Part shown: piece by piece, positions 1 through 28,488 of the stretch
Position numbering within the stretch: position 1 is the first letter of the stretch
Layout of the letters: every line of letters starts with the position of its first letter
Origin: a virus
Taxonomy: Duplodnaviria; Heunggongvirae; Uroviricota; Caudoviricetes
Direction: 5' to 3' (one strand)
IMG/VR virus record: IMGVR_UViG_2609460354_000008
Span: 1-28,488 of that record
Length of the DNA stretch: 28,488 bases
Notes under the pieces: generated by a model
What the model was told of the DNA's origin: nothing
Database searches by the model: none
Seen by the model: the letters and a program-made list of their open reading frames with translations, nothing else
Translations under genes and position numbers: made by a program

Positions 1-221
1 ACCCGCAAACCACACTTCCCTTTAAAACGCGTAACATACATTGCCTGCGTTTAACTTTCTTTGAACTCTTGCAGAAAAATGAGAATTCGTGAGTACGATC
101 ACTCAAAATCGCCTGGCAAAAATAAAATCACCCTATAGATGCACAAAAAACGGGCAAAACTACCTGGTTCGCAAAACTGCGTCTAAAGTTAAACCGGGAC
201 CTCGCGAGCAAGGGTGAGACG

Positions 222-290
222 ATGGCGCTTTACACAATTGGTGAAGTGGCGTTGCTTTGTGATATTAATCCTGTCACGTTACGCGCGTGA
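222..290 (+). pseudogene. 5' fragment (22 codons then TGA) of a MerR-family HTH regulator gene, MlrA/YehV-like N-terminus (MALYTIGEVALLCDINPVTLRA*); probable host gene interrupted at the prophage boundary
   Basis: ATG at 222 preceded by an AGGGTGAG RBS-like stretch; translation matches the MerR/MlrA-type N-terminal HTH, then stops where LRAWQRRYG would be expected. The match to MlrA is from memory, not a search. Confidence 0.4.
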
Positions 291-483
291 CGCAACATTT
301 TTAAAAATCGACGAAGATCGTCCAGGAGCGCCGTTTTTCAAGGGTTGGATAGATGATTCGTTTACCATGTCGACGAACTTCGACGAATTTCGCCGATAAA
401 AAGTGTCCCATACATGCCCCATTGATGCCCCATAAACAATATCAGGAATTGACACTGGTTATCCATACAGATAAAAATAACAC

Positions 484-499
484 CTGTACATAACTACAG
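484..499. promoter_or_regulatory. LexA (SOS) box CTGT-N8-ACAG upstream of the dinI-like gene, with a TTGACA -35-like hexamer at about 449-454
   Basis: Sequence CTGTACATAACTACAG lies 16 bp upstream of the ATG at 515. AGGAGG RBS at about 504-509. Confidence 0.55.
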
Positions 500-514
500 T
501 TACAGGAGGGTGTT

Positions 515-763
515 ATGCGTGTTGAGATCTGTATCGCTAAAGAAAAAATCACTAAAATGCCAAACGGTGCTGTGGATGCGTTAAAGGAAGAATTAACCCG
601 ACGCATCAGTAAACGTTATGACGATGTAGAGGTGATCGTAAAAGCCACCAGCAACGATGGCCTTTCTGTTACGCGCACCGCCGATAAAGATTCAGCTAAA
701 ACTTTTGTTCAGGAGACTCTGAAAGATACCTGGAAGTCTGCTGACGAGTGGTTTTTTCACTAA
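515..763 (+). CDS. DinI-family DNA-damage-inducible protein (82 aa)
   Basis: Translation [11 protein letters not shown]...[16 protein letters not shown] aligns along its length with DinI (MRIEVTIAK...ETWESADDWF). Strong AGGAGG RBS and an upstream LexA box. Confidence 0.8.
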
Positions 764-866
764 TTAACACGTAAAATCGGTAACGGCTGGAAATCATTCA
801 ATACTCGCACTATCGAAAGTTCGCCAGCCAGCCGTGGCACGTTCTTGCATACGATGTGCTACGGTT

Positions 867-1421
867 TCATTCATCTCCGACCGGAAACTTCTTATACAAA
901 GTCGATACGCCAACATCATAGATGATCACCACCTTCTGGCGAGAAACTCCTGATGCAATTTGTCGTCCGGCCTGCGCCCATTGTTCTGGTGTAAGTTTGG
1001 GACGACGTCCACCAATTCGTCCCTGTGCGCGAGCAGCTTCCAGTCCAGCTTTTGTTCGTTCAACAATCAGTTCTCGTTCCATTTCAGCCAGGGCCCCCAT
1101 CACATGAAAGAAAAAGCGCCCCATTGGGGTACTGGTATCAATTGAATCCGTCAGACTACGAAAGTTGATGCCTCGTTCGCGCAACTCCTCCACCAGCACG
1201 ACAAGATGCCGCATACTGCGCCCCAGTCGGTCCAGTTTCCAGACCACCAGCGTGTCACCTGCCGATAATGTCCTGAGCAGTTTTTTCAGTCCCGGCCTTT
1301 CGGACTTTGTGCCGCTTATCTTGTCTTCAAAAATCAGCTCGCATCCTGCACAGTTCAGCGCATTACGTTGTAGATCTGTGTTCTGGTCATTTGTTGATAC
1401 GCGTACATAGCCAATAAGCAT
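867..1421 (-). CDS. pin: Serine recombinase, Pin/Gin/Hin-family DNA invertase (start set at internal Met MLIGYVRVSTNDQ)
   Basis: N-terminal catalytic motif YVRVSTNDQNTDLQ and C-terminal HTH (VSTLYKK); near-identical along its length to e14 Pin as recalled. Adjacent to a tail-fibre segment bounded by inverted repeats. Confidence 0.9.
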   Translation of the reverse strand: MLIGYVRVSTNDQNTDLQRNALNCAGCELIFEDKISGTKSERPGLKKLLRTLSAGDTLVVWKLDRLGRSMRHLVVLVEELRERGINFRSLTDSIDTSTPMGRFFFHVMGALAEMERELIVERTKAGLEAARAQGRIGGRRPKLTPEQWAQAGRQIASGVSRQKVVIIYDVGVSTLYKKFPVGDE

Positions 1422-1482
1422 GGTAGATCCCCCTGACAAAAGCAGGAATGATGCCATTTGCTCGTTATTTCTGCATTTTCAT

Positions 1483-1502
1483 AAACGTTGGTTTGGGAGA
1501 AG
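1483..1502. repeat. Left crossover site (pix/gix-like) of the invertible tail-fibre segment: AAACGTTGGTTTGGGAGAAG
   Basis: A 15-nt core TTGGTTTGGGAGAAG is present here and in inverted orientation at 3414-3428; both encode the GLGE peptide in the two alternative fibre reading frames. Confidence 0.6.
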
Positions 1503-1942
1503 CGGCAAAACGGAATGTGGGCAACGGGGAAAACCAAATCCCTGATATGTCTTTCTGGACGGTTACTGGTGGCAATGGAAATTTTGTGATTCGTCAACCT
1601 GACGGGCTAATCACTCAGATGGTTACTGTAAGTATAAGCGGTCCAGTGGCGATGAATGGAATGACTGATAATGCTTATGCCATTACAGGTTCTAATAAGT
1701 CTTATATTGCCACAGCCACATTGCCCTTTGTATTTCCTAATAAGGTGCTGGGCGTTATCCCTCTGGTATCAACAACAGCCTATGGTGGTGTATCCAGTAA
1801 TATTACAGGTTCATACGCGACGGCGGTTTGTTCTTTTGCCGCTGTCCGGGGGAATAATACGATTGTATTCAAAGTCGACAAACCACTGAATGCAGCCTTT
1901 CCTTCAGATACCAGCGTCTCAGCGTTAATCATTGGACGGTAA
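1503..1942 (+). CDS. Alternative tail-fibre C-terminal variable segment, silent in this orientation (would fuse to the constant N-terminus after inversion)
   Basis: Plus-strand ORF inside the invertible segment; its NVGLGE matches NLGLGE at the crossover in the expressed fibre; followed by its own tail-fibre assembly gene. Confidence 0.55.
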
Positions 1943-1944
1943 TA

Positions 1945-2388
1945 ATGAACTCAGTATTCTTTTCACCCGGAAGTAAAAGTTTTTATCTACAAGAATTGTT
2001 TCCAGAATATGAGGATGCGGGAACGCTTCCAGATGATGTTATTGAAATTACCCGAGAAACATATGAGAAATTTCTTGGGCTGCATCCAGAAGGGAAAGAA
2101 ATTGGCGCTGACAGTTCAGGACGGCCAATATGGATTAATTCCCCACCGCCTTCAAAAGAGGATGAGGTGTTGATGGCTGAAATGAAAAAAATATCTTTGG
2201 TTTCAGAAGCCAATACTTACATCAATACCCATCAGTGGCCTGGCAAAGCTGCTATTGGTCGTCTGAAAGGTAACGAGCTGGAGCAATATAATTTATGGCT
2301 GGATTATCTGGACGCACTGGAACTGGTTGATCCCTCCAGTGCTCCAGATATTGAATGGCCTACGCCTCCGGCAGTTCAGGCCAGATGA
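1945..2388 (+). CDS. Tail fibre assembly protein (alternative copy, inside the invertible segment)
   Basis: 147 aa; C-terminus ...LWLDYLDALELVDPSSAPDIEWPTPP is Tfa-like and parallels the C-terminus of the convergent copy (AVLDYIDAVTATDTSTAPNVIWPELPEA). Confidence 0.7.
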   Translation: MNSVFFSPGSKSFYLQELFPEYEDAGTLPDDVIEITRETYEKFLGLHPEGKEIGADSSGRPIWINSPPPSKEDEVLMAEMKKISLVSEANTYINTHQWPGKAAIGRLKGNELEQYNLWLDYLDALELVDPSSAPDIEWPTPPAVQAR

Positions 2389-2962
2389 CATTCGGCGCGG
2401 TGCTGGTATCTGTTGCCGTCACCGCGTCAATATAATCCAGCACAGCGTTAAGTCTGGTGTTTTCTGGCTGCGTCAGCTTCCGCCCGGCCTGTAATTTCAG
2501 TTGAATCAGACTGATGGAAGCCATTGCAGCATCAATCAGCGACTGGCGCTGTGCTTCTGCCGCTTCTACTGCGGCGCTATGCTGTGCCTCGGTATCCGTC
2601 ACCCATTTCTCACCATCCCATTTATCGTATGGCGTTAACGGGGCGATAGTGGTTGTATTTTCAGGGTAATCACCCGGAGCTGTGATTTCTTTTGATTCTC
2701 CTGTTTCAGTGCTATAGACCGTTTCACCGCGATGGTCTGGCACATATTCCCATGAGTTAAAATCTGCAGAACGGCAAATTGCATAACCAGCTTTATATGA
2801 GCCAGGAGCATCTAAACAGGAACATGCCGGGATACCGACACCCACAGCAAGATATTCAGTTGATGTGGAAATATATTCTCGTGTTTCACAATCATAGTTA
2901 TAAACGGTAATATTCCCTGCCGCAGTAGCAATCAATTCACTATTTAATTCTGCATTATTCAT
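2360..2962 (-). CDS. Tail fibre assembly protein (copy in the expressed orientation)
   Basis: 200 aa immediately downstream of, and start/stop-overlapping, the tail fibre gene; Tfa-like C-terminus. Confidence 0.75.
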   Translation of the reverse strand: MNNAELNSELIATAAGNITVYNYDCETREYISTSTEYLAVGVGIPACSCLDAPGSYKAGYAICRSADFNSWEYVPDHRGETVYSTETGESKEITAPGDYPENTTTIAPLTPYDKWDGEKWVTDTEAQHSAAVEAAEAQRQSLIDAAMASISLIQLKLQAGRKLTQPENTRLNAVLDYIDAVTATDTSTAPNVIWPELPEA

Positions 2963-3717
2963 TATGCGGCCCTCACGATATAGTTAAATGCAATATTACG
3001 CGGACGAAGTTCTGGTGATACCGGAGTCGAACCGCTGACATTAAACGTGTAATCAAACACGGAACCTGATCCAGATGAAGTAGATAAAGTTTCAGCATTT
3101 TTACTTTTTGCTACAGAAACACCACCTAAACCATTTGTTTGTTTAACAGCAAAAAGACCATTAAACGTTCCTGAAATAGACGGCATACCATGAGATTGCG
3201 CAGTGAGAATCCCCCTGCCACTATCAACGCCTCTTCCATCATCCCAGCCACGCATAAACTCACCACGTAAATCAGGCAATTTATTTGTCGGGTAAGCCTT
3301 TGCCAGTTCTGGGTATTCTTCAGCAGAAAAAGCCGCACCATTGCATTTCAGCCAGCCTGTTGGCGGAGTGGCTGCAGGCCACGGAACAGGCACACCAACG
3401 GGTAACGCCGAACCTTCTCCCAAACCAAGGTTTTCGAGAGCCGTTTTCACCGTGCCGTCCGATTTGATATCGCCAAACGGATTTTTGCGGCTTAACAGCA
3501 GCGCACGAAGCGCGGTAAGCAACTGGTCGTGCCGCCCTTTCTCCAGGCTGGCACCGGAGGCCTCCACAACGCTGCAAAGCTCCTCCTGCAACATGTCAAA
3601 GTAGTCATTATCCAGATCGGTGGCAGGTGTGCCGGTCTGGGGGTTACCACGGGTAAAACCGTTCTTACCCGCGCCGAACTTATCCTTCTGCGCGGTTTTC
3701 GTGTCTATACGATGCAT
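2962..3717 (-). CDS. Tail fibre protein with tail-collar domain; constant N-terminal part (about aa 1-96) outside the invertible segment, variable C-terminal part inside
   Basis: 251 aa; [20 protein letters not shown]...[14 protein letters not shown] matches the phage tail-collar domain; the crossover site lies inside the ORF. Confidence 0.8.
3414..3433. repeat. Right crossover site of the invertible segment (inverted copy of 1483-1502); plus strand reads CCAAACCAAGGTTTTCG around an AA centre, hix/gix-like
   Basis: Reverse complement GAAAACCTTGGTTTGGGAGAAG shares the 15-nt core with the left site. Confidence 0.6.
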
Positions 3718-3720
3718 GAA

Positions 3721-4305
3721 TTACTCCGGATATTTAAAAATTACGTAGGTATGCGACGGGCAGAGTTTGTTAAGCACACACTCGACAACGGTGTCGCCCC
3801 AGATACGCAGTGCGGAATCACAGGGATCGCCACATGTCATCCAGGTGGTGTTGGTGGCGGCTGGCATGTTGACCTGCCAGTAATACCGCCATTCCGGCGC
3901 ATTCACAGCGTCAGTGCAGGCTGATGAGCAGGTGAACGTGCTTTTGTCGTATCGCGTGATGGTAGCGTCTGGTCTGCCCAGGGCAGCAAGCTGTGCAAGG
4001 TAAAAATCCTCATTGATGCCGCCCGCCAGGTTAACCTTCGCATCCAGTCGTTGCTGACGCTGGCGAAGGGTCTGTGTCCCTGCGGGAATACATTCATCCG
4101 GCAGGCCGCACAGACGCTCCCAGCGGTTTATCAGTTCGGTGGTGGTGCGCGGATCCAGCTCCCGCATCAGGGCATCCGCACGCTGATGAACGCGGGTTAA
4201 TGACGGTGCCGAACCGGCAATCGCCGGATCGCTGGCTGACCACGCCGGACCGGGGGGCAACAGTGCAGACAACAGACGGATGTAATCATCGTTTGTCACG
4301 TCCAT
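3721..4305 (-). CDS. Mu gp48-like tail protein (YmfQ/DUF2313-like)
   Basis: 194 aa between the baseplate J-like gene and the tail fibre, the conserved Mu-type position; family call from memory. Confidence 0.6.
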
Positions 4306-5354
4306 GAAATCGTCCCCAGAACCGCCAGTTCATTTTTTGCAATGGAGATATTGTCTGCCGGTGCAAGCAACTGATGGCTGTATTCCCCGTTCGCACCGGA
4401 AATCGCCTCACTGATACGCGACACCTTCAGTTCTCCCTGCGGATAACCATCACGCAGCAGGAACGAACGCAACTCCGCGGTGATGGCAGCCCGTATTTCC
4501 GGTGTATCCGGCGTCACGCGGATATGAAAATCCACTTTATGTGCCACCGGCCTGAACACATACAAGTCAGAGCCTGCCACCGGGGCCAGTGGCCCGATAT
4601 GTTGTCTTGCCGCCGTTTCCGTTGATTCTTCCGGAATGGGATTAATCAGGTCACTGCTGGCAATCATCACACCGACAGTTCCCGTTCCCATCCAGTGACG
4701 GTATGTCCATGCGCGGGTAATGCCGGGCACTTCTTTAGCCCAGACGACATAGTCCCCGTCAGCCCCGCCCTGCGGCGTCCAGTAATACCGCTCAATGACG
4801 CGGGCGCGCCACGTTTCCAGATCTTCAGTATCGAATCCGCCAGTCAGGGTATCTGCAACACCGGAAGACGGCAGACCATTCACCGGCGTGACCAGGATTA
4901 ATGCCGTACCGTCGTCAGCGTTACCGACCGCGCCTGTAGTTGAGCAAGTGATCGGCACACGCAGGACACCACCGGAGCTGGTTGCATCGGCAGTTGCCGT
5001 GTACTGAACCAGGTCATCGCGCTGAATCACGCTCCCGGCGGTCACCTTCAGGCCATCACTGACACCTTCCCAGCGCATATATCCGCTGGCAGCCGTGGCC
5101 CCCTTGCGCGGACACCGTTTCATCGCAGCATGTCGCGCCAGCCAGGACTCATCGCACAGGTCAGGCAGCATGTTCATTGCCAGATAATCGATGTAACCGT
5201 AAACCGTATGCAGCGCCGCCGCATACACCTTTGCCCGCACGTCTTCATCCATGCGCCGGAGCGTGTCGCTGACGTCCAGCCTGGCGAATAAATCGTTACA
5301 GAGCATACTGATATTTTCTGCCAGCGTCGGGCGCTGAAATTCACTGTCCGCCAT
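4296..5354 (-). CDS. Baseplate J-like protein (Mu gp47-like)
   Basis: 352 aa; size and position in a Mu-like baseplate block. Confidence 0.75.
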
Positions 5355-5769
5355 GCGTTATCGCACTCCACAGATCATCAAAAGAAATCATTACCGGTCC
5401 GTCACGACGCCAGAGAGTGATACTGTTACCCAGTTCATTAATCCCGGTGCGGCGGATATCCAGATCAATACGGGACACCACGCCGTCATCAATCATCCAT
5501 TGCAGGCATTCGCGGATATACCCCCTTACCGTCTGCACCAGCTGATTGGTCAGTTTGCTGCGCTGAAGCAGCCACAGTCGGGAGCCGTAACGGTCATTCT
5601 GTACCGCAGGCCAGGTATCCCCCCACCATCCCATCGGGACGTCGGCGTTGTCATCAGGCTCCGCCCGCCGCCAGGTGAACAGGGAAATCACCACGGCGCG
5701 GGTCAGCGGATCCAGCGGTGCGCTGGCGCAGGTGCGTTTACCGTTCACCGTCAGCCACAGTTCCATCAT
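5341..5769 (-). CDS. Baseplate wedge protein (Mu gp46-like)
   Basis: 142 aa; conserved position between the spike and J-like genes. Confidence 0.65.
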   Translation of the reverse strand: MMELWLTVNGKRTCASAPLDPLTRAVVISLFTWRRAEPDDNADVPMGWWGDTWPAVQNDRYGSRLWLLQRSKLTNQLVQTVRGYIRECLQWMIDDGVVSRIDLDIRRTGINELGNSITLWRRDGPVMISFDDLWSAITHGGQ

Positions 5770-6314
5770 GCCTCCATCGCTTTATCAGGTGTGTCGGTGT
5801 TACTGCCCTGACCGTTCTCTCTGTGACGATGCCCGTTATAAGCAAGCCGCATCGCTGACATGGTGGTGCCGCCGGAGTCGCACAGGTCTTTCACCTGTCC
5901 GGTCACTTCAAGGTCCATTTCAAAACGTGCTTCAGGTGCATTGCGAAACGTGATCGTTTTACCTGCACCGTCCACCACGATCCCCTCCCGGGTCAGCATC
6001 ACGGACTGCCCCTGATCGTCATAGACAGCCACCTCACCCGTCTGCAGCCCTTTCAGGCGGTAGCGCCGGTCCGACACCGTAACAACCACCGCATGAGAAC
6101 GGTCGCCATCCGGAAACAACACCACCGCTTCTGCACCGCTGTTTGCCCTTGCGGTAAAACCGTAGGGTTCAAGATGCTCAACCCCGGCTTTGGGTTCACC
6201 GGCAATCAGGGACACATCCACGGTCTGACATTTCGTGGCGGCACTGATGCTTTTCACCACGGCCCGCCCAATCAGGCCGAGGAGTTGTCGCTGCATGGCT
6301 TCAATCGTCCTCAT
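5766..6314 (-). CDS. Baseplate assembly protein V / spike (Mu gp45-like)
   Basis: 182 aa; position after the hub gene. Confidence 0.7.
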   Translation of the reverse strand: MRTIEAMQRQLLGLIGRAVVKSISAATKCQTVDVSLIAGEPKAGVEHLEPYGFTARANSGAEAVVLFPDGDRSHAVVVTVSDRRYRLKGLQTGEVAVYDDQGQSVMLTREGIVVDGAGKTITFRNAPEARFEMDLEVTGQVKDLCDSGGTTMSAMRLAYNGHRHRENGQGSNTDTPDKAMEA

Positions 6315-7393
6315 CAGAACGGGTCCTCCTGTACTCTGGCTTTTTTCTTTTTCCGCGCGCCGGGATCTTCGGGTTCAGGCAGATAAGCATCAGGCGGGCC
6401 GACACGGATTTCCGTCAGGGTGCCGTTCTGGTCCTGAGTAAACGTGACTTCCGAGACAAGCAGTTCGGTATTATCGAAACCACAGACCGGATCAAAGACA
6501 ATCACCCGCTGGTTGGGCTGCCACAGCGTACCGTTACCCTGTCGCCAGCCCTGCACCACATAGGTGGTTTCATCCGTCCGCGCCGCCCGTTGCCGGGCTT
6601 CAAAGTCAGCACGCGCAATACAGCCTGCCCCCGTGGCCTGCCCTGTCTGCCTGATATACATCGGACGGTAACGGGCAATAAATGCGTCCTCTGTGCGGGC
6701 CCGCAGCGCGGTGGTGGTGGCCTCACCGAAATCATCGTCGTTTCCGGCACGCTGCCCCGCCACCTGGTAAACAGAAAACCGCTCCCGGATACTCTTCTCC
6801 GTATCACAGGAAAGGATGTTTTCCCCAAGTACCAGCGCGGTATGTGCCCGCGTTGAGCCAATACCACCAATCACCAGCCTGCCGTGCGGGTCGTCGTAAG
6901 CCAGCGCCTGCTGCTGACCGAGTATTTTGTTGATTACCTCAATCACCGTTTCACCGTGATCAGGCTGAACATCAGGAATAACACCCGATGGCGCACCGCT
7001 GTTCACCACCTCAATGCCGAAAGGCGCAGCAAGCGCCTGCGCAATCTGCACCAGCGAGCGTCCGTTAAACTGTGTCGGTTCGGCTGCACAGTCAATCAGG
7101 TCAGCCGTCAGACTACGTCCGGCAATACCGGTGCTGACCGAACGGGCATCGTAACGAACGGGAGTCGCCTCCACCCAGCCGGTGATCACCAGCTCATCAC
7201 CAATCAGCACTTCCACTTTTGAACCGTTTTTAATGCGCGGCTGAAGCGTGGTGATACCCTCATCTCCCGGCCACTGGCGAGTGATCTCCACACTGAAATC
7301 CCGCGCCAGCCGTTCAATACCGGCACCGATGCGCACCGATGTCCAGCCATTCCACTCCCGGCCATTTACCCGTAGCGTAACATTGTCGTTCAT
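6314..7393 (-). CDS. Baseplate hub protein (Mu gp44 / P2 gpD-like)
   Basis: 359 aa; position downstream of the DNA circularisation gene in a Mu-type tail module. Confidence 0.65.
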   Translation of the reverse strand: MNDNVTLRVNGREWNGWTSVRIGAGIERLARDFSVEITRQWPGDEGITTLQPRIKNGSKVEVLIGDELVITGWVEATPVRYDARSVSTGIAGRSLTADLIDCAAEPTQFNGRSLVQIAQALAAPFGIEVVNSGAPSGVIPDVQPDHGETVIEVINKILGQQQALAYDDPHGRLVIGGIGSTRAHTALVLGENILSCDTEKSIRERFSVYQVAGQRAGNDDDFGEATTTALRARTEDAFIARYRPMYIRQTGQATGAGCIARADFEARQRAARTDETTYVVQGWRQGNGTLWQPNQRVIVFDPVCGFDNTELLVSEVTFTQDQNGTLTEIRVGPPDAYLPEPEDPGARKKKKARVQEDPF

Positions 7394-8718
7394 TGCACTG
7401 GCACCTTCAGAGGGATCACCGGCACAAAGCCGGGATGCGTAATGGCATTACGCCGGATAATGTCCGCGTCACGCGCCGCGTTATCAAACCAGGTCGCCGC
7501 CAGCACCAGCGCGGGTAAAACCTCATCCGGTGTGCGCTGAATGATCCGTGCAGACTGTTCAAGGCGCGTGTTGATATCCGCATTCAGATCTGCTTTCACC
7601 CGGCGCAGCGCCAGAAACAGCGCATCACTGGTTGTACGGGACAACTCCTTATCAATTGCCGTATTCAGTGTGTCGCGAATGTCAGTCAGTTCTTCCCACG
7701 TCGGCAGGTCAACCGTGTTTTTCACCGCCGGTGCATTGTTCAGTGCCGGATGCGTGACGGAAGGCCAGCCAGTGCTCTGCGCGGGTGTTGTTGCCTGCCC
7801 CACTGCGGCATTCTGCATCACCGCGGAAGTTGTTGGCGCAGGCAATCGGGTGACGGCATACGCCGCTTCGCTGATTGCGGTCGTACGAAGGGTGCTGGCA
7901 ACCACGTTACGCTGCTGCGTCGCCGTGGCGGTGGTTTTACTGTCCGTTTTCCAGACGCCGCGCGGTTGCAGATCGCTGCCGAGGCTGACACCGGAAAGCG
8001 TTTTGATCATGGTGACCAGGTCGCTGGCGTTACCATAAAGGCGTTTCCCGGTACGCCACATTTTCTGCACCTGCTCAACGAAATTTTTGCCTGACGATGG
8101 TGGCGGCAGAAGTACCGAGATATCCCCCTGCAACAGCCTGGCAGCATCCGATACGGCAGAATCCACCACTTTCATCGCATCAGAAACATACCCAAGCATT
8201 GTGCTGGCATTACCGACGACGTCGTTCTGCACAAAATCCGCCACGCCATCGATACTGAAACCGCTGAAGCTGTCACTGATGCAGTCATCCAGTGCAGAAC
8301 AGGATGACATCAGCGTCTGCGCCGTCGCCGCACCTGATGTGGGGTAAGAGAGTTCTCCCGCTTCGACAAACTTCAGGTCAAAGCGGACAATACGCCCTTC
8401 ACTCTTCGATGTGCTGACCCGAACCTCTCCATCAACACAGACTTTCAGCTCACCGTAAGTCGGATGGACAAGCGTGCCGGGACCGGGTTTATTCAGCGCG
8501 TCAATCAGGCGATCGCGCTGGTCAAAGCAGTCATCTCCCACCACATAAGCCGTGATGGACGGGCGGAAAGTGATTTTCCCCAGGTCTTCAGTATAGGGTT
8601 TGTCGCGGTTCGGGTATTCGTGCGTTTCCACACGACGACCGGTTCCCGCACTTTCTTCTTCAACCTTAAACGGCACACCGCGAAATGACGCGTCCTGAAG
8701 TCTGTCTTTCCACGTCAT
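7390..8718 (-). CDS. DNA circularisation protein (Mu gp43/N-like); start set at Met15 (MTWKDRLQ)
   Basis: Conserved position after the tape measure gene; GGAG RBS about 6 nt upstream of the ATG at 8718. Confidence 0.65.
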   Translation of the reverse strand: MTWKDRLQDASFRGVPFKVEEESAGTGRRVETHEYPNRDKPYTEDLGKITFRPSITAYVVGDDCFDQRDRLIDALNKPGPGTLVHPTYGELKVCVDGEVRVSTSKSEGRIVRFDLKFVEAGELSYPTSGAATAQTLMSSCSALDDCISDSFSGFSIDGVADFVQNDVVGNASTMLGYVSDAMKVVDSAVSDAARLLQGDISVLLPPPSSGKNFVEQVQKMWRTGKRLYGNASDLVTMIKTLSGVSLGSDLQPRGVWKTDSKTTATATQQRNVVASTLRTTAISEAAYAVTRLPAPTTSAVMQNAAVGQATTPAQSTGWPSVTHPALNNAPAVKNTVDLPTWEELTDIRDTLNTAIDKELSRTTSDALFLALRRVKADLNADINTRLEQSARIIQRTPDEVLPALVLAATWFDNAARDADIIRRNAITHPGFVPVIPLKVPVQ

Positions 8719-8778
8719 ATAAACTCCGTACATAAAAAATCCCACCGGAGTGGGACTCATTAACAGATTAATTTTTCA

Positions 8779-18343: not shown

Positions 18344-20077
18344 TTAAAGCGAGCGGATCCCGTAGGACTCAATGTGGTCGGACAGCGTGTCTTCTTTCTC
18401 ATACAGCATGGCTCTGCCAACCGCCATAATCAGCGCAACTGCACCATCGATTTTGTTTTCCGCCTGCTCTTTGACGGGCTTCACCACATCATCGTTACCC
18501 GGAATGGTTTTGCCGACCACGTTGCCGATACACCAGGTCATGATGGGATTGCCATCATGATGAAAGCGCCCCGATTCAATTGCCGCTTCCAGCTCTTTCA
18601 TCGGGTCGGACATGTTGGTGTAGTTCTGAATGATGGTGATGGGATTCAGGTCTTCATCAGCAAGGTCATGTGACAGCCCGGTCGCCCCGAAGGGGTCGAT
18701 GGGTGACTCGCTGACCGGGCTGATTTTGTTCGCCGCTTTGGCCTCTTCGAGGATGTAGCGATAATCCACCTCTGCACCATCGGTAACGGTCAGGACGCCC
18801 ATTTCCACCCATTTCTGAAAGCGTTCGGCTGTCCGGCGATCTTCATTTTTCTCGACGCTGTACACCGTGTCATACGGTACCCAGAAACGCGGGGCCACAC
18901 TGTAGTAATGCGTTTTACCGTCAATCTCGCGGGTATAAAGTCGCGCCATGCTGTTCATATCCAGCTTACGGGCCAGGTCAAAGGCCAGAATGCACGGCTG
19001 CCCCTCGAACTGCTCAAGGGTCAGTGATTTATCCTCGCAGCTCTGCCAGCTCACCAGGTTGAAATACGCCGAACGCGCCGACACCCAGATATTGAGGTGT
19101 TTTGTTTTAAAGACGTTTGCCAGACGGGCGTTATTTTTCGCACGCTGCTGCTGACTTAACAAAAATTCGCGATAAACCGACACGCCAATATTCGGGTTAG
19201 CTTTTTCCAGCACCTGCGGGTCGGTCCAGTCATCGCCTTCGTCAACGGTATAGATGATCCCGAACAGTTCATCGTTGGGTACCGACCCGTTGAGCATCTC
19301 GATAACTTCCCGTCGCTTGTCGTAGCACGGCCCCTCAATGTTGTACCCGGCAGTAGTAATGGCCCACATCAGTGGCTGACGTCGCGCCCCCATCCCGGTA
19401 AGCATCGTGGTGTAAAGCGCATCGGTGGCGTGCTCGTGATATTCATCCACCACCGCACAGTGGGGTGATGAACCATCACCGGGGTTACCGATCAGCGGTT
19501 CAAACCGCGCGCCATCCTCCGGACGATTCATGTTTGAGGCGTTAACCTCAATCCCGAACGCTTCCGTCAGCATGGGTGTGCGTTTACACATCAGTCGCGC
19601 CGGGCGAAAGACTTCCCACGCCTGTTTCTCTGTCGTGGCACCGGAATACACTTCCGCGCCAAACTCGTTATCACAGGCAAAACAATACAGGGCAACACCG
19701 GCAGAGATTGCCGATTTGCCGTTCTTACGGGGGATTTCGGTGTACACCTCCCGGAAGCGGCGCAACCGGGTGCCTTTATTGACCCAGCCAAACGCACAGC
19801 AGATCACAAATAGCTGCCACGGCTCCAGCGTGATGGGCATCCGTTTGAATGCCCACTCCCCCTTGGTGTGCGGCAACAGCTGAATAAATTTCGCGGCCCG
19901 TTCAGCCAGGTCCTTGTCGAAGCGGTAACGAAACGACTTACTTTTTTCCGCCATCAGGTCATCAAGATGGCGCTGGCAGGCCTGAATCACAAACTGGCAG
20001 GCAACAATCTTTCCGCGCACGACATCCCGGGCATACTGATTTGCAGCATTTACGTTGGGGTAAGATTTCCGGCTCAT
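18344..20077 (-). CDS. Terminase large subunit
   Basis: 577 aa; overlaps the small-subunit stop; followed by portal. Confidence 0.9.
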
Positions 20078-20568
20078 GATTCGATGATTTTCAGAAACGG
20101 GTTAGTGGCTTTCTTCTTCCCCGCCAGGTCAATCAGACGCTGGCGGCTGCTGGGGTCGAGTCCGAGCATTGCCCCCGTACTGCTCATCTCGGACTCCTGT
20201 TCTTTTTTGGCAGTCAGCTCCGGATTTTTGACCATACCGCCCATTGCACCGGTGATGGTGTTGCCCTGTCTGGCAATATTTTTCACGGCACGTCGCCAGA
20301 ACTCGTAGGCCACGCACCACCGCTCAAGCACCGCAAGGTCAGTCACGCACAGCAGGCCCTGACCGCAGAGTTCTTTAGTTGTCAGTTGCCACATGATCGT
20401 GGCGAGAGGGAGATCTTCTTCAGCGAACCACTCCGGTGGCTCAACACCTTTGATGGGCGTAAAAACAGGTTCATCTTTATTCAGGGCTCGCTTGCCGGGG
20501 TTTCCGGCCAGCGCCTTGCGCGCCGTTGGCTTGGGGCGACGCCCGGAACGCCCCGCCGTTCCAGCCAT
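20074..20568 (-). CDS. Terminase small subunit (P27 family-like); start set at ATG (Met4)
   Basis: Basic N-terminus; AGGAG RBS about 8 nt upstream of the ATG at 20568; overlaps the large-subunit start. Confidence 0.7.
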
Positions 20569-20615
20569 ATGCGGCACTCCTGGTTAAATTTCATTTTTCG
20601 CGGGTATAAAAAAAC

Positions 20616-20672
20616 GATGGGGCGGGCAGTCCGGAAGACGTCAGGCCGCAGAGATTTGACCCGCCCCTCCCC
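20616..20672 (-). terminator. GC-rich inverted repeat (GGGGCGGG...CCCGCCCC) followed on the minus strand by a U7 tract; terminator-like, possibly part of the cos region
   Basis: Between the HNH stop and the terminase small subunit start; 8-bp G/C stem but a roughly 33-nt loop. Confidence 0.3.
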
Positions 20673-20693
20673 TCAGACAGTTGAGAGTTATTA

Positions 20694-21044
20694 TCACTTA
20701 AGCCGTTCACGGGCCGTCTTCGCCTTATGACACGGCCAGCACAGACTCTGCAGATTACTGTCGGCATCAGTGCCGCCATGTGCTTTAGGGATGATGTGAT
20801 CAACGGTTTTCGCTTCACGCGCCACACCAGCACGCAGACATAACTGACACAGGCCTTTGTCACGTTGCAGCACACGCACACGGATAACATCCCACTTAGA
20901 ACCATAACCGCGCTGATGACGGGATTGTCCTGACTTGTATTGCTTCCAGCCTTCGCTTTTATGGCTTTCGCAGTAGCCTGACGGGTCTGTCGTGGTATTA
21001 CGGCAGCCGCGAACGCGGCAGGCTTTTGGAGTTCGAGGGGGCAT
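20694..21044 (-). CDS. HNH endonuclease
   Basis: 116 aa with Cys-rich zinc finger and DHIIPKAHGGTD...N...CWPCH motif; adjacent to terminase. Confidence 0.85.
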   Translation of the reverse strand: MPPRTPKACRVRGCRNTTTDPSGYCESHKSEGWKQYKSGQSRHQRGYGSKWDVIRVRVLQRDKGLCQLCLRAGVAREAKTVDHIIPKAHGGTDADSNLQSLCWPCHKAKTARERLK

Positions 21045-21070
21045 AAATATATTCCTGTTCTTTGTCCGGA

Positions 21071-21343
21071 CTATTTGACTGCTGCCAGCAAAGCGTTACG
21101 GCGCATCTCGATACTTCGAATCCCCGCTTTGTCAATATTGCATTGTCCCAACGCCGAAAGCAGGCTCACATTCAGATCCAGACTGGCCCCATAGGTCAGC
21201 GGCTCGGGAATGACTGGCTGGGGAGTTTCAGTAGTCAGGCTTGCTGGCAACGGTACCGCCGGAATCGGTACGTAAACTGTTCGCGTACTTCCGCAACCGG
21301 TCAGCAGCGGCAGCAGGCACAGGACGTGAAGCACAATCATCAT
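21071..21343 (-). CDS. o-spanin (Rz1-like outer membrane lipoprotein)
   Basis: Out-of-frame ORF starting inside Rz; signal peptide with lipobox LLTGC, then Pro-rich sequence. Confidence 0.55.
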   Translation of the reverse strand: MMIVLHVLCLLPLLTGCGSTRTVYVPIPAVPLPASLTTETPQPVIPEPLTYGASLDLNVSLLSALGQCNIDKAGIRSIEMRRNALLAAVK

Positions 21344-21620
21344 CCGCAACAGCCACTTTGATATCTTCCTGGGTTCTCTGTGACTCCAGTGTGATCTGCT
21401 GTTTTGCATGCTGGTTAGCCTCCAGAACTGTATTGACGATTTGCAGTGATTGCAGGACGTTATTGGTAATGACAGTTGCCGATTTGGCATTTTGTACAGC
21501 CTCATCAGCACGTTTCTTTTCGTGCTGATATTTGCTGTAGTAGTGGTTGGCAGACCAGATGAAAGAACCGATGACAGTAAAGAAGAATGCAGCGATAACC
21601 AGCTTATAGCTCAACTTCAT
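21228..21620 (-). CDS. i-spanin (Rz-like)
   Basis: 130 aa; N-terminal TM helix then coiled-coil; immediately downstream of the endolysin. Confidence 0.7.
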   Translation of the reverse strand: MKLSYKLVIAAFFFTVIGSFIWSANHYYSKYQHEKKRADEAVQNAKSATVITNNVLQSLQIVNTVLEANQHAKQQITLESQRTQEDIKVAVADDDCASRPVPAAAADRLRKYANSLRTDSGGTVASKPDY

Positions 21621-22080
21621 TTACCACCCCACCAGCCTCTTTAAACCGGGAAATCAGGTCACTGATTTTATGTTCATACTGACCATAACCTGCACCAGGT
21701 AACGACGCCCAGATATTGCTGCAACGATCGATAGCCTGACGGATATCACCGCGATCAATCATCGGTAAAGCGCCACGCTCTTTAATCTGCTGCAATGCCA
21801 CAGCGTCTTGGCTTTTCGGAGAGAAGTCTTTCAGGCCAAGCTGCTTACGATAGGAATCCCACCAACGGGAAAGAAGCTGGTAGCGCCCGGCTGCTGTTGA
21901 TTTGAGTTTTGGGTTTAGCGTGACAAGTTTGCGAGGGTGATCGGAGTAATCAGTAAATAGCTCTCCGCCTACAATGACGTCATAACCATGATTTCTGGTT
22001 TTCTGCCGTCCGTTATCCGTTCCTTCTGACCATGCCACCATATCGAGGAAAGCCTTACGCTGAGGATTAAGATTTTGCAT
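21604..22080 (-). CDS. Endolysin, lambda R-like lytic transglycosylase
   Basis: QRKAFLDMVAWSEGTDNGRQKTRNHGYDVIVGGELFTDYSDHPRKL... is near-identical to lambda R as recalled. Confidence 0.9.
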   Translation of the reverse strand: MQNLNPQRKAFLDMVAWSEGTDNGRQKTRNHGYDVIVGGELFTDYSDHPRKLVTLNPKLKSTAAGRYQLLSRWWDSYRKQLGLKDFSPKSQDAVALQQIKERGALPMIDRGDIRQAIDRCSNIWASLPGAGYGQYEHKISDLISRFKEAGGVVNEVEL

Positions 22081-22384
22081 TTTTCACCCCTGTCAGTCGT
22101 TCCCAGAAGTACGTCAGTGCAACCGAACCCATCGCACCACTAATCCCCGCTGTCGCGAGAATCATGTAAATACTGAATCCACTTTCGATGCTGATCAGGC
22201 CACCAATAACACCGGTGAATCCTGATACCACTATCTGAGCCAGAGCATTTATCCAACTCCACGTTGCTTTACTCTGCTTCACATCAATCAGGTAACGGAC
22301 AAGCCCGCCCCAGCACGCGAAGATCAGCAGAACGAGCCAGGACATCCCGGCAATGCTCTCTTTTTCGTGCATATGAATAGCCAT
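22067..22384 (-). CDS. Holin with dual-start motif (MAIHMHEK); start set at an internal Met of the track ORF
   Basis: About 105 aa with hydrophobic helices; directly upstream of and overlapping the endolysin. Confidence 0.65.
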   Translation of the reverse strand: MAIHMHEKESIAGMSWLVLLIFACWGGLVRYLIDVKQSKATWSWINALAQIVVSGFTGVIGGLISIESGFSIYMILATAGISGAMGSVALTYFWERLTGVKNAKS

Positions 22385-22413
22385 GATTTTGCCGCCGACG
22401 GATGATCGGGACT

Positions 22414-22911
22414 CTAAATGATAGGGAACAGACTCACGGGGTAATTTAACGACAAAGCACGGAGTTGAAGATCCCCACAAGCCTGGAATAAAAAAGCCAG
22501 CGACAGGCTGGCAATGTGAGGGTAACGCAAAGTGCTTAGAAACAAAAAAAGGCCGCCATCGGCGACCTTCGAGGTATCTAGCGTGCTGGATACTTTCAGC
22601 TTCGCCTTCAATTCAGCGTTGATTTCTTTCAGGCGATCAACATCGTTTTTAAGTTTTTCAATGTCTTGCCCTTTATTATCAAGGTCGCGCTGAAGACCTT
22701 TAATAATTTCTGTTTGGGCCGCCTGTACTTCTCGTGTCGTCTGGAGAGACTTATCAATATCATCAACTTGGTTAATCAAGCGTGTACCGAAAAAGCCTAC
22801 AACTAACATAGTTATCCCAACCATAAAGTTGAGAACCCAGACTTTTGTTCCGGAAGCAGTGTTTGGAGTTTCGTCGATAAAGTGCACCTTATGCCAGTTA
22901 AAGTTACCCAA
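22414..22911 (-). CDS. Hypothetical TM plus coiled-coil ORF in the Q-holin spacer; no ATG (TTG start in track) and it reads through an intrinsic terminator; possibly a remnant or not expressed as drawn
   Basis: Protein-like N-terminal 110 aa (TM helix VWVLNFMVGITMLVVGFFG, heptad-rich KLKNDVDRLKEINAELKAKLK); C-terminal 50 aa look non-coding. Confidence 0.3.
   Translation of the reverse strand: MGNFNWHKVHFIDETPNTASGTKVWVLNFMVGITMLVVGFFGTRLINQVDDIDKSLQTTREVQAAQTEIIKGLQRDLDNKGQDIEKLKNDVDRLKEINAELKAKLKVSSTLDTSKVADGGLFLFLSTLRYPHIASLSLAFLFQACGDLQLRALSLNYPVSLFPII
22545..22575 (-). terminator. Rho-independent terminator on the minus strand (GGUCGCC-GAU-GGCGGCC then U7), tR'-like, upstream of the holin
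   Basis: 7-bp G/C-rich stem with one G-U pair and a 3-nt loop, followed by TTTTTTTGTTT. Confidence 0.6.
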
Positions 22912-22999
22912 CGTCTGCGCAGATCGTTAGATTCGGCAACATTGTAACTGGATAAGGAATAGAAAACCTTGGAATTTTAAGAAGAAACTGATTGATCGA

Positions 23000-23089
23000 T
23001 TATTTAACGAGCGAACACATCCATACACCCCAGACGGGTACTACGACAAAGGCCATGAAATAAGTAACTTTTGCTTGAATGTTTTGCAT
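23000..23089 (-). CDS. Small hydrophobic peptide ORF (29 aa, MQNIQAKVTYFMAFVVVPVWGVWMCSLVK), not in the ORF track
   Basis: ATG preceded by an AAGGAAG RBS about 4-6 nt upstream; a single TM-like segment; in the AT-rich Q-to-lysis spacer. Confidence 0.3.
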   Translation of the reverse strand: MQNIQAKVTYFMAFVVVPVWGVWMCSLVK

Positions 23090-23370
23090 TTCGCTTCCTT
23101 AGCAGTCCGATAAGTACTGTCTGCTCATCCAACCTAACGAATGTAGATCAGAATGACAAGTCTTTCGCGCTAATTTCAATTTGATATCTGTTCGTAAACA
23201 TGATGGCGCGAAATATTACGCATGAAGTGCTTCTACATCAACATAAAAGTTACTTTTTTTGTGTTCACAGCATGTAAAGTAAAAGCCCCGCACGATGGCG
23301 AGGCTGTTAATTCTTTGTCGACCAACAAAGCTATGGCGACGATATCAGATTTACATGAAATATAAGCGTT

Positions 23371-24060
23371 TCAGTTCGGTTTTGCAAGACTTACGTGCGA
23401 ACTTGTCGCCTTTTGTTGTGAACGTGATCGCGTTACTGAGATAAGCGCACCGCTATCGAGTCGCATAAAGCAGCTACGCATTGCCAACCAGTGAGGCAGG
23501 TATGTCTCTGTCCAGGTGGATTTCGCCACGCCAACCAGTTCCGCCAGCTTCTGGTATTCGTAGGCATCTTTCCCGACCAACCCTGCTTTGACATCCTGCG
23601 CTGCCAGCCATATCAGCTTCTTCAGGCGCTCCATGGTCTTGCCTGCCACCCTCTTCGCGCCGAGATACCCCCTGAATTCAGACCACGCCCACTGGGTGAT
23701 CGCCACCTGGTATTCAAAGCTGACGTTTTCACTGTAACTCCACAGCAACCACGCTTTCTGATGTTCTTCGAGAGACAGAACCGCGCGGCGCCATGAAGAT
23801 GTTGAGAACTCAACCTGGCTGACCAGTGCAATGGATGAACCTTTTGCGTACGACTGCTTACCGGAAATCGGCGGATTATCCAGCGTAATCATCTTGCCCG
23901 TTACCTCATCCAGAATGCGCGGCTTCTTTCGTTTATATGTACCAGTATCAAATTGTGCATGCTCCAGCCAGGCTTCAAGCTGGCCTTTCGTTGCTCCGCT
24001 CAAATCAGCAGTAGCCACAATGAGTTGCTCGCGGACATACTGTAAATATTGGGTATTCAT
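23371..24060 (-). CDS. Putative late-gene antiterminator Q (long Q-type); assignment by position
   Basis: 229 aa; translationally coupled to ylcG (ATGA overlap), downstream of rusA and upstream of the lysis cassette. Confidence 0.45.
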   Translation of the reverse strand: MNTQYLQYVREQLIVATADLSGATKGQLEAWLEHAQFDTGTYKRKKPRILDEVTGKMITLDNPPISGKQSYAKGSSIALVSQVEFSTSSWRRAVLSLEEHQKAWLLWSYSENVSFEYQVAITQWAWSEFRGYLGAKRVAGKTMERLKKLIWLAAQDVKAGLVGKDAYEYQKLAELVGVAKSTWTETYLPHWLAMRSCFMRLDSGALISVTRSRSQQKATSSHVSLAKPN

Positions 24061-24197
24061 GCGGCAGCTCCTTTCAGTGTTTTGGCGTAATTCTTCAGTA
24101 TCCGGTAATCGGTCAAAACAGAACCGGGGAAACGATATAAGCGCAGGCGCATCCAGCGGTGGCGAAGACGTTCTGCCATATAAGACTCAAACATCAT
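24057..24197 (-). CDS. ylcG: YlcG-like small protein (46 aa), not in the ORF track
   Basis: [46 protein letters not shown]; start overlaps the rusA stop and stop overlaps the Q start. Confidence 0.6.
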
Positions 24198-24556
24198 TCA
24201 TTCCCCAGTTCGGTGATGGTCAGCTCCAGCTTCCCACCTTTGGTAACGGGCATCTTCACAACACGGTAATCAACGACCTGAACATCATCCAGCCAGAAAC
24301 CTGCTTTGGTGAGTGCGTCAAAAGCGGCTTTTTGCAGATTATCCAGGTCACGGCGACGGCGATCCGGCATGTGGCACTCAATACGGATTTTCACAGGCAT
24401 AGCCAGGCCGATATCCAGCATTGCGTTTTTAATGATTCGGGTGACGTTATCGCGGTATGCCTGCCCTTCTGCGCTGATGTGTGTGCGCCCGCGATTATGG
24501 CGGTAATAGCGGTTATTGCTCGGAGGCCAGGGTAGTGTGATGTGGTAAGTATTCAC
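24194..24556 (-). CDS. rusA: RusA Holliday junction resolvase (GTG start at [12 protein letters not shown])
   Basis: Near-identical to E. coli RusA along its length as recalled ([21 protein letters not shown]...[27 protein letters not shown]). Confidence 0.9.
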
Positions 24557-24843
24557 GCCTTGATTACCCCCTCTTTCAGCCAGATAACCTGCGTTCTCGC
24601 CATACCTTCCAGCGCGCATTCTTTTGCGTACTCAGCATCGACAAAATGCGTGCGGCGGTCGATTTCGTCGTGACAGGCAGAACAGGCAATGGTGGCAATA
24701 AGGTCTGGCGGTTTAATACCGGTGCCGCACAATCCAGCCAGCCGGATATGTGCCAGTACAGACGTTTCAGGGTTGCCATTACATACGCCAGTGATTCTTA
24801 CCTGGCATTCCCGACCACGCGCTGCTTTTCTCAAATCAGCCAT
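24553..24843 (-). CDS. ybcO: YbcO-like Cys-rich putative nuclease (DUF1364-like); start set at [10 protein letters not shown]
   Basis: Cysteine-rich protein; DLP12-like nin-region order NinB-NinE-YbcO-RusA. Confidence 0.7.
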
Positions 24844-25006
24844 GATTCCTCCTTGCTGCCAGTCGCAACCATTTTTTATCAACCAGGCTAGCGGTATATC
24901 CGAGCAGTGTTGGTATTTCGGATGGCTTCAGCTCAGGCTTACGCTTACGACGATTTGGTACTCTGTAGATGTGTCCGTTCATGACACGAATAAGCGGTGT
25001 AGCCAT
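24836..25006 (-). CDS. ninE: NinE-like protein (56 aa), not in the ORF track
   Basis: [56 protein letters not shown]; ATG overlaps the NinB stop (TAATG) and stop overlaps the ybcO start. Confidence 0.6.
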   Translation of the reverse strand: MATPLIRVMNGHIYRVPNRRKRKPELKPSEIPTLLGYTASLVDKKWLRLAARRNHG

Positions 25007-25461
25007 TACGCCTCCTGCTTGTCGCGCAGCAGCTGGAACTCGCAGCTCTGCGGAATAGTCAGGTGGCAGCCAATATTCATCGCCCAGGCTTCAACCTTAC
25101 ACAGGAAGACATACATCTCTCCGGTATCAAGATCGGAAGTATGGCGTAACGACTGGATAGTAGTGATTTCGCCGGTTACGACATCAACCAGGTCCTTGGT
25201 TTCATAACCGAGGTATGTGTGTTTGAGAGCATCTTTTACCCATGCTGCGGTAGCGAACGATTTCCCCCTGCTGACGAGGTATTCACTGATTTCGCTGTAC
25301 CACATGTGGCTGAGTGCATTCTGGGAAAGACTGCGTTTCTCACGCCACGGTTTAAGCACCATGCGAAAGCATTTTCCGTCCTCCAGATAAGGCTGGATCT
25401 GCTGGCCGATAGCGATGAAGTTGCCGCGATGCAATTTGATACCATCTTGTGGGAGGTTCAC
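25006..25461 (-). CDS. ninB: NinB-family recombination protein (YbcN-like); GTG start with GGAGG RBS
   Basis: 151 aa; matches the DLP12 YbcN/NinB sequence as recalled; first gene of the nin cluster. Confidence 0.8.
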
Positions 25462-25682
25462 GCTTCACCTCCGCAGAGGTCAAACGCTGGATGCAAAGAA
25501 TCGCAGGTACATTTCTGCATCTGTGAAGGGAGAAGAGAGTTTGGATTGTGTGTGCGCATAAACGTCCCCGTTTAGCGCAGAAGTCACCGGAGGTGTTCAA
25601 ACTCCAGTGACTTAATTATGACAAGTTGATTATTGAAAATCAAAAGTCATTTAAACAATAATGATACCCAGCAAGAGATTTC

Positions 25683-26084
25683 TTATTTTAACTCATAGAT
25701 CAGACAGTCAACGATTTCTAAACCATTTACCATAGAATTAGAAACCCGAACTTTACCATCGTTGACTCTAGCAAATCCTTTTAACATTTTATAAACAAAA
25801 GCTGAATCCCCCTTAGCCTCAATTGCTTCTAATGGTATCGGCTTATACTTTTTTGATATGCTATTTCTATTTATCTCACTGATTTTTCTATATATTTCTG
25901 CCGGTCCACGTTCTGAGAAGTCACTGATAACTAAAATATATCTCCAAGATAGATCTGGGTAATAAAACCACATTGCAGCATCAATAGTTAAATTCTGTAA
26001 CTTGAGTTTTTTTAACAAAAATTGACCTGAGAATTCCATATCTTTTGTCAACTCTCTGCCGATTACCAGTGTGCTTTTACCCAT
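25683..26084 (-). CDS. Unknown 133-aa protein, downstream partner of the HEPN gene (overlaps it by 22 nt); no recognisable nucleotidyltransferase motif
   Basis: GGAG RBS about 8 nt upstream of the ATG, inside the HEPN gene 3' end; low-GC island. Confidence 0.55.
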   Translation of the reverse strand: MGKSTLVIGRELTKDMEFSGQFLLKKLKLQNLTIDAAMWFYYPDLSWRYILVISDFSERGPAEIYRKISEINRNSISKKYKPIPLEAIEAKGDSAFVYKMLKGFARVNDGKVRVSNSMVNGLEIVDCLIYELK

Positions 26085-26479
26085 TTCAAAACTCCAGAAT
26101 TTTGGTCACCTACAGCATCAAACAATTGTTCGGCCATAGCTTTACTTATGTTATTGTCGTATCTAAATTGCTCGCTCCAGTCTTTAACGACCGACCAGTT
26201 AATCTCCAACGAAACATCATTTTTTGCGTCAGCAATCAAAATTTGATGTAAGTTGGCAATTTTGAGAAGTTGCGACAAATCATGAGTATATGAATCATTT
26301 ACGACTTTTTTGTTTGGAAACTCATGTTGTAAAAATGACTTGGCAATACAGGCCTTCAATGCACATTCAACTGCATACCCACAAAGATAATATGCACCAT
26401 GAAAAAAGCCATGATCAAGCAAGCATTTGGCCTCATTAAGCCTAGTGTCAGATAATGCTTCAAGGTCGTTTTTATTCAT
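26063..26479 (-). CDS. HEPN-domain protein (138 aa), first gene of a two-gene AT-rich module
   Basis: HEPN hallmarks read by eye: helix GFFHGAYYLCGYAVECALKACIAK, THDLSQLL, and C-terminal EQFRYDN; canonical Rx4-6H not evident. Confidence 0.55.
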   Translation of the reverse strand: MNKNDLEALSDTRLNEAKCLLDHGFFHGAYYLCGYAVECALKACIAKSFLQHEFPNKKVVNDSYTHDLSQLLKIANLHQILIADAKNDVSLEINWSVVKDWSEQFRYDNNISKAMAEQLFDAVGDQNSGVLKWVKAHW

Positions 26480-26778
26480 ACAATTATAACTTGAATTATG
26501 CTAATTTTTATGATCATACCCTTATCAGGTATGATGTAGGAACTGAAAACAATATTGGATATCATTTTCGGTATTTCTCTGCAAATTCCAGCCCACCGGA
26601 TCTCGGTGTACAATCTGTCGCTGTTCGCGCAAATTTAGGGTCAATCACTTCATTTTTTGCATCAAACCCTCACTAACATCGAGCGATTATTGTGCAAGTA
26701 GTGTTCTTGACTTCTCATTAAACCGTCAGCATTCAATTAATTACAAAATACTAGCGGCATTTCTCTCCCGCAACTTTA

Positions 26779-27444
26779 TTACAGCCGTTCAGAACGTAAA
26801 TGCGTCAATACTCGACTCCACTTATCATCCTGCCACGGCCGGAATTTTACATGTGCCGTTTCTCTGGCAAGGATTTCGCGCGCCTTATGTAGTATCTGGG
26901 GATATTCTTGCTCGATGGAAGCAAAGCGACCGGCTTCGCGGTGCTCCGCAACCTGAAGAAGTAGAGTAACATTCTGGCAGGCGGTTAACATCACATCCCC
27001 TGCTCGCCATAACCAAGCAAGTGTGCAAAGTTCGTTATCAGTGAATTGTTTTATGATTGGGGATTGTTGAACTTCTCGATCGAGAATATCCAGAACCCAA
27101 CGGCGGAACTCTTTGGCTACAGGAGTGCGGGCGAACATGGCGATCAAATGGGCTCCGCGGAGAGAGAAAACGCGTACTTTCTTCTTCAAGTTTCGAGTAC
27201 TTTTCGAGGTACTCAGATCAAGTACCTCGACATCATTCTCTGAGGTACTGACTTCAAGCACTCTAGTCATACTACTGGAAAATTCGTCAGCATATTTGTT
27301 GTAAATCATCGTGACTGCGCGACTATTCGAATACTTCAGTGCTCTTGCTAGGTTGGATGAAGTTAGCCATATTCCGGCAATATTTGCCACTGGCACTAGT
27401 GCTTCACCTTGGAAGTTCAGATCTGATGTTGCTACAATACTCAT
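26779..27444 (-). CDS. Bro-N domain antirepressor-like protein (start set at Met28, AAGGAA RBS; alternative start at 27525)
   Basis: N-terminal Bro-N-like pattern (LNFQGEALVPVANIAGIW...FSLRGAHLIAMFARTPVAKEFRRWVLDILDREV); downstream of the Arc-like gene. Confidence 0.55.
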   Translation of the reverse strand: MSIVATSDLNFQGEALVPVANIAGIWLTSSNLARALKYSNSRAVTMIYNKYADEFSSSMTRVLEVSTSENDVEVLDLSTSKSTRNLKKKVRVFSLRGAHLIAMFARTPVAKEFRRWVLDILDREVQQSPIIKQFTDNELCTLAWLWRAGDVMLTACQNVTLLLQVAEHREAGRFASIEQEYPQILHKAREILARETAHVKFRPWQDDKWSRVLTHLRSERL

Positions 27445-27514
27445 GTCGATATTTCCTTCGCGGTTATTTTCGATAGAAGCCCCTAAGGTTGCCGCCAGTG
27501 GGGCTTCGCTGTTT

Positions 27515-27673
27515 CTAGCGAGCATGTATCCGTGCTCTAAATTTCAATGCCCATACAAGCGCCTGAACAATAGCTGCGTTCTCAGACATCCCTTCCTCCT
27601 GAGCAATTCGCTTGAATTCATCCTTCACTTTTTGCGGATAGCGAAGGGTAATTTTTACCTCTTTCTTTTCCAT
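27515..27673 (-). CDS. Arc-like ribbon-helix-helix repressor (52 aa)
   Basis: MEKKEVKITLRYPQKVKDEFKRIAQEEGMSENAAIVQALVWAL has the RHH beta-strand/helix pattern; GAGG RBS; divergent from the Mnt-like gene. Confidence 0.55.
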   Translation of the reverse strand: MEKKEVKITLRYPQKVKDEFKRIAQEEGMSENAAIVQALVWALKFRARIHAR

Positions 27674-27772
27674 TGACATAACCTCATGAGGCCACAATGA
27701 CACCATGAGGCCATAATGCCACCATTGAATTGATGTGGCAATATGGCACCATTCATTTTTTTGGGGGTTCCA

Positions 27773-28090
27773 ATGGCTGACAAACAAGTAAAAGACTACG
27801 ATAAGTTTAACCTCCGTTTCCCTGATGGGATGCGTGAAGCTATAGCTGAACGAGCCAAACGAAACGGGCGCTCAATGAATTCAGAAATCATTCAAATACT
27901 CCAAGATGCCATAGAAGGAAGTTCTGAACTATCTAAACGTTTAAATTTAGTTGGGTTTATTCGAGGTGACAGAGAGATACGTGACCTGGAAGATAATGCA
28001 AGCAAACTTGCGTTGTATATCGATCATAGAACACAAGAGTTTAAACAAATTTTATTGGAAGATTTAAAATTACTCCTTAATCATGATTAA
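27773..28090 (+). CDS. Mnt/Arc-family ribbon-helix-helix repressor (Mnt-like, 105 aa)
   Basis: FNLRFPDGMREAIAERAKRNGRSMNSEIIQILQDAI aligns with P22 Mnt (FNFRMP...ANGRSMNSELLQIVQDAL) and Arc; GGGGG RBS before the ATG. Confidence 0.7.
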   Translation: MADKQVKDYDKFNLRFPDGMREAIAERAKRNGRSMNSEIIQILQDAIEGSSELSKRLNLVGFIRGDREIRDLEDNASKLALYIDHRTQEFKQILLEDLKLLLNHD

Positions 28091-28134
28091 TGTTAATATT
28101 TTCTCAAAATCCAATTGATAGAGGAGTTATTTAT

Positions 28135-28488
28135 ATGCGTATTAAAATCATGCCTCTCCCAAGTACTATCCAAATGGGCCAAAAAAAACGGACAACAAGT
28201 GCAGCAGTATCCACAACGTTTTTTGGCCCAAATGGTCTTAAACCACAAGGAGATAGCCTTGAAAATACAGCAAAGAAAAACTCTTCAATTTTGCGAGAAA
28301 AAAACTACAGAAAAATTGCTGAAACACTATATAAAACTGGGGTCATAACTATGGCAACATTTGATAGAGAATGTAATTTAGGAGGTAAAGACAGAAAGTA
28401 CTTGCGACATATTTTTTCCCTACTTTTGTCAGAAAAAATCAAATCAAAACAAATCAGAATAACCCGCAAGAAAAAACAGAAGAAATAA
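28135..28488 (+). CDS. Hypothetical protein with Lys-rich basic C-terminus (117 aa), low-GC; stop is the last codon of the window
   Basis: ATG preceded by a GAGGAG RBS about 8 nt upstream; no family recognised. Confidence 0.4.
   Translation: MRIKIMPLPSTIQMGQKKRTTSAAVSTTFFGPNGLKPQGDSLENTAKKNSSILREKNYRKIAETLYKTGVITMATFDRECNLGGKDRKYLRHIFSLLLSEKIKSKQIRITRKKKQKK

Follow-up and report, generated by a model that had tools for sequence, protein, structure and literature searches.

A dinI-like gene close to the end of an E. coli prophage raises the question of whether such a gene forms a unit of its own under the control of LexA, and whether its product could act on RecA and thereby on prophage induction. 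We addressed this question in a stretch of 28,488 nucleotides of viral DNA (IMG/VR record IMGVR_UViG_2609460354_000008, positions 1 to 28,488), hereafter called the window. Our reading, to which we assign a probability of about 0.8, is that an autonomous LexA-repressed dinI cassette of ~420 bp (449-866) lies beside the attachment site of an mlrA/yehV prophage. The feature is already known as a common and widespread SOS-controlled prophage gene and is not new; on its own it is of little consequence, as the class has already been supported experimentally in Salmonella. The present analysis adds a predicted second LexA operator, in a double-operator design that is typical of the E. coli/Stx-phage clade, together with the exact bounds of the cassette, from the -35 hexamer to a terminator hairpin. 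It also points to an E. coli clade that is without an antirepressor partner and in which the predicted RecA contacts are intact despite a loss of acidity.

In the mechanism that we propose, the two operators would be bound by LexA dimers in the undamaged lysogen, one at the -35 hexamer and spacer and the second at the start of transcription, and the sigma-70 promoter would be kept closed independently of the phage's own repressor. Upon DNA damage, RecA* would promote LexA self-cleavage and the promoter would consequently fire. A monocistronic mRNA ending at the 830-866 hairpin would then be translated from a strong ribosome-binding site, yielding an 82-aa DinI homologue. By homology, this protein would sit in the groove of the RecA filament, a site common to LexA, UmuD and lambda-type CI, where it would stabilise the filament and compete with cleavable substrates. 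The DinI supplied by the prophage would in this way supplement the host's own DinI.

The prophage end and its surroundings

The chromosomal part of the window comprises positions 1-289, and phage DNA begins at ~290. The 5′ end of mlrA (yehV) lies at 222-289, where the gene is cut after ~22 codons, and the core of the attachment site was located by homology to AP000400.1, in which yehV′ and the VT1-Sakai attachment site are marked at L001 1481-1500 (offset 1211). The dinI-like gene is situated ~225 nt from this core, inside one prophage end, which bears out the position at a prophage end that had been proposed for it in an earlier note on this DNA. The remainder of the window belongs to the same prophage, whose late operon is on the minus strand and directed toward dinI. 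A pin-type invertase gene (867..1457, minus strand) and an invertible tail-fibre segment are found downstream of dinI. The prophage also encodes baseplate, sheath, tape-measure, head and terminase genes, with a tail module of the myovirus type, as well as a Q antiterminator, RusA, NinB and an Ant/Arc/Mnt-like region.

Comparison with other prophages indicated that the window has two kinds of relatives. The match is to the O157 yehV prophage end over positions 1-874 (97.5%) and to a dusA-integrated myovirus-type prophage over positions 449-1500 (95%), the megablast match to the latter beginning at 449. The window is a mosaic, its two parts joined within the shared dinI cassette patch. The presence of this shared patch at the mosaic junction suggests that the dinI cassette may act as a recombination linker between prophage modules. 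The cassette serves as a homology patch common to otherwise unrelated prophage ends.

Other features of this prophage were observed in the course of the analysis. The invertible segment (region 867-3433) is bounded by 20-nt inverted repeats at 1483-1502 and 3414-3433, which are 95% complementary, and encodes alternative C-termini of the tail fibre together with two tail-fibre assembly genes in opposite orientation. The pin/Gin-type serine invertase and the segment constitute a host-range switch of the Mu G, P1 C and e14 P type. A match to the Rfam isrJ sRNA (23282-23355, minus strand; 64.9 bits, compared with a gathering score of 37) is located directly downstream of the Q antiterminator gene (23374-24060, minus strand). 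In lambdoid phages, the leader transcript of the late promoter is located just after the Q antiterminator gene. Near the far end, at 26782-28087, the window contains a P22 immI-like module (Table 1).

Table 1. Coordinates of the dinI-like locus, its attachment site and the immI-like module in the window
Feature	Position	Strand	Basis
Attachment-site core in truncated mlrA (yehV), prophage/chromosome junction	270..289		AP000400.1 annotation at homologous positions
-35 hexamer TTGACA, left limit of conserved cassette	449..454	+	Direct reading, promoter scan
Predicted SOS box 1 (CACTGGTTATCCATACAGAT), over -35 hexamer and spacer	453..472		15.7 bits, matrix scan
Predicted -10 region, TAAAAA (17-nt spacer) or AAAAAT (18-nt spacer)	472..478	+	Promoter scan
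Predicted SOS box 2 (ACCTGTACATAACTACAGTT), between -10 and ribosome-binding site	482..501		17.6 bits, matrix scan
Ribosome-binding site AGGAGG, 5 nt before ATG	504..509	+	Direct reading
dinI-like gene, 82 aa and stop, ATG at 515	515..763	+	ORF list, Pfam, PDB alignment
Terminator-like hairpin, 14-bp stem, 9-nt loop	830..866	+	Folding, -19.7 kcal/mol
Ant-type antirepressor	26782-27525	minus	P22 immI-like module
Arc/Mnt-like ribbon-helix-helix gene	27518-27787	minus	P22 immI-like module
Arc/Mnt-like ribbon-helix-helix gene	27743-28087	plus	P22 immI-like module

Promoter and predicted LexA operators

The anatomy of the region upstream of dinI can be read directly from the window (Table 1). The TTGACA hexamer, a LexA-box core (CTGTACATAACTACAG, 484-499) and the strong ribosome-binding site AGGAGG are all present where the earlier note had placed them, the core lying within SOS box 2. 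The note had described one LexA box and a separate -35 hexamer; the box at 484-499 stands, but it is not the only one, as a second box overlaps TTGACA. The best promoter found by scanning was TTGACA-18 nt-AAAAAT, with 10 of 12 matches, and its predicted transcription start falls under box 2. With box 1 lying across the -35 hexamer and spacer and box 2 across the expected transcription start, the predicted geometry suits repression. The promoter has a GC content of 36%, compared with 43% for the dinI-like gene and 54% for the tail and head genes.

LexA-like sequences may occur by chance or may be preserved merely as parts of a promoter, in which case the gene would be constitutive or controlled by the phage. 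The bare motif CTGT-N8-ACAG is compatible with such an explanation, being observed once when 0.31 occurrences are expected per window, and at least once in 28 of 100 shuffles. Furthermore, box 1 overlaps the -35 hexamer and spacer, so its conservation could partly reflect promoter function. As the count of the bare motif was not significant, we relied instead on a weight-matrix scan and on footprinting. The LexA matrix was symmetrised, with 26 E. coli LexA sites as its training set, and is a scoring aid rather than a published matrix. With this matrix, boxes 2 and 1 were the best and second-best sites, respectively, of the 28.5-kb window, located 29 bp apart, and both scores fell inside the range of the training sites (12.7-26.6 bits). 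Among 300 block shuffles, a single one contained any site in 28.5 kb that reached the score of box 2. The approximate Berg-von Hippel-type heterology index, computed on the same site set, was 7.1 (box 2) and 9.0 (box 1), and these were the sole two 20-mers of the window at or below 12. The third-best matrix match (27273-27292, 11.9 bits) is inside the ant ORF and was dismissed as chance, since it scores below all training sites; the matrix scan found no credible LexA box in the Ant/Arc/Mnt-like region (26.8-28.1 kb).

The same arrangement is found in VT1-Sakai, the Stx1 phage corresponding to prophage Sp15 of E. coli O157:H7 Sakai (AP000400.1), which uses the same yehV/mlrA integration site. 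Its DNA is 97% identical over window positions 290-868, its H0001 protein is 96% identical to the window protein, and its -35, -10 and SOS box 2 are identical to those of the window. Part of this anatomy was annotated in 2000, when AP000400.1 recorded a 'putative promoter of H0001 and H0002' (window 449-477), a 'LexA protein, putative SOS box' (window 482-501) and 'H0001, DNA-damage-inducible protein I'. The VT1-Sakai sequence also contains box 1, which is unmarked in that record, where a single SOS box is annotated. The two prophages differ downstream of dinI, where VT1-Sakai has a YkgJ-like ORF (H0002) and lambda-type tail fibre genes whereas the window has the convergent pin gene and the myovirus-type tail module.

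To assess conservation, we collected close relatives with protein identities of 94-100% (80 viral-contig loci and 4 genomic loci, the latter from a single-protein scan of genome contigs) and 11 further phage or chromosomal loci with diverged homologues, obtained by tblastn against the phage collection. Upstream regions of 63 loci were aligned with MAFFT and represented 29 distinct variants. All 29 variants of the close clade keep both boxes, box 1 at -61/-62 and box 2 at -33 from the ATG, usually with scores of 20-25 bits, and box 1 commonly reads CACTGTTTATCCATACAGTT at 20-24 bits. In both boxes, the bases that vary are the central and outer ones, and the CTG and CAG half-sites are near-invariant; the sole departure is the CAA found in box 1 of BP-4795. 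The -10 region sequence TAAAAATAA is also nearly invariant across the alignment. The box version shared by the window and VT1-Sakai is among the weakest, with lower scores only in BP-4795 (15.3 bits for both boxes). Because the window boxes are among the weakest variants, at 15.7 and 17.6 bits, repression may be leakier here than in most relatives.

Homologues with 35-51% protein identity have one box each, scoring 23.6-25.6 bits and positioned at -38/-39; this set consists of three Klebsiella phages, Gifsy-2 STM1019, mEp237_048 and SEN34_54. The chromosomal dinI gene of K-12 (b1061) is likewise preceded by an SOS box (22.6 bits), a single one at -39 in contrast to the two of the window, and at the same offset as in the diverged phage homologues. 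Altogether, a strong box was found in all of the intact diverged lineages examined (8, including K-12 dinI and YeP3), and boxes were absent only from damaged copies, namely L003, which is disrupted by IS1, and L096, which is truncated at its 5′ end and has lost the promoter. In L003 (IMGVR_UViG_2859799533_000009), an IS1 terminal repeat (GGTGATGCTGCCAACTTAC, complementary strand) lies between box 2 and the ribosome-binding site, with the IS1 end just upstream of the ATG at 345, and the encoded DinI protein is identical. Given the position of this insertion, dinI in L003 is severed from the LexA-controlled promoter.

Box conservation of this kind is, as judged from the alignments, what selection for LexA binding would predict. 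Experiments on related systems point in the same direction. The Salmonella prophages Gifsy-1, -2 and -3 carry LexA-controlled dinI-gfoA/gftA-irsA operons (Lemire, Figueroa-Bossi and Bossi, 2011; PMC3121763). Replacement of the LexA-box region of a Gifsy dinI promoter abolished the response to mitomycin C, and Gifsy DinI protein builds up after mitomycin C treatment (PMC3121763). All three dinI genes of the Gifsy prophages rose 4.6-23 fold upon treatment with nalidixic acid (Merida-Floriano et al., 2021; PMC8072944). LexA control of the gene, as advanced in the earlier note, therefore draws support both from the boxes kept in the 29 variants and in all intact diverged lineages and from the Gifsy experiments, and we infer that LexA probably binds at this locus. 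The explanation by chance or by promoter conservation, on the other hand, is extremely unlikely. It would have to account for the two top matrix matches of 28.5 kb standing side by side in one promoter, and for half-sites that are near-invariant around variable central bases in a spacer and a post -10 region that are normally unconstrained. It would also have to account for a strong box at a fixed offset in independent lineages with unrelated promoters and for the functional state of the homologous Gifsy boxes.

A literature search by EHEC locus tags and keywords found no LexA-binding or expression experiments for the E. coli/Stx-phage clade. Three apparent leads were discarded: ECs2940 is a tail fibre gene and not an EHEC prophage dinI copy, Z3305 occurs only in an unrelated transcriptome, and an EDL933 radioresistance preprint deals with chromosomal dinI rather than with prophage copies.

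The DinI-like protein

The assignment of the gene product to the DinI family, made in the earlier note, is settled by two matches. The Pfam DinI profile PF06183 was matched over positions 1-63 of 63 with 67.7 bits (cut-off 24.2; E 1.1e-18), and residues 1-81 aligned end to end with residues 1-79 of E. coli DinI (PDB 1GHH/7YWA; E 1.2e-11; 44% identity), 7YWA being the complex with the RecA filament. The K-12 gene is a chromosomal core gene, however, while the window dinI belongs to a mobile prophage cassette.

In the cryo-EM structure of E. coli DinI on RecA, the contacts comprise a pocket formed by L13, L21, W71, W77 and F78 and an acidic patch toward RecA formed by E24, E69 and D76 (Gao et al., 2023; PMC9926225). 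The residues aligned with the pocket in the window protein are M15, L23, W73, W79 and F80, and those aligned with the acidic patch are E26, D71 and E78. Thus, all 8 of the 8 contact positions are identical or conservatively replaced, and this alignment with E. coli DinI makes binding in the RecA filament groove likely. Modulation of RecA, and hence an effect on induction, is plausible in view of these conserved residues. The overall charge of the two proteins is nevertheless different, with a net charge of -0.4 for the window protein vs -5.4 for K-12 DinI. Moreover, the window protein has K74 (codon 734-736) where at least 90% of the aligned homologues have Glu (E72 in K-12 numbering), and the 96%-identical VT1-Sakai protein also has Glu at this position. 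K74 reverses the charge at a position in the RecA-facing C-terminal helix. Owing to the near-neutral charge and K74, the interaction with RecA may differ from that of K-12 DinI.

Could the DinI-like protein instead be an antirepressor, or another effector that does not act on RecA? Coliphage 186 offers a precedent of sorts, as its tum gene is LexA-controlled, lies near the prophage end and encodes a DinI-like C-terminal half, and is split in PSP3 and Fels-2 (PMC3121763). In addition, the window protein is much less acidic than host DinI and has a reversed charge at a conserved acidic position, and expression of host DinI changed Zorya II defence in one preprint (PMC13192584). However, 186 Tum has 146 aa including an N-terminal antirepressor half, whereas the window protein consists of the DinI domain alone, and in PSP3, where tum is split, antirepressor activity was reported in the non-DinI half (PMC3121763). 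The retention of all mapped RecA contacts likewise argues against a non-RecA function, and the window already encodes a separate Ant-type antirepressor with Arc/Mnt-like regulators. We therefore consider an effector of this kind very unlikely, and retain the reading of a RecA-binding DinI homologue. Phage DinI has itself been speculated to limit induction, in a paper on Stx2a phages (PMC8456039).

A related arrangement was observed in the Yersinia phage YeP3 (L092, MK733261.1), in which a 25.9-bit SOS box (273-292) is located 20 nt before a 91-aa ORF (312..587) and dinI (598..843) begins 10 nt after that ORF, the gene order being that of 186 Tum, PSP3 and Fels-2. Given the antirepressor-then-DinI order of PSP3 and Fels-2, the 91-aa ORF is a candidate LexA-controlled antirepressor.

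Boundaries, partners and spread of the cassette

Homology among the relatives ends abruptly on both sides of the dinI unit. The left limit is exactly the -35 hexamer, which is preceded by at least 6 unrelated flanks, including attachment-site arms and the end of an integrase gene. The right limit is the hairpin, ~100 nt past the dinI stop codon, after which more than 10 different flanks were found. The neighbours include attachment-site arms, an integrase gene, pin, nleC, a putative avirulence (effector-like) gene and a YkgJ-like ORF. These sharp limits and the many unrelated flanks on both sides indicate that the dinI unit is a true cassette, or "moron", which is the term that had been applied to it in the earlier note and to which the lower GC content relative to the structural genes also corresponds. 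By its predicted promoter and terminator, sharp limits, varied neighbours and distinct composition, the unit falls within the usual definition of a phage moron.

The hairpin was more stable than expected on the dinI-sense strand (z -2.4, with 3 of 200 shuffles as stable) but not on the opposite strand (z -0.03). This sense specificity is due to four G-U pairs that are confined to the sense RNA. The hairpin segment of 82 of 90 loci has a stable fold (dG <= -12), and stem changes preserved pairing in the variants inspected. In the commonest relatives, the hairpin is followed by UUUUUCUUUUU and is thus a canonical intrinsic terminator, an assessment of the U-tract that was based on the variant sequences and structures and not on an automatic count. 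In the window, where the 3′ end of pin abuts the hairpin, the U-tract is degraded to UUUCAUUCAU. As the hairpin is here without a good U-tract, read-through of transcription into the convergent pin gene may occur.

The cassette is widespread: among 5,426 complete E. coli genomes, about a third (1,749) have it, with as many as 7 copies in one genome. Its partners are what most clearly distinguish it from the Gifsy operons. In Gifsy-2, mEp237, SEN34 and a Klebsiella phage, dinI has a small ORF directly after it, and in the Gifsy prophages induction is triggered by such a small downstream gene, gfoA or gftA, which encodes the antirepressor, while non-polar dinI deletions in Gifsy-1 and Gifsy-3 left induction without significant change (PMC3121763). 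The Gifsy operons also have a single box, at -39, and are located inside the prophage downstream of the replication genes, as opposed to the two boxes and the position adjacent to the attachment site in the window, and the proteins are ~40% identical. In the window, no antirepressor ORF was found downstream of dinI in three frames, and no ORF starts in the 103-nt gap before the convergent pin gene; a 39-aa plus-strand ORF that starts with GTG at 834 and extends into pin in antisense orientation was considered spurious. Because no gene is co-transcribed with the window dinI, the link to induction via an antirepressor that operates in Gifsy cannot apply here.

The missing partner may be taken to mean that the cassette is the remnant of a LexA-controlled induction operon from which the antirepressor was lost, the ancestral form being either dinI followed by an antirepressor, as in Gifsy, or an antirepressor followed by dinI, as in 186 Tum, PSP3 and YeP3. 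The SOS promoter would then be functional and DinI a passenger without a role in induction. The small ORF after dinI in the four phages named above, the silent dinI deletions in Gifsy and the short gap without an ORF start in the window would all fit such a history. On the other hand, the stand-alone form is strongly conserved, with an intact ORF, its own hairpin, the double operator and the wide distribution described above, which argues for selection on DinI itself and against operon decay. The ~40% protein identity between the window and Gifsy clades also implies that both architectures are old. We regard the remnant history as unlikely, and an autonomous LexA-repressed cassette whose DinI is itself maintained remains our preferred reading.

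A further proposal goes beyond this reading. The stand-alone, double-operator, near-neutral DinI proteins of E. coli prophages could form a distinct functional branch rather than extra copies of host DinI, being a late-SOS phage tool that occupies the RecA groove. We put this forward as a long shot. If it were so, groove occupancy might time or damp repressor cleavage in the carrier prophage or in co-resident rival prophages, or might alter the view that defence systems have of RecA-coated DNA. DinI dosage, at up to 7 copies per genome, would then set induction thresholds in poly-lysogens such as EHEC. More generally, if the dosage of prophage DinI tunes RecA-dependent repressor cleavage, the cassette would be of relevance to the induction of Shiga-toxin phages.

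Two observations concern the neighbours of the cassette. In the Stx1 phage BP-4795 (L088, NC_004813.1; 248-1093), the next gene on the same strand after the two boxes and dinI is ORF84, which bears the annotation 'putative avirulence protein' and which we take to encode an NleA-like type III effector. Judging from this arrangement, the effector gene might receive SOS-dependent read-through transcription. In addition, the match of several E. coli chromosomes to the window begins only at position 706, covers the 3′ end of dinI and the downstream block, and lies just upstream of ykgJ; an example is E. coli EC21Z-137 (L098, NZ_CP101233.1), where the match lies near locus position 1890 between ecpE and ykgJ. 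Considering that VT1-Sakai has a YkgJ-like ORF after dinI, the ecpE-ykgJ spacer may hold a relic of such a cassette.

Follow-up and report, generated by a model that had tools for sequence, protein, structure and literature searches.

The stretch of DNA that we analysed, hereafter the window, is 28,488 nucleotides long and carries an E. coli prophage inserted in mlrA. The junction between the two lies at 289/290, next to btsS, which is not the icd location used by e14. Judged by homology to annotated relatives, its genes for tail, head, terminase and portal are all in place. At the end of the Mu-type contractile-tail module of this complete-looking prophage sits a DNA-inversion switch, composed of an invertase gene (pin), two inverted crossover sites and, between these, two convergent cassettes that each pair a tail-fibre C-terminus with a Tfa chaperone. 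DNA-flipping tail-fibre switches of the e14 type were first described in the 1980s, and Pin, Gin and Cin are classical examples of invertases that swap fibres.

The two crossover sites are each 26 bp long. The pin-proximal site (1476–1501) reads TTCTCCCAAACC AA CGTTTATGAAAA on the minus strand, with its central dinucleotide at 1488–1489. The distal site (3415–3440) lies within the fibre gene and reads TTCTCCCAAACC AA GGTTTTCGAGAG on the plus strand, with its central dinucleotide at 3427–3428. Comparison of the sequences places 12-bp half-sites around a 2-bp core, which is AA in both cases, and this 12-2-12 layout aligns with that of gix in Mu and cix in P1. Neither site differs by a single base from its pix counterpart in the e14 element of E. 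coli K-12, where one lies adjacent to pinE and the other within stfP. The original prediction had placed 20-bp inverted sites at 1483–1502 and 3414–3433, sharing a 15-nt core, at the GLGE peptide of the fibre coding sequence. This repeat pair is real. It is complementary at 19 of the 20 bases, the core CTTCTCCCAAACCAA is perfect, and the codons at the repeats are those of ...NLGLGE... and ...NVGLGE.... The functional sites are, however, the 26-bp elements and not the 20-bp repeats.

A 19-nt site pattern, searched with up to three mismatches, matches twice in the 28.5-kb window and not once in 100 shuffles. Site-specific inversion also swaps the C-terminal cassettes of adhesins and fibres in p15B Min and in the plasmid shufflons, where there are many crossover sites and several cassettes. 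Multiple inversion of this kind is ruled out here, as 28.5 kb of sequence contain only two sites and the switch can therefore have just two states. Measured from centre to centre, the invertible segment (1489–3427, with no strand of its own) is 1939 bp long, and 1911 bp lie between the 20-nt repeat arms. Four open reading frames (ORFs) occupy it completely.

In the present assembly the tail-fibre gene (2962–3717, minus strand, 251 aa) joins a constant N-terminus (3429–3717) to a variable C-terminus (2962–3426) with a Pfam Collar domain. It is thus the minus-strand variable part that is fused to the constant N-terminus, as had been predicted. Identity to K-12 StfP is 96% over residues 1–105, and the C-terminal part forms a mosaic, StfE-like tip with 60% identity to K-12 StfE. 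Among known structures the fibre matches the tip of T4 gp37 (PDB 2xgf, 9e-15), and its N-terminus resembles Mu S (5yvq) in a weak match. The chaperone of the same cassette (2360–2962, minus strand, 200 aa; Caudo_TAP, 4.1e-32) is TfaE-like, with 91% identity to K-12 TfaE. Its start overlaps the stop codon of the fibre gene by one base, and its 3′ end shares 29 bp with the convergent tfa.

The second cassette is read from the plus strand. The original prediction of two convergent cassettes gave its ORFs and families correctly and began the alternative C-terminus at 1503; this part is in frame from 1502 instead, and translation in the 1503–1942 frame contains eight stops. Nor is it a bare fragment, since it forms the 3′ portion of an ORF (1448–1942, plus strand, 164 aa) that starts with ATG and spans the pin-proximal site, with the crossover at 1488–1489. 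This ORF opens with an 18-aa leader, MMPFARYFCIFINVGLGE, identical to the K-12 leader at 16 of 18 residues, and then continues into the unfused fibre C-terminus. Its counterpart is an annotated CDS in related genomes. The ORF belongs with PHROG 12714 and the tail-fibre family phrog_1396, and has a weak Pfam match to Gp53-like_C (3.5e-4, under the family cut-off). A sequence search of the PDB with the alternative fibre gave only one weak match, in which the constant part resembles Mu S. The neighbouring Tfa chaperone (1945–2388, plus strand, 147 aa; Caudo_TAP, 3.2e-27; phrog_188) is 56% identical to K-12 TfaP, chiefly in the C-terminal half. The expected difference between the two fibre C-termini is borne out, with a T4 gp37-like Collar domain on one side and the weak Gp53-like_C match on the other. 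The two cassettes may also differ in receptor specificity. Flipping the segment in silico keeps the frame and yields an intact fibre ORF of ~245 aa.

A consensus scan for promoters and terminators across 700–4400 produced no more hits than shuffled sequence, and none was usefully placed for pin or the 1448 ORF. Since nothing rose above chance, it is from the operon layout that we infer pin and the two cassettes to be expressed.

The Pin-type invertase gene was correctly placed beside the segment. It encodes a serine DNA invertase of 184 aa (pin, 867–1421, minus strand) with Pfam Resolvase (1.3e-51) and HTH_7 domains, and it matches the Gin structures 3uj3 and 4m6f at an E-value of 1e-91. In alignments the protein is 95% identical to PinE of K-12, of which it is the orthologue, 81% to Cin, 77% to Gin and 64% to Hin. 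Residues R7, S9, D64, R65, H106, M114, Q150 and R153 are those found in essentially all of 120 homologue clusters, and R68 is conserved in 118 of them. The basic patch on helix B (Hin 47, 48 and 51), read off the alignment, is present as K46, K47 and R50.

A putative recombinational (Fis) enhancer lies within the 5′ end of pin (1332–1403, minus strand; pin nt 19–90). The 5′ ends of pin, gin and cin align without gaps, and in the P1 record the Cin enhancer is assigned to cin nt 19–90, within the 5′ end of the invertase gene as we propose here. The first 170 nt of pin are identical to K-12 pinE. Two candidate Fis sites of the form G-N13-C (1386–1400 and 1337–1351) together span 64 bp, and the centre of the first is 95.5 bp from the crossover centre. 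Spacings derived by hand from the K-12 and Mu sequences are also 95.5 bp, and the Hin enhancer, for comparison, is 65 bp long and ~100 bp from hix. Going by the alignment, Fis may bind the candidate sites.

The closest known system is the e14 P segment of K-12 (pinE, stfE, tfaE, tfaP and stfP/ycfK), for which the literature cites Plasterk & van de Putte 1985 and Mehta et al. 2004. Its gene order is the same as in the window, and so are the 18-aa leader next to pin and the 29-bp convergent overlap of the tfa genes. The window has the pix sites, the PinE orthologue and the StfP-type constant N-terminus of this system, and it lacks K-12's own cassette pair (stfE/tfaE with stfP/tfaP). In place of the StfP/TfaP cassette there is an unrelated C-terminus, without a blastp match to K-12 StfP at E 1e-3, together with the 56%-identical Tfa. 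The segment between the repeats is 1797 bp in K-12, against 1911 bp here, and is in the opposite orientation in the MG1655 reference. Differences between Pin itself and K-12 PinE include L154Q and A165V. Finally, the K-12 e14 is a defective element annotated adjoining icdC, whereas the present host of the switch is a complete-looking, Mu-tailed prophage in mlrA.

The other members of this group are more distant. The Mu G region is collinear with the window (gp47, gp48, Sc|Sv, U, U′, S′v, gin), and gin, like pin, is read away from the segment. Mu also has 26-bp sites with a 2-bp core, although the core is GA rather than AA. The G segment is ~3 kb, with much longer fibres whose variable domains are unrelated to those of the window. 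The P1 C segment shares the site family and the AA/TT core (cixR is TTCTCTTAAACC AA GGTATTGGATAA), and the crossover annotated for P1 falls between the two bases of this core. Unlike pin, P1 cin is read towards its segment, which is 4.2 kb, and overlaps cixL with its 3′ end. Hin of Salmonella is of the same enzyme family and uses the same invertasome mechanism; the functional data on Q151, R154 and L155 come from this enzyme. It differs in that hin lies inside its segment and flips the promoter of flagellin genes, while here pin is outside and fibre coding sequence is flipped. The e14-identical sites, the layout shared with gix and cix, and the Mu-collinear genes bear out the architecture of Mu G, P1 C and e14 P that was originally proposed.

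We conclude that the locus is very probably an e14-type P inversion system, one of the Hin/Gin/Cin/Pin family of Fis- and enhancer-dependent serine invertase switches. The switch is already known, as the e14 P segment, because it has pix-identical sites, a Pin 95% identical to PinE, the gene order of Mu G and documented flipping. Its anatomy is directly established, and both sites and pin nt 1–170 are identical to those of the experimentally invertible element of K-12. By the mechanism that we propose, Pin dimers would bind the two inverted 26-bp sites and, with Fis on the enhancer in the 5′ end of pin, the bound sites would assemble into an invertasome. Both sites would then be cut at the central AA/TT dinucleotide and one half rotated by 180 degrees, flipping the 1939-bp segment. 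Because one site is within the fibre gene, at the GLGE codons, the flip would swap the fibre C-terminus, joining a baseplate-proximal constant part of ~96 aa to either of two receptor-binding C-termini that are unrelated to each other and setting the matching Tfa chaperone directly 3′ of the fibre gene. In the present state the Collar-type (StfE-like) tip and the TfaE-like chaperone would be ON, with the other cassette parked beside pin behind the 18-aa leader.

Natural inversion of this cassette pair can be seen among E. coli genomes. Complete E. coli genomes with the same pair include 35 in the orientation of the window and 18 in the opposite one. Cn5 and IrN have identical flanking protein accessions, and their aligned interiors are 100%-identical reverse complements; the breakpoints fall inside the sites, at the central dinucleotide. 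The annotations of 23CRST031 and 23CRST027 provide a second near-clonal pair that, like the first, differs only by an exact inversion. In cultures of MG1655 both e14 orientations have been detected by PCR and whole-genome sequencing (PMC4272514). By qPCR, ~30% of the e14 segment is inverted in the wild type; deletion of pinE locks it, and PinQ of another prophage flips it in trans (PMC12529663).

One feature of the window's own Pin sets it apart. Position 154 is Gln, where each of the 120 closest homologue clusters has Leu, as do PinE, Gin, Cin and Hin, and position 165 is Val, where 119 of the 120 have Ala. Both changes are in the DNA-binding domain and private to this allele. L154Q takes two base changes. 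Relative to the nearest PinE, all six amino-acid differences fall within codons 154–184, where there are also three synonymous changes. Leu154 is the equivalent of Hin Leu155, which makes the Fis contact (PMC3798978), so the Fis-contact set of Pin, with Q150 and R153 kept, is incomplete. In Hin, substitution of L155 by A, V, G, S, T, K or R left the enzyme nearly inactive in every case, and H107Y rescued it (PMC3798978). As an invariant Leu has become Gln and the substitutions tested in Hin nearly abolish inversion, we think it fairly probable that Fis can activate inversion by the window's own Pin only very poorly; Gln was not among the residues tried at Hin L155, and the effect in Pin is extrapolated from Hin. 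The original prediction would have been challenged by an inactive invertase, such as one with a mutated catalytic Ser. The catalytic Ser9 has been kept and the Fis-contact Leu154 lost, and for this reason the description of the segment as Pin-controlled is uncertain for this copy. With such an attenuation, flipping in the window's strain would be slow, or would need a related invertase to act in trans. As nothing is damaged in the cis elements, such invertases could still flip the segment.

How far this change matters separates the P inversion system, as described above, from its nearest rival, in which the switch is structurally complete and yet has no meaningful flipping rate in this strain. 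The prophage would then be fixed on the Collar-type fibre because the resident Pin has lost Fis activation through L154Q and perhaps A165V. The uniqueness of Q154 and V165 among the 120 clusters, the two-base nature of L154Q, the run of amino-acid changes in codons 154–184 and the nearly dead Hin mutants all fit this account. A look-up of the exact Pin allele found two contigs, both in the window's orientation, the Logan contig is unbroken across both junctions, and the window contains no second invertase gene. Two contigs from one or two samples are nonetheless too few to establish locking. Hin L155 mutants, moreover, retain residual inversion in vivo, scored as ‘+/-’ (PMC3798978), and both cassettes here are intact ORFs with coupled chaperones. 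The action of PinQ on the e14 segment in trans also weighs against a locked state, and E. coli genomes usually have several related invertase loci, with a median of two matching places per genome. We regard a locked relic as unlikely, though less so than the readings that follow. One of these attributes the repeats to a conserved LGLGE junction between fibre-gene modules, with the inversion RecA-dependent or an artefact of assembly. The distal site does coincide with a module boundary, since the stf/tfa similarity to HK97 and P2-like phages, some without an invertase, stops at ~3433–3439 and similarity of the E. coli genome H89 to the prophage begins at 3410. Even so, RecA would need far more than a perfect core of 15 nt to recombine efficiently, the full 26-bp dyad has the layout of gix and cix, and an invertase gene with an aligned putative enhancer is only 55 bp away. 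The locking of the K-12 segment by deletion of pinE (PMC12529663) and the Cn5/IrN breakpoints at the central dinucleotide make this explanation close to untenable.

A further reading, compatible with a host-range switch, treats ORF 1448–1942 as an analogue of StfE2, such that inversion toggles a receptor-masking protein to the benefit of the lysogen. Kirigo et al. 2025 reported that StfE2, the stfE leader fused to the gp53-like C-terminus of StfP, arises when the e14 P segment inverts, and that its production lowers adsorption of T2; a block of adsorption is reported for T2 and other phages (PMC12529663). The near-identical leader and the equivalent orientation, with a StfE-type tip on the constant part and a gp53-like-type tip on the leader, speak for a similar role here. 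The parallel is weakened by the absence of detectable blastp similarity between the window's gp53-like cassette and K-12 StfP, by a Gp53-like_C match under the family cut-off and by a promoter scan that found nothing for this ORF. Its AGGA directly abuts the first ATG and is 3 nt before the second, a poor spacing in either case. The published StfE2 effect comes from plasmid overproduction and docking (PMC12529663), and for a prophage that looks complete a virion function is a sufficient explanation of the locus. We consider the defence reading improbable. A combination of the two ideas, in which a Pin without its Fis contact (L154Q with A165V) holds the prophage in one state and so turns a host-range switch into a fixed module for defence of the lysogen, seems to us very doubtful. 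Were it true, the Collar-type fibre would stay ON and the leader-plus-gp53-like ORF beside pin could form a standing, StfE2-like block to adsorption of other phages. Just as doubtful is the alternative that Q154 marks a Pin activated otherwise than through the Fis β-hairpin.

As a system, the P inversion switch of the window is nothing new, and dozens of complete E. coli genomes already contain its cassette pair under the annotation pinE/tfaE. Its only unusual point is the L154Q mutation of Pin, which is likely to be crippling. The main use of the result is for annotators, who should treat the fibre gene and the ‘hypothetical protein’ beside it as alternative states of a single switch, and apparent ‘differences’ between strains at the locus as phase states and not mutations. 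In addition, a private change at a Fis-activation residue that is essential in Hin offers a natural test of whether this contact matters as much in Pin, and of whether the invertases of other prophages keep resident switches running.

No phage record spans at least 80% of positions 800–3800 in a megablast search, and this region has only mosaic pieces in common with P2-like phages, HK97/HK106 and a hin-carrying Salmonella phage. The best matches to the prophage among complete E. coli genomes have ~96–97% identity over 86–92% of the query. RM10410 matches positions 1–520 of the window at 100%, but the prophage in its mlrA, at the same site, is another one, of the lambda-J type.

The switch in the window is the P segment of e14, of the Mu G type, a system that is already known. 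Its identity is settled by a comparison with E. coli K-12 MG1655, whose e14 prophage has exactly the same two 26-bp crossover sites, one within stfP and one beside pinE. PinE is 95% identical to the window's invertase Pin, StfP is 96% identical to the constant N-terminus of the fibre over 105 residues, TfaE is 91% identical to the 200-aa chaperone, and 16 of the 18 residues of the leader that precedes the pin-proximal site are the same. StfE is 60% identical to the Collar-type tip, which is a mosaic in the window. The second cassette is a different module from that of K-12: for its C-terminus blastp finds no match to K-12 StfP, and its chaperone shares 56% identity with TfaP, most of it in the C-terminal half. 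The MG1655 reference is in the opposite orientation to the window, where the StfE-type tip is joined to the constant part. The original prediction, an invertible fibre segment beside a Pin-type invertase gene, is confirmed as an observation, and its interpretation is supported.

The segment is wholly filled by four ORFs. On the minus strand are the Collar-domain part of a 251-aa fibre gene (2962-3717) and a Tfa chaperone gene (2360-2962, Caudo_TAP). The plus strand carries an alternative fibre C-terminus, whose match to Gp53-like_C is weak and falls short of the family cut-off, and a second Tfa gene (1945-2388, Caudo_TAP), and pin (Resolvase and HTH_7) lies alongside at 867-1421 on the minus strand. 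These are the predicted ORFs and families; the sole coordinate error was the start of the alternative C-terminus, placed at 1503, as the frame opens at 1502. Each fibre part is translationally coupled to its own chaperone, at the junctions TAATG and TAATAATG. The neighbours encode Mu gp48 (YmfQ), baseplate J/gp47, gp46, baseplate V, a DNA circularization protein, tape measure, tube and sheath, and the Mu G region is collinear with the window from gp47 through gp48, fibre, tfa, tfa' and Sv' to the invertase. The convergent tfa genes overlap by 29 bp (2360-2388), an overlap that K-12 e14 keeps (4518-4546 of the e14 region, L002). This DNA is read as ...WPTPPAVQAR* on one strand and as ...IWPELPEA* on the opposite one. 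Nearby, an 18-nt inverted repeat (2298-2315/2424-2441) reflects an LDY(L/I)DA motif common to both chaperones.

The predicted inverted sites, 1483-1502 and 3414-3433, were borne out by a repeat finder, which pairs 19 of 20 bases, with 1911 nt separating the two arms. With up to three mismatches, the 19-nt site pattern occurs at these two places only in the whole 28,488-bp window, and never in 100 dinucleotide-preserving shuffles. Each full site is 26 bp, with two 12-bp half-sites flanking a 2-bp core. Read on the strand running into the segment, the distal site (3415-3440) is TTCTCCCAAACC AA GGTTTTCGAGAG and the pin-proximal site (1476-1501, reverse complement) is TTCTCCCAAACC AA CGTTTATGAAAA, so that the inner half-sites and core are identical and the outer half-sites differ. 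The pin-proximal site spans the codons F I N V G L G E A A, and the distal site spans codons of the fibre gene that include GLGE. This layout is common to Mu gix (TTCCTGTAAACC GA GGTTTTGGATAA), P1 cixL (TTCTCTTAAACC AA GGTTTAGGATTG) and P1 cixR (TTCTCTTAAACC AA GGTATTGGATAA); according to the P1 record, crossover falls between the two central bases.

When 800-3800 is flipped in silico, the fibre ORF stays intact, at about 245 aa. When both versions were searched against 5,426 complete E. coli genomes, the window orientation was found in 35 and the flipped orientation in 18 (at least 80% coverage), and the best overall match was to the flipped version (H31; 99% coverage, 96.3% identity, in one piece). 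Direct evidence of natural inversion comes from two near-clonal strain pairs. In strains Cn5 and IrN the prophage occupies the same chromosomal position, all flanking genes having identical protein accessions, and the interiors of their segments are exact reverse complements (100% identity), identity ending on both sides at the base adjoining the central dinucleotide. Annotation indicates the same swap between 23CRST031 and 23CRST027, which have their flanks in common, a frameshifted ymfQ among them. As this baseplate gp48 gene is frameshifted in both, their prophage is probably already defective, yet the switch keeps flipping; their pinE products have different protein accessions. E. coli CD45 (NZ_CP182220.1; H20, H41) has two switch copies at different places, one per orientation. 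Both e14 orientations coexist in MG1655-derived cultures (PMC4272514). In wild-type K-12 about 30% inversion was measured by qPCR, deleting pinE locks the segment, and PinQ, encoded by another prophage, is able to invert it in trans (PMC12529663).

In the P1 record, the Cin enhancer occupies cin nt 19-90. An ungapped alignment of the 5' ends of pin, gin and cin places its counterpart in the window at 1332-1403, a stretch that holds two G-N13-C 15-mers (pin nt 22-36 and 71-85) spanning 64 bp. The Hin enhancer is 65 bp, with a Fis site at either end, and lies ~100 bp from hix (PMC3798978). In the window 95.5 bp separate the crossover centre from the middle of the first candidate Fis site, a spacing that is equal in K-12 and Mu (derived by hand from coordinates); we infer that Fis binds these candidate sites. 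The first 170 nt of pin (1252-1421) are 100% identical to K-12 pinE, a functional element, and beyond them pin differs from pinE at 32 codons; the chance of such a difference-free stretch is about 1e-5. Since a relative (H1) differs within it, at codons 7, 8, 37 and 43, the pattern resembles a mosaic left by recombination more than the effect of enhancer constraint alone.

Inactivation through a mutated catalytic Ser, named beforehand as an observation that would count against the switch, was not seen: the catalytic domain is normal, with R7, S9, D64, R65, R68, H106 and M114 matching the family. Residues 1-153 are identical to PinE of strain PRO_A-1443, and Pin therefore carries no known hyperactivating change. 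It differs from the nearest PinE by six amino acids, all within codons 154-184. Position 154, in the DNA-binding domain, is Gln, and is Leu in PinE of K-12, Cn5 and PRO_A-1443, in Gin, Cin and Hin, and in all 120 of the best homologue clusters (83-97% identity). The change takes two bases (TTA to CAA). Position 165 is Val, compared with Ala in 119 of the 120 clusters. Pin 154 corresponds to Hin Leu155, a numbering checked against the published residues and the offset to 1hcr, a structure of the Hin DNA-binding domain. In Hin this Leu touches the beta-hairpin arm of Fis; substitution by A, V, G, S, T, K or R nearly abolishes Fis-activated inversion, the drop for L155A is >50-fold, and the Fis-independent H107Y rescues the defect (McLean et al. 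2013, PMC3798978). The exact Pin protein occurs in two contigs only, from one or two samples, both in the window orientation. An independent Logan contig runs unbroken through both junctions, which is weak evidence against a large inverted subpopulation. Given the Gln, the Hin results and these allele observations, we think that the resident Pin is probably strongly attenuated. No second invertase gene is encoded in the window; because the cis elements are intact and identical to those of K-12, a related invertase from another genomic locus could still invert the segment. The private L154Q is the only item here that merits a bench test.

The Collar-type tip resembles a T4 gp37 tip fragment (2xgf, 9e-15) and a short tail fibre (9cuy, 5e-23), and the other tip has weak matches only, to Gp53-like_C and a tail-fibre PHROG. 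The two tips probably recognise different receptors. Not exclusive of this, the leader ORF (1448-1942, plus strand) might act in defence like K-12 StfE2, a pin-proximal leader plus gp53-like tip that is reported to keep T2 and other phages from adsorbing (Kirigo et al. 2025, PMC12529663). The window is in the orientation equivalent to the StfE2-forming one, but its gp53-like part is unrelated in sequence to that of K-12 and a promoter scan found none, and we regard such a role as unlikely. The four cassette genes (1502-3427) have a G+C of 44-48%, compared with 55-58% for the constant fibre part and baseplate genes (3428-5354), and similarity to one genome (H89) begins only at 3410; together these suggest that cassettes were replaced exactly at the crossover site. 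Fibre tips are known to be exchanged horizontally at this junction. The cassette G+C fits this, as do cassette pieces common to HK97, HK106 and P2-like phages, whose similarity ends at the crossover site.

Window 1-289 comprises the btsS-mlrA intergenic region and the first mlrA codons, and thus the prophage is inserted in mlrA (yehV), the gene of a curli regulator. Thousands of E. coli genomes have an uninterrupted mlrA, and its similarity to the window ends at base 289, and btsS (yehU) lies just past the left end. Window 1-5421 is 100% identical to contig JNPG01000043.1 of NCBI assembly GCA_000703745.1. The mlrA junction and dinI-side prophage end (1-520) are covered to at least 80% in 475 complete genomes. 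A DinI-like gene (515-763, plus strand; 82 aa, Pfam DinI 1.1e-18) lies between pin and the attachment junction, a place where one would expect a moron (accessory cargo gene), and in strain RM10410 this gene also stands at the end of another prophage, of lambda-J type, inserted at the same mlrA site.

What the first reader, a model, noticed from the sequence alone, without database searches (positions are those of the whole stretch)
22414..22911. Membrane/coiled-coil ORF in the Q-holin spacer that lacks an ATG and runs through a terminator
The only long ORF between the Q-like gene and the holin encodes a protein-like N-terminal 110 aa with one TM helix and a heptad-rich coiled-coil segment. It has no ATG start or SD, only TTG. 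Its reading frame passes straight through a strong intrinsic terminator at 22545-22575 (encoding KVADGGLFLF) before reaching a stop at 22414. It could be a decayed moron, a protein whose mRNA ends without a stop codon, or a small membrane protein made only on Q-mediated read-through. Morons in this position in other lambdoid phages include toxin and porin genes.
Basis: partly seen in the sequence, partly recalled or inferred. Interest (0 to 1): 0.5.

Follow-up and report, generated by a model that had tools for sequence, protein, structure and literature searches.

The report
Conserved prophage gene without stop codon
The odd reading frame is a real, conserved prophage gene for a small membrane protein. 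It appears to start at a weak non-standard codon and runs straight through its own transcription terminator, so most of its messages should lack a stop codon, a layout known so far only for two bacterial ribosome-rescue genes.

Summary
It is not a decayed moron. Homologues in about 60 fetched loci (Klebsiella, Enterobacter, Raoultella, Serratia; protein hits also in Salmonella and Kosakonia) evolve under purifying selection (dN/dS 0.04-0.35). It is the second gene of a conserved cassette: a strong promoter, a 29-aa hydrophobic peptide, a structured leader, a 111-codon membrane coiled-coil protein and an intrinsic terminator.

Three features are conserved:
- A leader hairpin buries the Shine-Dalgarno sequence.
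- The only universal start candidate is AUA (AUC here, 22878), because many relatives have no in-frame ATG/GTG/TTG.
- The terminator hairpin lies in frame with no stop before it. It keeps pairing through compensatory changes. Protein-level constraint ends at the hairpin, and tail lengths fit random sequence.

Best reading (confidence about 0.45): transcripts from the cassette promoter are non-stop and their product is tagged by tmRNA. Stable protein then needs Q read-through or failure of trans-translation. This resembles arfA/brfA control in a new setting.

A divergent Serratia rubidaea branch has a normal stop, so the layout is not universal. Protein function is unknown and nothing was tested experimentally.

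The parts
23282..23387 (-). Context, not part of the cassette. A promoter-like site (TTGCAA-17-TATATT, 23387..23359) overlaps the end of Q. It is followed by a short isrJ-like RNA (23355..23282) that ends at a terminator (23305..23284). This is the probable PR'-tR' unit of this Q type.
   Evidence: Promoter and terminator scan. Rfam isrJ match, 64.9 bits, E=5e-10. isrJ matches appear only in four fetched loci; three of them (window, L005, L016) are shown to carry this Q type, and L012's Q domain was not tested. The Q type itself is established.
23204..23241 (-). The cassette's own promoter (P_cas). It has -35 TTGATG at 23241..23236, a 17-nt spacer, -10 TAATAT at 23218..23213, a GC-rich discriminator TTCGCGCC, and a probable start near A23204.
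   Evidence: The position and hexamers are conserved in nearly all loci; most relatives have TTGATA-16-TATAAT-GCCGCGCC, an 11/12 match. The same promoter follows three different Q-like genes, so it belongs to the cassette and not to PR'. Its activity is inferred, not measured.
23000..23089 (-). First cassette gene, a 29-aa hydrophobic peptide MQNIQAKVTYFMAFVVVPVWGVWMCSLVK with a strong SD (ctaaggaag).
   Evidence: Read directly from the sequence. Homologous peptides lie at a fixed distance (261-269 nt) upstream of the big ORF's conserved motif in the 15 distinct sequences the motif scan recovered, with ATG or TTG starts and a conserved SD. In nearly all other aligned loci the peptide's 3' end (...FSLIK*) is also conserved.
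22887..22957 (-). Leader hairpin. The 5' arm CCTTATCCAG (22957..22948) pairs with CTGGCATAAGG (22897..22887), which is the Shine-Dalgarno region. The apical hairpin is AACGATCTGCGCAGACGTT.
   Evidence: MFE fold of the window, -28.4 kcal/mol, z=-2.7. The same architecture appears in 22 of 26 distinct relatives, -20 to -31 kcal/mol, and in modified form in the Serratia group. On alignment A2, 80% of cells are paired against 29-53% in slid controls, and 10 pairs change on both sides. RNAalifold finds apical pairs with compensatory changes. No Rfam family matches.
22941..22946 (-). Invariant TAxAAT hexamer (TACAAT here) inside the 5' arm of the leader hairpin, with an invariant AAG about 18 nt upstream. 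It may be a weak internal promoter. Its role is unexplained.
   Evidence: T47, A48, A50, A51, T52 and A23, A24, G25 are invariant in A2. Their pairing partners vary or are unpaired, so the helix does not explain the conservation.
22876..22891 (-). Translation start region. SD-like TAAGGTG lies at 22891..22885, followed by a 6-nt spacer and ATC at 22878..22876, the inferred near-cognate start (ATA in most relatives).
   Evidence: L028, L044-46, L016, L017, L019 and L023-27 have no in-frame ATG/GTG/TTG between the upstream stop and the conserved ASG motif. The ATA/ATC codon and the SD-like core AGG upstream of it are invariant in all sequences, and the fuller TAAGG in most. An in-frame 3-nt indel and third-position variation begin just after this codon.
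22546..22878 (-). Conserved coding part, 111 codons from the inferred start. It contains a short acidic N-tail, a TM helix (residues 13-31, 22786..22842), a heptad coiled coil (residues 34-100, 22579..22779), and a C-terminal extension up to and including the terminator-coded KVADGGLF.
   Evidence: dN/dS 0.04-0.35. pN/pS by region is 0.42, 0.29, 0.26, then 0.76 in the hairpin. Hydropathy and heptads. Single helix in AlphaFold2. No Pfam, NCBIfam or PADLOC family; the best PHROG match is weak.
22544..22570 (-). Cassette terminator, in frame inside the ORF. The stem is GGTCGCC/GGCGGCC (extended by AA/TT), the loop is GAT, and the T7 tract is 22550..22544.
   Evidence: Terminator scan. The stem alone is -11.2 kcal/mol. 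Every main-clade locus has a hairpin plus T-tract at the same codon position, in at least 6 different stem sequences. 93.9% of cells are paired, 3 pairs change on both sides, and slid controls give 37-60%. Homology between cassettes ends here.
22414..22543 (-). Unconstrained read-through tail of the annotated ORF, including the second terminator-like site at 22512..22496 and the stop at 22416..22414.
   Evidence: Tails are unrelated between loci. They run 4-57 codons from the T-tract to the stop, median 22, mean 23.9, against 21.3 expected for random sequence. Segment 22530..22434 recurs at other distances in other loci, so it is a separate module; its association with the holin leader is inferred.

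Best explanation
The ORF is a genuine gene. It is the second gene of a self-contained two-gene cassette of the 'moron' type, inserted between the Q/PR'-tR' unit and the lysis genes. The cassette consists of:
- its own strong sigma-70 promoter (about 23241..23213);
- a conserved 5' UTR;
- a well-translated 29-aa hydrophobic peptide (23089..23000);
- a structured 113-nt leader;
- a 111-codon bitopic membrane coiled-coil protein;
- an intrinsic terminator.

Synthesis of the larger protein is throttled at three levels:
1. Its Shine-Dalgarno sequence is paired in a conserved leader hairpin.
2. It starts at a near-cognate codon (AUC here, AUA in relatives). Such codons initiate at roughly 1-2% of AUG.
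3. The cassette terminator lies in frame inside the ORF, with no stop codon before it.

Transcripts made in the lysogen from the cassette promoter therefore end at about 22544 without a stop codon. Ribosomes that reach that end should be rescued by tmRNA, and the product tagged for degradation. Polymerase made terminator-resistant by Q (loaded at PR' upstream) reads through to the next chance stop (22414 here). That gives a normal mRNA and a stable protein with an arbitrary tail. Stable protein is thus expected only after prophage induction, or when trans-translation fails.

Shown here: the gene is real and constrained; the cassette architecture; the hairpins and their covariation; the absence of canonical starts in many relatives; the absence of a stop before the terminator; the unconstrained tails.

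Inferred: promoter activity; the AUC/AUA start; termination at that site; tmRNA tagging; Q read-through.

Unknown: the biochemical function of the protein.
For: Reality of the gene:
- 16 protein relatives and about 60 loci.
- dN/dS 0.04-0.35.

Cassette:
- Homology blocks start at the small ORF and end at the terminator.
- The promoter and 5' UTR are conserved.
- The small peptide is conserved at a fixed spacing.
- The cassette follows three unrelated Q-like genes and precedes different holin types.

SD sequestration.

Start codon:
- Comparative evidence for AUA/AUC.
- Near-cognate starts initiate at about 1-2% of AUG, and only infC and pcnB are confirmed in E. coli (bioRxiv 10.1101/063800).

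In-frame terminator:
- Present in every main-clade locus, with compensatory stem changes.
- pN/pS is 0.26 up to the hairpin and 0.76, with reduced pS, inside it.
- Tail lengths match random expectation.

Precedent: an in-ORF terminator gives a non-stop mRNA and SsrA-dependent down-regulation in brfA and arfA (PMC6881298; PMC3989581, listed).

Tandem terminators follow the cassette in the window and in L009. This fits the need to insulate lysis genes from a strong upstream promoter.
Against: - Nothing here measures RNA ends, translation or tagging.
- A divergent Serratia rubidaea branch (L050, L051) has the same cassette, SD and ATA, but a TAA stop about 30 nt before the T-tract. The non-stop state is therefore not essential to the protein and may be a tolerated stop loss.
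- The leader hairpin would also block translation on Q read-through transcripts unless something opens it, such as RNase III, temperature or a trans-acting factor. The 'late protein' half of the model therefore has a gap.
- The invariant TAxAAT in the hairpin's 5' arm is unexplained. If it is a promoter, the translated mRNA would come from a polymerase that Q never modifies.
- No deposited phage genome carries the gene, and only 3 of 5426 complete E. coli genomes do.
- A closely coupled ribosome could itself suppress the terminator.
Confidence: 0.45

Rival explanations
1. Tolerated stop loss with no regulatory meaning. An ancestor lost the stop by a frameshift near the end of the coiled coil, and the frame now runs into the former 3' UTR and terminator. 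The protein works from whatever mRNA fraction reads through, or is released untagged by ArfA/ArfB. The terminator is there only to insulate the lysis genes from the cassette promoter.
For: - The S. rubidaea branch has a normal stop. Its 3' UTR is recognisably homologous to the main clade's C-terminal coding region, differing by small indels.
- Tails are random.
- Tandem terminators fit an insulation role.
- Weak initiation (SD plus ATA) is already present in the branch that has a stop, so it is not an adaptation to the non-stop state.
Against: - The stop-less state has persisted through divergence with dS above 2 and at least 6 independent hairpin replacements, without a single regained stop in 28 distinct sequences, or in the 10 metagenome loci fetched afterwards.
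- The new C-terminal extension is itself under purifying selection, pN/pS 0.26.
- A strong promoter feeding non-stop mRNA is costly unless it is useful.
Confidence: 0.25
2. Sensor of trans-translation failure, following arfA/brfA logic. The protein is meant to be made in the lysogen from the cassette promoter, or from the internal TAxAAT promoter whose transcripts would lack the anti-SD arm. It is normally destroyed through the SsrA tag. It accumulates only when tmRNA is saturated or disabled, and then acts on the membrane, for example in abortive infection, growth arrest or induction.
For: - The architecture matches brfA and arfA.
- By comparison from memory with rrnB P1 (not tested here), the cassette promoter has a 16-nt spacer and a GC-rich discriminator before an A start.
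- A near-cognate start is sensitive to IF3. IF3 excludes non-canonical start codons (PMC9723500, abstract); the infC autoregulation example is from my own knowledge. supplies only the weakness and rarity of such starts.
- The invariant TAxAAT lies inside the 5' arm, like the IS10 fold-back arrangement (own knowledge: Davis, Simons and Kleckner 1985).
Against: - There is no homology to any rescue, defence or toxin family.
- The internal promoter lacks a recognisable -35 element and fell below the scan threshold.
- The branch with a normal stop argues that tagging is dispensable.
- The idea is entirely untested.
Confidence: 0.15
3. Translation-coupled attenuator. The point is the terminator, not the protein end. 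A ribosome translating the ORF close behind RNA polymerase prevents the hairpin from forming, so the amount of transcription entering the downstream genes (tRNAs, methylase or lysis genes in different loci) reports translation of the ORF.
For: - The hairpin always sits in frame at the same codon.
- Downstream cargo differs but always follows the terminator.
Against: - Downstream of the cassette lie lethal lysis genes and a second terminator. Leaky read-through in a lysogen would be harmful.
- Weak initiation (AUA, buried SD) makes coupled translation rare.
- Q antitermination already provides read-through.
- Protein-level constraint over the whole ORF is not needed for a leader peptide.
Confidence: 0.07
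4. Pseudogene or non-coding conserved DNA. The frame is open by chance or is a decaying remnant.
For: - No canonical start codon is conserved.
- There is no stop before the terminator.
- No family annotation exists, and PGAP calls it 'hypothetical protein'.
Against: - dN/dS is 0.04-0.35 with saturated synonymous sites.
- Length is constant at 109-111 codons, with only in-frame indels.
- The TM helix and heptad pattern are conserved.
Confidence: 0.03

Closest known systems
arfA (E. coli) and brfA (B. subtilis): genes expressed from non-stop mRNA
   Same: The ORF runs through a hairpin or rho-independent terminator that precedes the stop codon, so the mRNA lacks a stop and the product is SsrA-tagged and kept low (PMC6881298). 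The arrangement is conserved among homologues, and the C-terminal part that is encoded but not transcribed is dispensable.
   Different: - Those proteins are small soluble ribosome-rescue factors, and the logic is a back-up for tmRNA.
- This one is a 111-aa membrane coiled-coil protein in a prophage cassette, with no similarity to them.
- It lies where Q antitermination can override the terminator.
- It also has a near-cognate start and a buried SD.
- Termination and tagging have not been shown here.
Lambdoid 'morons': autonomous promoter-gene-terminator inserts such as bor, lom, stx and nmpC between Q and the lysis genes
   Same: It has its own conserved promoter and terminator, sits in the Q-to-holin spacer, is present in few related prophages (3 of 5426 E. 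coli genomes), and is independent of the flanking Q and holin types.
   Different: Known morons have ordinary start and stop codons. Here the terminator is inside the reading frame and the start is non-canonical. No virulence or fitness function is known.
Translationally silent read-through mRNAs: IS10 transposase fold-back inhibition (own knowledge) and Gifsy-1 isrK-orf45-anrP (PMC4825925)
   Same: An upstream segment of the same transcript pairs with the ribosome-binding site of a downstream gene and keeps it untranslated. The Gifsy-1 case lies in the same kind of Q-proximal prophage region.
   Different: No activating sRNA or alternative fold was found here. The isrJ-like RNA shows no special complementarity. 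The sequences are unrelated.
infC and pcnB: the confirmed near-cognate (AUU) start codons of E. coli
   Same: A conserved non-AUG/GUG/UUG start follows a good SD and implies very low, IF3-sensitive initiation (10.1101/063800).
   Different: The codon is AUA or AUC, not AUU. The start is inferred from comparative sequence only, and no autoregulatory logic is known.
Rz-type i-spanins
   Same: An N-terminal TM helix followed by a long coiled coil, encoded next to the lysis genes. There is a weak match to PHROG 739, 'Rz-like spanin' (E=1.6e-4).
   Different: - There is no embedded or adjacent lipoprotein partner.
- It lies upstream of the holin.
- The window has its own Rz/Rz1 pair at 21228..21620.
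- Profile comparison with that Rz gives probability 0.2%.

Membership tests
Non-stop-mRNA-regulated genes (arfA/brfA type of control) | A terminator or processing hairpin inside the ORF, upstream of the first in-frame stop | tested here: met
   Stem 22570..22548 plus a T7 tract lie in frame, and the stop is at 22414.
Non-stop-mRNA-regulated genes (arfA/brfA type of control) | The arrangement is conserved among homologues, and the sequence beyond the hairpin is unconstrained | tested here: met
   All 28 distinct main-clade sequences show it, as do the 10 metagenome loci fetched afterwards. Tails have a median of 22 codons, as for random sequence. pN/pS rises to 0.76 in the hairpin. Exception: the S. 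rubidaea branch has a stop.
Non-stop-mRNA-regulated genes (arfA/brfA type of control) | The mRNA 3' end maps to the hairpin, and the product is SsrA-tagged and raised in ssrA/smpB mutants | not testable with these tools
   This needs Term-seq or 3' RACE, plus western blots or mass spectrometry in ssrA backgrounds.
ArfA/BrfA protein families (ribosome rescue factors) | Sequence homology to ArfA or BrfA | tested here: not met
   No Pfam or NCBIfam hit above cut-off. The protein is a TM helix plus coiled coil.
Moron (autonomous prophage cassette) | Its own promoter upstream and its own terminator downstream, with boundaries that coincide with these | tested here: met
   Conserved TTGATA-16-TATAAT promoter (window: TTGATG-17-TAATAT), and homology ends at the terminator. 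Promoter activity itself was not measured.
Moron (autonomous prophage cassette) | Patchy presence among otherwise related phages, independent of neighbouring modules | tested here: met
   Present in 3 of 5426 E. coli genomes. It follows three Q-like types and precedes several holin types.
Rz-like i-spanin | A partner o-spanin lipoprotein gene, embedded or adjacent | tested here: not met
   No lipobox-containing ORF in any forward frame of 22414..23000. Rz and Rz1 are annotated elsewhere.
Rz-like i-spanin | Sequence or profile homology to known Rz proteins | tested here: not met
   PHROG 739 gives E=1.6e-4, only over coiled-coil-rich sequence. hhalign against the window's Rz gives probability 0.2%.
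DivIC/FtsB (PF04977) | Pfam score above the gathering cut-off | tested here: not met
   14.0 bits against a cut-off of 28.9, E=0.046. Precomputed PF04977 hits are listed for the S. rubidaea relatives P0028, P0042 and P0045. The hit for P0028 is marked faint.
Genes with a near-cognate start (infC/pcnB type) | A conserved non-AUG/GUG/UUG codon at correct SD spacing, with no canonical alternative | tested here: met
   ATA or ATC is invariant, 6-8 nt after TAAGG. At least six lineages have no in-frame ATG/GTG/TTG upstream of the conserved N-terminus.
Genes with a near-cognate start (infC/pcnB type) | Initiation at that codon demonstrated by N-terminal sequencing, toeprint or Ribo-RET | not testable with these tools
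   Experimental.

The most novel reading that the evidence does not exclude
The cassette is a prophage-borne monitor of the host's translation state. A promoter with an rRNA-like layout (ppGpp-sensitive), an IF3-sensitive AUA/AUC start and a stop-less mRNA together ensure that the membrane coiled-coil protein accumulates only when trans-translation and initiation fidelity collapse. It would then act as an effector, for example in abortive infection, growth arrest or an induction or lysis trigger. This would be the first non-rescue-factor gene, and the first phage gene, controlled by the arfA/brfA non-stop principle.
Probability: 0.15. Interest if true: 0.85.

Novelty: new variant of a known kind. 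Interest (0 to 1): 0.65.

Why it matters
To my knowledge (from reading, not a systematic search), conserved genes that deliberately lack a stop codon ahead of their terminator are known only for the ribosome-rescue factors ArfA and BrfA. A third, unrelated family would show that non-stop mRNA is a more general gating device. In this family the product is a membrane protein, and the gene sits where phage Q antitermination can restore a stop codon. That would link prophage induction, or host trans-translation capacity, to the stability of a phage protein.

The family would also add a conserved AUA/AUC initiation codon to the very short list of natural near-cognate starts in enterobacteria.

In practice, gene callers mis-annotate every member, with wrong starts and spurious variable C-termini. 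The 29-aa partner peptide and the structured leader are not annotated at all.

Tried and rejected
- **Pseudogene or decay.** Rejected by dN/dS and constant length.
- **Programmed frameshift or transcriptional slippage on the T-run to reach a nearby stop.** The window has TAA in the +1 frame 3 codons after the T-run. By my own reading of the sequences printed (not a scripted count), other loci have no consistent near stop in either alternative frame.
- **Spanin pair.** No embedded lipoprotein ORF and no homology to the window's Rz.
- **The conserved strong promoter as PR', with the in-ORF terminator as tR'.** Rejected because the same promoter follows three unrelated Q-like genes. For the loci examined, a promoter plus short RNA plus terminator unit also lies beside the Q gene: the window, L009 and L050 by scan, and an isrJ match in L005, L012 and L016.
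- **isrJ-like RNA as a trans-activator of the leader, by analogy with IsrK.** The duplex energy is no better than 61% of shuffles.
- **RNAalifold on the sequence alignment.** It recovered only the apical hairpin because of indels. The full helix was tested by per-sequence folding and column counts instead.
- **Family assignment.** Pfam, PHROG, NCBIfam, PADLOC and PDB sequence searches gave only coiled-coil noise.
- **Fold search.** Not run, because the model is one long helix and matches would be meaningless.
- **Deposited phage genomes.** tblastn against 50,697 records gave no hit.
- **Literature.** A search for the RefSeq accession found nothing.
- **P0027-type relatives with a normal stop.** Fetching their loci failed. 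The only viral contig returned was the L028 contig already held, and the metagenome scan returned only main-clade loci.
Full report
**What is there**

On the minus strand the window is the late region of a DLP12-like lambdoid prophage. It is 100% identical to E. coli 2012C-4221. The elements, in order, are:
- rusA, ylcG, and Q at 23371..24060 (Pfam Phage_antiter_Q, E=8e-92).
- A promoter-like site overlapping the end of Q, and a 74-nt isrJ-like RNA ending at a terminator, 23387..23282.
- The roughly 900-nt spacer that holds the finding.
- A LydA-type holin, a GH24 endolysin, and Rz/Rz1.

The ORF 22414..22911 exists as described. Inside it, in frame, lies a canonical intrinsic terminator. Its stem is GGTCGCC/GGCGGCC, its loop is GAT, and its T7 tract is 22550..22544. 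A second terminator-like site lies at 22512..22496. RefSeq annotates 22414..22887 (GTG start) as hypothetical protein WP_032172870.1.

**It is a real gene**

A search of 5.8 billion proteins found 16 relatives in Klebsiella, Salmonella, Enterobacter, Kosakonia and Serratia. Scans of genomes, viral contigs and metagenomes, together with look-ups of the contigs that encode individual relatives, fetched about 60 loci.
- Pairwise dN/dS is 0.04-0.35, while dS reaches 1-2.
- The distance from the conserved N-terminal Ile codon to the T-tract is 109-111 codons in every clade.
- The protein has a hydrophobic segment at residues 13-31, followed by about 67 residues in one heptad register.
- AlphaFold2 models it as one long helix.
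- It matches no Pfam, NCBIfam or PADLOC family. The best PHROG hit is weak ('Rz-like spanin', E=1.6e-4). PDB profile hits are generic coiled coils.
- The family is small: 17 clusters with E<1e-10 among 1.84 billion representatives.
- It occurs in 3 of 5426 complete E. coli genomes and in no deposited phage genome.

**It belongs to a cassette**

BLAST between the window and relatives shows a homology block from about 23105 to about 22545, ending at the terminator. Looser alignment extends the block upstream. A promoter sits 120-153 nt before a small ORF in nearly all loci. In most relatives it is TTGATA-16-TATAAT followed by GCCGCGCC and an A. In the window it is TTGATG-17-TAATAT-TTCGCGCC-A, 23241..23204. 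The 5' UTR is conserved as well.

The small ORF (23089..23000) encodes a 29-aa hydrophobic peptide with a strong SD. It is conserved at a fixed spacing from the big ORF.

The same cassette follows three unrelated Q-like genes and precedes different holins. Sometimes tRNAs or a methyltransferase lie in between. For the loci examined, a promoter plus short RNA plus terminator unit also lies beside the Q gene. I therefore read the conserved promoter as the cassette's own, not as PR'. By comparison from memory with rrnB P1, its 16-nt spacer and GC-rich discriminator suggest stringent control. That point is an inference.

**The start**

The comparative picture is stronger. In L028, L044-46, L016, L017, L019, L023-27 and several metagenome loci there is no in-frame ATG, GTG or TTG anywhere between the upstream stop and the conserved N-terminal motif N-x-A-S-G-x-K-V-W.
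- The window's GTG is GTA in Klebsiella.
- The TTG is GTC in other clades.
- What is invariant is the SD-like core AGG (TAAGG(T/A) in most) followed 6-8 nt later by ATA, or ATC in the window and Klebsiella (22878..22876).
- Codon-like variation and an in-frame indel begin immediately after that codon.

The most economical reading is initiation at AUA/AUC. In E. coli such near-cognates initiate at about 1-2% of AUG, and only infC and pcnB are confirmed natural cases (10.1101/063800).

**The leader**

The 113 nt between the small ORF and the start fold into a long irregular hairpin. Its basal helix pairs CCUUAUCCAG with CUGG(C)AUAAGG, which is the SD.
- Window: -28.4 kcal/mol, z=-2.7.
- The same architecture appears in 22 of 26 distinct relatives, and in a variant form in Serratia.
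- On the sequence alignment, 80% of cells are paired against 29-53% in slid controls, and ten pairs change on both sides.
- It matches no Rfam family.

Inside the 5' arm a hexamer TAxAAT is invariant, and so is an AAG 18 nt upstream, although their pairing partners vary. This could be a weak internal promoter whose transcripts would lack the anti-SD arm. I could not settle this.

**The end**

In every main-clade sequence the frame runs into a hairpin plus T-tract that begins at the same codon. This holds for all 28 distinct sequences and for the 10 metagenome loci.
- The stems differ: GGUCGCC/GGCGGCC, GCUGCCC/GGGCGGC, GCCACC-UUCG-GGUGGC, GCUGCC/GGCAGC, GCCACC-UAAG-GGUGGC and ACCACC/GGUGGU.
- They keep pairing: 93.9% of cells are paired, three pairs have double changes, and slid controls give 37-60%.
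- The window-type hairpin is shifted by one nucleotite relative to the codons, which suggests the hairpin has been rebuilt while the frame was kept (my reading of the alignment).
- pN/pS is 0.42, 0.29 and 0.26 in the N-terminal/TM, coiled-coil and C-terminal extension segments. It is 0.76, with reduced pS, in the hairpin codons. Protein-level constraint therefore stops where RNA-level constraint begins.
- Beyond the T-tract the sequences are unrelated. The first stop comes after 4-57 codons (median 22, mean 23.9), as expected for random sequence, where the mean would be 21.3.

**Exception**

A divergent branch in Serratia rubidaea and relatives (P0028, P0043; loci L050, L051) has the same cassette: a 30-aa peptide, TTAAAAT, and TAAGGTGG plus ATA. 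It ends with TAA about 30 nt before the terminator's T-tract. Its 3' UTR aligns with the main clade's C-terminal coding region apart from small indels, by my reading of the sequences. Two further clusters, P0027 and P0030, also end right after the coiled coil. The non-stop state is therefore a derived or alternative state, not a requirement of the protein.

**How it most likely works**

Transcripts from the cassette promoter should end at about 22544 and so carry the big ORF without a stop codon. By established knowledge of trans-translation, and by the brfA/arfA precedent (PMC6881298), ribosomes reaching that end are rescued by tmRNA and the product is tagged and degraded.

RNA polymerase modified by Q at PR' ignores the terminators. 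It yields an mRNA with a stop (22414 here) and a stable protein with an arbitrary tail. With the buried SD and the near-cognate start, the gene is held very low in the lysogen. It can yield stable product only after induction, or if trans-translation fails. I give this 0.45.

The main weaknesses are:
- The branch with a stop codon.
- The leader hairpin would also silence Q read-through transcripts unless it is opened.
- There are no experimental data.

The rivals are:
- A tolerated stop loss with the terminator serving only as insulation (0.25).
- A true tmRNA-failure sensor (0.15).
- A translation-coupled attenuator (0.07).
- A pseudogene (0.03).

**Comparison and novelty**

The control principle is that of arfA/brfA, but the protein is unrelated to them. 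It fails membership of the rescue-factor families and of the spanins: it has no partner lipoprotein and no homology. As a cassette it meets the structural definition of a moron.

The combination is not described in anything I could find. It consists of an autonomous cassette in the Q-to-lysis spacer, a conserved AUA/AUC start, an SD-sequestering leader, and a conserved in-frame terminator. I rate it a new variant of a known kind, with interest 0.65.

Noticed in passing
window 23000..23089 (-): An unannotated 29-aa hydrophobic peptide gene (MQNIQAKVTYFMAFVVVPVWGVWMCSLVK) with a strong SD. It is conserved with ATG or TTG starts at a fixed distance upstream of the big ORF in the loci recovered. 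PGAP does not call it in the identical E. coli record.
   Followed up: partly
window 23204..23241 (-); L009 2642..2669; most other loci: A conserved strong promoter, TTGATA-16-TATAAT, followed by the GC-rich discriminator GCCGCGCC and an A. The layout resembles rrnB P1 and suggests ppGpp-sensitive transcription of the cassette. The 115-150-nt 5' UTR behind it is also conserved.
   Followed up: partly
window 22941..22946 (-) and 22966..22968 (-): An invariant TAxAAT hexamer, and an invariant AAG about 18 nt upstream, inside and just before the 5' arm of the leader hairpin. Base pairing does not explain their conservation. They may form a weak internal promoter, which would give an IS10-like fold-back arrangement.
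   Followed up: partly
window 23282..23387 (-): An isrJ-like short RNA (Rfam RF01393, 64.9 bits) with its own promoter, overlapping the end of Q, and its own terminator. It is probably the PR'-tR' transcript of this Q type. In Gifsy-1, isrJ lies in the same Q-proximal region (PMC4825925).
   Followed up: partly
window 22434..22530 (-): A segment containing the second terminator-like hairpin (22512..22496) and a third hairpin (22479..22458). It recurs in L008, L009, L030, L039, L044 and L048 at varying distances from the cassette. It appears to be a separate module, possibly the holin leader, and not part of the ORF.
   Followed up: no
L050 3700..3740; L051 3700..3745: In the Serratia rubidaea-type cassettes, the region where the cassette promoter would be carries short direct repeats (gatactaaaac x2-3; ctcaatagcg.tctatagg x2). 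This suggests an operator or iteron-like element.
   Followed up: no
L015, L023, L028, L036, L043 (downstream of the cassette terminator): One to three tRNA genes lie directly after the cassette terminator in several relatives, plus an STnc100 match in L023 and an isrI match in L048. An N6/N4 methyltransferase follows in the Serratia loci. The same slot collects different cargo.
   Followed up: no
L015 1453..2424: In the L015-L027 group, the cassette is preceded by a cI-like repressor on the opposite strand, a cro-like gene and a 73-aa fragment resembling the C-terminus of a Q-like protein, not by a full Q gene. This may reflect a deleted or rearranged prophage type.
   Followed up: no

Follow-up and report, generated by a model that had tools for sequence, protein, structure and literature searches.

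A 29-codon open reading frame (ORF) on the minus strand, downstream of the antitermination gene Q, is a real, evolutionarily conserved and unannotated gene for a tiny, predicted membrane peptide. The gene was studied in a 28,488-nucleotide stretch of viral DNA, called the window here, and in homologous loci of E. coli, Klebsiella, Kosakonia, Enterobacter and viral and metagenome contigs. Together with a second, downstream cistron, the partner gene, which encodes a predicted membrane protein, it makes up a mobile cassette. The features of the cassette and its surroundings in the window are listed in Table 1.

Table 1. Features of the Q-to-holin region of the window, in the order in which they are met on the minus strand.
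Feature	Position	Strand	Remarks
Antitermination protein Q, 229 aa	24060..23371	-	PF06323, E = 8e-92
Promoter-like TTGCAA-17-TATATT	23387..23359	-	Overlaps 3' end of Q; positioned to start the IsrJ-like RNA
IsrJ-family RNA, 74 nt	23355..23282	-	Rfam RF01393
Intrinsic terminator ending the IsrJ-like RNA	23305..23284	-	Terminator scan
P2, TTGATG-17-TAATAT	23241..23213	-	Candidate sigma-70 promoter, followed by GC-rich TTCGCGCC
Small hairpin GCAG...CTGC	23102..23124	-	Ends 1 nt 5' of the Shine-Dalgarno sequence
Shine-Dalgarno AAGGAAG	23100..23094	-	4 nt ahead of the ATG
Small-protein gene	23000..23089	-	29 codons and TAA; product MQNIQAKVTYFMAFVVVPVWGVWMCSLVK
Anti-SD CCTTAT	22957..22952	-	Predicted pairing with the partner-gene SD
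-10-like TACAAT	22946..22941	-	TAnAAT invariant in 15/15 aligned cassettes
Block CTAACGATCTGCGCAGACGTTGG	22908..22930	-	Stem-loop and 10-bp DNA palindrome
Partner gene	22414..22911	-	Predicted single-pass membrane protein with coiled coil
Partner-gene SD ATAAGG	22892..22887	-	Conserved
Intrinsic terminator inside the partner frame	22548..22570	-	No in-frame stop before it
Second terminator-like hairpin	22496..22512	-	Closes the cassette, upstream of the holin gene
Holin gene, LydA-type	22372..22067	-	After the second terminator

The small open reading frame and its conservation

The frame starts at an ATG (23089..23087) and stops at a TAA (23002..23000), both on the minus strand, in a gap of 459 bp between Q and the next ORF (22912..23370) with a GC content of 39.4%, against 51.8% for the window. 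The original prediction had described a 29-codon ORF with a ribosome-binding site and one TM-like segment in an AT-rich spacer of about 460 bp; it left the strand unstated, and all of these features proved to be real. The best 19-residue Kyte-Doolittle mean of the window peptide is 1.94, a TM-like value. Taken alone the ORF would only be suggestive, since 5.9% of spacers resampled with a first-order Markov model had an ATG-initiated ORF of 29 codons or more preceded by an SD-like pentamer. It is more than a product of chance because the frame is conserved across loci. The ORF is not annotated in three RefSeq E. coli chromosomes that carry the same DNA (99.8–100% identity).

Near and distant DNA searches recovered the cassette or its spacer from three of 5426 complete E. 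coli genomes; the spacer was absent from all 50,697 phage records searched, and two scans of species-representative genomes gave no match. As the DNA matches were about 100% identical and carried no comparative signal, homologous loci were reached via the neighbouring 157/165-aa protein. This search returned homologues and contigs from Klebsiella, Kosakonia and Enterobacter, with the small ORF upstream in every one. Scans with two further keys, a 23-nt block identical in the first loci and a degenerate pattern of the peptide C-terminus, contributed 20 viral and nine metagenome loci. A full HMMER search with the conserved part of the partner found just 17 cluster representatives among 1.84 billion proteins, and the contigs of six more distant representatives again contained the small ORF. 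The collection comprises 49 loci with 13 peptide variants, all of 29 codons except for one of 30.

No frame-breaking indel was found in any of the 13 variants. The start codon is ATG or TTG, and an AAGGA core lies 5–9 nt before it in every variant. The frame and its ribosome-binding site, for which the original prediction had proposed a comparison of related prophages, are thus firmly kept in homologous regions. Synonymous divergence exceeded non-synonymous divergence in 66 of 66 allele pairs (means pS 0.57, pN 0.22). Between the E. coli and Kosakonia alleles, 13 synonymous and two non-synonymous differences were counted (pS 0.74, pN 0.03; binomial P = 9.5e-8), between loci L011 and L012 eight and three, and five distinct alleles of one of the two clades of cassettes (clade B) encode one and the same peptide. 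Variable columns are distributed 20/9/25 over codon positions 1, 2 and 3. Over a nucleotide divergence of approximately 35–40% both length and stop position are held, and an alternative frame is interrupted by stops in clade B. Codons 2–11 are constrained as well (four synonymous versus two non-synonymous differences, E. coli versus Kosakonia), which indicates that codon 1, rather than the conserved Met12, is the point of initiation. With its frame, length and start context conserved and its product under purifying selection, the ORF behaves as a protein-coding gene.

Eight residues are invariant (M1, I4, Q5, Y10, P18, W20, W23 and S26) and give the family motif M-x-x-I-Q-x4-Y-x7-P-x-W-x2-W-x2-S, the C-terminal half being better conserved than the N-terminal half. 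The remaining substitutions exchange one hydrophobic residue for another and preserve a single hydrophobic stretch of TM length, with 19-residue Kyte-Doolittle means of 1.8–2.0 in the seven variants scored.

Gene calls for the peptide exist from two sources, namely the nr entries DAM68783.1 and DAZ79873.1 (hypothetical proteins, Caudoviricetes) and a 29-aa call in L045. An exact look-up found the clade-B peptide only, as a virome hypothetical protein. No Pfam family matched any of six peptide variants (E <= 1 or E <= 10), and NCBIfam and PADLOC yielded no family for two variants at E <= 10. Matches to PHROG were marginal (E = 0.014–0.044), those to PDB chains in a sequence search weak or marginal at most, and the peptide strings were absent from the literature searched. 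A likeness to PspB, noticed by eye as a VLPIW.WL-like motif, was rejected as non-significant; Pfam gave no match, and BLASTP of one variant against the E. coli PspB sequence gave 8/19 identities with a gap, at a single-comparison E of 0.006 for a pair picked post hoc. Identity as a lipoprotein (o-spanin) was rejected, the cysteine not being conserved. The peptide founds a new family that the databases leave unannotated.

Promoters, leader and structured spacer

On the minus strand, Q is followed by a promoter-like site, the IsrJ RNA with its terminator, P2, a leader, the small ORF, a structured spacer, the partner gene, two terminators and the holin gene. The match to RF01393 scored 64.9 bits against a gathering threshold of 37 and covers model positions 1–75 of 75; this RNA, with a predicted start near 23352 and a predicted 3' end at about 23280, is not annotated in the RefSeq records viewed. 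In the window, L003 and L026 it stands behind a Q of the PF06323 type, irrespective of the clade of the cassette downstream. As the RNA co-segregates with this type of Q in three loci, we interpret it as the terminated transcript of a Q-linked late promoter, and it looks like the late-promoter short transcript of that Q type, analogous to the 6S RNA of lambda. L041 has a lambda-type Q, and here a late promoter and terminator of lambda-like appearance come between Q and P2. The original prediction had located the late promoter in the spacer; a Q-linked promoter is indeed present, but upstream of the ORF and beside Q, where it drives the IsrJ-family RNA up to its terminator. Similarity to other E. 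coli prophages ends directly past this terminator. P2 itself was considered as a Q-dependent late promoter and rejected, as late promoter/terminator units of IsrJ or lambda type lie between Q and P2 and segregate with the type of Q.

P2 is the sole promoter-like site conserved in all ten distinct cassette sequences (8–11 of 12 consensus matches), although the sequence of the spacer varies, and on this conservation it is presumably an active promoter. Its predicted start near 23204–23206 leaves a 5' leader of about 115 nt. The window version matches the consensus at 8 of 12 positions only and was missed by a standard promoter scan; in clade B the site reads TTGATA-16-TATAAT with a GC-rich GCGCC after it. 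A matching site could also be read in L041, L045, L046, L047 and L048, and L021 and L044 have other sequence where P2 would stand. In L044 (2150–2240), P2 is replaced by tandem repeats, four copies of GGTTCTAGAT and then AAAACGATACT-like units, upstream of the 30-codon version of the ORF; by their sequence these repeats look like iterated binding sites. The GC-rich discriminator after P2 (23204–23218, minus strand) is TTCGCGCC in the window and GCCGCGCC in clade B. We take it to resemble that of stringently controlled promoters such as rrnB P1, a likeness that hints at growth-rate or ppGpp control.

The only conserved helix in the leader is a hairpin of 4 bp, the second pair of which covaries (C-G, U-G, U-A), and the SD is unpaired in the consensus fold. 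Leader and ORF together were predicted to fold at −41.6 kcal/mol, compared to a mean of −46.6 kcal/mol for shuffled sequences (z = +1.17). With its SD exposed, the small ORF should need no activation step for translation. Compared with the window, leaders of clade B (e.g. L012, L013, L020, L026 and L027) have 23 inserted nucleotides between P2 and the small ORF, which form two small hairpins with compensatory changes (UUACCU..AGGUAA; CGGAU..AUCCG / CGGU..ACCG).

Beyond the ORF, the 143-nt intergenic RNA is more stable than its shuffles (z = −2.55). The first 40 nt past the stop are poor in G, especially in clade B (by eye), and about 45 nt separate the stop from the anti-SD arm. This arm and the partner-gene SD are predicted to form a CCUUAU/AUAAGG helix, with 86% of cells paired and little covariation, and at its apex stands the hairpin of the 23-nt block (22930..22908). 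In loci that were recovered without the block as a search key it is identical, barring a few variants, and distant loci have compensated versions with a CUGAC..GUCGG stem and TGCGGCCGCA as apex. The hairpin helix is 99% paired across 15 distinct sequences, and three of its pairs are altered on both sides (A-U to G-C, C-G to G-C and U-A to C-G). Its covariation score was attained by none of 500 shuffles and collapsed in slid controls. The apex is a perfect 10-bp palindrome, TCTGCGCAGA in the window and TGCGGCCGCA, a NotI site, elsewhere; with perfect symmetry in the DNA of both versions, the apex could also be bound by a protein. The TAnAAT motif lies 10 nt upstream of the hairpin. It may, judging by its sequence, be part of a second promoter (P3) for the partner gene, giving transcripts without the anti-SD from a predicted start near 22934–22936; no convincing −35 box was found for it.

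The partner gene and the mobility of the cassette

The partner gene adjoins the small ORF in every locus examined and follows it after about 110–135 nt. Its conserved part extends over approximately 22878..22555, and what lies beyond the terminator is an unconserved tail. In RefSeq the protein is 157 aa long in one genome and 131 aa in another. The AlphaFold model consists of a single long helix (residues 7–103, mean pLDDT 79), and the protein models as a TM segment with a coiled coil. In PHROG, Rz-like spanins were matched weakly, at E = 1.6e-4 to 5e-4. Readthrough or frameshifting that would fuse the two genes was rejected: the spacer measures 147–149 nt to a fixed codon-aligned motif in the partner, and the relative frame differs among variants.

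The expression signals of the partner are unusual at both ends. Its frame passes without a stop through the intrinsic terminator in 11 of 11 distinct variants from both clades. The two clades differ in the sequence of the terminator hairpin, and the tails after it are unconserved and 7–55 residues long; in the window, hairpin and T-run encode K-V-A-D-G-G-L-F. A transcript that ends at this terminator, with a predicted 3' end at about 22545, would be a non-stop mRNA, as no in-frame stop precedes it, and the sequence implies that the partner mRNA is non-stop unless the polymerase is antiterminated. At the other end (22876–22892, minus strand) no ATG, GTG or TTG start is universally conserved. 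Most partner variants have an AUC or AUA 9–10 nt past the conserved SD (A)UAAGG, and in L020 and L026 only AUA or CUG can serve as starts, since the frame is closed by a stop directly upstream. From these sequences, the partner may begin at a natural non-canonical initiation codon.

The cassette was found behind at least six types of Q (PF06323, PF06530 of 138 aa and of 166 aa, DUF1133, PF03589 of the lambda type, and a 260–271-aa protein) and ahead of holins of the families holin_3_3, 2_1, 3_1, and 8 with 3_7. It co-occurs with complete Rz/Rz1 pairs, in some loci a methyltransferase gene stands between cassette and holin, and a homology breakpoint lies directly after the Q-linked terminator. 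One unit, with its own P2 (10/10) and with terminators after the second gene (11/11), is thus met in differing phage backgrounds among unrelated flanking genes. By its sequence, the mobile two-gene cassette qualifies as a moron: a promoter and terminators come with it, and its neighbours are shuffled. It occupies a known hot spot for insertions, the interval between Q and the holin gene. Lambda bor and lom, HK97 gp15 and stx in the Q-S interval are likewise self-contained units of lower GC content in varied phage backgrounds; the cassette differs from them by having two cistrons, of which the first is only 29 codons long and the second has unusual expression signals.

Along 20694–25461 (minus strand) the early side of the window prophage is DLP12-like (ybcN, ninE, ybcO, rusA, ylcG, Q). 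Downstream, the LydA-type holin gene is followed by genes for a GH24 lysozyme, a DUF2570 Rz with embedded Rz1, an HNH endonuclease and a P27-type small terminase. In L020, a clade-B phage, the cassette is separated from the lysis genes by the small RNA STnc100 and two tRNA genes (6299–6845). The interval is, to judge from its gene content, a hot spot for cargo, as L020 again illustrates.

Possible roles of the peptide

The peptide is probably a small inner-membrane protein and the first cistron of a moron, made from P2 in the lysogen and from a Q-dependent transcript after induction, and acting on a specific membrane partner, which is probably the coiled-coil protein. In this scheme the cassette belongs to lambdoid prophages of Enterobacteriaceae, where it is flanked by the Q-linked promoter/terminator unit and the lysis genes. 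P2 would supply the peptide in the lysogen, and readthrough of Q-modified polymerase from the late promoter would supply it once more, at a high level. The peptide would insert into the membrane and bind a defined partner there, most likely the co-inherited protein with TM segment and coiled coil, or else a membrane protein of the host. A defined partner is proposed because the core IQ..Y..P.W..W..S is sequence-specific; generic membrane damage is less likely. The peptide might, for example, exclude other phages, modulate a membrane protein of the host or control the partner protein. The rarity of the cassette, the weak P2 of the window and the replacement of P2 in L021 and L044 count against this explanation.

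Small regulatory inner-membrane proteins may be the best analogy for the action of the peptide. MgtS, AcrZ, KdpF, PmrR and CydX have about 30–50 residues, one TM helix and conserved aromatic, Pro or Gly residues, and bind a larger membrane protein. The peptide has no homology to proteins of the MgtS type, and its gene is phage-borne and mobile.

A regulatory leader peptide, where the act of translation or arrest of the nascent chain controls downstream transcription (e.g. through access of Rho) or translation, is possible though unlikely. Control of this kind is exemplified by tnaC, and a chain of 29 residues would not yet have left the ribosomal tunnel when translation terminates. The ORF stands 5' to a gene with a predicted sequestered SD, its best-conserved residues P18, W20, W23 and S26 lie towards the C-terminus, which is also the case in arrest peptides, and the G-poor 40 nt after the stop, in clade B especially, would also suit such control. 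Against this, the stop is too distant from the anti-SD arm for a terminating ribosome to melt it, and the −10-like element in the spacer suggests a separate promoter for the partner. Moreover, the N-terminal IQ and Y10 are invariant too, and changes between the clades are hydrophobic-for-hydrophobic with the TM-length segment kept, as for a membrane helix.

There is a precedent for a leader peptide beside a Q gene, orf45 in the isrK locus of Gifsy-1 (PMC4825925). In this locus, antQ-isrK-orf45-anrP-isrJ, a short terminated RNA directly downstream of a Q-like gene precedes a small ORF and then a larger gene that is untranslatable in the long transcript, and orf45 serves the translational activation of anrP via IsrK RNA (PMC4825925). 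The window has the same layout and also an IsrJ-family RNA. However, orf45 has 45 codons and is unrelated; the ORF in the window has a free SD, encodes a conserved peptide and lies about 110–135 nt from the next gene.

The cassette as a whole might be a gated membrane effector, of which the peptide is the constitutive component or antidote, acting as a sensor-effector for phage late transcription or for translation stress; we regard this reading as speculative and rather unlikely. The partner would be held off in the lysogen by its buried SD, its AUA/AUC start and a stopless, terminated transcript that leads to tmRNA tagging. It would accumulate only with terminator-resistant polymerase, due to Q or to the antiterminator of an incoming phage, or when ribosome rescue fails. 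If true, the cassette would be, for example, an abortive-infection or exclusion device. Messengers without a stop codon are known from arfA and brfA (PMC3989581, PMC6881298). The partner frame likewise enters a hairpin and terminator, and a non-stop mRNA subject to tmRNA is predicted. However, ArfA and BrfA are ribosome-rescue factors, and the partner is an unrelated membrane coiled-coil protein.

A type I toxin, a peptide that depolarises or permeabilises the membrane and is restrained by an antisense or trans-acting small RNA, was suggested by the original prediction from a resemblance to TisB, DinQ and Ldr. TisB, ZorO, ShoB and Ldr share a small size, a single TM segment, an own promoter and a long leader. 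The E. coli systems TisB/IstR-1, DinQ/AgrB, Ldr/Rdl and ZorO/OrzO have peptides of 19–35 residues with one hydrophobic helix, their own promoter and an untranslated leader of some 100 nt or more, and the ORF compares well, with 29 aa, one TM-length stretch, its own promoter and a leader of about 115–145 nt. The resemblance does not extend beyond size and hydrophobicity, and the identification is improbable. No toxin family in Pfam or NCBIfam was matched at E <= 10. Nothing resembling a promoter or a terminator was found on the opposite strand over 22350..23450, and the two clades have no antisense promoter in common; an antisense terminator-like hairpin is present in some clade-B leaders, and in others its T-run is lost. 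Leader and ORF are no stabler than shuffles, with the SD unpaired and not masked. The core of the peptide is invariant and sequence-specific, not of a generic amphipathic character, and its constant and obligatory companion is a protein gene, not an RNA gene. The known systems occupy chromosomal SOS or intergenic loci, and the small ORF is part of a phage late operon.

It is also doubtful, to much the same degree, that peptide and coiled-coil protein are late-phase lysis accessories, made only from the Q-dependent late transcript, that tune the holin or spanin. The small ORF is the first frame past the late terminator, immediately upstream of the holin, and the PHROG matches of the partner point to spanins. 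However, the holins that follow belong to unrelated families, complete Rz/Rz1 pairs are already there, the intervening methyltransferase gene separates the cassette from the holin in some loci, and the cassette comes with a conserved promoter and with terminators of its own. Finally, that the ORF is untranslated and its conservation that of an RNA or DNA element can hardly be maintained, even though adjacent non-coding blocks are strongly conserved as well and ORF and SD co-occur by chance in about 6% of random spacers, given the codon periodicity, the excess of pS over pN in all pairs, the length and stop kept over such divergence with another frame closed in clade B, and the fact that no stable structure is predicted over the ORF.

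The small-protein family is new and falls within known kinds, the small membrane proteins and the phage morons. Small membrane proteins are systematically overlooked in annotation, and the peptide provides an unusually clean comparative case. The interval between Q and the lysis genes, home of Shiga toxin and other conversion genes, also holds a mobile two-gene cassette, the expression signals of which are unusual enough to merit experiments. A promoter beyond the late terminator, a covarying hairpin and a stopless partner gene offer testable ideas on how prophage cargo is expressed in lysogeny versus induction.

Follow-up and report, generated by a model that had tools for sequence, protein, structure and literature searches.

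The two overlapping minus-strand genes at positions 25683-26479 of the window (the whole stretch of 28,488 nucleotides of viral DNA that was analysed) on balance appear to form a mobile two-gene toxin-antitoxin (TA) or abortive-infection module, carried as cargo in an accessory slot of a lambdoid prophage, in which a HEPN effector would be restrained by a non-enzymatic partner. This reading is drawn from the strict pairing, the tight coupling, the small size of both proteins, the scattered occurrence across phyla at high identity, the variable sites and the carriage on prophages and a small plasmid. The two genes are a real pair and not chance open reading frames, as is evident from the identity of both products to RefSeq proteins, the 190 intact copies in E. 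coli and the pairs found across phyla. Far from being a local oddity, the module is widespread: the partner family comprises about 3,100 clusters, and relatives of the HEPN protein are encoded in 413 of 100,044 species genomes. Judged from the sequences, the system looks like a HEPN-based two-gene module whose partner is novel or at least highly degenerate. The features of the island are as follows:

26063-26479, minus strand: gene of the HEPN-domain protein, 138 aa; PF05168 'HEPN-T' class; predicted toxin/effector
25683-26084, minus strand: partner gene, 133 aa; large unnamed alpha/beta family; predicted antitoxin/regulator
26063-26084, minus strand: gene overlap of 22 nt between the HEPN 3' end and the partner 5' end
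26095-26092, minus strand: GGAG Shine-Dalgarno sequence for the partner, 7 nt before the partner ATG
26480-26778, minus strand: AT-rich upstream intergenic region, 299 nt, GC 0.37; putative own promoter
25646-25682, minus strand: short AT-rich tail of the island, ending where lambdoid phage homology resumes at about 25645

Location and composition of the island

The preliminary description of this DNA had proposed two overlapping minus-strand genes sharing 22 nt, and the open reading frames 26063-26479 and 25683-26084 were both recovered. The island is set in a lambdoid prophage between a NinB-like gene and an antirepressor gene. Pfam searches placed Q (23371-24060), RusA, YbcO, NinE and the NinB-like gene (25006-25461) on its downstream flank and a Bro-N/P22AR_C antirepressor gene (26779-27525) with two Arc-like genes on its upstream flank, in accordance with the earlier framing of the pair between a nin cluster and immI-like genes. 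The pair has the orientation of the nin genes and Q and falls within the delayed-early region.

The AT-rich block of 1,133 nt (about 25646-26778) has a GC content of 0.355 against 0.518 for the whole window and is the window's minimum among 1.1-kb stretches (mean 0.523, sd 0.054). The AT-rich block described earlier is thus real, whereas the backbone that had been called GC-rich has a GC content of about 0.51, which is ordinary for E. coli. Megablast to phages gave coverage near the island only for window positions 25500-25647, and the lambdoid homology ends at about 25647. The label of moron that had been given to the block fits by half: the composition (0.355 against 0.518) and the break in homology reveal a distinct insertion between conserved backbone genes, but the consensus scan showed neither a promoter on the minus strand in the region 26480-26778 upstream of the HEPN gene nor a terminator-like site directly past the partner stop codon.

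The last 45 nt or so of the upstream region are common to the Klebsiella prophage copy and carry -10-like hexamers, in DNA that is AT-rich. One of these is TATGAT at 26518-26513 (minus strand), about 35 nt before the HEPN ATG, which reads TATAAT in the O26:H11 copy (10013-10018 of locus L001); a second hexamer is also variable, being CATAAT in the window copy and GATAAT in the O26:H11 copy. Given these differences, expression of the pair may differ between variants. The repeat search gave no informative repeats flanking the island and the Rfam search gave no match inside it.

Other features of the window were also recorded. An Rfam match to isrJ, an Hfq-binding sRNA, was found at 23282-23355 (minus strand) just downstream of the Q antiterminator gene, with 64.9 bits against a gathering score of 37. 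The Arc-like ribbon-helix-helix genes at 27515-27787 (minus strand) and 27743-28090 (plus strand) stand head to head with 5' ends overlapping by 45 nt, and adjoin the antirepressor gene at 26779-27525 in an immI-like control region. Beyond them lies an AT-rich open reading frame at 28090-28488 (plus strand; GC 0.33, 132 aa, no Pfam match), which stops at the last base of the window and may be another cargo gene. Positions 1-25000 match prophages in which tail genes of the myovirus type (tail sheath, DNA circularization protein) are combined with a lambdoid early region. In O26:H11 the cassette is found in a prophage whose annotated late-region genes are different (lambda-type lysis genes, ompC, iss). 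Since the window and O26:H11 copies are in prophages with different late regions, the cassette travels between mosaic phages.

The HEPN protein

The product of 26063-26479 is identical to RefSeq WP_001038620.1, annotated as 'HEPN domain-containing protein'. Residues 12-118 matched the Pfam HEPN model PF05168 with 27.8 bits against a gathering cutoff of 22 (E 3e-6), and most homologs of the protein carry the same precomputed annotation. The AlphaFold2 model built on 40 homologs was confident (pLDDT 93.4) and gave an all-alpha helical bundle superposable on solved HEPN domains; profile and structure agree in this respect with the fold first proposed. The nearest entries in the structure comparison were TT1696, AF0298 and ST0689, with the HepT toxins scoring lower (8.0 and 7.6) and LsoA (6.2) and HepS (5.9) distant. 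The sequence-profile search of the PDB with the HEPN family returned nothing meaningful.

The alignment of 115 homologs revealed about 18 residues at 99-100% conservation, a His/Arg/Glu/Lys set among them: R13, Y30, Y31, L32, G34, Y35, E38, C39, K42, F54, P55, H66 (100% conserved), W95, W101, R106 and Y107 belong to this group. The AVECALKA, THDL and RY motifs picked out earlier are present and map to the family-invariant E38, K42, H66, R106 and Y107. The observation that a clear Rx4-6H motif is lacking also stood, as no histidine lies 4-6 residues past the invariant R106 in the window protein or consistently across its family. The RX4HXY motif is likewise absent, although the invariant Y107 follows R106 directly.

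In HEPN-T proteins (PF05168) the motif histidine is often missing, with 'a conserved H elsewhere', and some of these domains may bind without being catalytic (Anantharaman et al., PMC3710099). The RNase activity of a Legionella HEPN toxin needs helix-2 residues and Mg2+ and not RX4H (PMC11586414). Because that toxin works without the motif, its absence here would, by analogy, neither prove nor rule out catalysis by this HEPN protein.

The partner protein

The product of 25683-26084 is identical to RefSeq WP_000520500.1, a 'hypothetical protein'. Pfam, NCBIfam and PADLOC gave no match for the window partner or for 58 family members, PHROGs matched it solely as a family of unknown function, and a sequence-profile search of the PDB with the family found nothing meaningful; the partner had been called unrecognised, and no sequence library tried supplied a named family. 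No Pfam model exists for the partner family, and the literature searched contained no match to it.

The first word-based search found only 32 close relatives. Overlapping genes downstream of distant HEPN homologs encode products of about 130 aa with 27-28% identity to the partner, and the profile search with the partner family gave 577 clusters at 90% identity. Among 1.84 billion cluster representatives scanned with HMMER, 3,095 matched at E <= 1e-3, of which 1,634 were at E <= 1e-10. A 178-aa protein of the 'eukprot' set (P0015), 99% identical to the partner over 77% of its length, is probably a bacterial contamination of that eukaryotic protein set.

The AlphaFold2 model of the partner was confident (pLDDT 91.9) and showed an alpha/beta protein with the order a1-b1-b2-a2-b3-a3-b4-b5. 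The Foldseek comparison with the PDB gave no significant match (best E 0.086, TM at most 0.39); the best structural matches are nucleotidyltransferases of the MNT type, but they are weak. Conserved positions of the family are G20, W39, W47, the invariant G60 followed by P or S, Y65, R113, D126 and Y130. Few of these are polar (R113, D126, Y65, Y130) and no enzyme motif is recognisable. An acidic pair of the nucleotidyltransferase type is not conserved in the family, and the DxD/third-carboxylate triad is missing, which upholds the earlier remark that the partner is without the MNT signature. The hhalign comparison with kanamycin nucleotidyltransferase, for which an approximate sequence was used, gave no signal. 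Canonical nucleotidyl transfer by the partner is judged very unlikely because the acidic pair is not conserved, while an MNT origin of the protein is plausible but unproven. The DNA-binding domain of the kind found in most type II antitoxins is lacking as well.

Overlap and probable translational coupling

The partner ATG (26084-26082) is the first codon of the 22-nt overlap and is composed of the last base of the HEPN Lys132 codon and the TG of the conserved Trp133 codon. The linkage, overlap, Shine-Dalgarno and neighbour counts were taken from 80 loci kept from a scan of species genomes. The identical 22-nt overlap was found in 72 of these 80 loci in many phyla, all 72 with a start codon (ATG, GTG or TTG) at the same position, made up of the third base of a HEPN codon and the TG of the Trp133 codon, and an SD-like GGAG or GGGG upstream; a 7-nt overlap (ATGGTAA) occurs in four more. 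The GGAG before the partner is built from the invariant HEPN Gly129 codon. The ribosome-binding site had been placed inside the HEPN gene, which is correct, and within its last 22 nt, which is not, as the GGAG lies at 26095-26092 and the overlap at 26063-26084.

A Shine-Dalgarno match of at least 4 nt precedes 59% of the partner starts against 18% of the HEPN starts in the 80 loci, and the HEPN ATG of the window has none before it. This difference suggests that translation is coupled and that the partner would be made at least as abundantly as the HEPN protein.

Occurrence and evolution of the pair

The 797-nt cassette was found in 190 of 5,426 complete E. coli genomes (3.5%) as a single chromosomal copy each. 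All 190 copies are full length, at least 99% identical and have both genes intact; the carriers include O157:H7, O26:H11 and O111 strains. Klebsiella lambdoid prophages with different backbones hold a diverged pair (partner identity 60-79%) in the same slot, which there lies between the replication genes and the nin/Q genes. The Acinetobacter prophages have the pair past the lysis genes, adjoining the integrase, so that two different prophage positions are seen across E. coli, Klebsiella and Acinetobacter. The pair was present in one of 50,697 sequenced phages (Klebsiella phage Kp4864-1) and two of 72,556 plasmids, the copy on a small Acinetobacter plasmid adjoining a BrnT/BrnA pair.

The species scan, in which one genome per species was searched with the HEPN alignment as query, found the 413 species with HEPN relatives in many phyla at about 50% HEPN identity. 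At least a dozen phyla are represented among the 80 loci (Proteobacteria, Chloroflexi, Bacteroidota, Chlorobi, Acidobacteria, Nitrospirae, Planctomycetes, Cyanobacteria, Verrucomicrobia and others), and archaea account for three of the loci (one from an Aenigmatarchaeota genome, one from ANME-2 and one from Methanosarcinales). Each of the 80 loci has a partner homolog immediately downstream of the HEPN gene on the same strand. TA modules are generally expected to consist of two small neighbouring genes of one orientation that are never found apart, and this was seen in 80/80 loci and 190/190 E. coli copies; the patchy, horizontally mobile occurrence in variable neighbourhoods that is also expected of them was seen in prophages, on a plasmid and at chromosomal sites.

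The neighbours do not include a conserved third gene: the 145 open reading frames closest to the pair in the 80 loci matched 220 different Pfam families. Housekeeping genes are among them (SecDF, DHDPS, RF-1, EF-P, AIR synthase), as are a few PIN, AAA_15 and Schlafen-AlbA genes, and the 25 commonest families include no phage family. The neighbourhoods outside the enterobacteria consist mostly of housekeeping genes and are not defence islands. The Woeseiaceae locus is a TA-rich island with PIN, HicB and Fic genes.

The mean pairwise identity is 0.50 for the HEPN protein against 0.35 for the partner, with the HEPN value higher in 98.6% of pairs, and the divergence of the two is correlated (r = 0.75). 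The better conservation of the HEPN protein is the usual pattern of toxin over antitoxin. The pI values of the two families show no toxin/antitoxin charge pattern, a comparison that is uninformative. The data taken together indicate an ancient, self-contained and horizontally mobile two-gene unit.

A DUF6236 gene (4580-5494 of locus L098) lies directly upstream of the pair on the A. johnsonii plasmid pAJ4131, and DUF6236 was also seen in two of the 145 neighbours of other loci; it was rejected as a conserved third component, having no tblastn match in any other locus. The Nitrospirales locus L055 has a second HEPN copy (8027-8383) about 4 kb downstream of the first, and the Desulfobacterales locus L023 has a second, partial partner open reading frame (4846-5103) right behind the first. 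These two cases are read as local duplications of module parts.

Proposed function and alternative explanations

In the proposed model, where toxicity, RNase activity, neutralisation by binding and the trigger are predicted properties, the HEPN protein would be the effector, probably a dimeric RNase acting through E38/K42 of helix 2, H66 and R106/Y107 in place of Rx4-6H. The partner would be made by translational coupling, its start codon and Shine-Dalgarno sequence being written into the C-terminal codons of the HEPN gene, and would hold the HEPN protein inactive by binding and not by nucleotidylation, since it lacks the nucleotidyltransferase catalytic residues. Among the conceivable mechanisms for the partner, neutralisation by binding appears the most economical. 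The partner may have arisen by degeneration from the MNT antitoxins with which HEPN proteins of this class are normally paired. Its loss, titration or triggering, for example by phage infection or element loss, would free the HEPN protein, which would then cleave RNA and arrest the cell; the benefit to the prophage would be exclusion of competitors, or addiction.

The TA or abortive-infection reading put forward in the preliminary description gains from the strict linkage and the patchy, mobile distribution, whereas the scan found no promoter or terminator for it. The absence of Rx4-6H, the rarity on plasmids (2/72,556) and sequenced phages (1/50,697), the lack of a DNA-binding domain in the partner and of a pI charge pattern, and the mostly housekeeping neighbours likewise count against a module of this kind. 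The bolder form of the model is possible but doubtful: the partner would be a catalytically dead MNT descendant that went from AMPylation to binding-only neutralising or sensing, with inverted gene order and a 22-nt lock retained from E. coli prophages to archaea, and the pair would represent a new widespread HEPN TA/Abi family (about 3,100 clusters) protecting lysogens of STEC (Shiga-toxin-producing E. coli) from other phages.

The non-toxic alternative, in which a HEPN-T subunit binding a nucleotide or substrate and a degenerate nucleotidyltransferase-like partner form a two-subunit sensor or regulator, as in kanamycin nucleotidyltransferase and HI0073/HI0074, is considered unlikely. The partner is without the carboxylates needed for nucleotidyl transfer, and the conserved His/Arg/Glu/Lys set among the 18 or so near-invariant HEPN residues suits catalysis. 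The patchy cross-phylum distribution on prophages and plasmids is moreover typical of selfish or defence cassettes and not of metabolic functions.

An exchange of roles, with the downstream alpha/beta partner as effector or toxin and the upstream HEPN protein as antitoxin or regulator following the antitoxin-first type II order, has a still lower probability. Toxin-first operons are known in other TA families, which counts against it, and so do the very few conserved polar residues of the partner, its lack of a recognisable enzyme motif and its faster evolution. In favour of the exchange, the HEPN gene comes first while the antitoxin gene is usually the 5' one (PMC3710099), the HEPN protein lacks Rx4-6H, and the original prediction of Makarova et al. 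(2009) cast MNT as the toxin with HEPN as its antitoxin (PMC2701414). However, HEPN is the toxin in the HEPN-containing TA systems reviewed (PMC7641770, PMC8266594, PMC11586414), and by analogy the HEPN protein, as the better-conserved member from a family that supplies the toxin in those characterised systems, would be the effector here.

It is quite improbable that the two are phage-serving early genes (e.g. for anti-defence or host takeover) expressed with the nin region in lytic growth. The orientation shared with the nin genes and Q inside the delayed-early region and the failure of the scan to find an own promoter would suit such a role, but the 25 commonest families among the 145 genes flanking the 80 loci include no phage family, housekeeping genes are among the flanking families and no third gene is conserved, and the Acinetobacter position past the lysis genes by the integrase is a typical lysogenic-conversion site. 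A programmed frameshift in the 22-nt overlap giving a HEPN-partner fusion can be set aside almost entirely: the overlap is unusually conserved and two metagenomic 'fusion' proteins exist (P0169 and P0235), but these come from contigs of about 1 kb, are without the HEPN C-terminus and look like assembly frameshifts, 72 of 80 loci have the start codon at the exact same place, preceded by an SD-like GGAG/GGGG, and the window sequence has no X_XXY_YYZ slippery heptamer.

With the toxin-antitoxin or abortive-infection module as the preferred reading, the pair is a good and cheap experimental target, although no surprise in kind. HEPN RNases are recurrent effectors of TA, CRISPR and abortive infection, and the point of interest is how they are restrained and triggered. 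In this pair the companion of a classical MNT-associated HEPN belongs to a large family without a Pfam model, and the pairing is invariant from enterobacterial prophages to archaea. If the HEPN protein is toxic and the partner neutralises it, the partner would be a new antitoxin or sensor family and possibly a case of an enzyme antitoxin decayed into a binding-only one. The pair could influence phage susceptibility or prophage stability in the E. coli pathogens that carry it, as 3.5% of complete E. coli genomes have the cassette, O157:H7, O26:H11 and O111 strains among them.

Comparison with known systems

The closest comparison is with the HepT/MntA type VII systems (COG2250 HEPN with COG1708 MNT). 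The resemblance lies in the small HEPN protein of the MNT-associated PF05168 class, in the mobile two-gene design with proteins of about 130-140 aa, and in the weak best structural matches of the partner, which are MNTs. In contrast, no sequence relation of the partner to nucleotidyltransferases was detectable, and the hG[GS], [DE]h[DE]h and third carboxylate of MntA-type proteins were not found in it. Owing to the lack of this relation and of the DxD/third-carboxylate triad, AMPylation of the HEPN protein by the partner appears unlikely. The RX4HXY motif with its acceptor tyrosine, present in HepT/MntA, is absent here. The MNT gene is almost always the 5' one (PMC3710099), whereas here the HEPN gene comes first, both in the window and in all 80 related loci, as the reversed order recorded in the preliminary description implied. 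Membership of the type VII family was rejected on these grounds, namely the failed nucleotidyltransferase comparison, the inverted gene order and the absent RX4HXY.

The PADLOC model PDC-M28A was matched weakly by 40 of 40 HEPN family members (best E 7.5e-12; window HEPN protein E 1.8e-7, 29.7 bits), and none of 58 partner homologs matched any PDC-M28 model. PDC-M28 is a three-gene cassette and itself a candidate defence system, while the window module has two genes; with the weak A-model match, the unmatched partner and the different gene count, identity with it was rejected. The literature search gave no paper mentioning WP_001038620.1 or WP_000520500.1, none on PDC-M28 and none on an inactive nucleotidyltransferase paired with HEPN; the PADLOC-DB used was of 2023 and an earlier description is possible.

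HepS is a proven HEPN abortive-infection gene in the replication/antirepressor accessory region of Gifsy-1 (PMC13043305). HepS of Gifsy-1 and Tha of S. aureus prophages resemble the present case in being HEPN proteins carried as temperate-phage accessory cargo (PMC13043305; PMC11087260), and HepS occupies an equivalent lambdoid accessory slot but is an unrelated solo HEPN. Identity with HepS, Tha or RnlAB was ruled out by sequence or structure.

In the rnlAB operon the rnlA toxin gene precedes rnlB. RnlB, a small alpha/beta protein that is fully folded, binds the dimer of the HEPN toxin RnlA and thereby inhibits it, and the rnlAB system has anti-phage activity (PMC8266594). The window pair resembles RnlA-RnlB and LsoA-LsoB in joining a HEPN protein with a folded small alpha/beta partner, and inhibition by binding is the mode of action predicted for it.

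Follow-up and report, generated by a model that had tools for sequence, protein, structure and literature searches.

The symmetric sequences upstream of the HEPN-domain gene of this lambdoid prophage are best explained as an accidental dyad in an ordinary cargo-cassette promoter. The stretch analysed, referred to as the window, comprises the 28,488 nts of IMG/VR record IMGVR_UViG_2609460354_000008, and the observation made in it is real and statistically marginal. The region had been read in a first-pass annotation as a promoter overlapped by operators, through which the operon would be repressed by its own product. The promoter part of this reading is retained, while the operator and autorepression part is not. 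With a probability of about 0.7, the region would be a sigma-70-type promoter carried by a low-GC prophage cargo cassette, and both the palindrome and the inverted repeat would be by-products of one base change.

The HEPN-domain gene (138 aa) is encoded on the minus strand at 26063..26479, and the coding-strand sequence ending at its start codon reads ...GTTCCTACATCATACCTGATAAGGGTATGATCATAAAAATTAGCATAATTCAAGTTATAATTGT-ATG. Read on the plus strand, a perfect 10-bp palindrome, TATGATCATA, occupies positions 26509-26518, and a perfect 8-bp inverted repeat extends over 26513-26535, with the arms ATCATACC (26513-26520) and GGTATGAT (26528-26535) complementary at 8/8 positions and separated by an N7 gap. 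Both elements were found exactly where the first-pass annotation had placed them, 30-56 nts 5′ of the minus-strand HEPN start (26479), and its distances and its three TATAAT-like hexamers were likewise recovered when the minus strand was read, namely TATGAT (26518..26513), CATAAT (26500..26495) and TATAAT (26488..26483). On this strand, the arm at 26535..26528 falls within the spacer of the putative promoter, while the arm at 26520..26513 consists of GG and the -10 hexamer. In addition, TATGATCATA includes both a GATC (Dam) sequence and a TGATCA site, the GATC overlapping the putative -10.

The cassette that carries the HEPN gene is present at ~97-98% DNA identity in roughly 190 complete E. 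coli genomes, and more diverged enterobacterial lineages, in which HEPN is 74-85% identical, were taken from assemblies and viral contigs. An alignment of 330 nts around the start codon (alignment A3) covers 11 diverged enterobacterial lineages with HEPN 74-100% identical. In these 11 lineages, the upstream sequences are unrelated until ~65 nts before the ATG, where non-coding homology starts. From there on, the shared order is TTTCAG-TTACAAC, a variable 18-nt spacer, TATAAT, a conserved leader (…AACATAATTCAAGCTAG…) and the ATG. TATAAT is the best-conserved non-coding block across the 11 lineages and lies at a fixed distance from the ATG, while the spacer and the flanks vary. Within the hexamer, columns T263, A264, T265, A267 and T268 of the alignment are invariant and A266 is kept in at least 90%, with the window as the sole exception. 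By its place in this alignment, the TATGAT of the window is the homologue of the conserved TATAAT with a lineage-private A-to-G change at 26515.

The HEPN gene is followed on the minus strand by a partner gene (133 aa, 25683..26084), which overlaps it by 22 nts and falls in no Pfam family. Together with 267 nts of upstream sequence, the two genes form a low-GC cargo cassette, or moron, at 25648..26746 (minus strand), as delimited by homology breakpoints and the GC profile. Homology to phage PhiR5_1 breaks at 25647 and 26747, with a different gene filling the gap in that phage, and the GC content is 30-39% in 25648-26746 against about 50% in the flanks, which contain nin genes. It is because of these breakpoints and of the GC deviation that the HEPN pair and its 267 nts are considered a cargo cassette in a variable lambdoid-prophage slot. 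In PhiR5_1 (locus L129, 2081-2804), a gene for a 168-aa hypothetical protein lies between the ant-like gene and ninB, and such alternative cargo in related phages suggests that this slot of the nin region is a hotspot for cargo or defence genes. In Klebsiella and metagenome loci the cassette runs counter to the adjacent genes, and in Acinetobacter it sits next to unrelated chromosomal genes.

The same-strand genes upstream of HEPN encode an Arc-like protein (about 27678..27515, minus strand) and then an antirepressor-like protein with Bro-N and P22AR_C domains (the ant-like gene, 27525..26779, minus strand), and a divergent gene encodes an Arc/Mnt-like protein of 115 aa (27743-28090, plus strand). 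This gene set, at 26779-28090, resembles the P22 immI region adjoining the nin region. Direct repeats of CATGAGGCCAYAATG(A/C)CAC in the intergenic sequence at ~27680-27742 look like operators for the Arc-like and Arc/Mnt-like RHH proteins. The genes downstream of the cassette are ninB, ninE, rusA and a Q-like gene. Directly downstream of the Q-like antiterminator gene (23371..24060), in the position of the late-promoter leader transcript, the window has a full-length match to the Rfam family isrJ, an Hfq-binding sRNA (23282-23355, minus strand; 64.9 bits, E 5e-10). A strong 12-bp hairpin, AAGUCACUGGAG...CUCCGGUGACUU, is present between the partner gene and ninB (25581-25613, minus strand) and lacks a U-tract, and a 229-nt stretch around it folds far better than shuffles (z = -6.3). 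As it lies in sequence shared with PhiR5_1, where homology extends up to 25647, this hairpin belongs to the phage backbone, and it is possibly a tR2-like signal.

The cassette would be served by a minus-strand promoter composed of a -35-like TTCCTA (26542..26537), an 18-nt spacer and the -10 hexamer TATGAT (26518..26513), which has the A at position 2 and the T at position 6 and for which the ten other aligned lineages have TATAAT. The -35-like hexamer, 18 nts 5′ of the -10, is weak, with 3/6 consensus matches, and is replaced by TTACAA in most other lineages. The conservation pattern, the limits of the cassette and the folds of the two proteins are results of the analysis, and from them and the sequence we infer promoter activity, the start site and the lack of operator function. 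From the spacing to the -10, transcription is predicted to start near 26506 (± 2 nts), which would give a leader of ~27 nts (26480..26506, minus strand) that includes the conserved block CATAATTCAAG (26500..26490) and is devoid of a Shine-Dalgarno sequence.

Such a promoter core would travel with the two-gene cassette of HEPN and its MNT-like partner, whose insertion site in the lambdoid prophage is flanked by the ant-like gene and ninB, and would allow the cassette to be expressed from a repressed prophage. Since all neighbouring genes share its strand in the window, read-through from the early rightward operon would also be possible there. The points against a promoter are the poor -35, the fact that a consensus promoter scan made no call at the site and the presence of two further -10-like hexamers nearer the ATG, one of which, CATAAT, is partly conserved among the aligned lineages. 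The first two are also what one would expect if the region contained no functional element and the pair were transcribed by read-through only, TATAAT being conserved for other reasons such as RNA-level or translational signals. This alternative agrees with the window, in which the arc-like gene, Q and every gene in between are encoded on one strand, and with some Klebsiella loci in which an upstream ORF abuts the HEPN start. However, it is considered unlikely, given that a perfect TATAAT is kept at a fixed distance from the ATG while the flanks diverge, that the 5′ boundary of cross-lineage homology, at TTTCAG, falls just upstream of the -35 position, and that the cassette is elsewhere reversed. 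Because of this opposite orientation to its neighbours, the cassette needs a promoter of its own. Hence a cassette-borne promoter is supported by conservation, through the fixed hexamer, the homology edge by the -35 and the cassettes found reversed or apart from phage genes, and the earlier assignment of a promoter region is upheld by the alignment of TATGAT with the otherwise invariant TATAAT of ten other diverged lineages.

The cassette can also be compared with moron promoters, which serve lambdoid cargo genes equipped with their own promoter and often with a terminator. The likeness extends to the low GC content, the location between conserved genes, the swapping of cargo in a relative, the conserved -10-like TATAAT at the 5′ edge of the cassette and the reversal of the cassette elsewhere. 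It differs from them in that its putative promoter has a weak -35, and in that the hairpin after the partner gene has no U-tract, leaving no clear intrinsic terminator.

Two further observations concern this region. In the leader, CATAATTCAAG (26490-26500, minus strand) is complementary over 7 nts to CTTGAA(T/G) in HEPN codons 6-8 (26458-26464). The pairing, which is weak (-1.7 kcal/mol), would place the start codon inside a loop, and its base pairs are kept in 9-11 of the 11 lineages, almost without covariation; it may act in translational control or may represent nothing more than a conserved leader. In E. coli UTME-10 (locus L002, NZ_CP157104.1, ~3141-3184; ~26520 in the window), an IS3-family element is inserted between the putative -35 and -10. 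The element is co-oriented with HEPN and leaves the -10 cut off from its native upstream sequence. The junction at ~26520 was considered as a mosaic boundary and this was rejected, as it corresponds to the IS insertion.

Both symmetries depend on the base at 26515, where the single A-to-G change creates the palindrome and completes the inverted repeat. With an A at this position, the palindrome becomes TATAATCATA, symmetric at 8/10 positions, and the inverted repeat of the E. coli lineage pairs at 7/8. Hence, the substitution at the fourth position of the hexamer would have turned TATAATCATA into TATGATCATA and completed the pairing with a non-conserved part of the spacer. It would probably weaken the promoter slightly at most, since of the six hexamer positions the fourth matters least.

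The G was seen in none of the relatives that were read. Among the IMG/VR copies of the same lineage, the A is found in 14/15, the copy L125 reads TATAAA, and the G occurs in 0/15. The A is also present in 3/3 metagenome contigs, from a scan with R at the variant position that returned only A, and in 9/9 further contigs encoding an identical protein, some of them with different upstream genes. None of the viral contigs searched matched the G form exactly, and exact matches to an 88-nt stretch were found in 0/186 complete E. coli genomes. At the palindrome site, nearly all relatives have TATAATCATA and one has TATAAACATA. The other lineages have neither the CATA following the hexamer nor the ATCATACC arm, and the inverted repeat is likewise absent from them. 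Some 80 distant loci from many phyla, which are too diverged for footprinting, had no shared upstream repeat or motif by inspection.

The symmetry of the window is modestly unusual, and because the feature was picked by eye its rarity is a post-hoc test that is suggestive at most. Perfect palindromes of at least 10 bp occur 31 times in the 28.5-kb window, or ~1 per kb, near the 4^-5 expectation, and perfect 8-bp inverted repeats with a loop of at most 12 nts are found at 10 distinct places. When the 100 nts upstream of the ATG were shuffled with dinucleotides preserved, 20% of the shuffles had a 10-bp palindrome and 4.5% an 8-bp inverted repeat, and the two arose together in 1.2%. A second copy of either motif, which would be the sign of a regulon, was sought across the window and none was found. 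For each lineage, the 75 nts upstream were also scanned for their best 8-nt inverted repeat, which was compared with shuffles. The window gave a value of 0.029 and the other ten lineages gave 0.26-0.95, with their best repeat sitting at inconsistent positions.

The two encoded proteins bear on whether either could act as a repressor. The HEPN product is a helical bundle in a high-confidence model, and HEPN is the sole Pfam domain found in the pair. The partner has an alpha/beta NTase-like fold, also in a high-confidence model, with a weak likeness to minimal nucleotidyltransferases. No HTH, RHH or other DNA-binding fold was found in either product with Pfam and the structure models. Across 32 aligned homologues of HEPN, R106-Y107 is invariant and no H lies 4-6 residues downstream, so that the Rx4-6H RNase motif is missing. 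The NTase motif of canonical MNT proteins, GSx(9-13)DxD, appears to be absent from the partner, the fold of which is only weakly MNT-like. HEPN lies upstream of the partner here and in every related locus in which the partner was detected or called, and this HEPN-then-partner linkage is detectable by tblastn in 38/83 loci from many phyla.

The pair shares the HEPN fold with the HEPN-MNT systems (HepT/MntA, type VII), such as Shewanella SO_3166/SO_3165, and the predicted fold of its partner is weakly MNT-like. It differs from the canonical type VII arrangement, in which MNT is upstream of HEPN, in its reversed gene order, in the lack of the Rx4-6H motif and in the apparent lack of the NTase motif. 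Judged from the models, the pair is HEPN/MNT-like in fold only. As a compact two-gene cassette, it is distributed across many bacterial phyla and one archaeal MAG (L005-L083). The HEPN protein matches the PADLOC candidate PDC-M28A weakly (1.8e-7) and the partner matches nothing. No matches were obtained in a PDB sequence search with both protein profiles, nothing significant was returned by Foldseek with the partner model against the PDB, and literature searches on PDC-M28 and the two RefSeq protein accessions found nothing.

The proposal that the palindrome and the inverted repeat are operators for autorepression by the operon product or its complex, in the style of type II toxin-antitoxin systems, is judged quite unlikely. 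Its appeal lies in the repeat spanning the spacer and the -10, a classic position to occlude RNA polymerase. In this respect the window is alike to autoregulated type II toxin-antitoxin promoters, in which the antitoxin (e.g., MqsA) binds palindromes at the -10 and -35. The repeat is also rare in shuffles (about 3-4.5%), 7/8 of its positions still pair in the E. coli lineage, and the partner is modelled with a weak MNT-like fold.

A precedent exists in Shewanella oneidensis, where a promoter fragment of 296 nts was shifted by the MNT antitoxin, although no DNA-binding domain is predicted in this protein (PMC4621449). That promoter has palindromes close to the -10 and -35, which were not shown to be the binding site, and deletion of the operon increased promoter activity just 1.6-fold (PMC4621449). 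Autoregulation by such a HEPN/MNT-like pair is thus conceivable, but the Shewanella precedent is weak.

One point against the autorepression proposed by the first-pass annotation is that perfect symmetry needs the one G at 26515. No compensating or alternative repeat is found in the ten other lineages (protein identity 74-100%), and an above-chance inverted repeat exists in the window only, with its second arm in the non-conserved spacer. Unlike in the type II promoters, the symmetry is not conserved and neither product has a recognisable DNA-binding domain, and the pair departs from canonical HEPN/MNT systems in gene order and motifs. Judged by these sequence comparisons, the palindrome most likely does not serve as a binding site for a repressor.

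Two readings give the G itself a function. In the first, the G at 26515 would not be neutral, the dyad and the GATC together turning a constitutive promoter into a switch that responds either to Dam methylation or to the MNT-like partner, the latter as reported for the MNT antitoxin of Shewanella. If true, this lineage would exemplify an operator born from a single substitution, and we regard it as very improbable. In the second, placing a GATC in the -10 would confer Dam-methylation sensitivity on this promoter copy, or would have created a newly evolved binding site. Dam-sensitive promoters with a GATC in the -10 are known, as for pIN of IS10, and the GATC of TATGATCATA does overlap the putative -10. 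However, the variant is present in a single sequence only, has no sign of selection and may equally well stem from drift or from an error in sequencing, which leaves this second reading with a very slim chance of being correct.

It is hardly credible that the inverted repeat acts as an RNA hairpin at which read-through transcripts from upstream would be terminated or processed since, although its 8-bp stem is present in the minimum-free-energy fold, the fold z-score is -1.15 with 21/200 shuffles folding as well, no U-tract follows the repeat, no terminator is called by the scan and the repeat is not conserved. Rfam searches of the whole window at the gathering threshold, and of 26300-26900 at E<=1, returned nothing relevant to the region. 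Two further candidates were tried and rejected. A Fur box was matched by eye at ~9-10/19 positions, and an Arc/Mnt operator was dismissed as the region has no likeness to the repeated CATGAGGCCAYAATG motifs of the arc/mnt-like intergenic region.

The interpretation of the region as the promoter of a cargo cassette matters little past annotation, where it assigns a likely promoter to a prophage HEPN cassette that is uncharacterised and very widespread. The extent of this spread can be appreciated from the exact protein, which is indexed in >10,000 blocks of the assembly collection. The case also calls for caution, in that symmetry around an AT-rich -10 in a single sequence is weak evidence of regulation until relatives are checked. 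It is the biology of the cassette that appears more worthwhile, with a HEPN protein devoid of the Rx4-6H motif next to a partner of degenerate NTase-like fold, the former matching a PADLOC candidate weakly.

Follow-up and report, generated by a model that had tools for sequence, protein, structure and literature searches.

The segment 26779-28090 of the window, as the whole analysed stretch of 28,488 nucleotides is called here, is probably homologous to the immI region of phage P22, the 'ant moron' (both described in PMC2629481); we put the probability of this reading at about 0.75, and the production of the antisense RNA, the start codon of Ant, the occupancy of operators and the target of the antirepressor are those parts of it that we infer. 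Judged from its sequence, the segment appears to be an ordinary but complete second immunity region of the P22 type, with two small repressors, an antisense RNA and an antirepressor gene. It is a mobile unit carried by a lambda-like E. coli prophage, and it adds a member to an already known kind, leaving the textbook picture of immI unchanged. The genes of the cassette and its neighbours towards ninB are as follows.

27773-28090, plus strand: Mnt-like repressor gene, 105 aa, an N-terminal RHH domain followed by a C-terminal tail of about 55 aa
27515-27673, minus strand: Arc-like repressor gene, 52 aa RHH protein, first in the arc-ant operon
26779-27444, minus strand: antirepressor-like gene ant, short form, 221 aa
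About 27085-27372, minus strand: Bro-N domain of Ant
About 26845-27051, minus strand: P22_AR_C domain of Ant
25683-26479: two-gene HEPN cassette, between ninB and ant
25006-25461: NinB

An ORF check found all three reading frames of the cassette where the earlier note had placed them. As claimed there, a Mnt-like RHH gene that begins at 27773 on the plus strand opposes an Arc-like RHH gene that begins at 27673 on the minus strand, and the Arc-like gene is followed by a Bro-N gene. The gap between the divergent genes measures 99 bp, as compared to 90 bp in P22. The likeness to the mnt / arc-ant layout of P22 immI also stands: gene order, orientation, protein families and the position of a promoter-like site agree with the annotated P22 record, so that both regions have a divergent mnt-like / arc-ant arrangement, a control region of 90–100 bp and RHH proteins homologous to Arc and Mnt. 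Upstream of the genes, GGGGG at 27763-27767 precedes the Mnt-like gene, GAGG lies 8 nt 5' of the Arc-like start and the Shine-Dalgarno sequence AAGGA at 27454-27458 serves the ant start at 27444. Among 97 related loci the divergent Mnt-like gene together with the Arc-like gene is found in 83, and the Arc types co-vary with the Mnt types across these loci. In this lambda-like phage the cassette occupies the ren-ninB gap, which separates ninB from the replication genes, whereas that of P22 lies between tail genes. It had been described as placed beside the nin region, which is not directly the case, as the HEPN cassette separates ninB from ant. Neither Ant nor the 117-aa ORF was matched in a PADLOC search, and a scan for intrinsic terminators found none 3' of ant.

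Profile and structure searches of the three proteins, which had been named as a check on the proposal, returned P22 Mnt and P22 Arc as the top solved-structure matches of the RHH proteins and a Bro-N profile for Ant, and the family assignments by Pfam, PHROG and PDB profile searches are far above chance. The Mnt-like protein matches Pfam Arc with an E value of 5e-20, its best match in the PDB is P22 Mnt (1mnt, E 1.7e-8), and it shares with P22 Mnt 47% identity over 49 residues of the RHH domain (E 1e-14). The likeness ends with this domain. Pfam Repressor_Mnt (PF11423), the tetramerisation segment, gave no match in the Mnt-like protein but is found in P22 Mnt itself with E 1.6e-20, and the tail of the present protein is unrelated to it. 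AlphaFold models residues 68-102 of the tail as a long helix at low confidence (pLDDT about 45); as the model was built from a single sequence with a mean pLDDT of 50, it gives at most a weak hint of a C-terminal helix. It is possible that such a helical tail plays a role analogous to that of the Mnt tetramerisation segment. For the shorter Arc-like protein the scores are lower: Pfam Arc is matched with E 9.5e-5 (22.6 bits against a cut-off of 20.4), the significant PDB matches over residues 6-50 are P22 Arc and Arc variants (E 8.5e-5 to 5e-4), and direct comparison with P22 Arc gives 36% identity (E 2e-9).

The antirepressor-like protein is composed of two recognisable domains. Its longest open frame reaches back to 27525 and codes for 248 aa, and for this protein a Bro-N domain had been claimed; the claim is upheld by a Pfam Bro-N (PF02498) match of 36.9 bits against a cut-off of 25.6, with E about 5e-9 (4.5e-9 to 5.8e-9), and by a model of the N-domain with a Bro-N-like fold. 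The C-terminal domain had been called not recognisable, which was wrong: Pfam P22_AR_C (PF10548) matches with 53.4 bits against a cut-off of 22.4 (E 1.8e-14 to 2.8e-14). In addition, Ant matches PHROG 245, 'anti-repressor Ant', with E 3e-60. P22 Ant consists according to Pfam of P22_AR_N (PF10547) and P22_AR_C. The two proteins thus have P22_AR_C in common, and their C-terminal regions align pairwise with E 0.005, but the N-domain of the present Ant is Bro-N, with no P22_AR_N. Within the network of Bro-N, KilA-N, P22_AR_N, P22_AR_C, ANT, AntA and Rha domains the combination of Bro-N and P22_AR_C is a recognised domain swap (PMC10111431); unlike the present protein, most members of that network have no linked Arc/Mnt/sar control cassette. 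Bro-N is present in each of the 79 Ant variants, and P22_AR_C in 57 of them. The structural model of Ant reaches a pLDDT of 84-93 over most of the N-domain and is of low confidence in the C-domain; in BFVD it comes closest to antirepressor, KilA-N and Bro proteins (best E 1.6e-7). Searches against solved structures with the single sequence and with a 79-sequence profile returned nothing significant, nor did Foldseek match the model to the PDB at E 0.001 or better, and therefore no structural mechanism could be drawn.

The region between the divergent genes holds repeats and promoter-like sites.

27674-27772: divergent control region, 99 bp, with three related units of about 18 bp
27735-27752: unit A
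27707-27725: unit B
27688-27706: unit C
27741-27736 and 27718-27713, minus strand: Pant-like promoter, -35 TTGCCA and -10 CATTAT (promoter scan, 9/12)
27716-27721 and 27739-27744, plus strand: weak candidate Pmnt, ATGCCA and CAATAT (7/12 consensus, found by eye, under the scan threshold)

From the end of the Pant-like -35 to the arc ATG there are 62 nt, the same distance as in P22 and the mode across related loci. The three repeat units, each of the form ATGGTGNCAT..TGGCC, overlap this promoter; in P22 the operators Oarc and Omnt are instead dyads. The position of the A/B dyad corresponds to that of P22 Oarc. The Stx2a phage WGPS8, with the same Mnt head and another Arc type, has units A and B in nearly identical form, and as they are conserved together with the Mnt head in Stx phages, they look like Mnt sites. 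An assignment of units A, B and C to binding by the Mnt-like or the Arc-like protein was also attempted by correlation across loci and was given up, the signals being in conflict. The units may be operators to which the repressors bind.

What lies between arc and ant? A gap of about 70 nt between the Arc-like stop and the antirepressor RBS had been noted, and an interval of 70 nt is real (27445-27514, up to the ATG at 27444); the speculation that the gap could hold a sar-like antisense RNA has gained considerable ground.

27446-27510, plus strand: sar-like antisense RNA (Rfam sar RF00262, model positions 1-68 of 68)
27409-27438, plus strand: Psar-like promoter, -35 TTGGAA, 18-nt spacer, TG-extended -10 TACAAT (promoter scan)
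27445-27525, minus strand: possible 27-codon N-terminal extension of Ant, coinciding with the sar target

The full-length match to Rfam sar scores 34 bits (E 1.7e-4 in a 2.1-kb search), below the gathering threshold of 43 bits, and a gathering-threshold Rfam scan of the whole window lacks sar. The match has the characters of the family, with both hairpins at full length, an anti-Shine-Dalgarno sequence in the loop of hairpin I, and the same orientation and placement with respect to arc and ant. The GC-rich hairpin II is followed by GCUGUUUCU; the base of this terminator hairpin is GAAGCCCC/GGGGCUUC, as in Rfam sar, and its upper part contains three non-pairing positions. As in the annotated P22 sar, a cis-antisense RNA of two hairpins would extend from the ant ATG, from which its 5' end is 1 nt away, to the arc stop, which its 3' end adjoins. 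The predicted fold contains both hairpins (MFE -24.6 kcal/mol, z -2.45). The Psar-like promoter sits within the first 12 ant codons (codons 3-12 in P22 as well) and predicts a transcript start at about 27445-27446; its -10 at ant codons 3-4 occupies the position of the annotated P22 Psar -10. All 63 variants compared have a TAnnnT hexamer at these two codons, although the encoded residues vary.

Moreover, the structure is conserved among relatives. Per-sequence folds predict the two hairpins in the inspected junction variants, and across about 70 related variants they are kept, with compensatory changes and with G-U pairs that are valid on the antisense strand only. Of 75 sequences, 74 fold more stably as the antisense than as the sense strand, with mean energies of -29.9 and -20.5 kcal/mol, respectively. 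Pairing was counted in a gap-free alignment of 38 antisense sequences, made without fitting to the structure: the paired cells amount to 95.9%, as compared to at most 61.5% when the partners are slid, helix 2 is paired to 99.5% with three pairs changing on both sides, and none of 500 shuffles reached the covariation score. The evidence on pairs comes from this subset and from the per-sequence folds; a MAFFT alignment of all 75 sequences was excluded from the pair counts because sequences of different length classes are misaligned in it at the 5' arm of hairpin II. Rfam sar scores in relatives range from 48 bits in SPN3UB, above the threshold, to no match at E 0.01 or better. Taken as a whole, the full-length Rfam match, the promoter-like site at the Psar position, the covariation and the folding asymmetry support a sar-like antisense RNA in the arc-ant junction, for which the Psar-like site is the candidate promoter.

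The same interval can also be read as protein. From its ATG at 27525, the frame shares 11 nt with the end of arc, and Ant might begin there by translational coupling, in which case the 70-nt interval would be mainly coding, rather than an RNA element, and its conservation would be that of an N-terminal peptide. This is a real possibility, if one short of even odds. In its favour, 61 of 62 junction variants have no stop in the Ant frame within at least 24 upstream codons, and 60 have a start at codons -24 to -31 (ATG in 46, GTG in 11, TTG in 3), whereas the other two frames are open in 7/62 and 28/62 and almost never have starts there. PGAP and other annotators choose the long form, although pipelines are inconsistent among themselves, giving 207 or 234-235 aa. 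Against a mainly coding interval, the peptide varies where the top of the hairpin varies (EAPLAATLGAS, EAQKCANTLGLL, EALTTCDSQGSL), almost the same junction nucleotides are found in modules in which the coding sequences of arc and ant on either side have strongly diverged, and both the G-U pairs and the folding energies favour the antisense strand. Furthermore, some natural variants could not make the long form at all (a frameshift in L014, the arc stop in frame in L105 and L054, no start in L124), and the homologous interval of P22 contains an in-frame stop, in which it differs from the present frame, which runs without a stop through the sar target from a start overlapping the end of arc. 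Ant may thus start at 27444, at 27525 or at both. The coding and the RNA reading are compatible, since the interval can be both sar target and translated. For the Bro-N branch it could be imagined that the sar target is translated, with Ant made from 27525 coupled to Arc and a shorter isoform from the internal start at 27444, and that the loop I hexamer, which is hypervariable with 26 versions among 64 junction variants, might set specificity in trans; we offer this joint reading tentatively, as less likely than not. If it were true, the sar-like RNA would act inside a coding region and not on a ribosome-binding site alone, and the hexamer might set which phage's antisense RNA can act on which ant mRNA, adding an RNA layer to immunity specificity.

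Other explanations would keep the genes and change their roles. The GC-rich hairpin might work between arc and ant in the sense RNA, by attenuating or stabilising it, with no antisense RNA at all, and indeed the stem forms on the sense strand too (-21.0 kcal/mol, z -2.65). This is decidedly improbable: no U-run follows the hairpin 3' on the sense strand, many stem positions that are G-U in the antisense RNA of relatives become C-A mismatches in the sense RNA, the sense strand is the less stable one in all but one of the sequences compared, and the conserved -10 at the position of P22 Psar points antisense. It is also unlikely that the Bro-N protein is no antirepressor and acts as a DNA-binding regulator or as another effector of the Bro/KilA-N network placed under control of the Arc/Mnt type. 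Bro-N is found in numerous proteins whose functions differ or are unknown, the network swaps domains freely (PMC10111431), the pairwise similarity to P22 Ant is weak, and the literature search found no experimental work on the Bro-N subfamily to which Ant belongs. On the other hand, P22_AR_C is shared with P22 Ant, the PHROG families matched are annotated anti-repressor, and the regulatory cassette as a whole, sar and Psar included, has its homologue in that of P22 ant. Hardly credible is the idea that the two RHH genes have no part in ant control and form a toxin-antitoxin pair or a ParG-like pair for plasmid partition. It draws on secondary matches, all weak, to HicB, FitA-like and 'partition protein' PHROGs, but no toxin or ParA gene is adjacent, the best matches of the pair are P22 Mnt and P22 Arc, the synteny with ant holds in the 83 loci mentioned above, and the 'partition protein' label is also found on mnt in the P22 record itself and is therefore an annotation artefact.

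How would an immI-like cassette of this kind work in the prophage? On the minus strand, the Pant-like promoter would drive the arc-like gene followed by ant. In the lysogen, the Mnt-like repressor, whose gene is on the plus strand, would occupy the repeats overlapping this promoter and so keep ant off. Once the operon fires, the Arc-like protein as its first product would limit transcription by feedback. A sar-like RNA of about 65-70 nt, starting near 27446 within the first ant codons and ending past the GC-rich hairpin by the arc stop, would pair with the arc-ant junction including the ribosome-binding site of ant and thereby block Ant synthesis. Ant, with its Bro-N and P22_AR_C domains, would be expected to bind a cI-type prophage repressor and to inactivate it without cleavage, and immunity would be lifted in its own or in co-resident prophages. 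The gene of the cI-type repressor that Ant would target is outside the window; the relative PSS-11 has an S24 peptidase repressor some way past the module, at a distance of about 3 kb.

Homologues of Ant number about 3,900, and the cassette is found in Stx phages, in Salmonella phage SPN3UB and in Klebsiella phages; as in P22, it behaves as a moron with mosaic boundaries. SPN3UB, the Klebsiella phage ST512-KPC3phi13.1 and the Stx2a, Stx2c and Stx1a phages of E. coli O157 share its four-part organisation, a Mnt-like head that is the same or nearly so and, in each one read at the junction, the motif AGGAAATATCGACATG. They differ in location, their cassettes lying among tail genes, and in the Arc type, which is MQDTLF... 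or MDTLYT... there and MEKKEVKITLRYP here. Their Ant proteins have diverged, with 43% identity to the present Ant in SPN3UB and 52% in the Klebsiella phage.

The P22 sar family reaches well past the Rfam threshold, into a family of some 3,900 Bro-N/P22_AR_C proteins in Enterobacterales, and 'partition protein' labels on Mnt-like genes are wrong. The cassette would provide the prophage with a second way, under separate regulation, of lifting repressor-based immunity. Antirepressors of the Ant kind can induce co-resident prophages. As the same cassette is present in Stx-converting phages, its regulation therefore bears on the induction of toxin phages.

The gene layout and protein families of the P22 immI region (mnt, arc-ant, sar), together with a candidate sar-like antisense RNA, are recovered at about 26779-28090 of the window, largely as an earlier note had proposed, and its three ORFs lie where it had placed them; its statement that the C-terminal domain of the antirepressor is unrecognisable had to be given up. 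The features are the following.

27773-28090, plus strand: Mnt-like ribbon-helix-helix (RHH) gene, 105 aa (Pfam Arc, E 5e-20)
27735-27752: unit A of the control region
27707-27725: unit B
27688-27706: unit C
-35 in unit A and -10 in unit B, minus strand: Pant-like promoter TTGCCA-17-CATTAT with extended TG (promoter scan)
27515-27673, minus strand: Arc-like RHH gene, 52 aa (above the Pfam Arc cut-off)
27446-27510, plus strand: match to the Rfam sar model
27409-27438, plus strand: Psar-like promoter TTGGAA-18-TACAAT with extended-TG -10 (promoter scan, independent of the sar search)
ATG 27444 (or 27525) to 26779, minus strand: antirepressor-like gene Ant (Bro-N, E 5.8e-9; P22_AR_C, E 2.8e-14)

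The assignment of the plus-strand gene to the Mnt/Arc family is borne out by profile and structure searches, as in addition to the Pfam match the best hit among solved structures is P22 Mnt (1mnt, E 1.7e-8), with 47% identity across the RHH domain. The Pfam Repressor_Mnt segment of P22 Mnt has no match in the Mnt-like protein, which instead ends in an unrelated 55-aa tail, predicted at low confidence by a single-sequence model to form a single long helix. The 52-aa protein is likewise an RHH protein, passing the Pfam cut-off and significantly matching, among solved structures, P22 Arc (36% identity) and Arc variants in near end-to-end alignments. The product name 'partition protein ATPase', found on P22 mnt (L003, the P22 locus, 14519-14770) and on PHROGs 795 and 2685, both matched by the Mnt-like protein, is a propagated mis-annotation of an 83-aa RHH repressor.

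For the third protein, the proposed Bro-N domain is confirmed by the profile match and by an AlphaFold model (input alignment of 31 sequences) in which the N-domain is predicted with confidence and which, of the predicted structures of viral proteins, best matches antirepressor, KilA-N and baculovirus Bro proteins; sequence, profile and fold searches against solved structures gave no match. P22 Ant consists of P22_AR_N and P22_AR_C, and the window protein clearly shares the C-terminal domain but carries Bro-N in place of P22_AR_N, N-terminal swaps of this kind being typical of the Bro network (PMC10111431). An Ant homologue of Escherichia phage PhiR26_1 (L007, 2498-3106; 65% identity across residues 33-248) has a different 5' end, lacks an arc gene and a sar-like junction and adjoins a gene annotated PD-lambda-1, indicating that one Ant body can come under different control.

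The 99 bp separating the two RHH genes contain three related units, each following the pattern ATGGTGNCAT..TG(G/C)CC, of which B and C are in tandem, 19 bp apart, and A and B also form an inverted repeat. The -35 of the Pant-like promoter stops 62 nt short of the arc ATG, a spacing that is modal in related loci and identical in P22 Pant (TTGACA-17-TATATT). A candidate Pmnt on the plus strand (ATGCCA-17-CAATAT), read by eye and matching the consensus at only 7 of 12 positions, would overlap it face to face, like Pmnt in P22. Which repressor would act on these units? In a Stx2a phage that shares the Mnt head but has another Arc type, A and B are almost unchanged and C has diverged, suggesting from sequence retention that A and B are Mnt sites. 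However, the centre of the A/B dyad lies in the promoter spacer, the position of P22 Oarc. SPN3UB-type modules (SPN3UB being a Salmonella phage) combine the same heads with other repeats.

In the annotated P22 record, sar starts at the base adjoining the ant ATG and reaches back as far as the arc stop, and its promoter lies within the first ant codons. The earlier note had speculated on such an RNA here, and four lines of evidence now argue for it: a full-length Rfam match, a promoter-like sequence where P22 has Psar, and, in relatives, both covariation of the hairpin pairs and more stable folding of the antisense strand. The match (34 bits, E 1.7e-4 in a 2.1-kb search) goes unreported in a standard scan because the gathering score is 43 bits. 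It starts 1 nt from ATG 27444 and ends 4 nt short of the arc stop, reproducing the P22 geometry. The Psar-like promoter, with a predicted transcript start at about 27445-27446, has its -10 at ant codons 3-4, exactly the site of the annotated P22 Psar -10. Loop I includes UUUCCUU, the complement of the ant Shine-Dalgarno sequence, and the base of hairpin II (GAAGCCCC/GGGGCUUC) is common to both RNAs.

Searching with the junction motif AGGAAATATCGACATGA yielded 119 viral contigs with about 70 distinct arc-ant junctions, and the interval is near-identical across modules with strongly diverged arc and ant coding sequences, for example between the window and Klebsiella phages. The junction variants inspected are each predicted to fold into two hairpins. 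Of 75 sequences, 74 fold more stably as the antisense than as the sense strand (means -29.9 vs -20.5 kcal/mol), since many stem positions are G-U on the antisense strand and C-A mismatches on the sense strand. With 38 variants of equal length aligned by MAFFT without gaps or fitting to any structure, 95.9% of the cells are paired, as against at most 61.5% with partners slid. Helix 2 is 99.5% paired; both sides change in three of its ten pairs (for example pair 41-59: AU 21, UG 8, UA 6, CG 3), and the covariation score was equalled in none of 500 shuffles. Moreover, the antisense -10 TAnnnT is kept in 63/63 variants of the ant 5' end, whose two codons there vary (IV, SV, SL, SI). Rfam scores straddle the threshold (SPN3UB 48 bits, a Klebsiella phage 37.6, locus L032 36.4, the window 34, locus L008 32.8), and four other loci of the same search have no sar match at E <=0.01; relatives on both sides of the threshold place the window RNA, as judged from sequence, as a divergent member within one continuous family of sar RNAs. 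The six bases immediately 5' of the ant Shine-Dalgarno (27459-27464, in loop I, and the equivalent positions in related loci) are hypervariable, with 26 hexamers in 64 junction variants. Their flanks are near-invariant, in part an effect of the search motif, which fixed one of them; the variation may be neutral in the loop or may set the specificity of the antisense RNA.

Where does Ant translation start? ATG 27444 is preceded by a canonical Shine-Dalgarno sequence (AAGGA) and matches in position the ant start annotated in P22. The frame is open further upstream to ATG 27525, in an 11-nt overlap with the arc stop (ATGCTCGCTAG); annotation pipelines choose this long ORF, and database versions of 207 aa and 234-235 aa both exist. 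In P22, by contrast, an in-frame TAA lies 15 codons upstream of ant. In 61 of 62 junction variants the Ant frame runs at least 24 codons upstream without a stop, with starts at codons -24 to -31 (ATG 46, GTG 11, TTG 3) that overlap the ends of very different arc genes. Of the remaining two frames, one is open in just 7 variants and the other in 28, and start codons are hardly ever found there in either, so that the extension is more than a random open frame. Four variants that cannot produce the long form count against its being essential (one is frameshifted, in two the arc stop lies in the Ant frame, and one lacks a start), and the extension peptide changes freely along with the hairpin top. 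We conclude from these comparisons that ATG 27444 is probably a functional start; initiation at 27525, coupled to Arc translation, would be compatible with it and is plausible at somewhat less than even odds.

A divergent pair of Mnt-like and Arc-like genes precedes the conserved junction in 83 of 97 related loci, and the at least eight Arc sequence types co-vary with the Mnt head types, as would be expected of immunity specificities. All 79 distinct Ant proteins contain Bro-N and 57 also P22_AR_C; about 3,900 homologues (E <=1e-10) occur in Escherichia, Klebsiella, Enterobacter, Citrobacter and Raoultella. In Stx phages, SPN3UB and one Klebsiella phage, tail genes surround the cassette, and in the window it occupies the ren-ninB gap, in agreement with the 'ant moron' concept of P22-like phages (PMC2629481). 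In Stx2a phage WGPS8 (L128, 1811-3406) a homologous cassette is flanked by minor tail genes and tail assembly genes, its control region 85% identical to window 27691-27910, and some 20 listed Stx1a, Stx2a and Stx2c phage records place homologous cassettes in Stx-converting phages of E. coli O157:H7.

Read in reverse, the window represents the right arm of an E. coli lambdoid prophage, with NinB, RusA, Q, lysis, terminase, head and tail genes on the minus strand. Neighbouring features are:

26063-26479, minus strand: HEPN-domain protein, 138 aa (Pfam HEPN, E 3e-6)
25683-26084, minus strand: its 133-aa partner, without Pfam match, overlapping the HEPN gene
25006-25461, minus strand: NinB
23371-24060, minus strand: Q antiterminator gene

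Escherichia phage PhiR5_1 and five E. coli chromosomes carry the module at 98% identity between replication genes (O/P/ren) and ninB. Their homology begins at about 26773-26786, the end of ant, so that the two-gene HEPN cassette between ant and ninB (25683-26479), missing from these closest relatives, is a separate insertion. Both its proteins belong to PHROG families without known function, the HEPN protein weakly matches PDC-M28A in PADLOC (E 1.8e-7), and the cassette may be a defence or toxin-antitoxin moron. Directly downstream of Q, an Rfam isrJ match (RF01393; 23282-23355, minus strand; 64.9 bits, gathering score 37) may, at a guess, detect the short leader transcript made from the late promoter in lambdoid phages. 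On the other side, a lysine-rich 117-aa ORF (28135-28488, plus strand), ending exactly at the window edge and without match in Pfam, PHROG or PADLOC, follows the Mnt-like gene as orf59a follows mnt in P22.

The analysis establishes the genes, their domains, the structure of the RNA and the promoter-like sequences; what we infer for repressor binding, transcription and anti-repression follows the established working model of P22 immI (PMC2629481 and references therein). In the lysogen the Mnt-like protein would hold Pant off. Once the arc-ant operon fires, the Arc-like protein would turn it off again, the sar-like RNA would pair over the ribosome-binding site and block Ant translation, and any Ant synthesised would inactivate a cI-type repressor. 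Since arc-ant runs in the direction of early rightward transcription, lytic-phase read-through from the replication genes could bypass Mnt control, whereupon the RNA layer would gain importance. The region belongs to the known P22 immI kind, and only two of its features are mildly unexpected: an upstream Ant start conserved on the far side of the antisense target, and a sar family that extends to scores under the Rfam threshold.

Follow-up and report, generated by a model that had tools for sequence, protein, structure and literature searches.

A putative three-unit operator array of an Mnt-like repressor over the divergent promoters of a P22 immI-type antirepressor module

Near its right-hand end, the stretch of caudoviricete DNA analysed here (28,488 nucleotides, from an E. 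coli prophage; hereafter the window) carries two genes for small ribbon-helix-helix proteins, one Mnt-like and one Arc-like, which diverge from a short intergenic gap that holds several repeats. The locus raises the question of which of the two proteins reads these repeats and whether each repressor has an operator of its own. A first-pass annotation had proposed that a palindrome, a direct repeat and an inverted repeat in the gap are operators of ribbon-helix-helix repressors overlapping divergent promoters, and had thereby implied one operator per repressor. The sequence confirms the coordinates of all three elements: a perfect 10-bp palindrome, CCTCATGAGG, at 27682-27691; a direct repeat with 14 of 15 positions identical, CATGAGGCCACAATG at 27685-27699 versus CATGAGGCCATAATG at 27704-27718, with the common form CATGAGGCCA(C/T)AATG; and an inverted repeat with the arms TGCCAC (27717-27722) and GTGGCA (27735-27740), which are separated by 12 bp. 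Counted from the ATG at 27679 as the start of the Arc-like gene, the gap itself measures 93 bp; the ATG at 27673, which is the start conserved in relatives, gives 99 bp.

The rightward gene (27773 to 28090, plus strand) encodes a repressor of 105 amino acids that belongs to the Pfam Arc family (PF03869, E=5e-20). Among solved structures it is most similar to P22 Mnt (1mnt, E=1.7e-8), with AmrZ (E=1.5e-7) in second place, and its ribbon, DKFNLRFP, has K, N and R as DNA-facing residues. The protein carries a C-terminal extension, in which a helix is predicted for residues 68 to 102 with a pLDDT below 50 (single-sequence structure model, pLDDT 50), a confidence too low to show a tetramerisation domain; the solved-structure search revealed no sequence similarity between this C-terminal part and Mnt's own C-terminal domain. 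The C-terminal domain is also without diverse homologues. On the other side of the gap, the first gene of the leftward operon (27515 to 27673, minus strand) encodes an Arc-like ribbon-helix-helix protein of 52 amino acids (MEKKEVKITLRYP...), which matches Pfam Arc with E=1e-4. Its top solved-structure match is P22 Arc, and the alignment of the two spans their whole length (residues 6 to 52 of both). The Pfam Arc matches, the 1mnt match and the alignment with P22 Arc thus bear out the earlier naming of the flanking genes as Mnt-like and Arc-like.

Two further elements complete the module. Downstream of the Arc-like gene, and in the same operon, lies an antirepressor gene, ant (26779 to 27444, or to 27525, minus strand), with matches to P22_AR_C (2.8e-14) and Bro-N (5.8e-9). 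Judging from the sequence and from the position of the sar-like RNA, its start is probably the ATG at 27444, which has AAGGAA 8 nt upstream, rather than that at 27525. At the arc-ant junction, the plus strand (27446 to 27510) matches the sar antisense RNA family (Rfam RF00262) with 34 bits, which is under the gathering score of 43; the match (E=1.8e-5) covers the full model length and has the expected strand and position. Sub-threshold matches to RF00262 occur at the equivalent place in three related loci (L002, L003, and L040), while P22 itself scores 97.8 bits. Judged by sequence similarity, the locus thus appears to correspond in full to P22 immI, with genes for an Mnt-like and an Arc-like protein, a putative sar-like antisense RNA and ant.

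A promoter scan predicts a sigma-70 promoter for the arc-sar-ant operon (P_ant) on the minus strand of the gap (27713 to 27741), with the -35 box TTGCCA (27741 to 27736), a 17-nt spacer and an extended -10 element, TGgCATTAT (hexamer, 27718 to 27713); transcription is predicted to start at about 27706. The position of P_ant is kept in P22 and in all 27 representative relatives (27/27), and the same method recovers the annotated Pant of P22. For the Mnt-like gene, a candidate weak promoter (P_mnt) can be placed on the plus strand (27725 to 27752), with the -35 box TTGAAT (27725-27730), a 16-nt spacer, the -10 box CACCAT (27747-27752) and a start at about 27759. This candidate is below the threshold of the promoter scan; it is the sole plus-strand candidate whose position recurs across most classes, a rival being ATGCCA (27716)-17-CAATAT (27739). 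If the P_mnt candidate is correct, the -35 box of each promoter lies within the spacer of the other, and this mutual overlap would make P_ant and P_mnt exclude each other, like Pant and Pmnt in P22. An alternative mode of control was also considered. A family of LexA-controlled antirepressors is known (PMC3121763), and LexA control of ant of the Gifsy/SPC32H type (box CTGT-N8-ACAG) was rejected, there being no CTG on the plus strand of the 93-bp gap.

When the direct and inverted repeats are followed beyond their first-described limits, both resolve into pieces of a single array of three 17-bp units. The direct repeat extends to a 19-bp tandem, the best register of which (27688-27706 versus 27707-27725) shows 17/19 identities, and the inverted repeat extends to 18 nt (27705-27722 versus 27735-27752, 15/18 identities, centred at 27728.5), both as reported by a repeat finder. 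The units are U1 (27688 to 27704, plus strand, GAGGCCACAATGACACC), which covers approximately +3 to +19 of the predicted arc-ant transcript; U2 (27707 to 27723, plus strand, GAGGCCATAATGCCACC), which lies over the arc-ant -10 box; and the inverted unit U3 (27734 to 27750, GGTGCCATATTGCCACA on the minus strand), which lies over the arc-ant -35 box and, within the candidate mnt promoter, also overlaps the spacer and the beginning of the -10 box. U1 and U2 are identical at 15/17 positions, and U3 is the most divergent of the three copies. The two repeats listed earlier are both fragments of this U1/U2/U3 array and should not be counted as separate operators.

In 2,000 dinucleotide-preserving shuffles of the 93-bp region, a direct repeat of 14/15 arose twice, one of 17/19 not at all (0/2000) and an inverted repeat of 15/18 in 12 shuffles, and no shuffle had the direct and inverted repeats jointly (0/2000). 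The pattern GRGGCCAYAATGMCACC, with three or fewer mismatches allowed, has three matches in the whole 28.5-kb window, all of them within the gap; as the pattern was built from U1 and U2, the third match (U3) alone is independent. The unit consensus is RRGGCCA-YWW-TGMCACC. Each unit holds two half-sites of the GCC/GGC type (GCC-N5-GCC in U1 and U2, GGC-N5-GGC in U3) with centres 8 bp apart, as in the amrZ1 operator. The half-sites of the window are in direct orientation (GCC-N5-GCC), an arrangement that is permitted for ribbon-helix-helix dimers (PMC3413123). Across eight aligned relatives, the GCCA, TG, C and CC of U1 are invariant, as are U3 and the right half of U2 (with positions 27736-27752, which take in most of U3, invariant in 8/8) and, overall, almost the whole of U2 and U3, the regional mean column identity being 79%. 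The invariant positions leave a pair of GCC-type triplets spaced by 8 bp. Part of the conservation of U2 and U3 must stem from the promoter hexamers that they overlap.

Three scans of viral contigs, for which the queries were the Mnt-like protein and two proteins of the Arc-like type, yielded 151 loci with 88 distinct intergenic regions, in which ribbon types occur in numerous combinations. About 50 related intergenic regions and P22 (X01916) were aligned using the reverse complement of the ant -35 box (TGTCAA; TGGCAA in the window) as the anchor. All aligned regions, including that of P22, share a single frame, which consists, from left to right, of the reverse complement of the Arc-like Shine-Dalgarno sequence, U1, U2 (with the -10 box), a spacer of about 12 bp, U3 (with the -35 box), a T run and, finally, the Mnt-like gene's Shine-Dalgarno sequence and its start codon. 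In anchored coordinates, U1 occupies -48 to -32 and the P22 Mnt operator Omnt (AGGTCCACCGTGGACCT) occupies -46 to -30; U1 thus falls within 2 bp of Omnt, and both are 17 bp long and built as half-N3-half. The spacing between U1 and U2 varies from 15 to 19 bp between classes.

The regions aligned in this frame show that the units change together. Within a locus, the units resemble one another more closely than they resemble their positional counterparts elsewhere (permutation test, p=0.0008 for U1 and <1e-4 for U3), which is the pattern expected if one protein reads all sites. The family of units also follows the ribbon of the Mnt-like protein encoded next to it. Proteins with a K-N-R ribbon, as in the window, accompany units of the form GGCCA..TGnCACC; K-V-R ribbons accompany GGC-N5-GCCATC, K-T-R ribbons AAGGCA-N3-TGCCTT, K-M-R ribbons TGTCA-N3-TGACA, R-T-R ribbons CATCA-N3-TGATG and R-N-R ribbons GCACC..GGTGC. 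Partial Mantel correlations with the Mnt-like ribbon are 0.42 for U2 and 0.41 for U3, versus 0.20 and 0.32, respectively, with the Arc-like ribbon; these and the other co-variation figures are confounded by physical linkage and shared descent, and U3 adjoins the mnt gene. Since the U1-U2 spacing is variable, an ungapped Mantel test on U1 is weak, and the best-match permutation test was used for this unit instead.

One class, K-V-R, can be compared directly with a known protein-DNA complex, since it shares its ribbon with AmrZ (DKFVVRLPEGMRE). The units of this class read GGC-ATTAT-GCC, AGC-AGAAT-GCC and AGC-AATAT-GCC. In the AmrZ crystal complex, residues K18, V20 and R22 read two 5'-GGC half-sites, and the AmrZ site, TGGC-AAAAC-GCC, has a 5-bp AT-rich linker and is bound as a dimer of dimers (PMC3325190). 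The units of the K-V-R class have the same geometry as this site. Taken together, these observations make it probable that the Mnt-like repressor uses all three units as operators and thereby shuts off the arc-ant promoter. The earlier proposal that the repeats are ribbon-helix-helix operators lying over divergent promoters accordingly survives in outline, being favoured by homology, by the position of Omnt, by the concerted evolution of the units and by their co-variation with the ribbon; three of its details need correction, namely, the role of the palindrome, the separateness of the two repeats and the split between repressors. The comparisons made here assign the whole array, as a set of putative sites, to the Mnt-like protein rather than one operator to each repressor, and nothing in the gap tracks the Arc-like protein.

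Four other explanations of the repeats were weighed against this assignment to the Mnt-like repressor. The weakest is that they represent chance similarity in a short, compositionally biased region. It fits the 10-bp palindrome by itself, since a perfect palindrome of at least 10 bp arose in 390/2000 shuffles; as an account of the array it has a negligible probability, given the joint shuffle result for the direct and inverted repeats and the retention of the same architecture in about 50 loci. The palindrome also lies at the centre of a second explanation, namely, a role at the RNA level, in which either a palindrome hairpin hides the ribosome-binding site of the Arc-like gene or U2 and U3 form a regulatory stem. 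In its favour, the palindrome's left half, CCTC, is where the Arc-like gene has its Shine-Dalgarno sequence (GAGG as read from the sequence, 27682 to 27685, minus strand), 8 nt before the ATG at 27673, and folding of the entire gap as plus-strand RNA yields z=-2.3. Nevertheless, the predicted leader RNA fold (-8.3 kcal/mol, z=-0.67) is no better than those of shuffles, an Rfam scan found no family matching within the gap, and transcription is predicted to start within the gap in both directions, so that no transcript is expected to contain U2 and U3 together. The palindrome is, moreover, missing from close relatives: relatives have CTCC or CCTC at the same place without a palindrome, and in L063 and L012, whose Arc-like protein is 96% identical to that of the window, it is absent while U1 is kept. 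We consider a role in RNA highly improbable. As for the first-pass suggestion that the palindrome is an operator, it was rejected on the same facts: the palindrome is at chance level, is composed of a Shine-Dalgarno half and a right half that equals the CATGAGG flank of U1, and is unconserved in close relatives. We regard it as incidental.

According to a third explanation, the repeats are a by-product of overlapping divergent promoters with mirrored hexamers, and no repressor binds them. U2 and U3 do each hold a promoter hexamer, the inverted repeat is centred between both promoters, and the units themselves score as weak promoter-like pairs (e.g., ATGACA-17-CACCAT). On the other hand, U1 lies outside both promoters and still shows its near-identity to U2; unit positions outside the hexamers vary in concert at each locus and are distinct from one specificity class to another, whereas the promoter stays fixed; and the units of the K-V-R class fit the recognition geometry of AmrZ. 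This makes a purely promoter-derived origin of the repeats very unlikely. The most serious competitor is a division of labour as in P22, with U1 as the operator of the Mnt-like protein and the inverted repeat formed by U2 and U3 as the operator of the Arc-like protein, or, in a variant, with the Arc-like protein binding the same units. In P22, the -35 and -10 boxes of Pant flank the Arc operator, and the same position is bracketed here by U2 and U3. In addition, the ribbon of the window's Arc-like protein, K-I-T-L-R-Y (K-T-R), carries Lys and Arg where AmrZ has its GGC-reading residues, Arc-like proteins of the TTLRY/ITLRY type are found exclusively with units of the GGC/GCC type, and the Arc-like ribbon shows a nonzero partial correlation with U3. 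Several observations speak against the division. U1 and U2 differ at just 2 of 17 positions, which means that any protein able to bind one of them should also bind its neighbour. Measured centre to centre, 18 bp separate the inner arms TGCCAC and GTGGCA, as against 11 bp in the Arc operator. Natural recombinants are more telling than the correlations: in other branches of the family, Arc-like proteins that are about 90% identical and have identical residues 1 to 24 (loci L110, L077, and L084) stand beside three unrelated families of units. Overall, we judge the P22-like division, with its variant, to be unlikely, if less so than the three other explanations.

The assignment of the array to the Mnt-like repressor leaves the target of the Arc-like protein to be considered. 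Neither inspection by eye of the anchored alignment nor an exhaustive k-mer search identified a separate Arc-like operator in the gap. The k-mer search compared intergenic regions that have a near-identical Arc-like protein and a different Mnt-like class, and the only elements shared by these regions were TGATGTCAAT, from the region of the -35 box, and TGACACCATT (9/10 each, versus a shuffle maximum of 8/10). The leader and Shine-Dalgarno region of the Arc-like gene have nothing in common beyond the Shine-Dalgarno sequence. In the window's subfamily, the character of its ribbon suggests that the Arc-like protein may bind the Mnt-like units too. The stricter proposition, that across this widespread cassette family an array of three sites for one repressor, the Mnt-like protein, controls the ant promoter while the Arc-like protein, unlike P22 Arc, has no operator of its own, is put forward as a doubtful one. 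If it is true, the Arc-like protein, whose cassettes with ant appear to be shuffled freely against cassettes of Mnt plus operators, would need a mode of action other than that of P22 Arc, the options being a generic promoter feature, shared use of the Mnt-like sites or protein contacts.

For the switch as a whole, we infer the following mode of action. The gap would be the control region of an antirepressor module of the P22 immI type, in which two overlapping, back-to-back sigma-70 promoters drive the Arc-like gene, the sar-like RNA region and ant to the left and, more weakly, the Mnt-like gene to the right. In a lysogen, Mnt-like repressor made from the weak rightward promoter would bind each of the three units, probably as a dimer of dimers, as known for Mnt and AmrZ. 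Occupancy of U1 (just past the predicted start site), U2 (-10) and U3 (-35) would block RNA polymerase at the ant promoter, and the Arc-like gene and ant would thus be silent in the lysogen. Because U3 also covers part of the candidate mnt promoter (its spacer and where its -10 box begins), occupancy of U3 at high levels of repressor might result in negative autoregulation.

Cassettes of this family are spread through lambdoid phages of E. coli, Klebsiella phages and Stx phages. The nearest phage is Escherichia phage PhiR5_1 (98% identity), in which the cassette lies between ren and ninB, while in Stx phages a related cassette is located among tail genes. The block that the window has in common, at 85% identity, with Stx phages and with most of the 292 matching genomes among 5,426 complete E. 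coli genomes runs exactly from 27691 to 27910. It consists of the units and the DNA-binding (ribbon-helix-helix) domain of the Mnt-like protein and excludes both the Arc-like gene and the Mnt-like C-terminal domain, a co-inheritance that favours the Mnt-like protein as the reader of the units. The E. coli genomes with the matching block are largely those of EHEC strains. Literature searches turned up no publication on the cassette or its operators. Whether resident prophages, Shiga-toxin phages among them, stay silent is decided by antirepressor cassettes, and knowledge of the operator array makes the switch testable by reporters and gel shifts. Furthermore, the pairings of ribbon and operator across the family constitute a natural data set for the code by which ribbons recognize DNA.

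The window cassette can be compared with several known systems. The “ant morons” of P22-like phages such as epsilon34 and L are mobile, independently regulated and highly variable antirepressor cassettes (PMC2629481), and the immI region of P22 is itself such an ant moron. Like them, the window cassette is mobile and swapped between phages, but the ant morons were described in the late operon of P22-like podoviruses. AmrZ of Pseudomonas aeruginosa (amrZ1 operator, 3qoq; PMC3325190) belongs to the same Pfam Arc family; its Lys-x-Arg ribbon reads GGC, and the spacing of its half-sites, 8 bp from centre to centre with an AT-rich linker, resembles that of the window units. There are three differences: AmrZ is a chromosomal regulator of virulence genes, whereas the window repressor belongs to an antirepressor switch; the middle ribbon residue is Val in AmrZ and Asn in the window's Mnt-like repressor; and the half-sites are inverted in the AmrZ site and direct in the window.

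OR1-OR2-OR3 of phage lambda is a tripartite operator at which one repressor acts over two divergent promoters. The resemblance to the window array is a functional analogy only: in both, three related sites for one repressor (putatively so in the window) are spread over two divergent promoters, and a weaker site could serve autoregulation. The folds, helix-turn-helix for the lambda repressor and ribbon-helix-helix here, are unrelated, and the analogy concerns the arrangement of the sites rather than graded affinities or cooperativity.

The closest counterpart is P22 immI (X01916), which has the same gene order and orientation, with the Mnt-like gene divergent from the Arc-like gene, a sar-like RNA (putative in the window) and ant. 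In both, the gap is about 90 bp and the ant -35 box is in the same frame; the divergent promoters of P22 overlap, as would those predicted for the window. Just past the ant -10 box, the P22 operator AGGTCCA-CCG-TGGACCT corresponds to GAGGCCA-CAA-TGACACC in the window, both being 17-bp half-N3-half sequences. The modules differ in that P22 has one Mnt operator and a distinct 21-bp Arc operator in the spacer of Pant, where the window has three near-identical units of the Mnt type; in that the candidate mnt promoter of the window lies about 16 to 19 bp further to the right than that of P22; and in location, the window module being in the nin region of a lambdoid phage (in Stx phages, among tail genes) and that of P22 adjoining the tailspike gene. 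By analogy, then, the module is best described as the logic of P22 immI with the Mnt operator tripled, the mechanism itself being one that is already known.

Our comparison of related loci from viral contigs shows that very similar Arc-like proteins occur in very different regulatory surroundings. The Arc-like proteins of L110, L077, and L084 (and of L107, L102, and L115) share about 90% identity overall and are identical over residues 1 to 24, yet the operators and Mnt-like proteins next to them belong to three families and classes that are unrelated to one another. The occurrence of identical N termini in such different settings indicates that the Arc-like/ant cassettes recombine independently of the Mnt-plus-operator cassettes.

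A block corresponding to positions 27691-27910, which contains the putative operator units U2 (27707-27723, plus strand) and U3 (27734-27750, minus strand) and the Mnt-like DNA-binding domain, is present at about 85% identity in Stx phages and enterohemorrhagic E. coli (EHEC) prophages (for example, at 2979-3223 of L002, Stx2a_WGPS8). There, a different Arc-like/ant cassette is attached and the insertion site lies among tail genes. Among 5426 complete E. coli genomes, 292 gave matches, most of them with a block of this type, while the exact module of the window was found in only 5 complete genomes.

Immediately downstream of ant, a pair of overlapping minus-strand ORFs occupies 25683-26479. 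It is composed of a HEPN-domain ORF (26063-26479; Pfam E=3e-6) and a 133-amino-acid ORF without a family match (25683-26084). The pair is not at the corresponding position in the closest phage, PhiR5_1, and may be a toxin-antitoxin or defense insert.

Within the intergenic gap, a run of seven T residues at 27756-27762 is kept in all eight close relatives, and most other classes have a T-rich stretch. Because the minus strand of this run is an A-tract about 50 to 56 bp upstream of the predicted start site of the ant promoter, it may serve as an UP element of that promoter. Separately, a GAGG-N5-ATG sequence inside U1 (27688-27704, plus strand) and U2 resembles a ribosome-binding site with the start codon of a mini-ORF, in the plus-strand stretches 27689-27708 (MTP*) and 27708-27733 (MPPLN*). 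This likeness probably arises by chance from the sequence that the units happen to have.

Opposite the arc-ant junction, a sar-like antisense RNA was matched at 27446-27510 on the plus strand (Rfam RF00262; E=1.8e-5), with a score of 34 bits that falls below the family gathering score of 43. Comparable subthreshold matches exist at the equivalent position in L002, L003, and L040. On the minus strand, in the stretch 27442-27525, the ant ORF is listed as beginning at ATG 27525. A second ATG, at 27444, is preceded by AAGGAA 8 nt upstream, and the position of the sar-like RNA together with this motif suggests that 27444 is the true start. The arc-ant spacer would then be about 70 nt, similar in length to that of P22.

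Both the Mnt-like and the Arc-like protein (27773-28090 and 27515-27679) match PDB 9pio chain G, labeled “Arc family DNA-binding protein,” with an E value of about 8e-4. In four relatives (L068, L071, L072, and L075), the DNA-facing ribbon of the Mnt-like protein, DKFVVR[LF]P, is that of the Pseudomonas aeruginosa regulator AmrZ. The intergenic regions of these loci contain three GGC/AGC-N5-GCC units, whose half-site and linker geometry equals that of the amrZ1 site crystallized with AmrZ.

Follow-up and report, generated by a model that had tools for sequence, protein, structure and literature searches.

A conserved gene for a small basic protein as an autonomous cassette in lambda-like prophages, found next to a Mnt-like repressor gene in an SfII/SfI-like phage

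Described systems and the phage that carries the locus

Morons, for which gene 15 of HK97 and bor/lom of lambda serve as examples, have been defined as insertions with respect to related phage genomes that deviate in GC content, have their own promoter and their own terminator and are expressed from the repressed prophage (PMC3594210). In the immI region of phage P22 the gene order is mnt, orf59a, a terminator and then sieA, which has a promoter of its own and encodes a hydrophobic membrane protein. HK022 Nun is a small basic prophage exclusion protein. The gene that we describe here, and call X, lies directly behind a Mnt-like gene at the very end of the window (the whole stretch of phage DNA that was analysed, 28,488 nucleotides), and the preliminary description had put its product forward as a candidate exclusion or regulatory factor by analogy with the superinfection-exclusion functions in the immI neighbourhood of P22.

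For the part of the window between positions 3489 and 28488, ~74% matched phage vB_EcoM-689R6 and ~69% the Shigella phages SfII/SfI, at 96-98% identity, and the genes for the tail sheath, tape measure, portal and terminase (window 1-21000) were among the matches. By these similarities the element is classed as a temperate myovirus of the SfII/SfI type whose early region and nin region are lambdoid. Extension with near-identical records gave the order Q-ylcG-rusA-ybcO-ninE-ninB (all on the minus strand), followed by ant and arc (minus) and the Mnt-like gene and X (plus). The sequence beyond position 28488, which the preliminary description had suggested consulting, could be supplied in the same way and continues with ren-P-O-cII-cro (all minus) and then cI (plus). 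This gene order places X in the nin region, where it converges on the rightward early operon. The features around X are collected in Table 1.

Table 1. Position of gene X, its candidate signals and the neighbouring immI-like genes in the window
Feature	Position	Strand	Remarks
ant-like antirepressor gene	26779-27525	-	Bro-N and P22_AR_C domains; divergent from the Mnt-like gene; context, not part of the X cassette
arc-like gene	27515-27676	-	Divergent from the Mnt-like gene; context, not part of the X cassette
Mnt-like ribbon-helix-helix repressor gene	27773-28090	+	105 aa; directly upstream of X
Low-GC block	27910-28488	+	GC content of the C-terminal half of the Mnt-like gene 32%, of the spacer 23%, of X 34.5%
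Weak sigma-70-like site TAAACA-17-TAAAAT	28042-28070	+	9/12 positions; inside the 3' end of the Mnt-like gene; possible private promoter of X
In-frame upstream ATG	28090-28092	+	Overlaps the Mnt-like stop codon (TAATG); would add 15 residues to give a 132-aa form
Spacer	28091-28134	+	44 nt, 22.7% GC; between the Mnt-like stop codon and X; lacks a terminator-like hairpin
Possible extended -10 TGtTAATAT	28091-28099	+	Seen by eye
RBS GAGGAG	28121-28126	+	8 nt before the ATG of X; AGGAG invariant across all homologous loci
X, CDS of a 117-aa basic protein	28135-28488	+	ATG at 28135, TAA at 28486-28488 (last bases of the window); supported by homologues, dN/dS and PGAP

The name Mnt-like, given earlier to the gene upstream of X, proved to be justified, as its product contains a Pfam Arc domain (E 5e-20) and aligns over 73 residues with P22 Mnt at 45% identity (E 5e-13). 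A sar-like RNA candidate that is antisense to the 5' part of the antirepressor gene was observed at window 27409-27510 (plus strand; Rfam RF00262, 34 bits, E 1.6e-4, under the gathering score of 43), a full-length match that has a GC-rich hairpin at its end, and a promoter-like sequence TTGGAA-18-TACAAT with an upstream TG is present at 27409-27438, just before it. Since a sar-like RNA thus accompanies ant, arc and mnt, the module would represent a complete and true homologue of P22 immI, relocated to the nin region of a lambdoid/SfII-like phage instead of lying beside a tailspike gene as in P22. X then holds, in this E. coli lineage, the position that orf59a holds after mnt. The arc/mnt-like intergenic region (window 27678-27758) contains tandem 19-nt direct repeats (ATAACCTCATGAGGCCACA / ATGACACCATGAGGCCATA) and a second pair of repeats (ATGCCACCATTGAATT / ATGGCACCATTCATTT), which probably serve Arc and Mnt as operators. 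In the same region a leftward promoter-like sequence occupies 27741-27713, and no rightward promoter for the Mnt-like gene passed a simple scan.

The Mnt-like gene appears to be of mixed descent. Its N-terminal half has a GC content of 43%, versus 32% for the C-terminal half, and the low-GC block that runs from 27910 to the end of X is exactly the part that is absent from related ant-arc-mnt modules in other E. coli genomes. In 14 E. coli genomes arc and the N-terminal half of the Mnt-like gene were found at 92.7% identity, and this similarity ends at 27909. A recombination joint is therefore apparent within the gene, with the 27910-28090 side unique to X-carrying loci; the N-terminal ribbon-helix-helix half is common to hundreds of E. 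coli prophages (85-93% identity), and for the C-terminal half one fragment was the sole relative among 5.8 billion proteins. In the modules of Stx phages no gene follows the Mnt-like one. In one of the 14 genomes, that of E. coli SCU-113 (NZ_CP051765.1, locus L025, 3275-4667), we observed a different C-terminal half of Mnt followed by an unrelated gene for a hypothetical protein of 160 aa, and past the latter a convergent GNAT acetyltransferase gene and a ren remnant. As this cargo is unrelated to X, the slot after the Mnt-like gene looks like a variable cargo slot.

Reading frame, selection and homologues of X

The open reading frame itself was found as it had been described: 117 intact codons behind a GAGGAG RBS, a C-terminus reading RITRKKKQKK and an end that coincides with the window edge. 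Its closeness to the Mnt-like stop codon (28088-28090) also stood, with the correction that the spacer measures 44 nt and not 45, and the low GC content reported for it was confirmed (34.5% vs 51.8% for the window; 28% at third codon positions). PGAP (NCBI) calls the identical 117-aa product in E. coli 2017.02.03CC (WP_021550620.1, hypothetical protein). The gene call P0002 (ENA) uses the start of the 132-aa form, the N-terminal extension of which is absent from the X homologues of other genera; the upstream ATG could allow translational coupling of X to the Mnt-like gene. In phage PhiR5_1 (PV340545.1) X is intact at 8636-8989, with an uninterrupted translation that is 98% identical to the window protein, and the deposited annotation splits it into two 'hypothetical proteins' at 8700-8849 (out of frame) and 8852-8989.

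Among the 5.8 billion proteins that were searched, 12 clusters related to X were obtained, and full-length homologues (117-118 aa, 50-61% identity) were found in Hafnia paralvei, in Enterobacter and in metagenomes. An exhaustive HMM profile search of 1.84 billion representatives recovered the X family only, together with one low-complexity match, and the family comprises three clusters at 50% identity among these representatives. The gene is rare: it was present in 5 of 5,426 complete E. coli genomes, while 286 other E. coli genomes contained related immI-like modules without it, and in one of 50,697 phage records. No homologue was found on plasmids, no true homologue among the GTDB species-representative genomes, and nothing relevant in the literature on PhiR5_1 and WP_021550620.

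Despite their limited identity of 50-61%, these full-length homologues stay open at 117-118 codons. A codon comparison of the E. coli, the Hafnia and two Enterobacter genes in the 117-aa frame gave dN/dS values of 0.07-0.17 and no stops; synonymous sites were saturated between genera (pS 0.69-0.75), pN was 0.16-0.25, and between the two Enterobacter genes pN was 0.07. The two other forward frames showed dN/dS values of 1.0-2.6 and 2-13 stops in each compared sequence, the window included. X is thus a real gene under purifying selection.

The preliminary description had mentioned an overlapping frame with a TTG start (28115-28348) as the less convincing candidate, and had stated that expression of this frame, or lack of conservation of the longer one in related prophages, would speak against X. 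The TTG frame exists, but it contains 2-5 stops in each compared sequence (the window included) at a dN/dS of 1.3-2.0, against none and 0.07-0.17 in the 117-aa frame, and it is therefore not conserved; X itself is conserved in related prophages. One database protein (P0012) shifts into the alternative frame past residue 28, which might be taken to mean that the TTG frame is the real feature and that the 117-codon ORF is not expressed; P0012 is, however, a frameshifted copy of X. A non-coding function for the region is opposed by the lack of any Rfam match that overlaps X. On the codon comparison both readings are effectively refuted, and we give them next to no chance.

Genomic contexts and expression signals

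Another important finding was that X occurs in at least three genomic positions. Its place in E. coli is behind the Mnt-like gene within the nin region, and each of the 11 E. coli-type loci that were examined (L001, i.e. PhiR5_1, L002 and nine IMG/VR records) has the arrangement ant-arc-mnt-X. In four different Hafnia prophages it stands alone between P or DnaB plus one small variable gene on one side and ninB (DUF1367) on the other, and it is oriented against the replication genes as well as against ninB. The Enterobacter homologues and the more divergent metagenomic ones are usually solitary too, placed between a divergent xis and the end of the leftward early operon, whose last genes converge with X; in one Enterobacter prophage (L007) no int or xis was called beside it, and one variant lies near dinI-umuDC. 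The placement is thus repeatedly antisense to early operons. No Mnt, Arc or Ant genes were present within the fetched flanks of the Hafnia, Enterobacter and metagenomic loci, so that adjacency to Mnt characterises one E. coli lineage but not the X family. A conserved partner gene was not found in any of these contexts, the genes directly downstream being unrelated to each other. The neighbours of X in other loci and the 160-aa gene of SCU-113 had no Pfam or PADLOC assignment, and the location therefore gives no functional clue. X is an autonomous cassette that lacks a conserved partner gene, and its distribution indicates that it moves horizontally among lambda-like prophages as a stand-alone accessory gene.

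In five E. coli chromosomes (e.g. E. coli 2017.02.03CC, L002, 8990-10775) X is followed by a ren pseudogene, a fragment of a helix-turn-helix gene, intD and a tRNA-Arg gene. Judging from this arrangement, the immI-plus-X block of these genomes survives in a truncated intD prophage that has lost its replication and immunity genes.

We also found a sigma-70-like promoter element, (A/G/T)TGAAA-17-TATT(A/C)T, that ends 23-24 nt before the ATG of X in three divergent loci of the Hafnia and Enterobacter type. Inspection by eye showed that two metagenomic variants keep TATTAT at this position and that a third has TATCAT, and ~55 nt upstream of X were homologous among the Enterobacter-type loci (z 3-14). 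Given this conserved upstream element, the cassette would consist of promoter, RBS and ORF. The spacer of the promoter in Enterobacter-type cassettes contains AT-rich palindromes, within the ~45 nt upstream of each ATG (L028 2863, L029 553, L009 6001, L032 358); between TTGTTAACAA in L028 and TTATTAATAA in L029 both arms have changed with the palindrome kept, imperfect versions are present in L009, L007 and L032, and Hafnia has none. A role of these palindromes as operators was set aside, as their centres are out of register between the loci.

In the window no convincing promoter of X was found, only the weak candidates of Table 1, and these have to be read against the 2.9 sites expected by chance where the scan of the region returned 5. 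Similarity between the window and the other cassettes starts only at the RBS, and the sequence upstream of it is not significantly like their promoters. One offset match to Hafnia was considered as a remnant of the cassette promoter in E. coli and rejected (2 of 500 shuffles scored as well, in one of six comparisons). Because similarity begins at the RBS and no terminator intervenes, co-transcription of X with the Mnt-like gene is the simplest reading for this lineage. No terminator-like hairpin was found after X in L002, L003, L007 and L009, and the 3' flank did not fold better than shuffled sequence (z -1.1).

Compared with the morons of PMC3594210, X shows most of the defining features. It is an insertion that only some of the related prophages carry, its GC content departs widely from that of its surroundings (34.5% vs 51.8%), a putative promoter of its own precedes it in most lineages (with weak candidates only in the window), and it is a single gene, oriented opposite to the lytic operons, that shifts between positions and genera. 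It differs in that no terminator-like element was found 3' of the gene in any locus scanned, so that one classical moron feature is missing, and in that the lineage of the window has no recognisable private promoter, X having been captured behind the Mnt-like gene. Among characterised moron proteins the product has no relative.

The E. coli arrangement on its own would suggest another explanation, namely that X is a functional part of the immI-like module, either as a SieA-like exclusion factor or as a co-factor of the Mnt-like protein. In 11 of 11 E. coli-type loci X comes directly after the Mnt-like gene, in the same orientation and without an intervening terminator; a single low-GC block, missing from other E. 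coli ant-arc-mnt modules, takes in X together with the C-terminal half of the Mnt-like gene; and P22 has the small orf59a, co-transcribed after mnt, ahead of sieA. However, X has no similarity to SieA, orf59a, SieB or gp17 of P22 (for SieA, BLASTP gave no alignment at E up to 10) and contains no membrane segment, so that the soluble and basic X contrasts with the hydrophobic SieA; other E. coli immI-like modules have a different gene or none after the Mnt-like gene; and the Hafnia, Enterobacter and metagenomic homologues occur without Mnt, Arc or Ant in the fetched flanks, i.e. X is found without immI in other genera. We therefore regard a role within the immI-like module as improbable, and the P22 immI neighbourhood, from which the proposed function had been argued, no longer provides a rationale for it: the similarity to its exclusion proteins and the membrane segment are lacking and the link to Mnt is lineage-specific.

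The same gene pair could also be read as a type II toxin-antitoxin-like system, with the Mnt-like protein as upstream antitoxin and X as downstream toxin. Such systems are called to mind by the order of the two genes, by the 44 nt between them and by the extra C-terminal domain of the ribbon-helix-helix protein, and the C-terminal half of the Mnt-like gene travels with X. This reading fails because X is conserved and intact in the Hafnia, Enterobacter and metagenomic loci, where no antitoxin-like gene precedes it. Moreover, X matched no toxin family in Pfam, NCBIfam or PADLOC, and a true Mnt homologue that is divergent from arc-ant and accompanied by a sar-like RNA points to an immunity module. 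A toxin-antitoxin pair is in our view very unlikely.

The protein and its possible function

X is strongly basic, with a pI of 10.6-10.9 and a net charge of +18 to +21, and hydrophilic (GRAVY -0.59 to -0.87). As the hydropathy maximum over 19 residues is just 0.19-0.72, there is no membrane segment, and the protein is probably soluble and cytoplasmic. AlphaFold2, run with the family alignment, predicted residues 1-40 to be disordered, followed by helices at 42-67, 73-79 and 85-116 and no strands, and a model of residues 40-117 contained the same three helices. The mean pLDDT of the full-length model was 71, with 80-92 in the C-terminal half; the models are of medium confidence (pTM 0.46-0.53), being built on a shallow alignment of about three effective clusters.

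Among eight sequences of the family 47 positions were invariant. These include F30-G31-P32, P37 and G39-D40 in the disordered part and nearly all of L53-E79, and in the stretch 85-101 (KDR.YLRHIFSLLL.EK) only residues 88 and 99 vary, which implies that seemingly surface-exposed residues are fixed too. R87, Y89, R91, H92 and C80 belong to the invariant residues. The three-helix core of ~42-101 is nearly invariant as a whole, and the Lys-rich tail is variable. Within the predicted disordered segment, residues 28-41 (window 28216-28257) follow the motif (L/F)FGP..(L/V/I)(K/R)P.GD(S/T). To our knowledge this motif matches no known docking motif; it might mediate the binding of a host factor.

In the preliminary description X could not be assigned to a family, and homology and structure searches, which it had recommended, produced no significant match either. 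There was no match in Pfam or NCBIfam, no family at E up to 1 among the PADLOC-DB 2.0 defence models, and in PHROGs just two matches of unknown function (E 0.07-0.1). Searches with all eight family members at E up to 10 returned noise only (SeqA_C 0.067, Fe_dep_repress 0.14). In three Foldseek searches with two models of X the best E-values were 2.4-2.6 in the PDB and 0.13 in BFVD, with none below 0.1, and a sequence-profile search of the PDB gave E 0.12 or worse (a DtxR-like repressor and trypanosomatid eS17). Many weak matches to eukaryotic eL19/eS17 were discarded as an effect of the long basic helices.

Two non-significant leads pointed to a winged helix, namely PDB 4o5v, a DtxR-like repressor (E 0.12, X residues 52-111), and PF01325 (Fe_dep_repress, E 0.14, in one of the eight family members). 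Over residues 52-111 X agrees weakly with the DNA-binding N-terminal domain of 4o5v in the spacing of three helices and in the hydrophobic pattern, and its strong basicity is a further point of resemblance, but it differs from the DtxR type in having, in the model, a long C-terminal helix in place of a recognition helix and beta-wing, and there was no fold match. X most likely binds a polyanion, and its charge, its invariant helix and its faint likeness to a winged helix would make nucleic acid the most probable target. An acidic protein or a different polyanion would be compatible with the high positive charge as well.

The main rival to a nucleic-acid-binding X is a protein-protein inhibitor (involved in host takeover, anti-defence or the triggering of defence) that acts via the N-terminal peptide and the core, the basic tail being incidental. 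The conserved F30 G31 P32 ... P37. G39 D40 in predicted disorder is what one would see for a docking peptide, the core is invariant across genera, and no DNA-binding fold was recognised. Nevertheless, a protein of 117 residues that binds proteins only would not usually have a net charge near +20, no known defence family was matched, and the orientation against the lytic operons agrees more readily with expression in the lysogen than with an early takeover function. We consider this inhibitor unlikely.

Like HK022 Nun, X is small, basic and encoded by lambdoid prophages, and it is plausibly made in the lysogen. A Nun-like exclusion factor that terminates the transcription of a superinfecting phage by binding its nascent RNA or RNA polymerase would agree with the size and basicity of X, with its basic stretch at residues 15-20 and with its probable expression in the lysogen. 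Homology to Nun was not detectable, however (hhalign of X against HK022 Nun gave a probability of 0.08% over 11 aligned columns), N-peptide families were not matched, an arginine-rich boxB-binding motif is lacking, and X occupies a position other than that of N/Nun in all loci examined. For these reasons we think that X is hardly likely to be a Nun analogue.

The explanation that we prefer, and to which we would give slightly less than an even chance, is that X is a single-gene moron: a self-contained mobile gene, expressed in the lysogen, for a soluble cytoplasmic protein that binds nucleic acid and is not a component of the Mnt/Arc/Ant system. Expression in the lysogen, nucleic-acid binding and the biological role are what we infer for X. 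In the lysogen of Hafnia and Enterobacter prophages the gene would be transcribed from its own sigma-70 promoter; in the E. coli lineage studied here, where no such promoter is recognisable and no terminator intervenes, transcription of the Mnt-like gene would read through into X. Specific binding to a nucleic acid, be it DNA or RNA, would be the task of the invariant helical core, to which the Lys-rich tail would contribute unspecific affinity, and by this binding X would be a trans-acting regulator or exclusion factor. In the lytic cycle, antiterminated transcripts from the convergent early operon would cross the gene in antisense direction and so silence it. That X is an exclusion or regulatory factor, as had been proposed, is a reasonable guess from its moron-like anatomy and not from the immI analogy.

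A more far-reaching idea, which we regard as rather unlikely, is that X founds an uncharacterised family of prophage-encoded, lysogen-expressed nucleic-acid binders that protect the lysogen from other phages or reprogram host transcription by a mechanism unlike that of known exclusion and defence systems. One possibility would then be that helix 85-101 binds incoming phage DNA or RNA and that the N-terminal peptide recruits a host factor.

The gene call and the reading frame of X are settled, and so is the restriction of the P22-type immunity link to one lineage; the annotation of PhiR5_1, which splits X into two ORFs, can be corrected. X is still a hypothetical protein, and the findings do not force a new concept, as orphan prophage accessory genes are an ordinary kind. 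Strong purifying selection, presence in at least three enterobacterial genera, an antisense placement and the lack of detectable relatives or a fold together make X a tractable candidate for a phage-challenge or regulator screen. If the preferred explanation is right, X would be one more single-gene cassette in the accessory pool of prophages that alters the behaviour of the lysogen.
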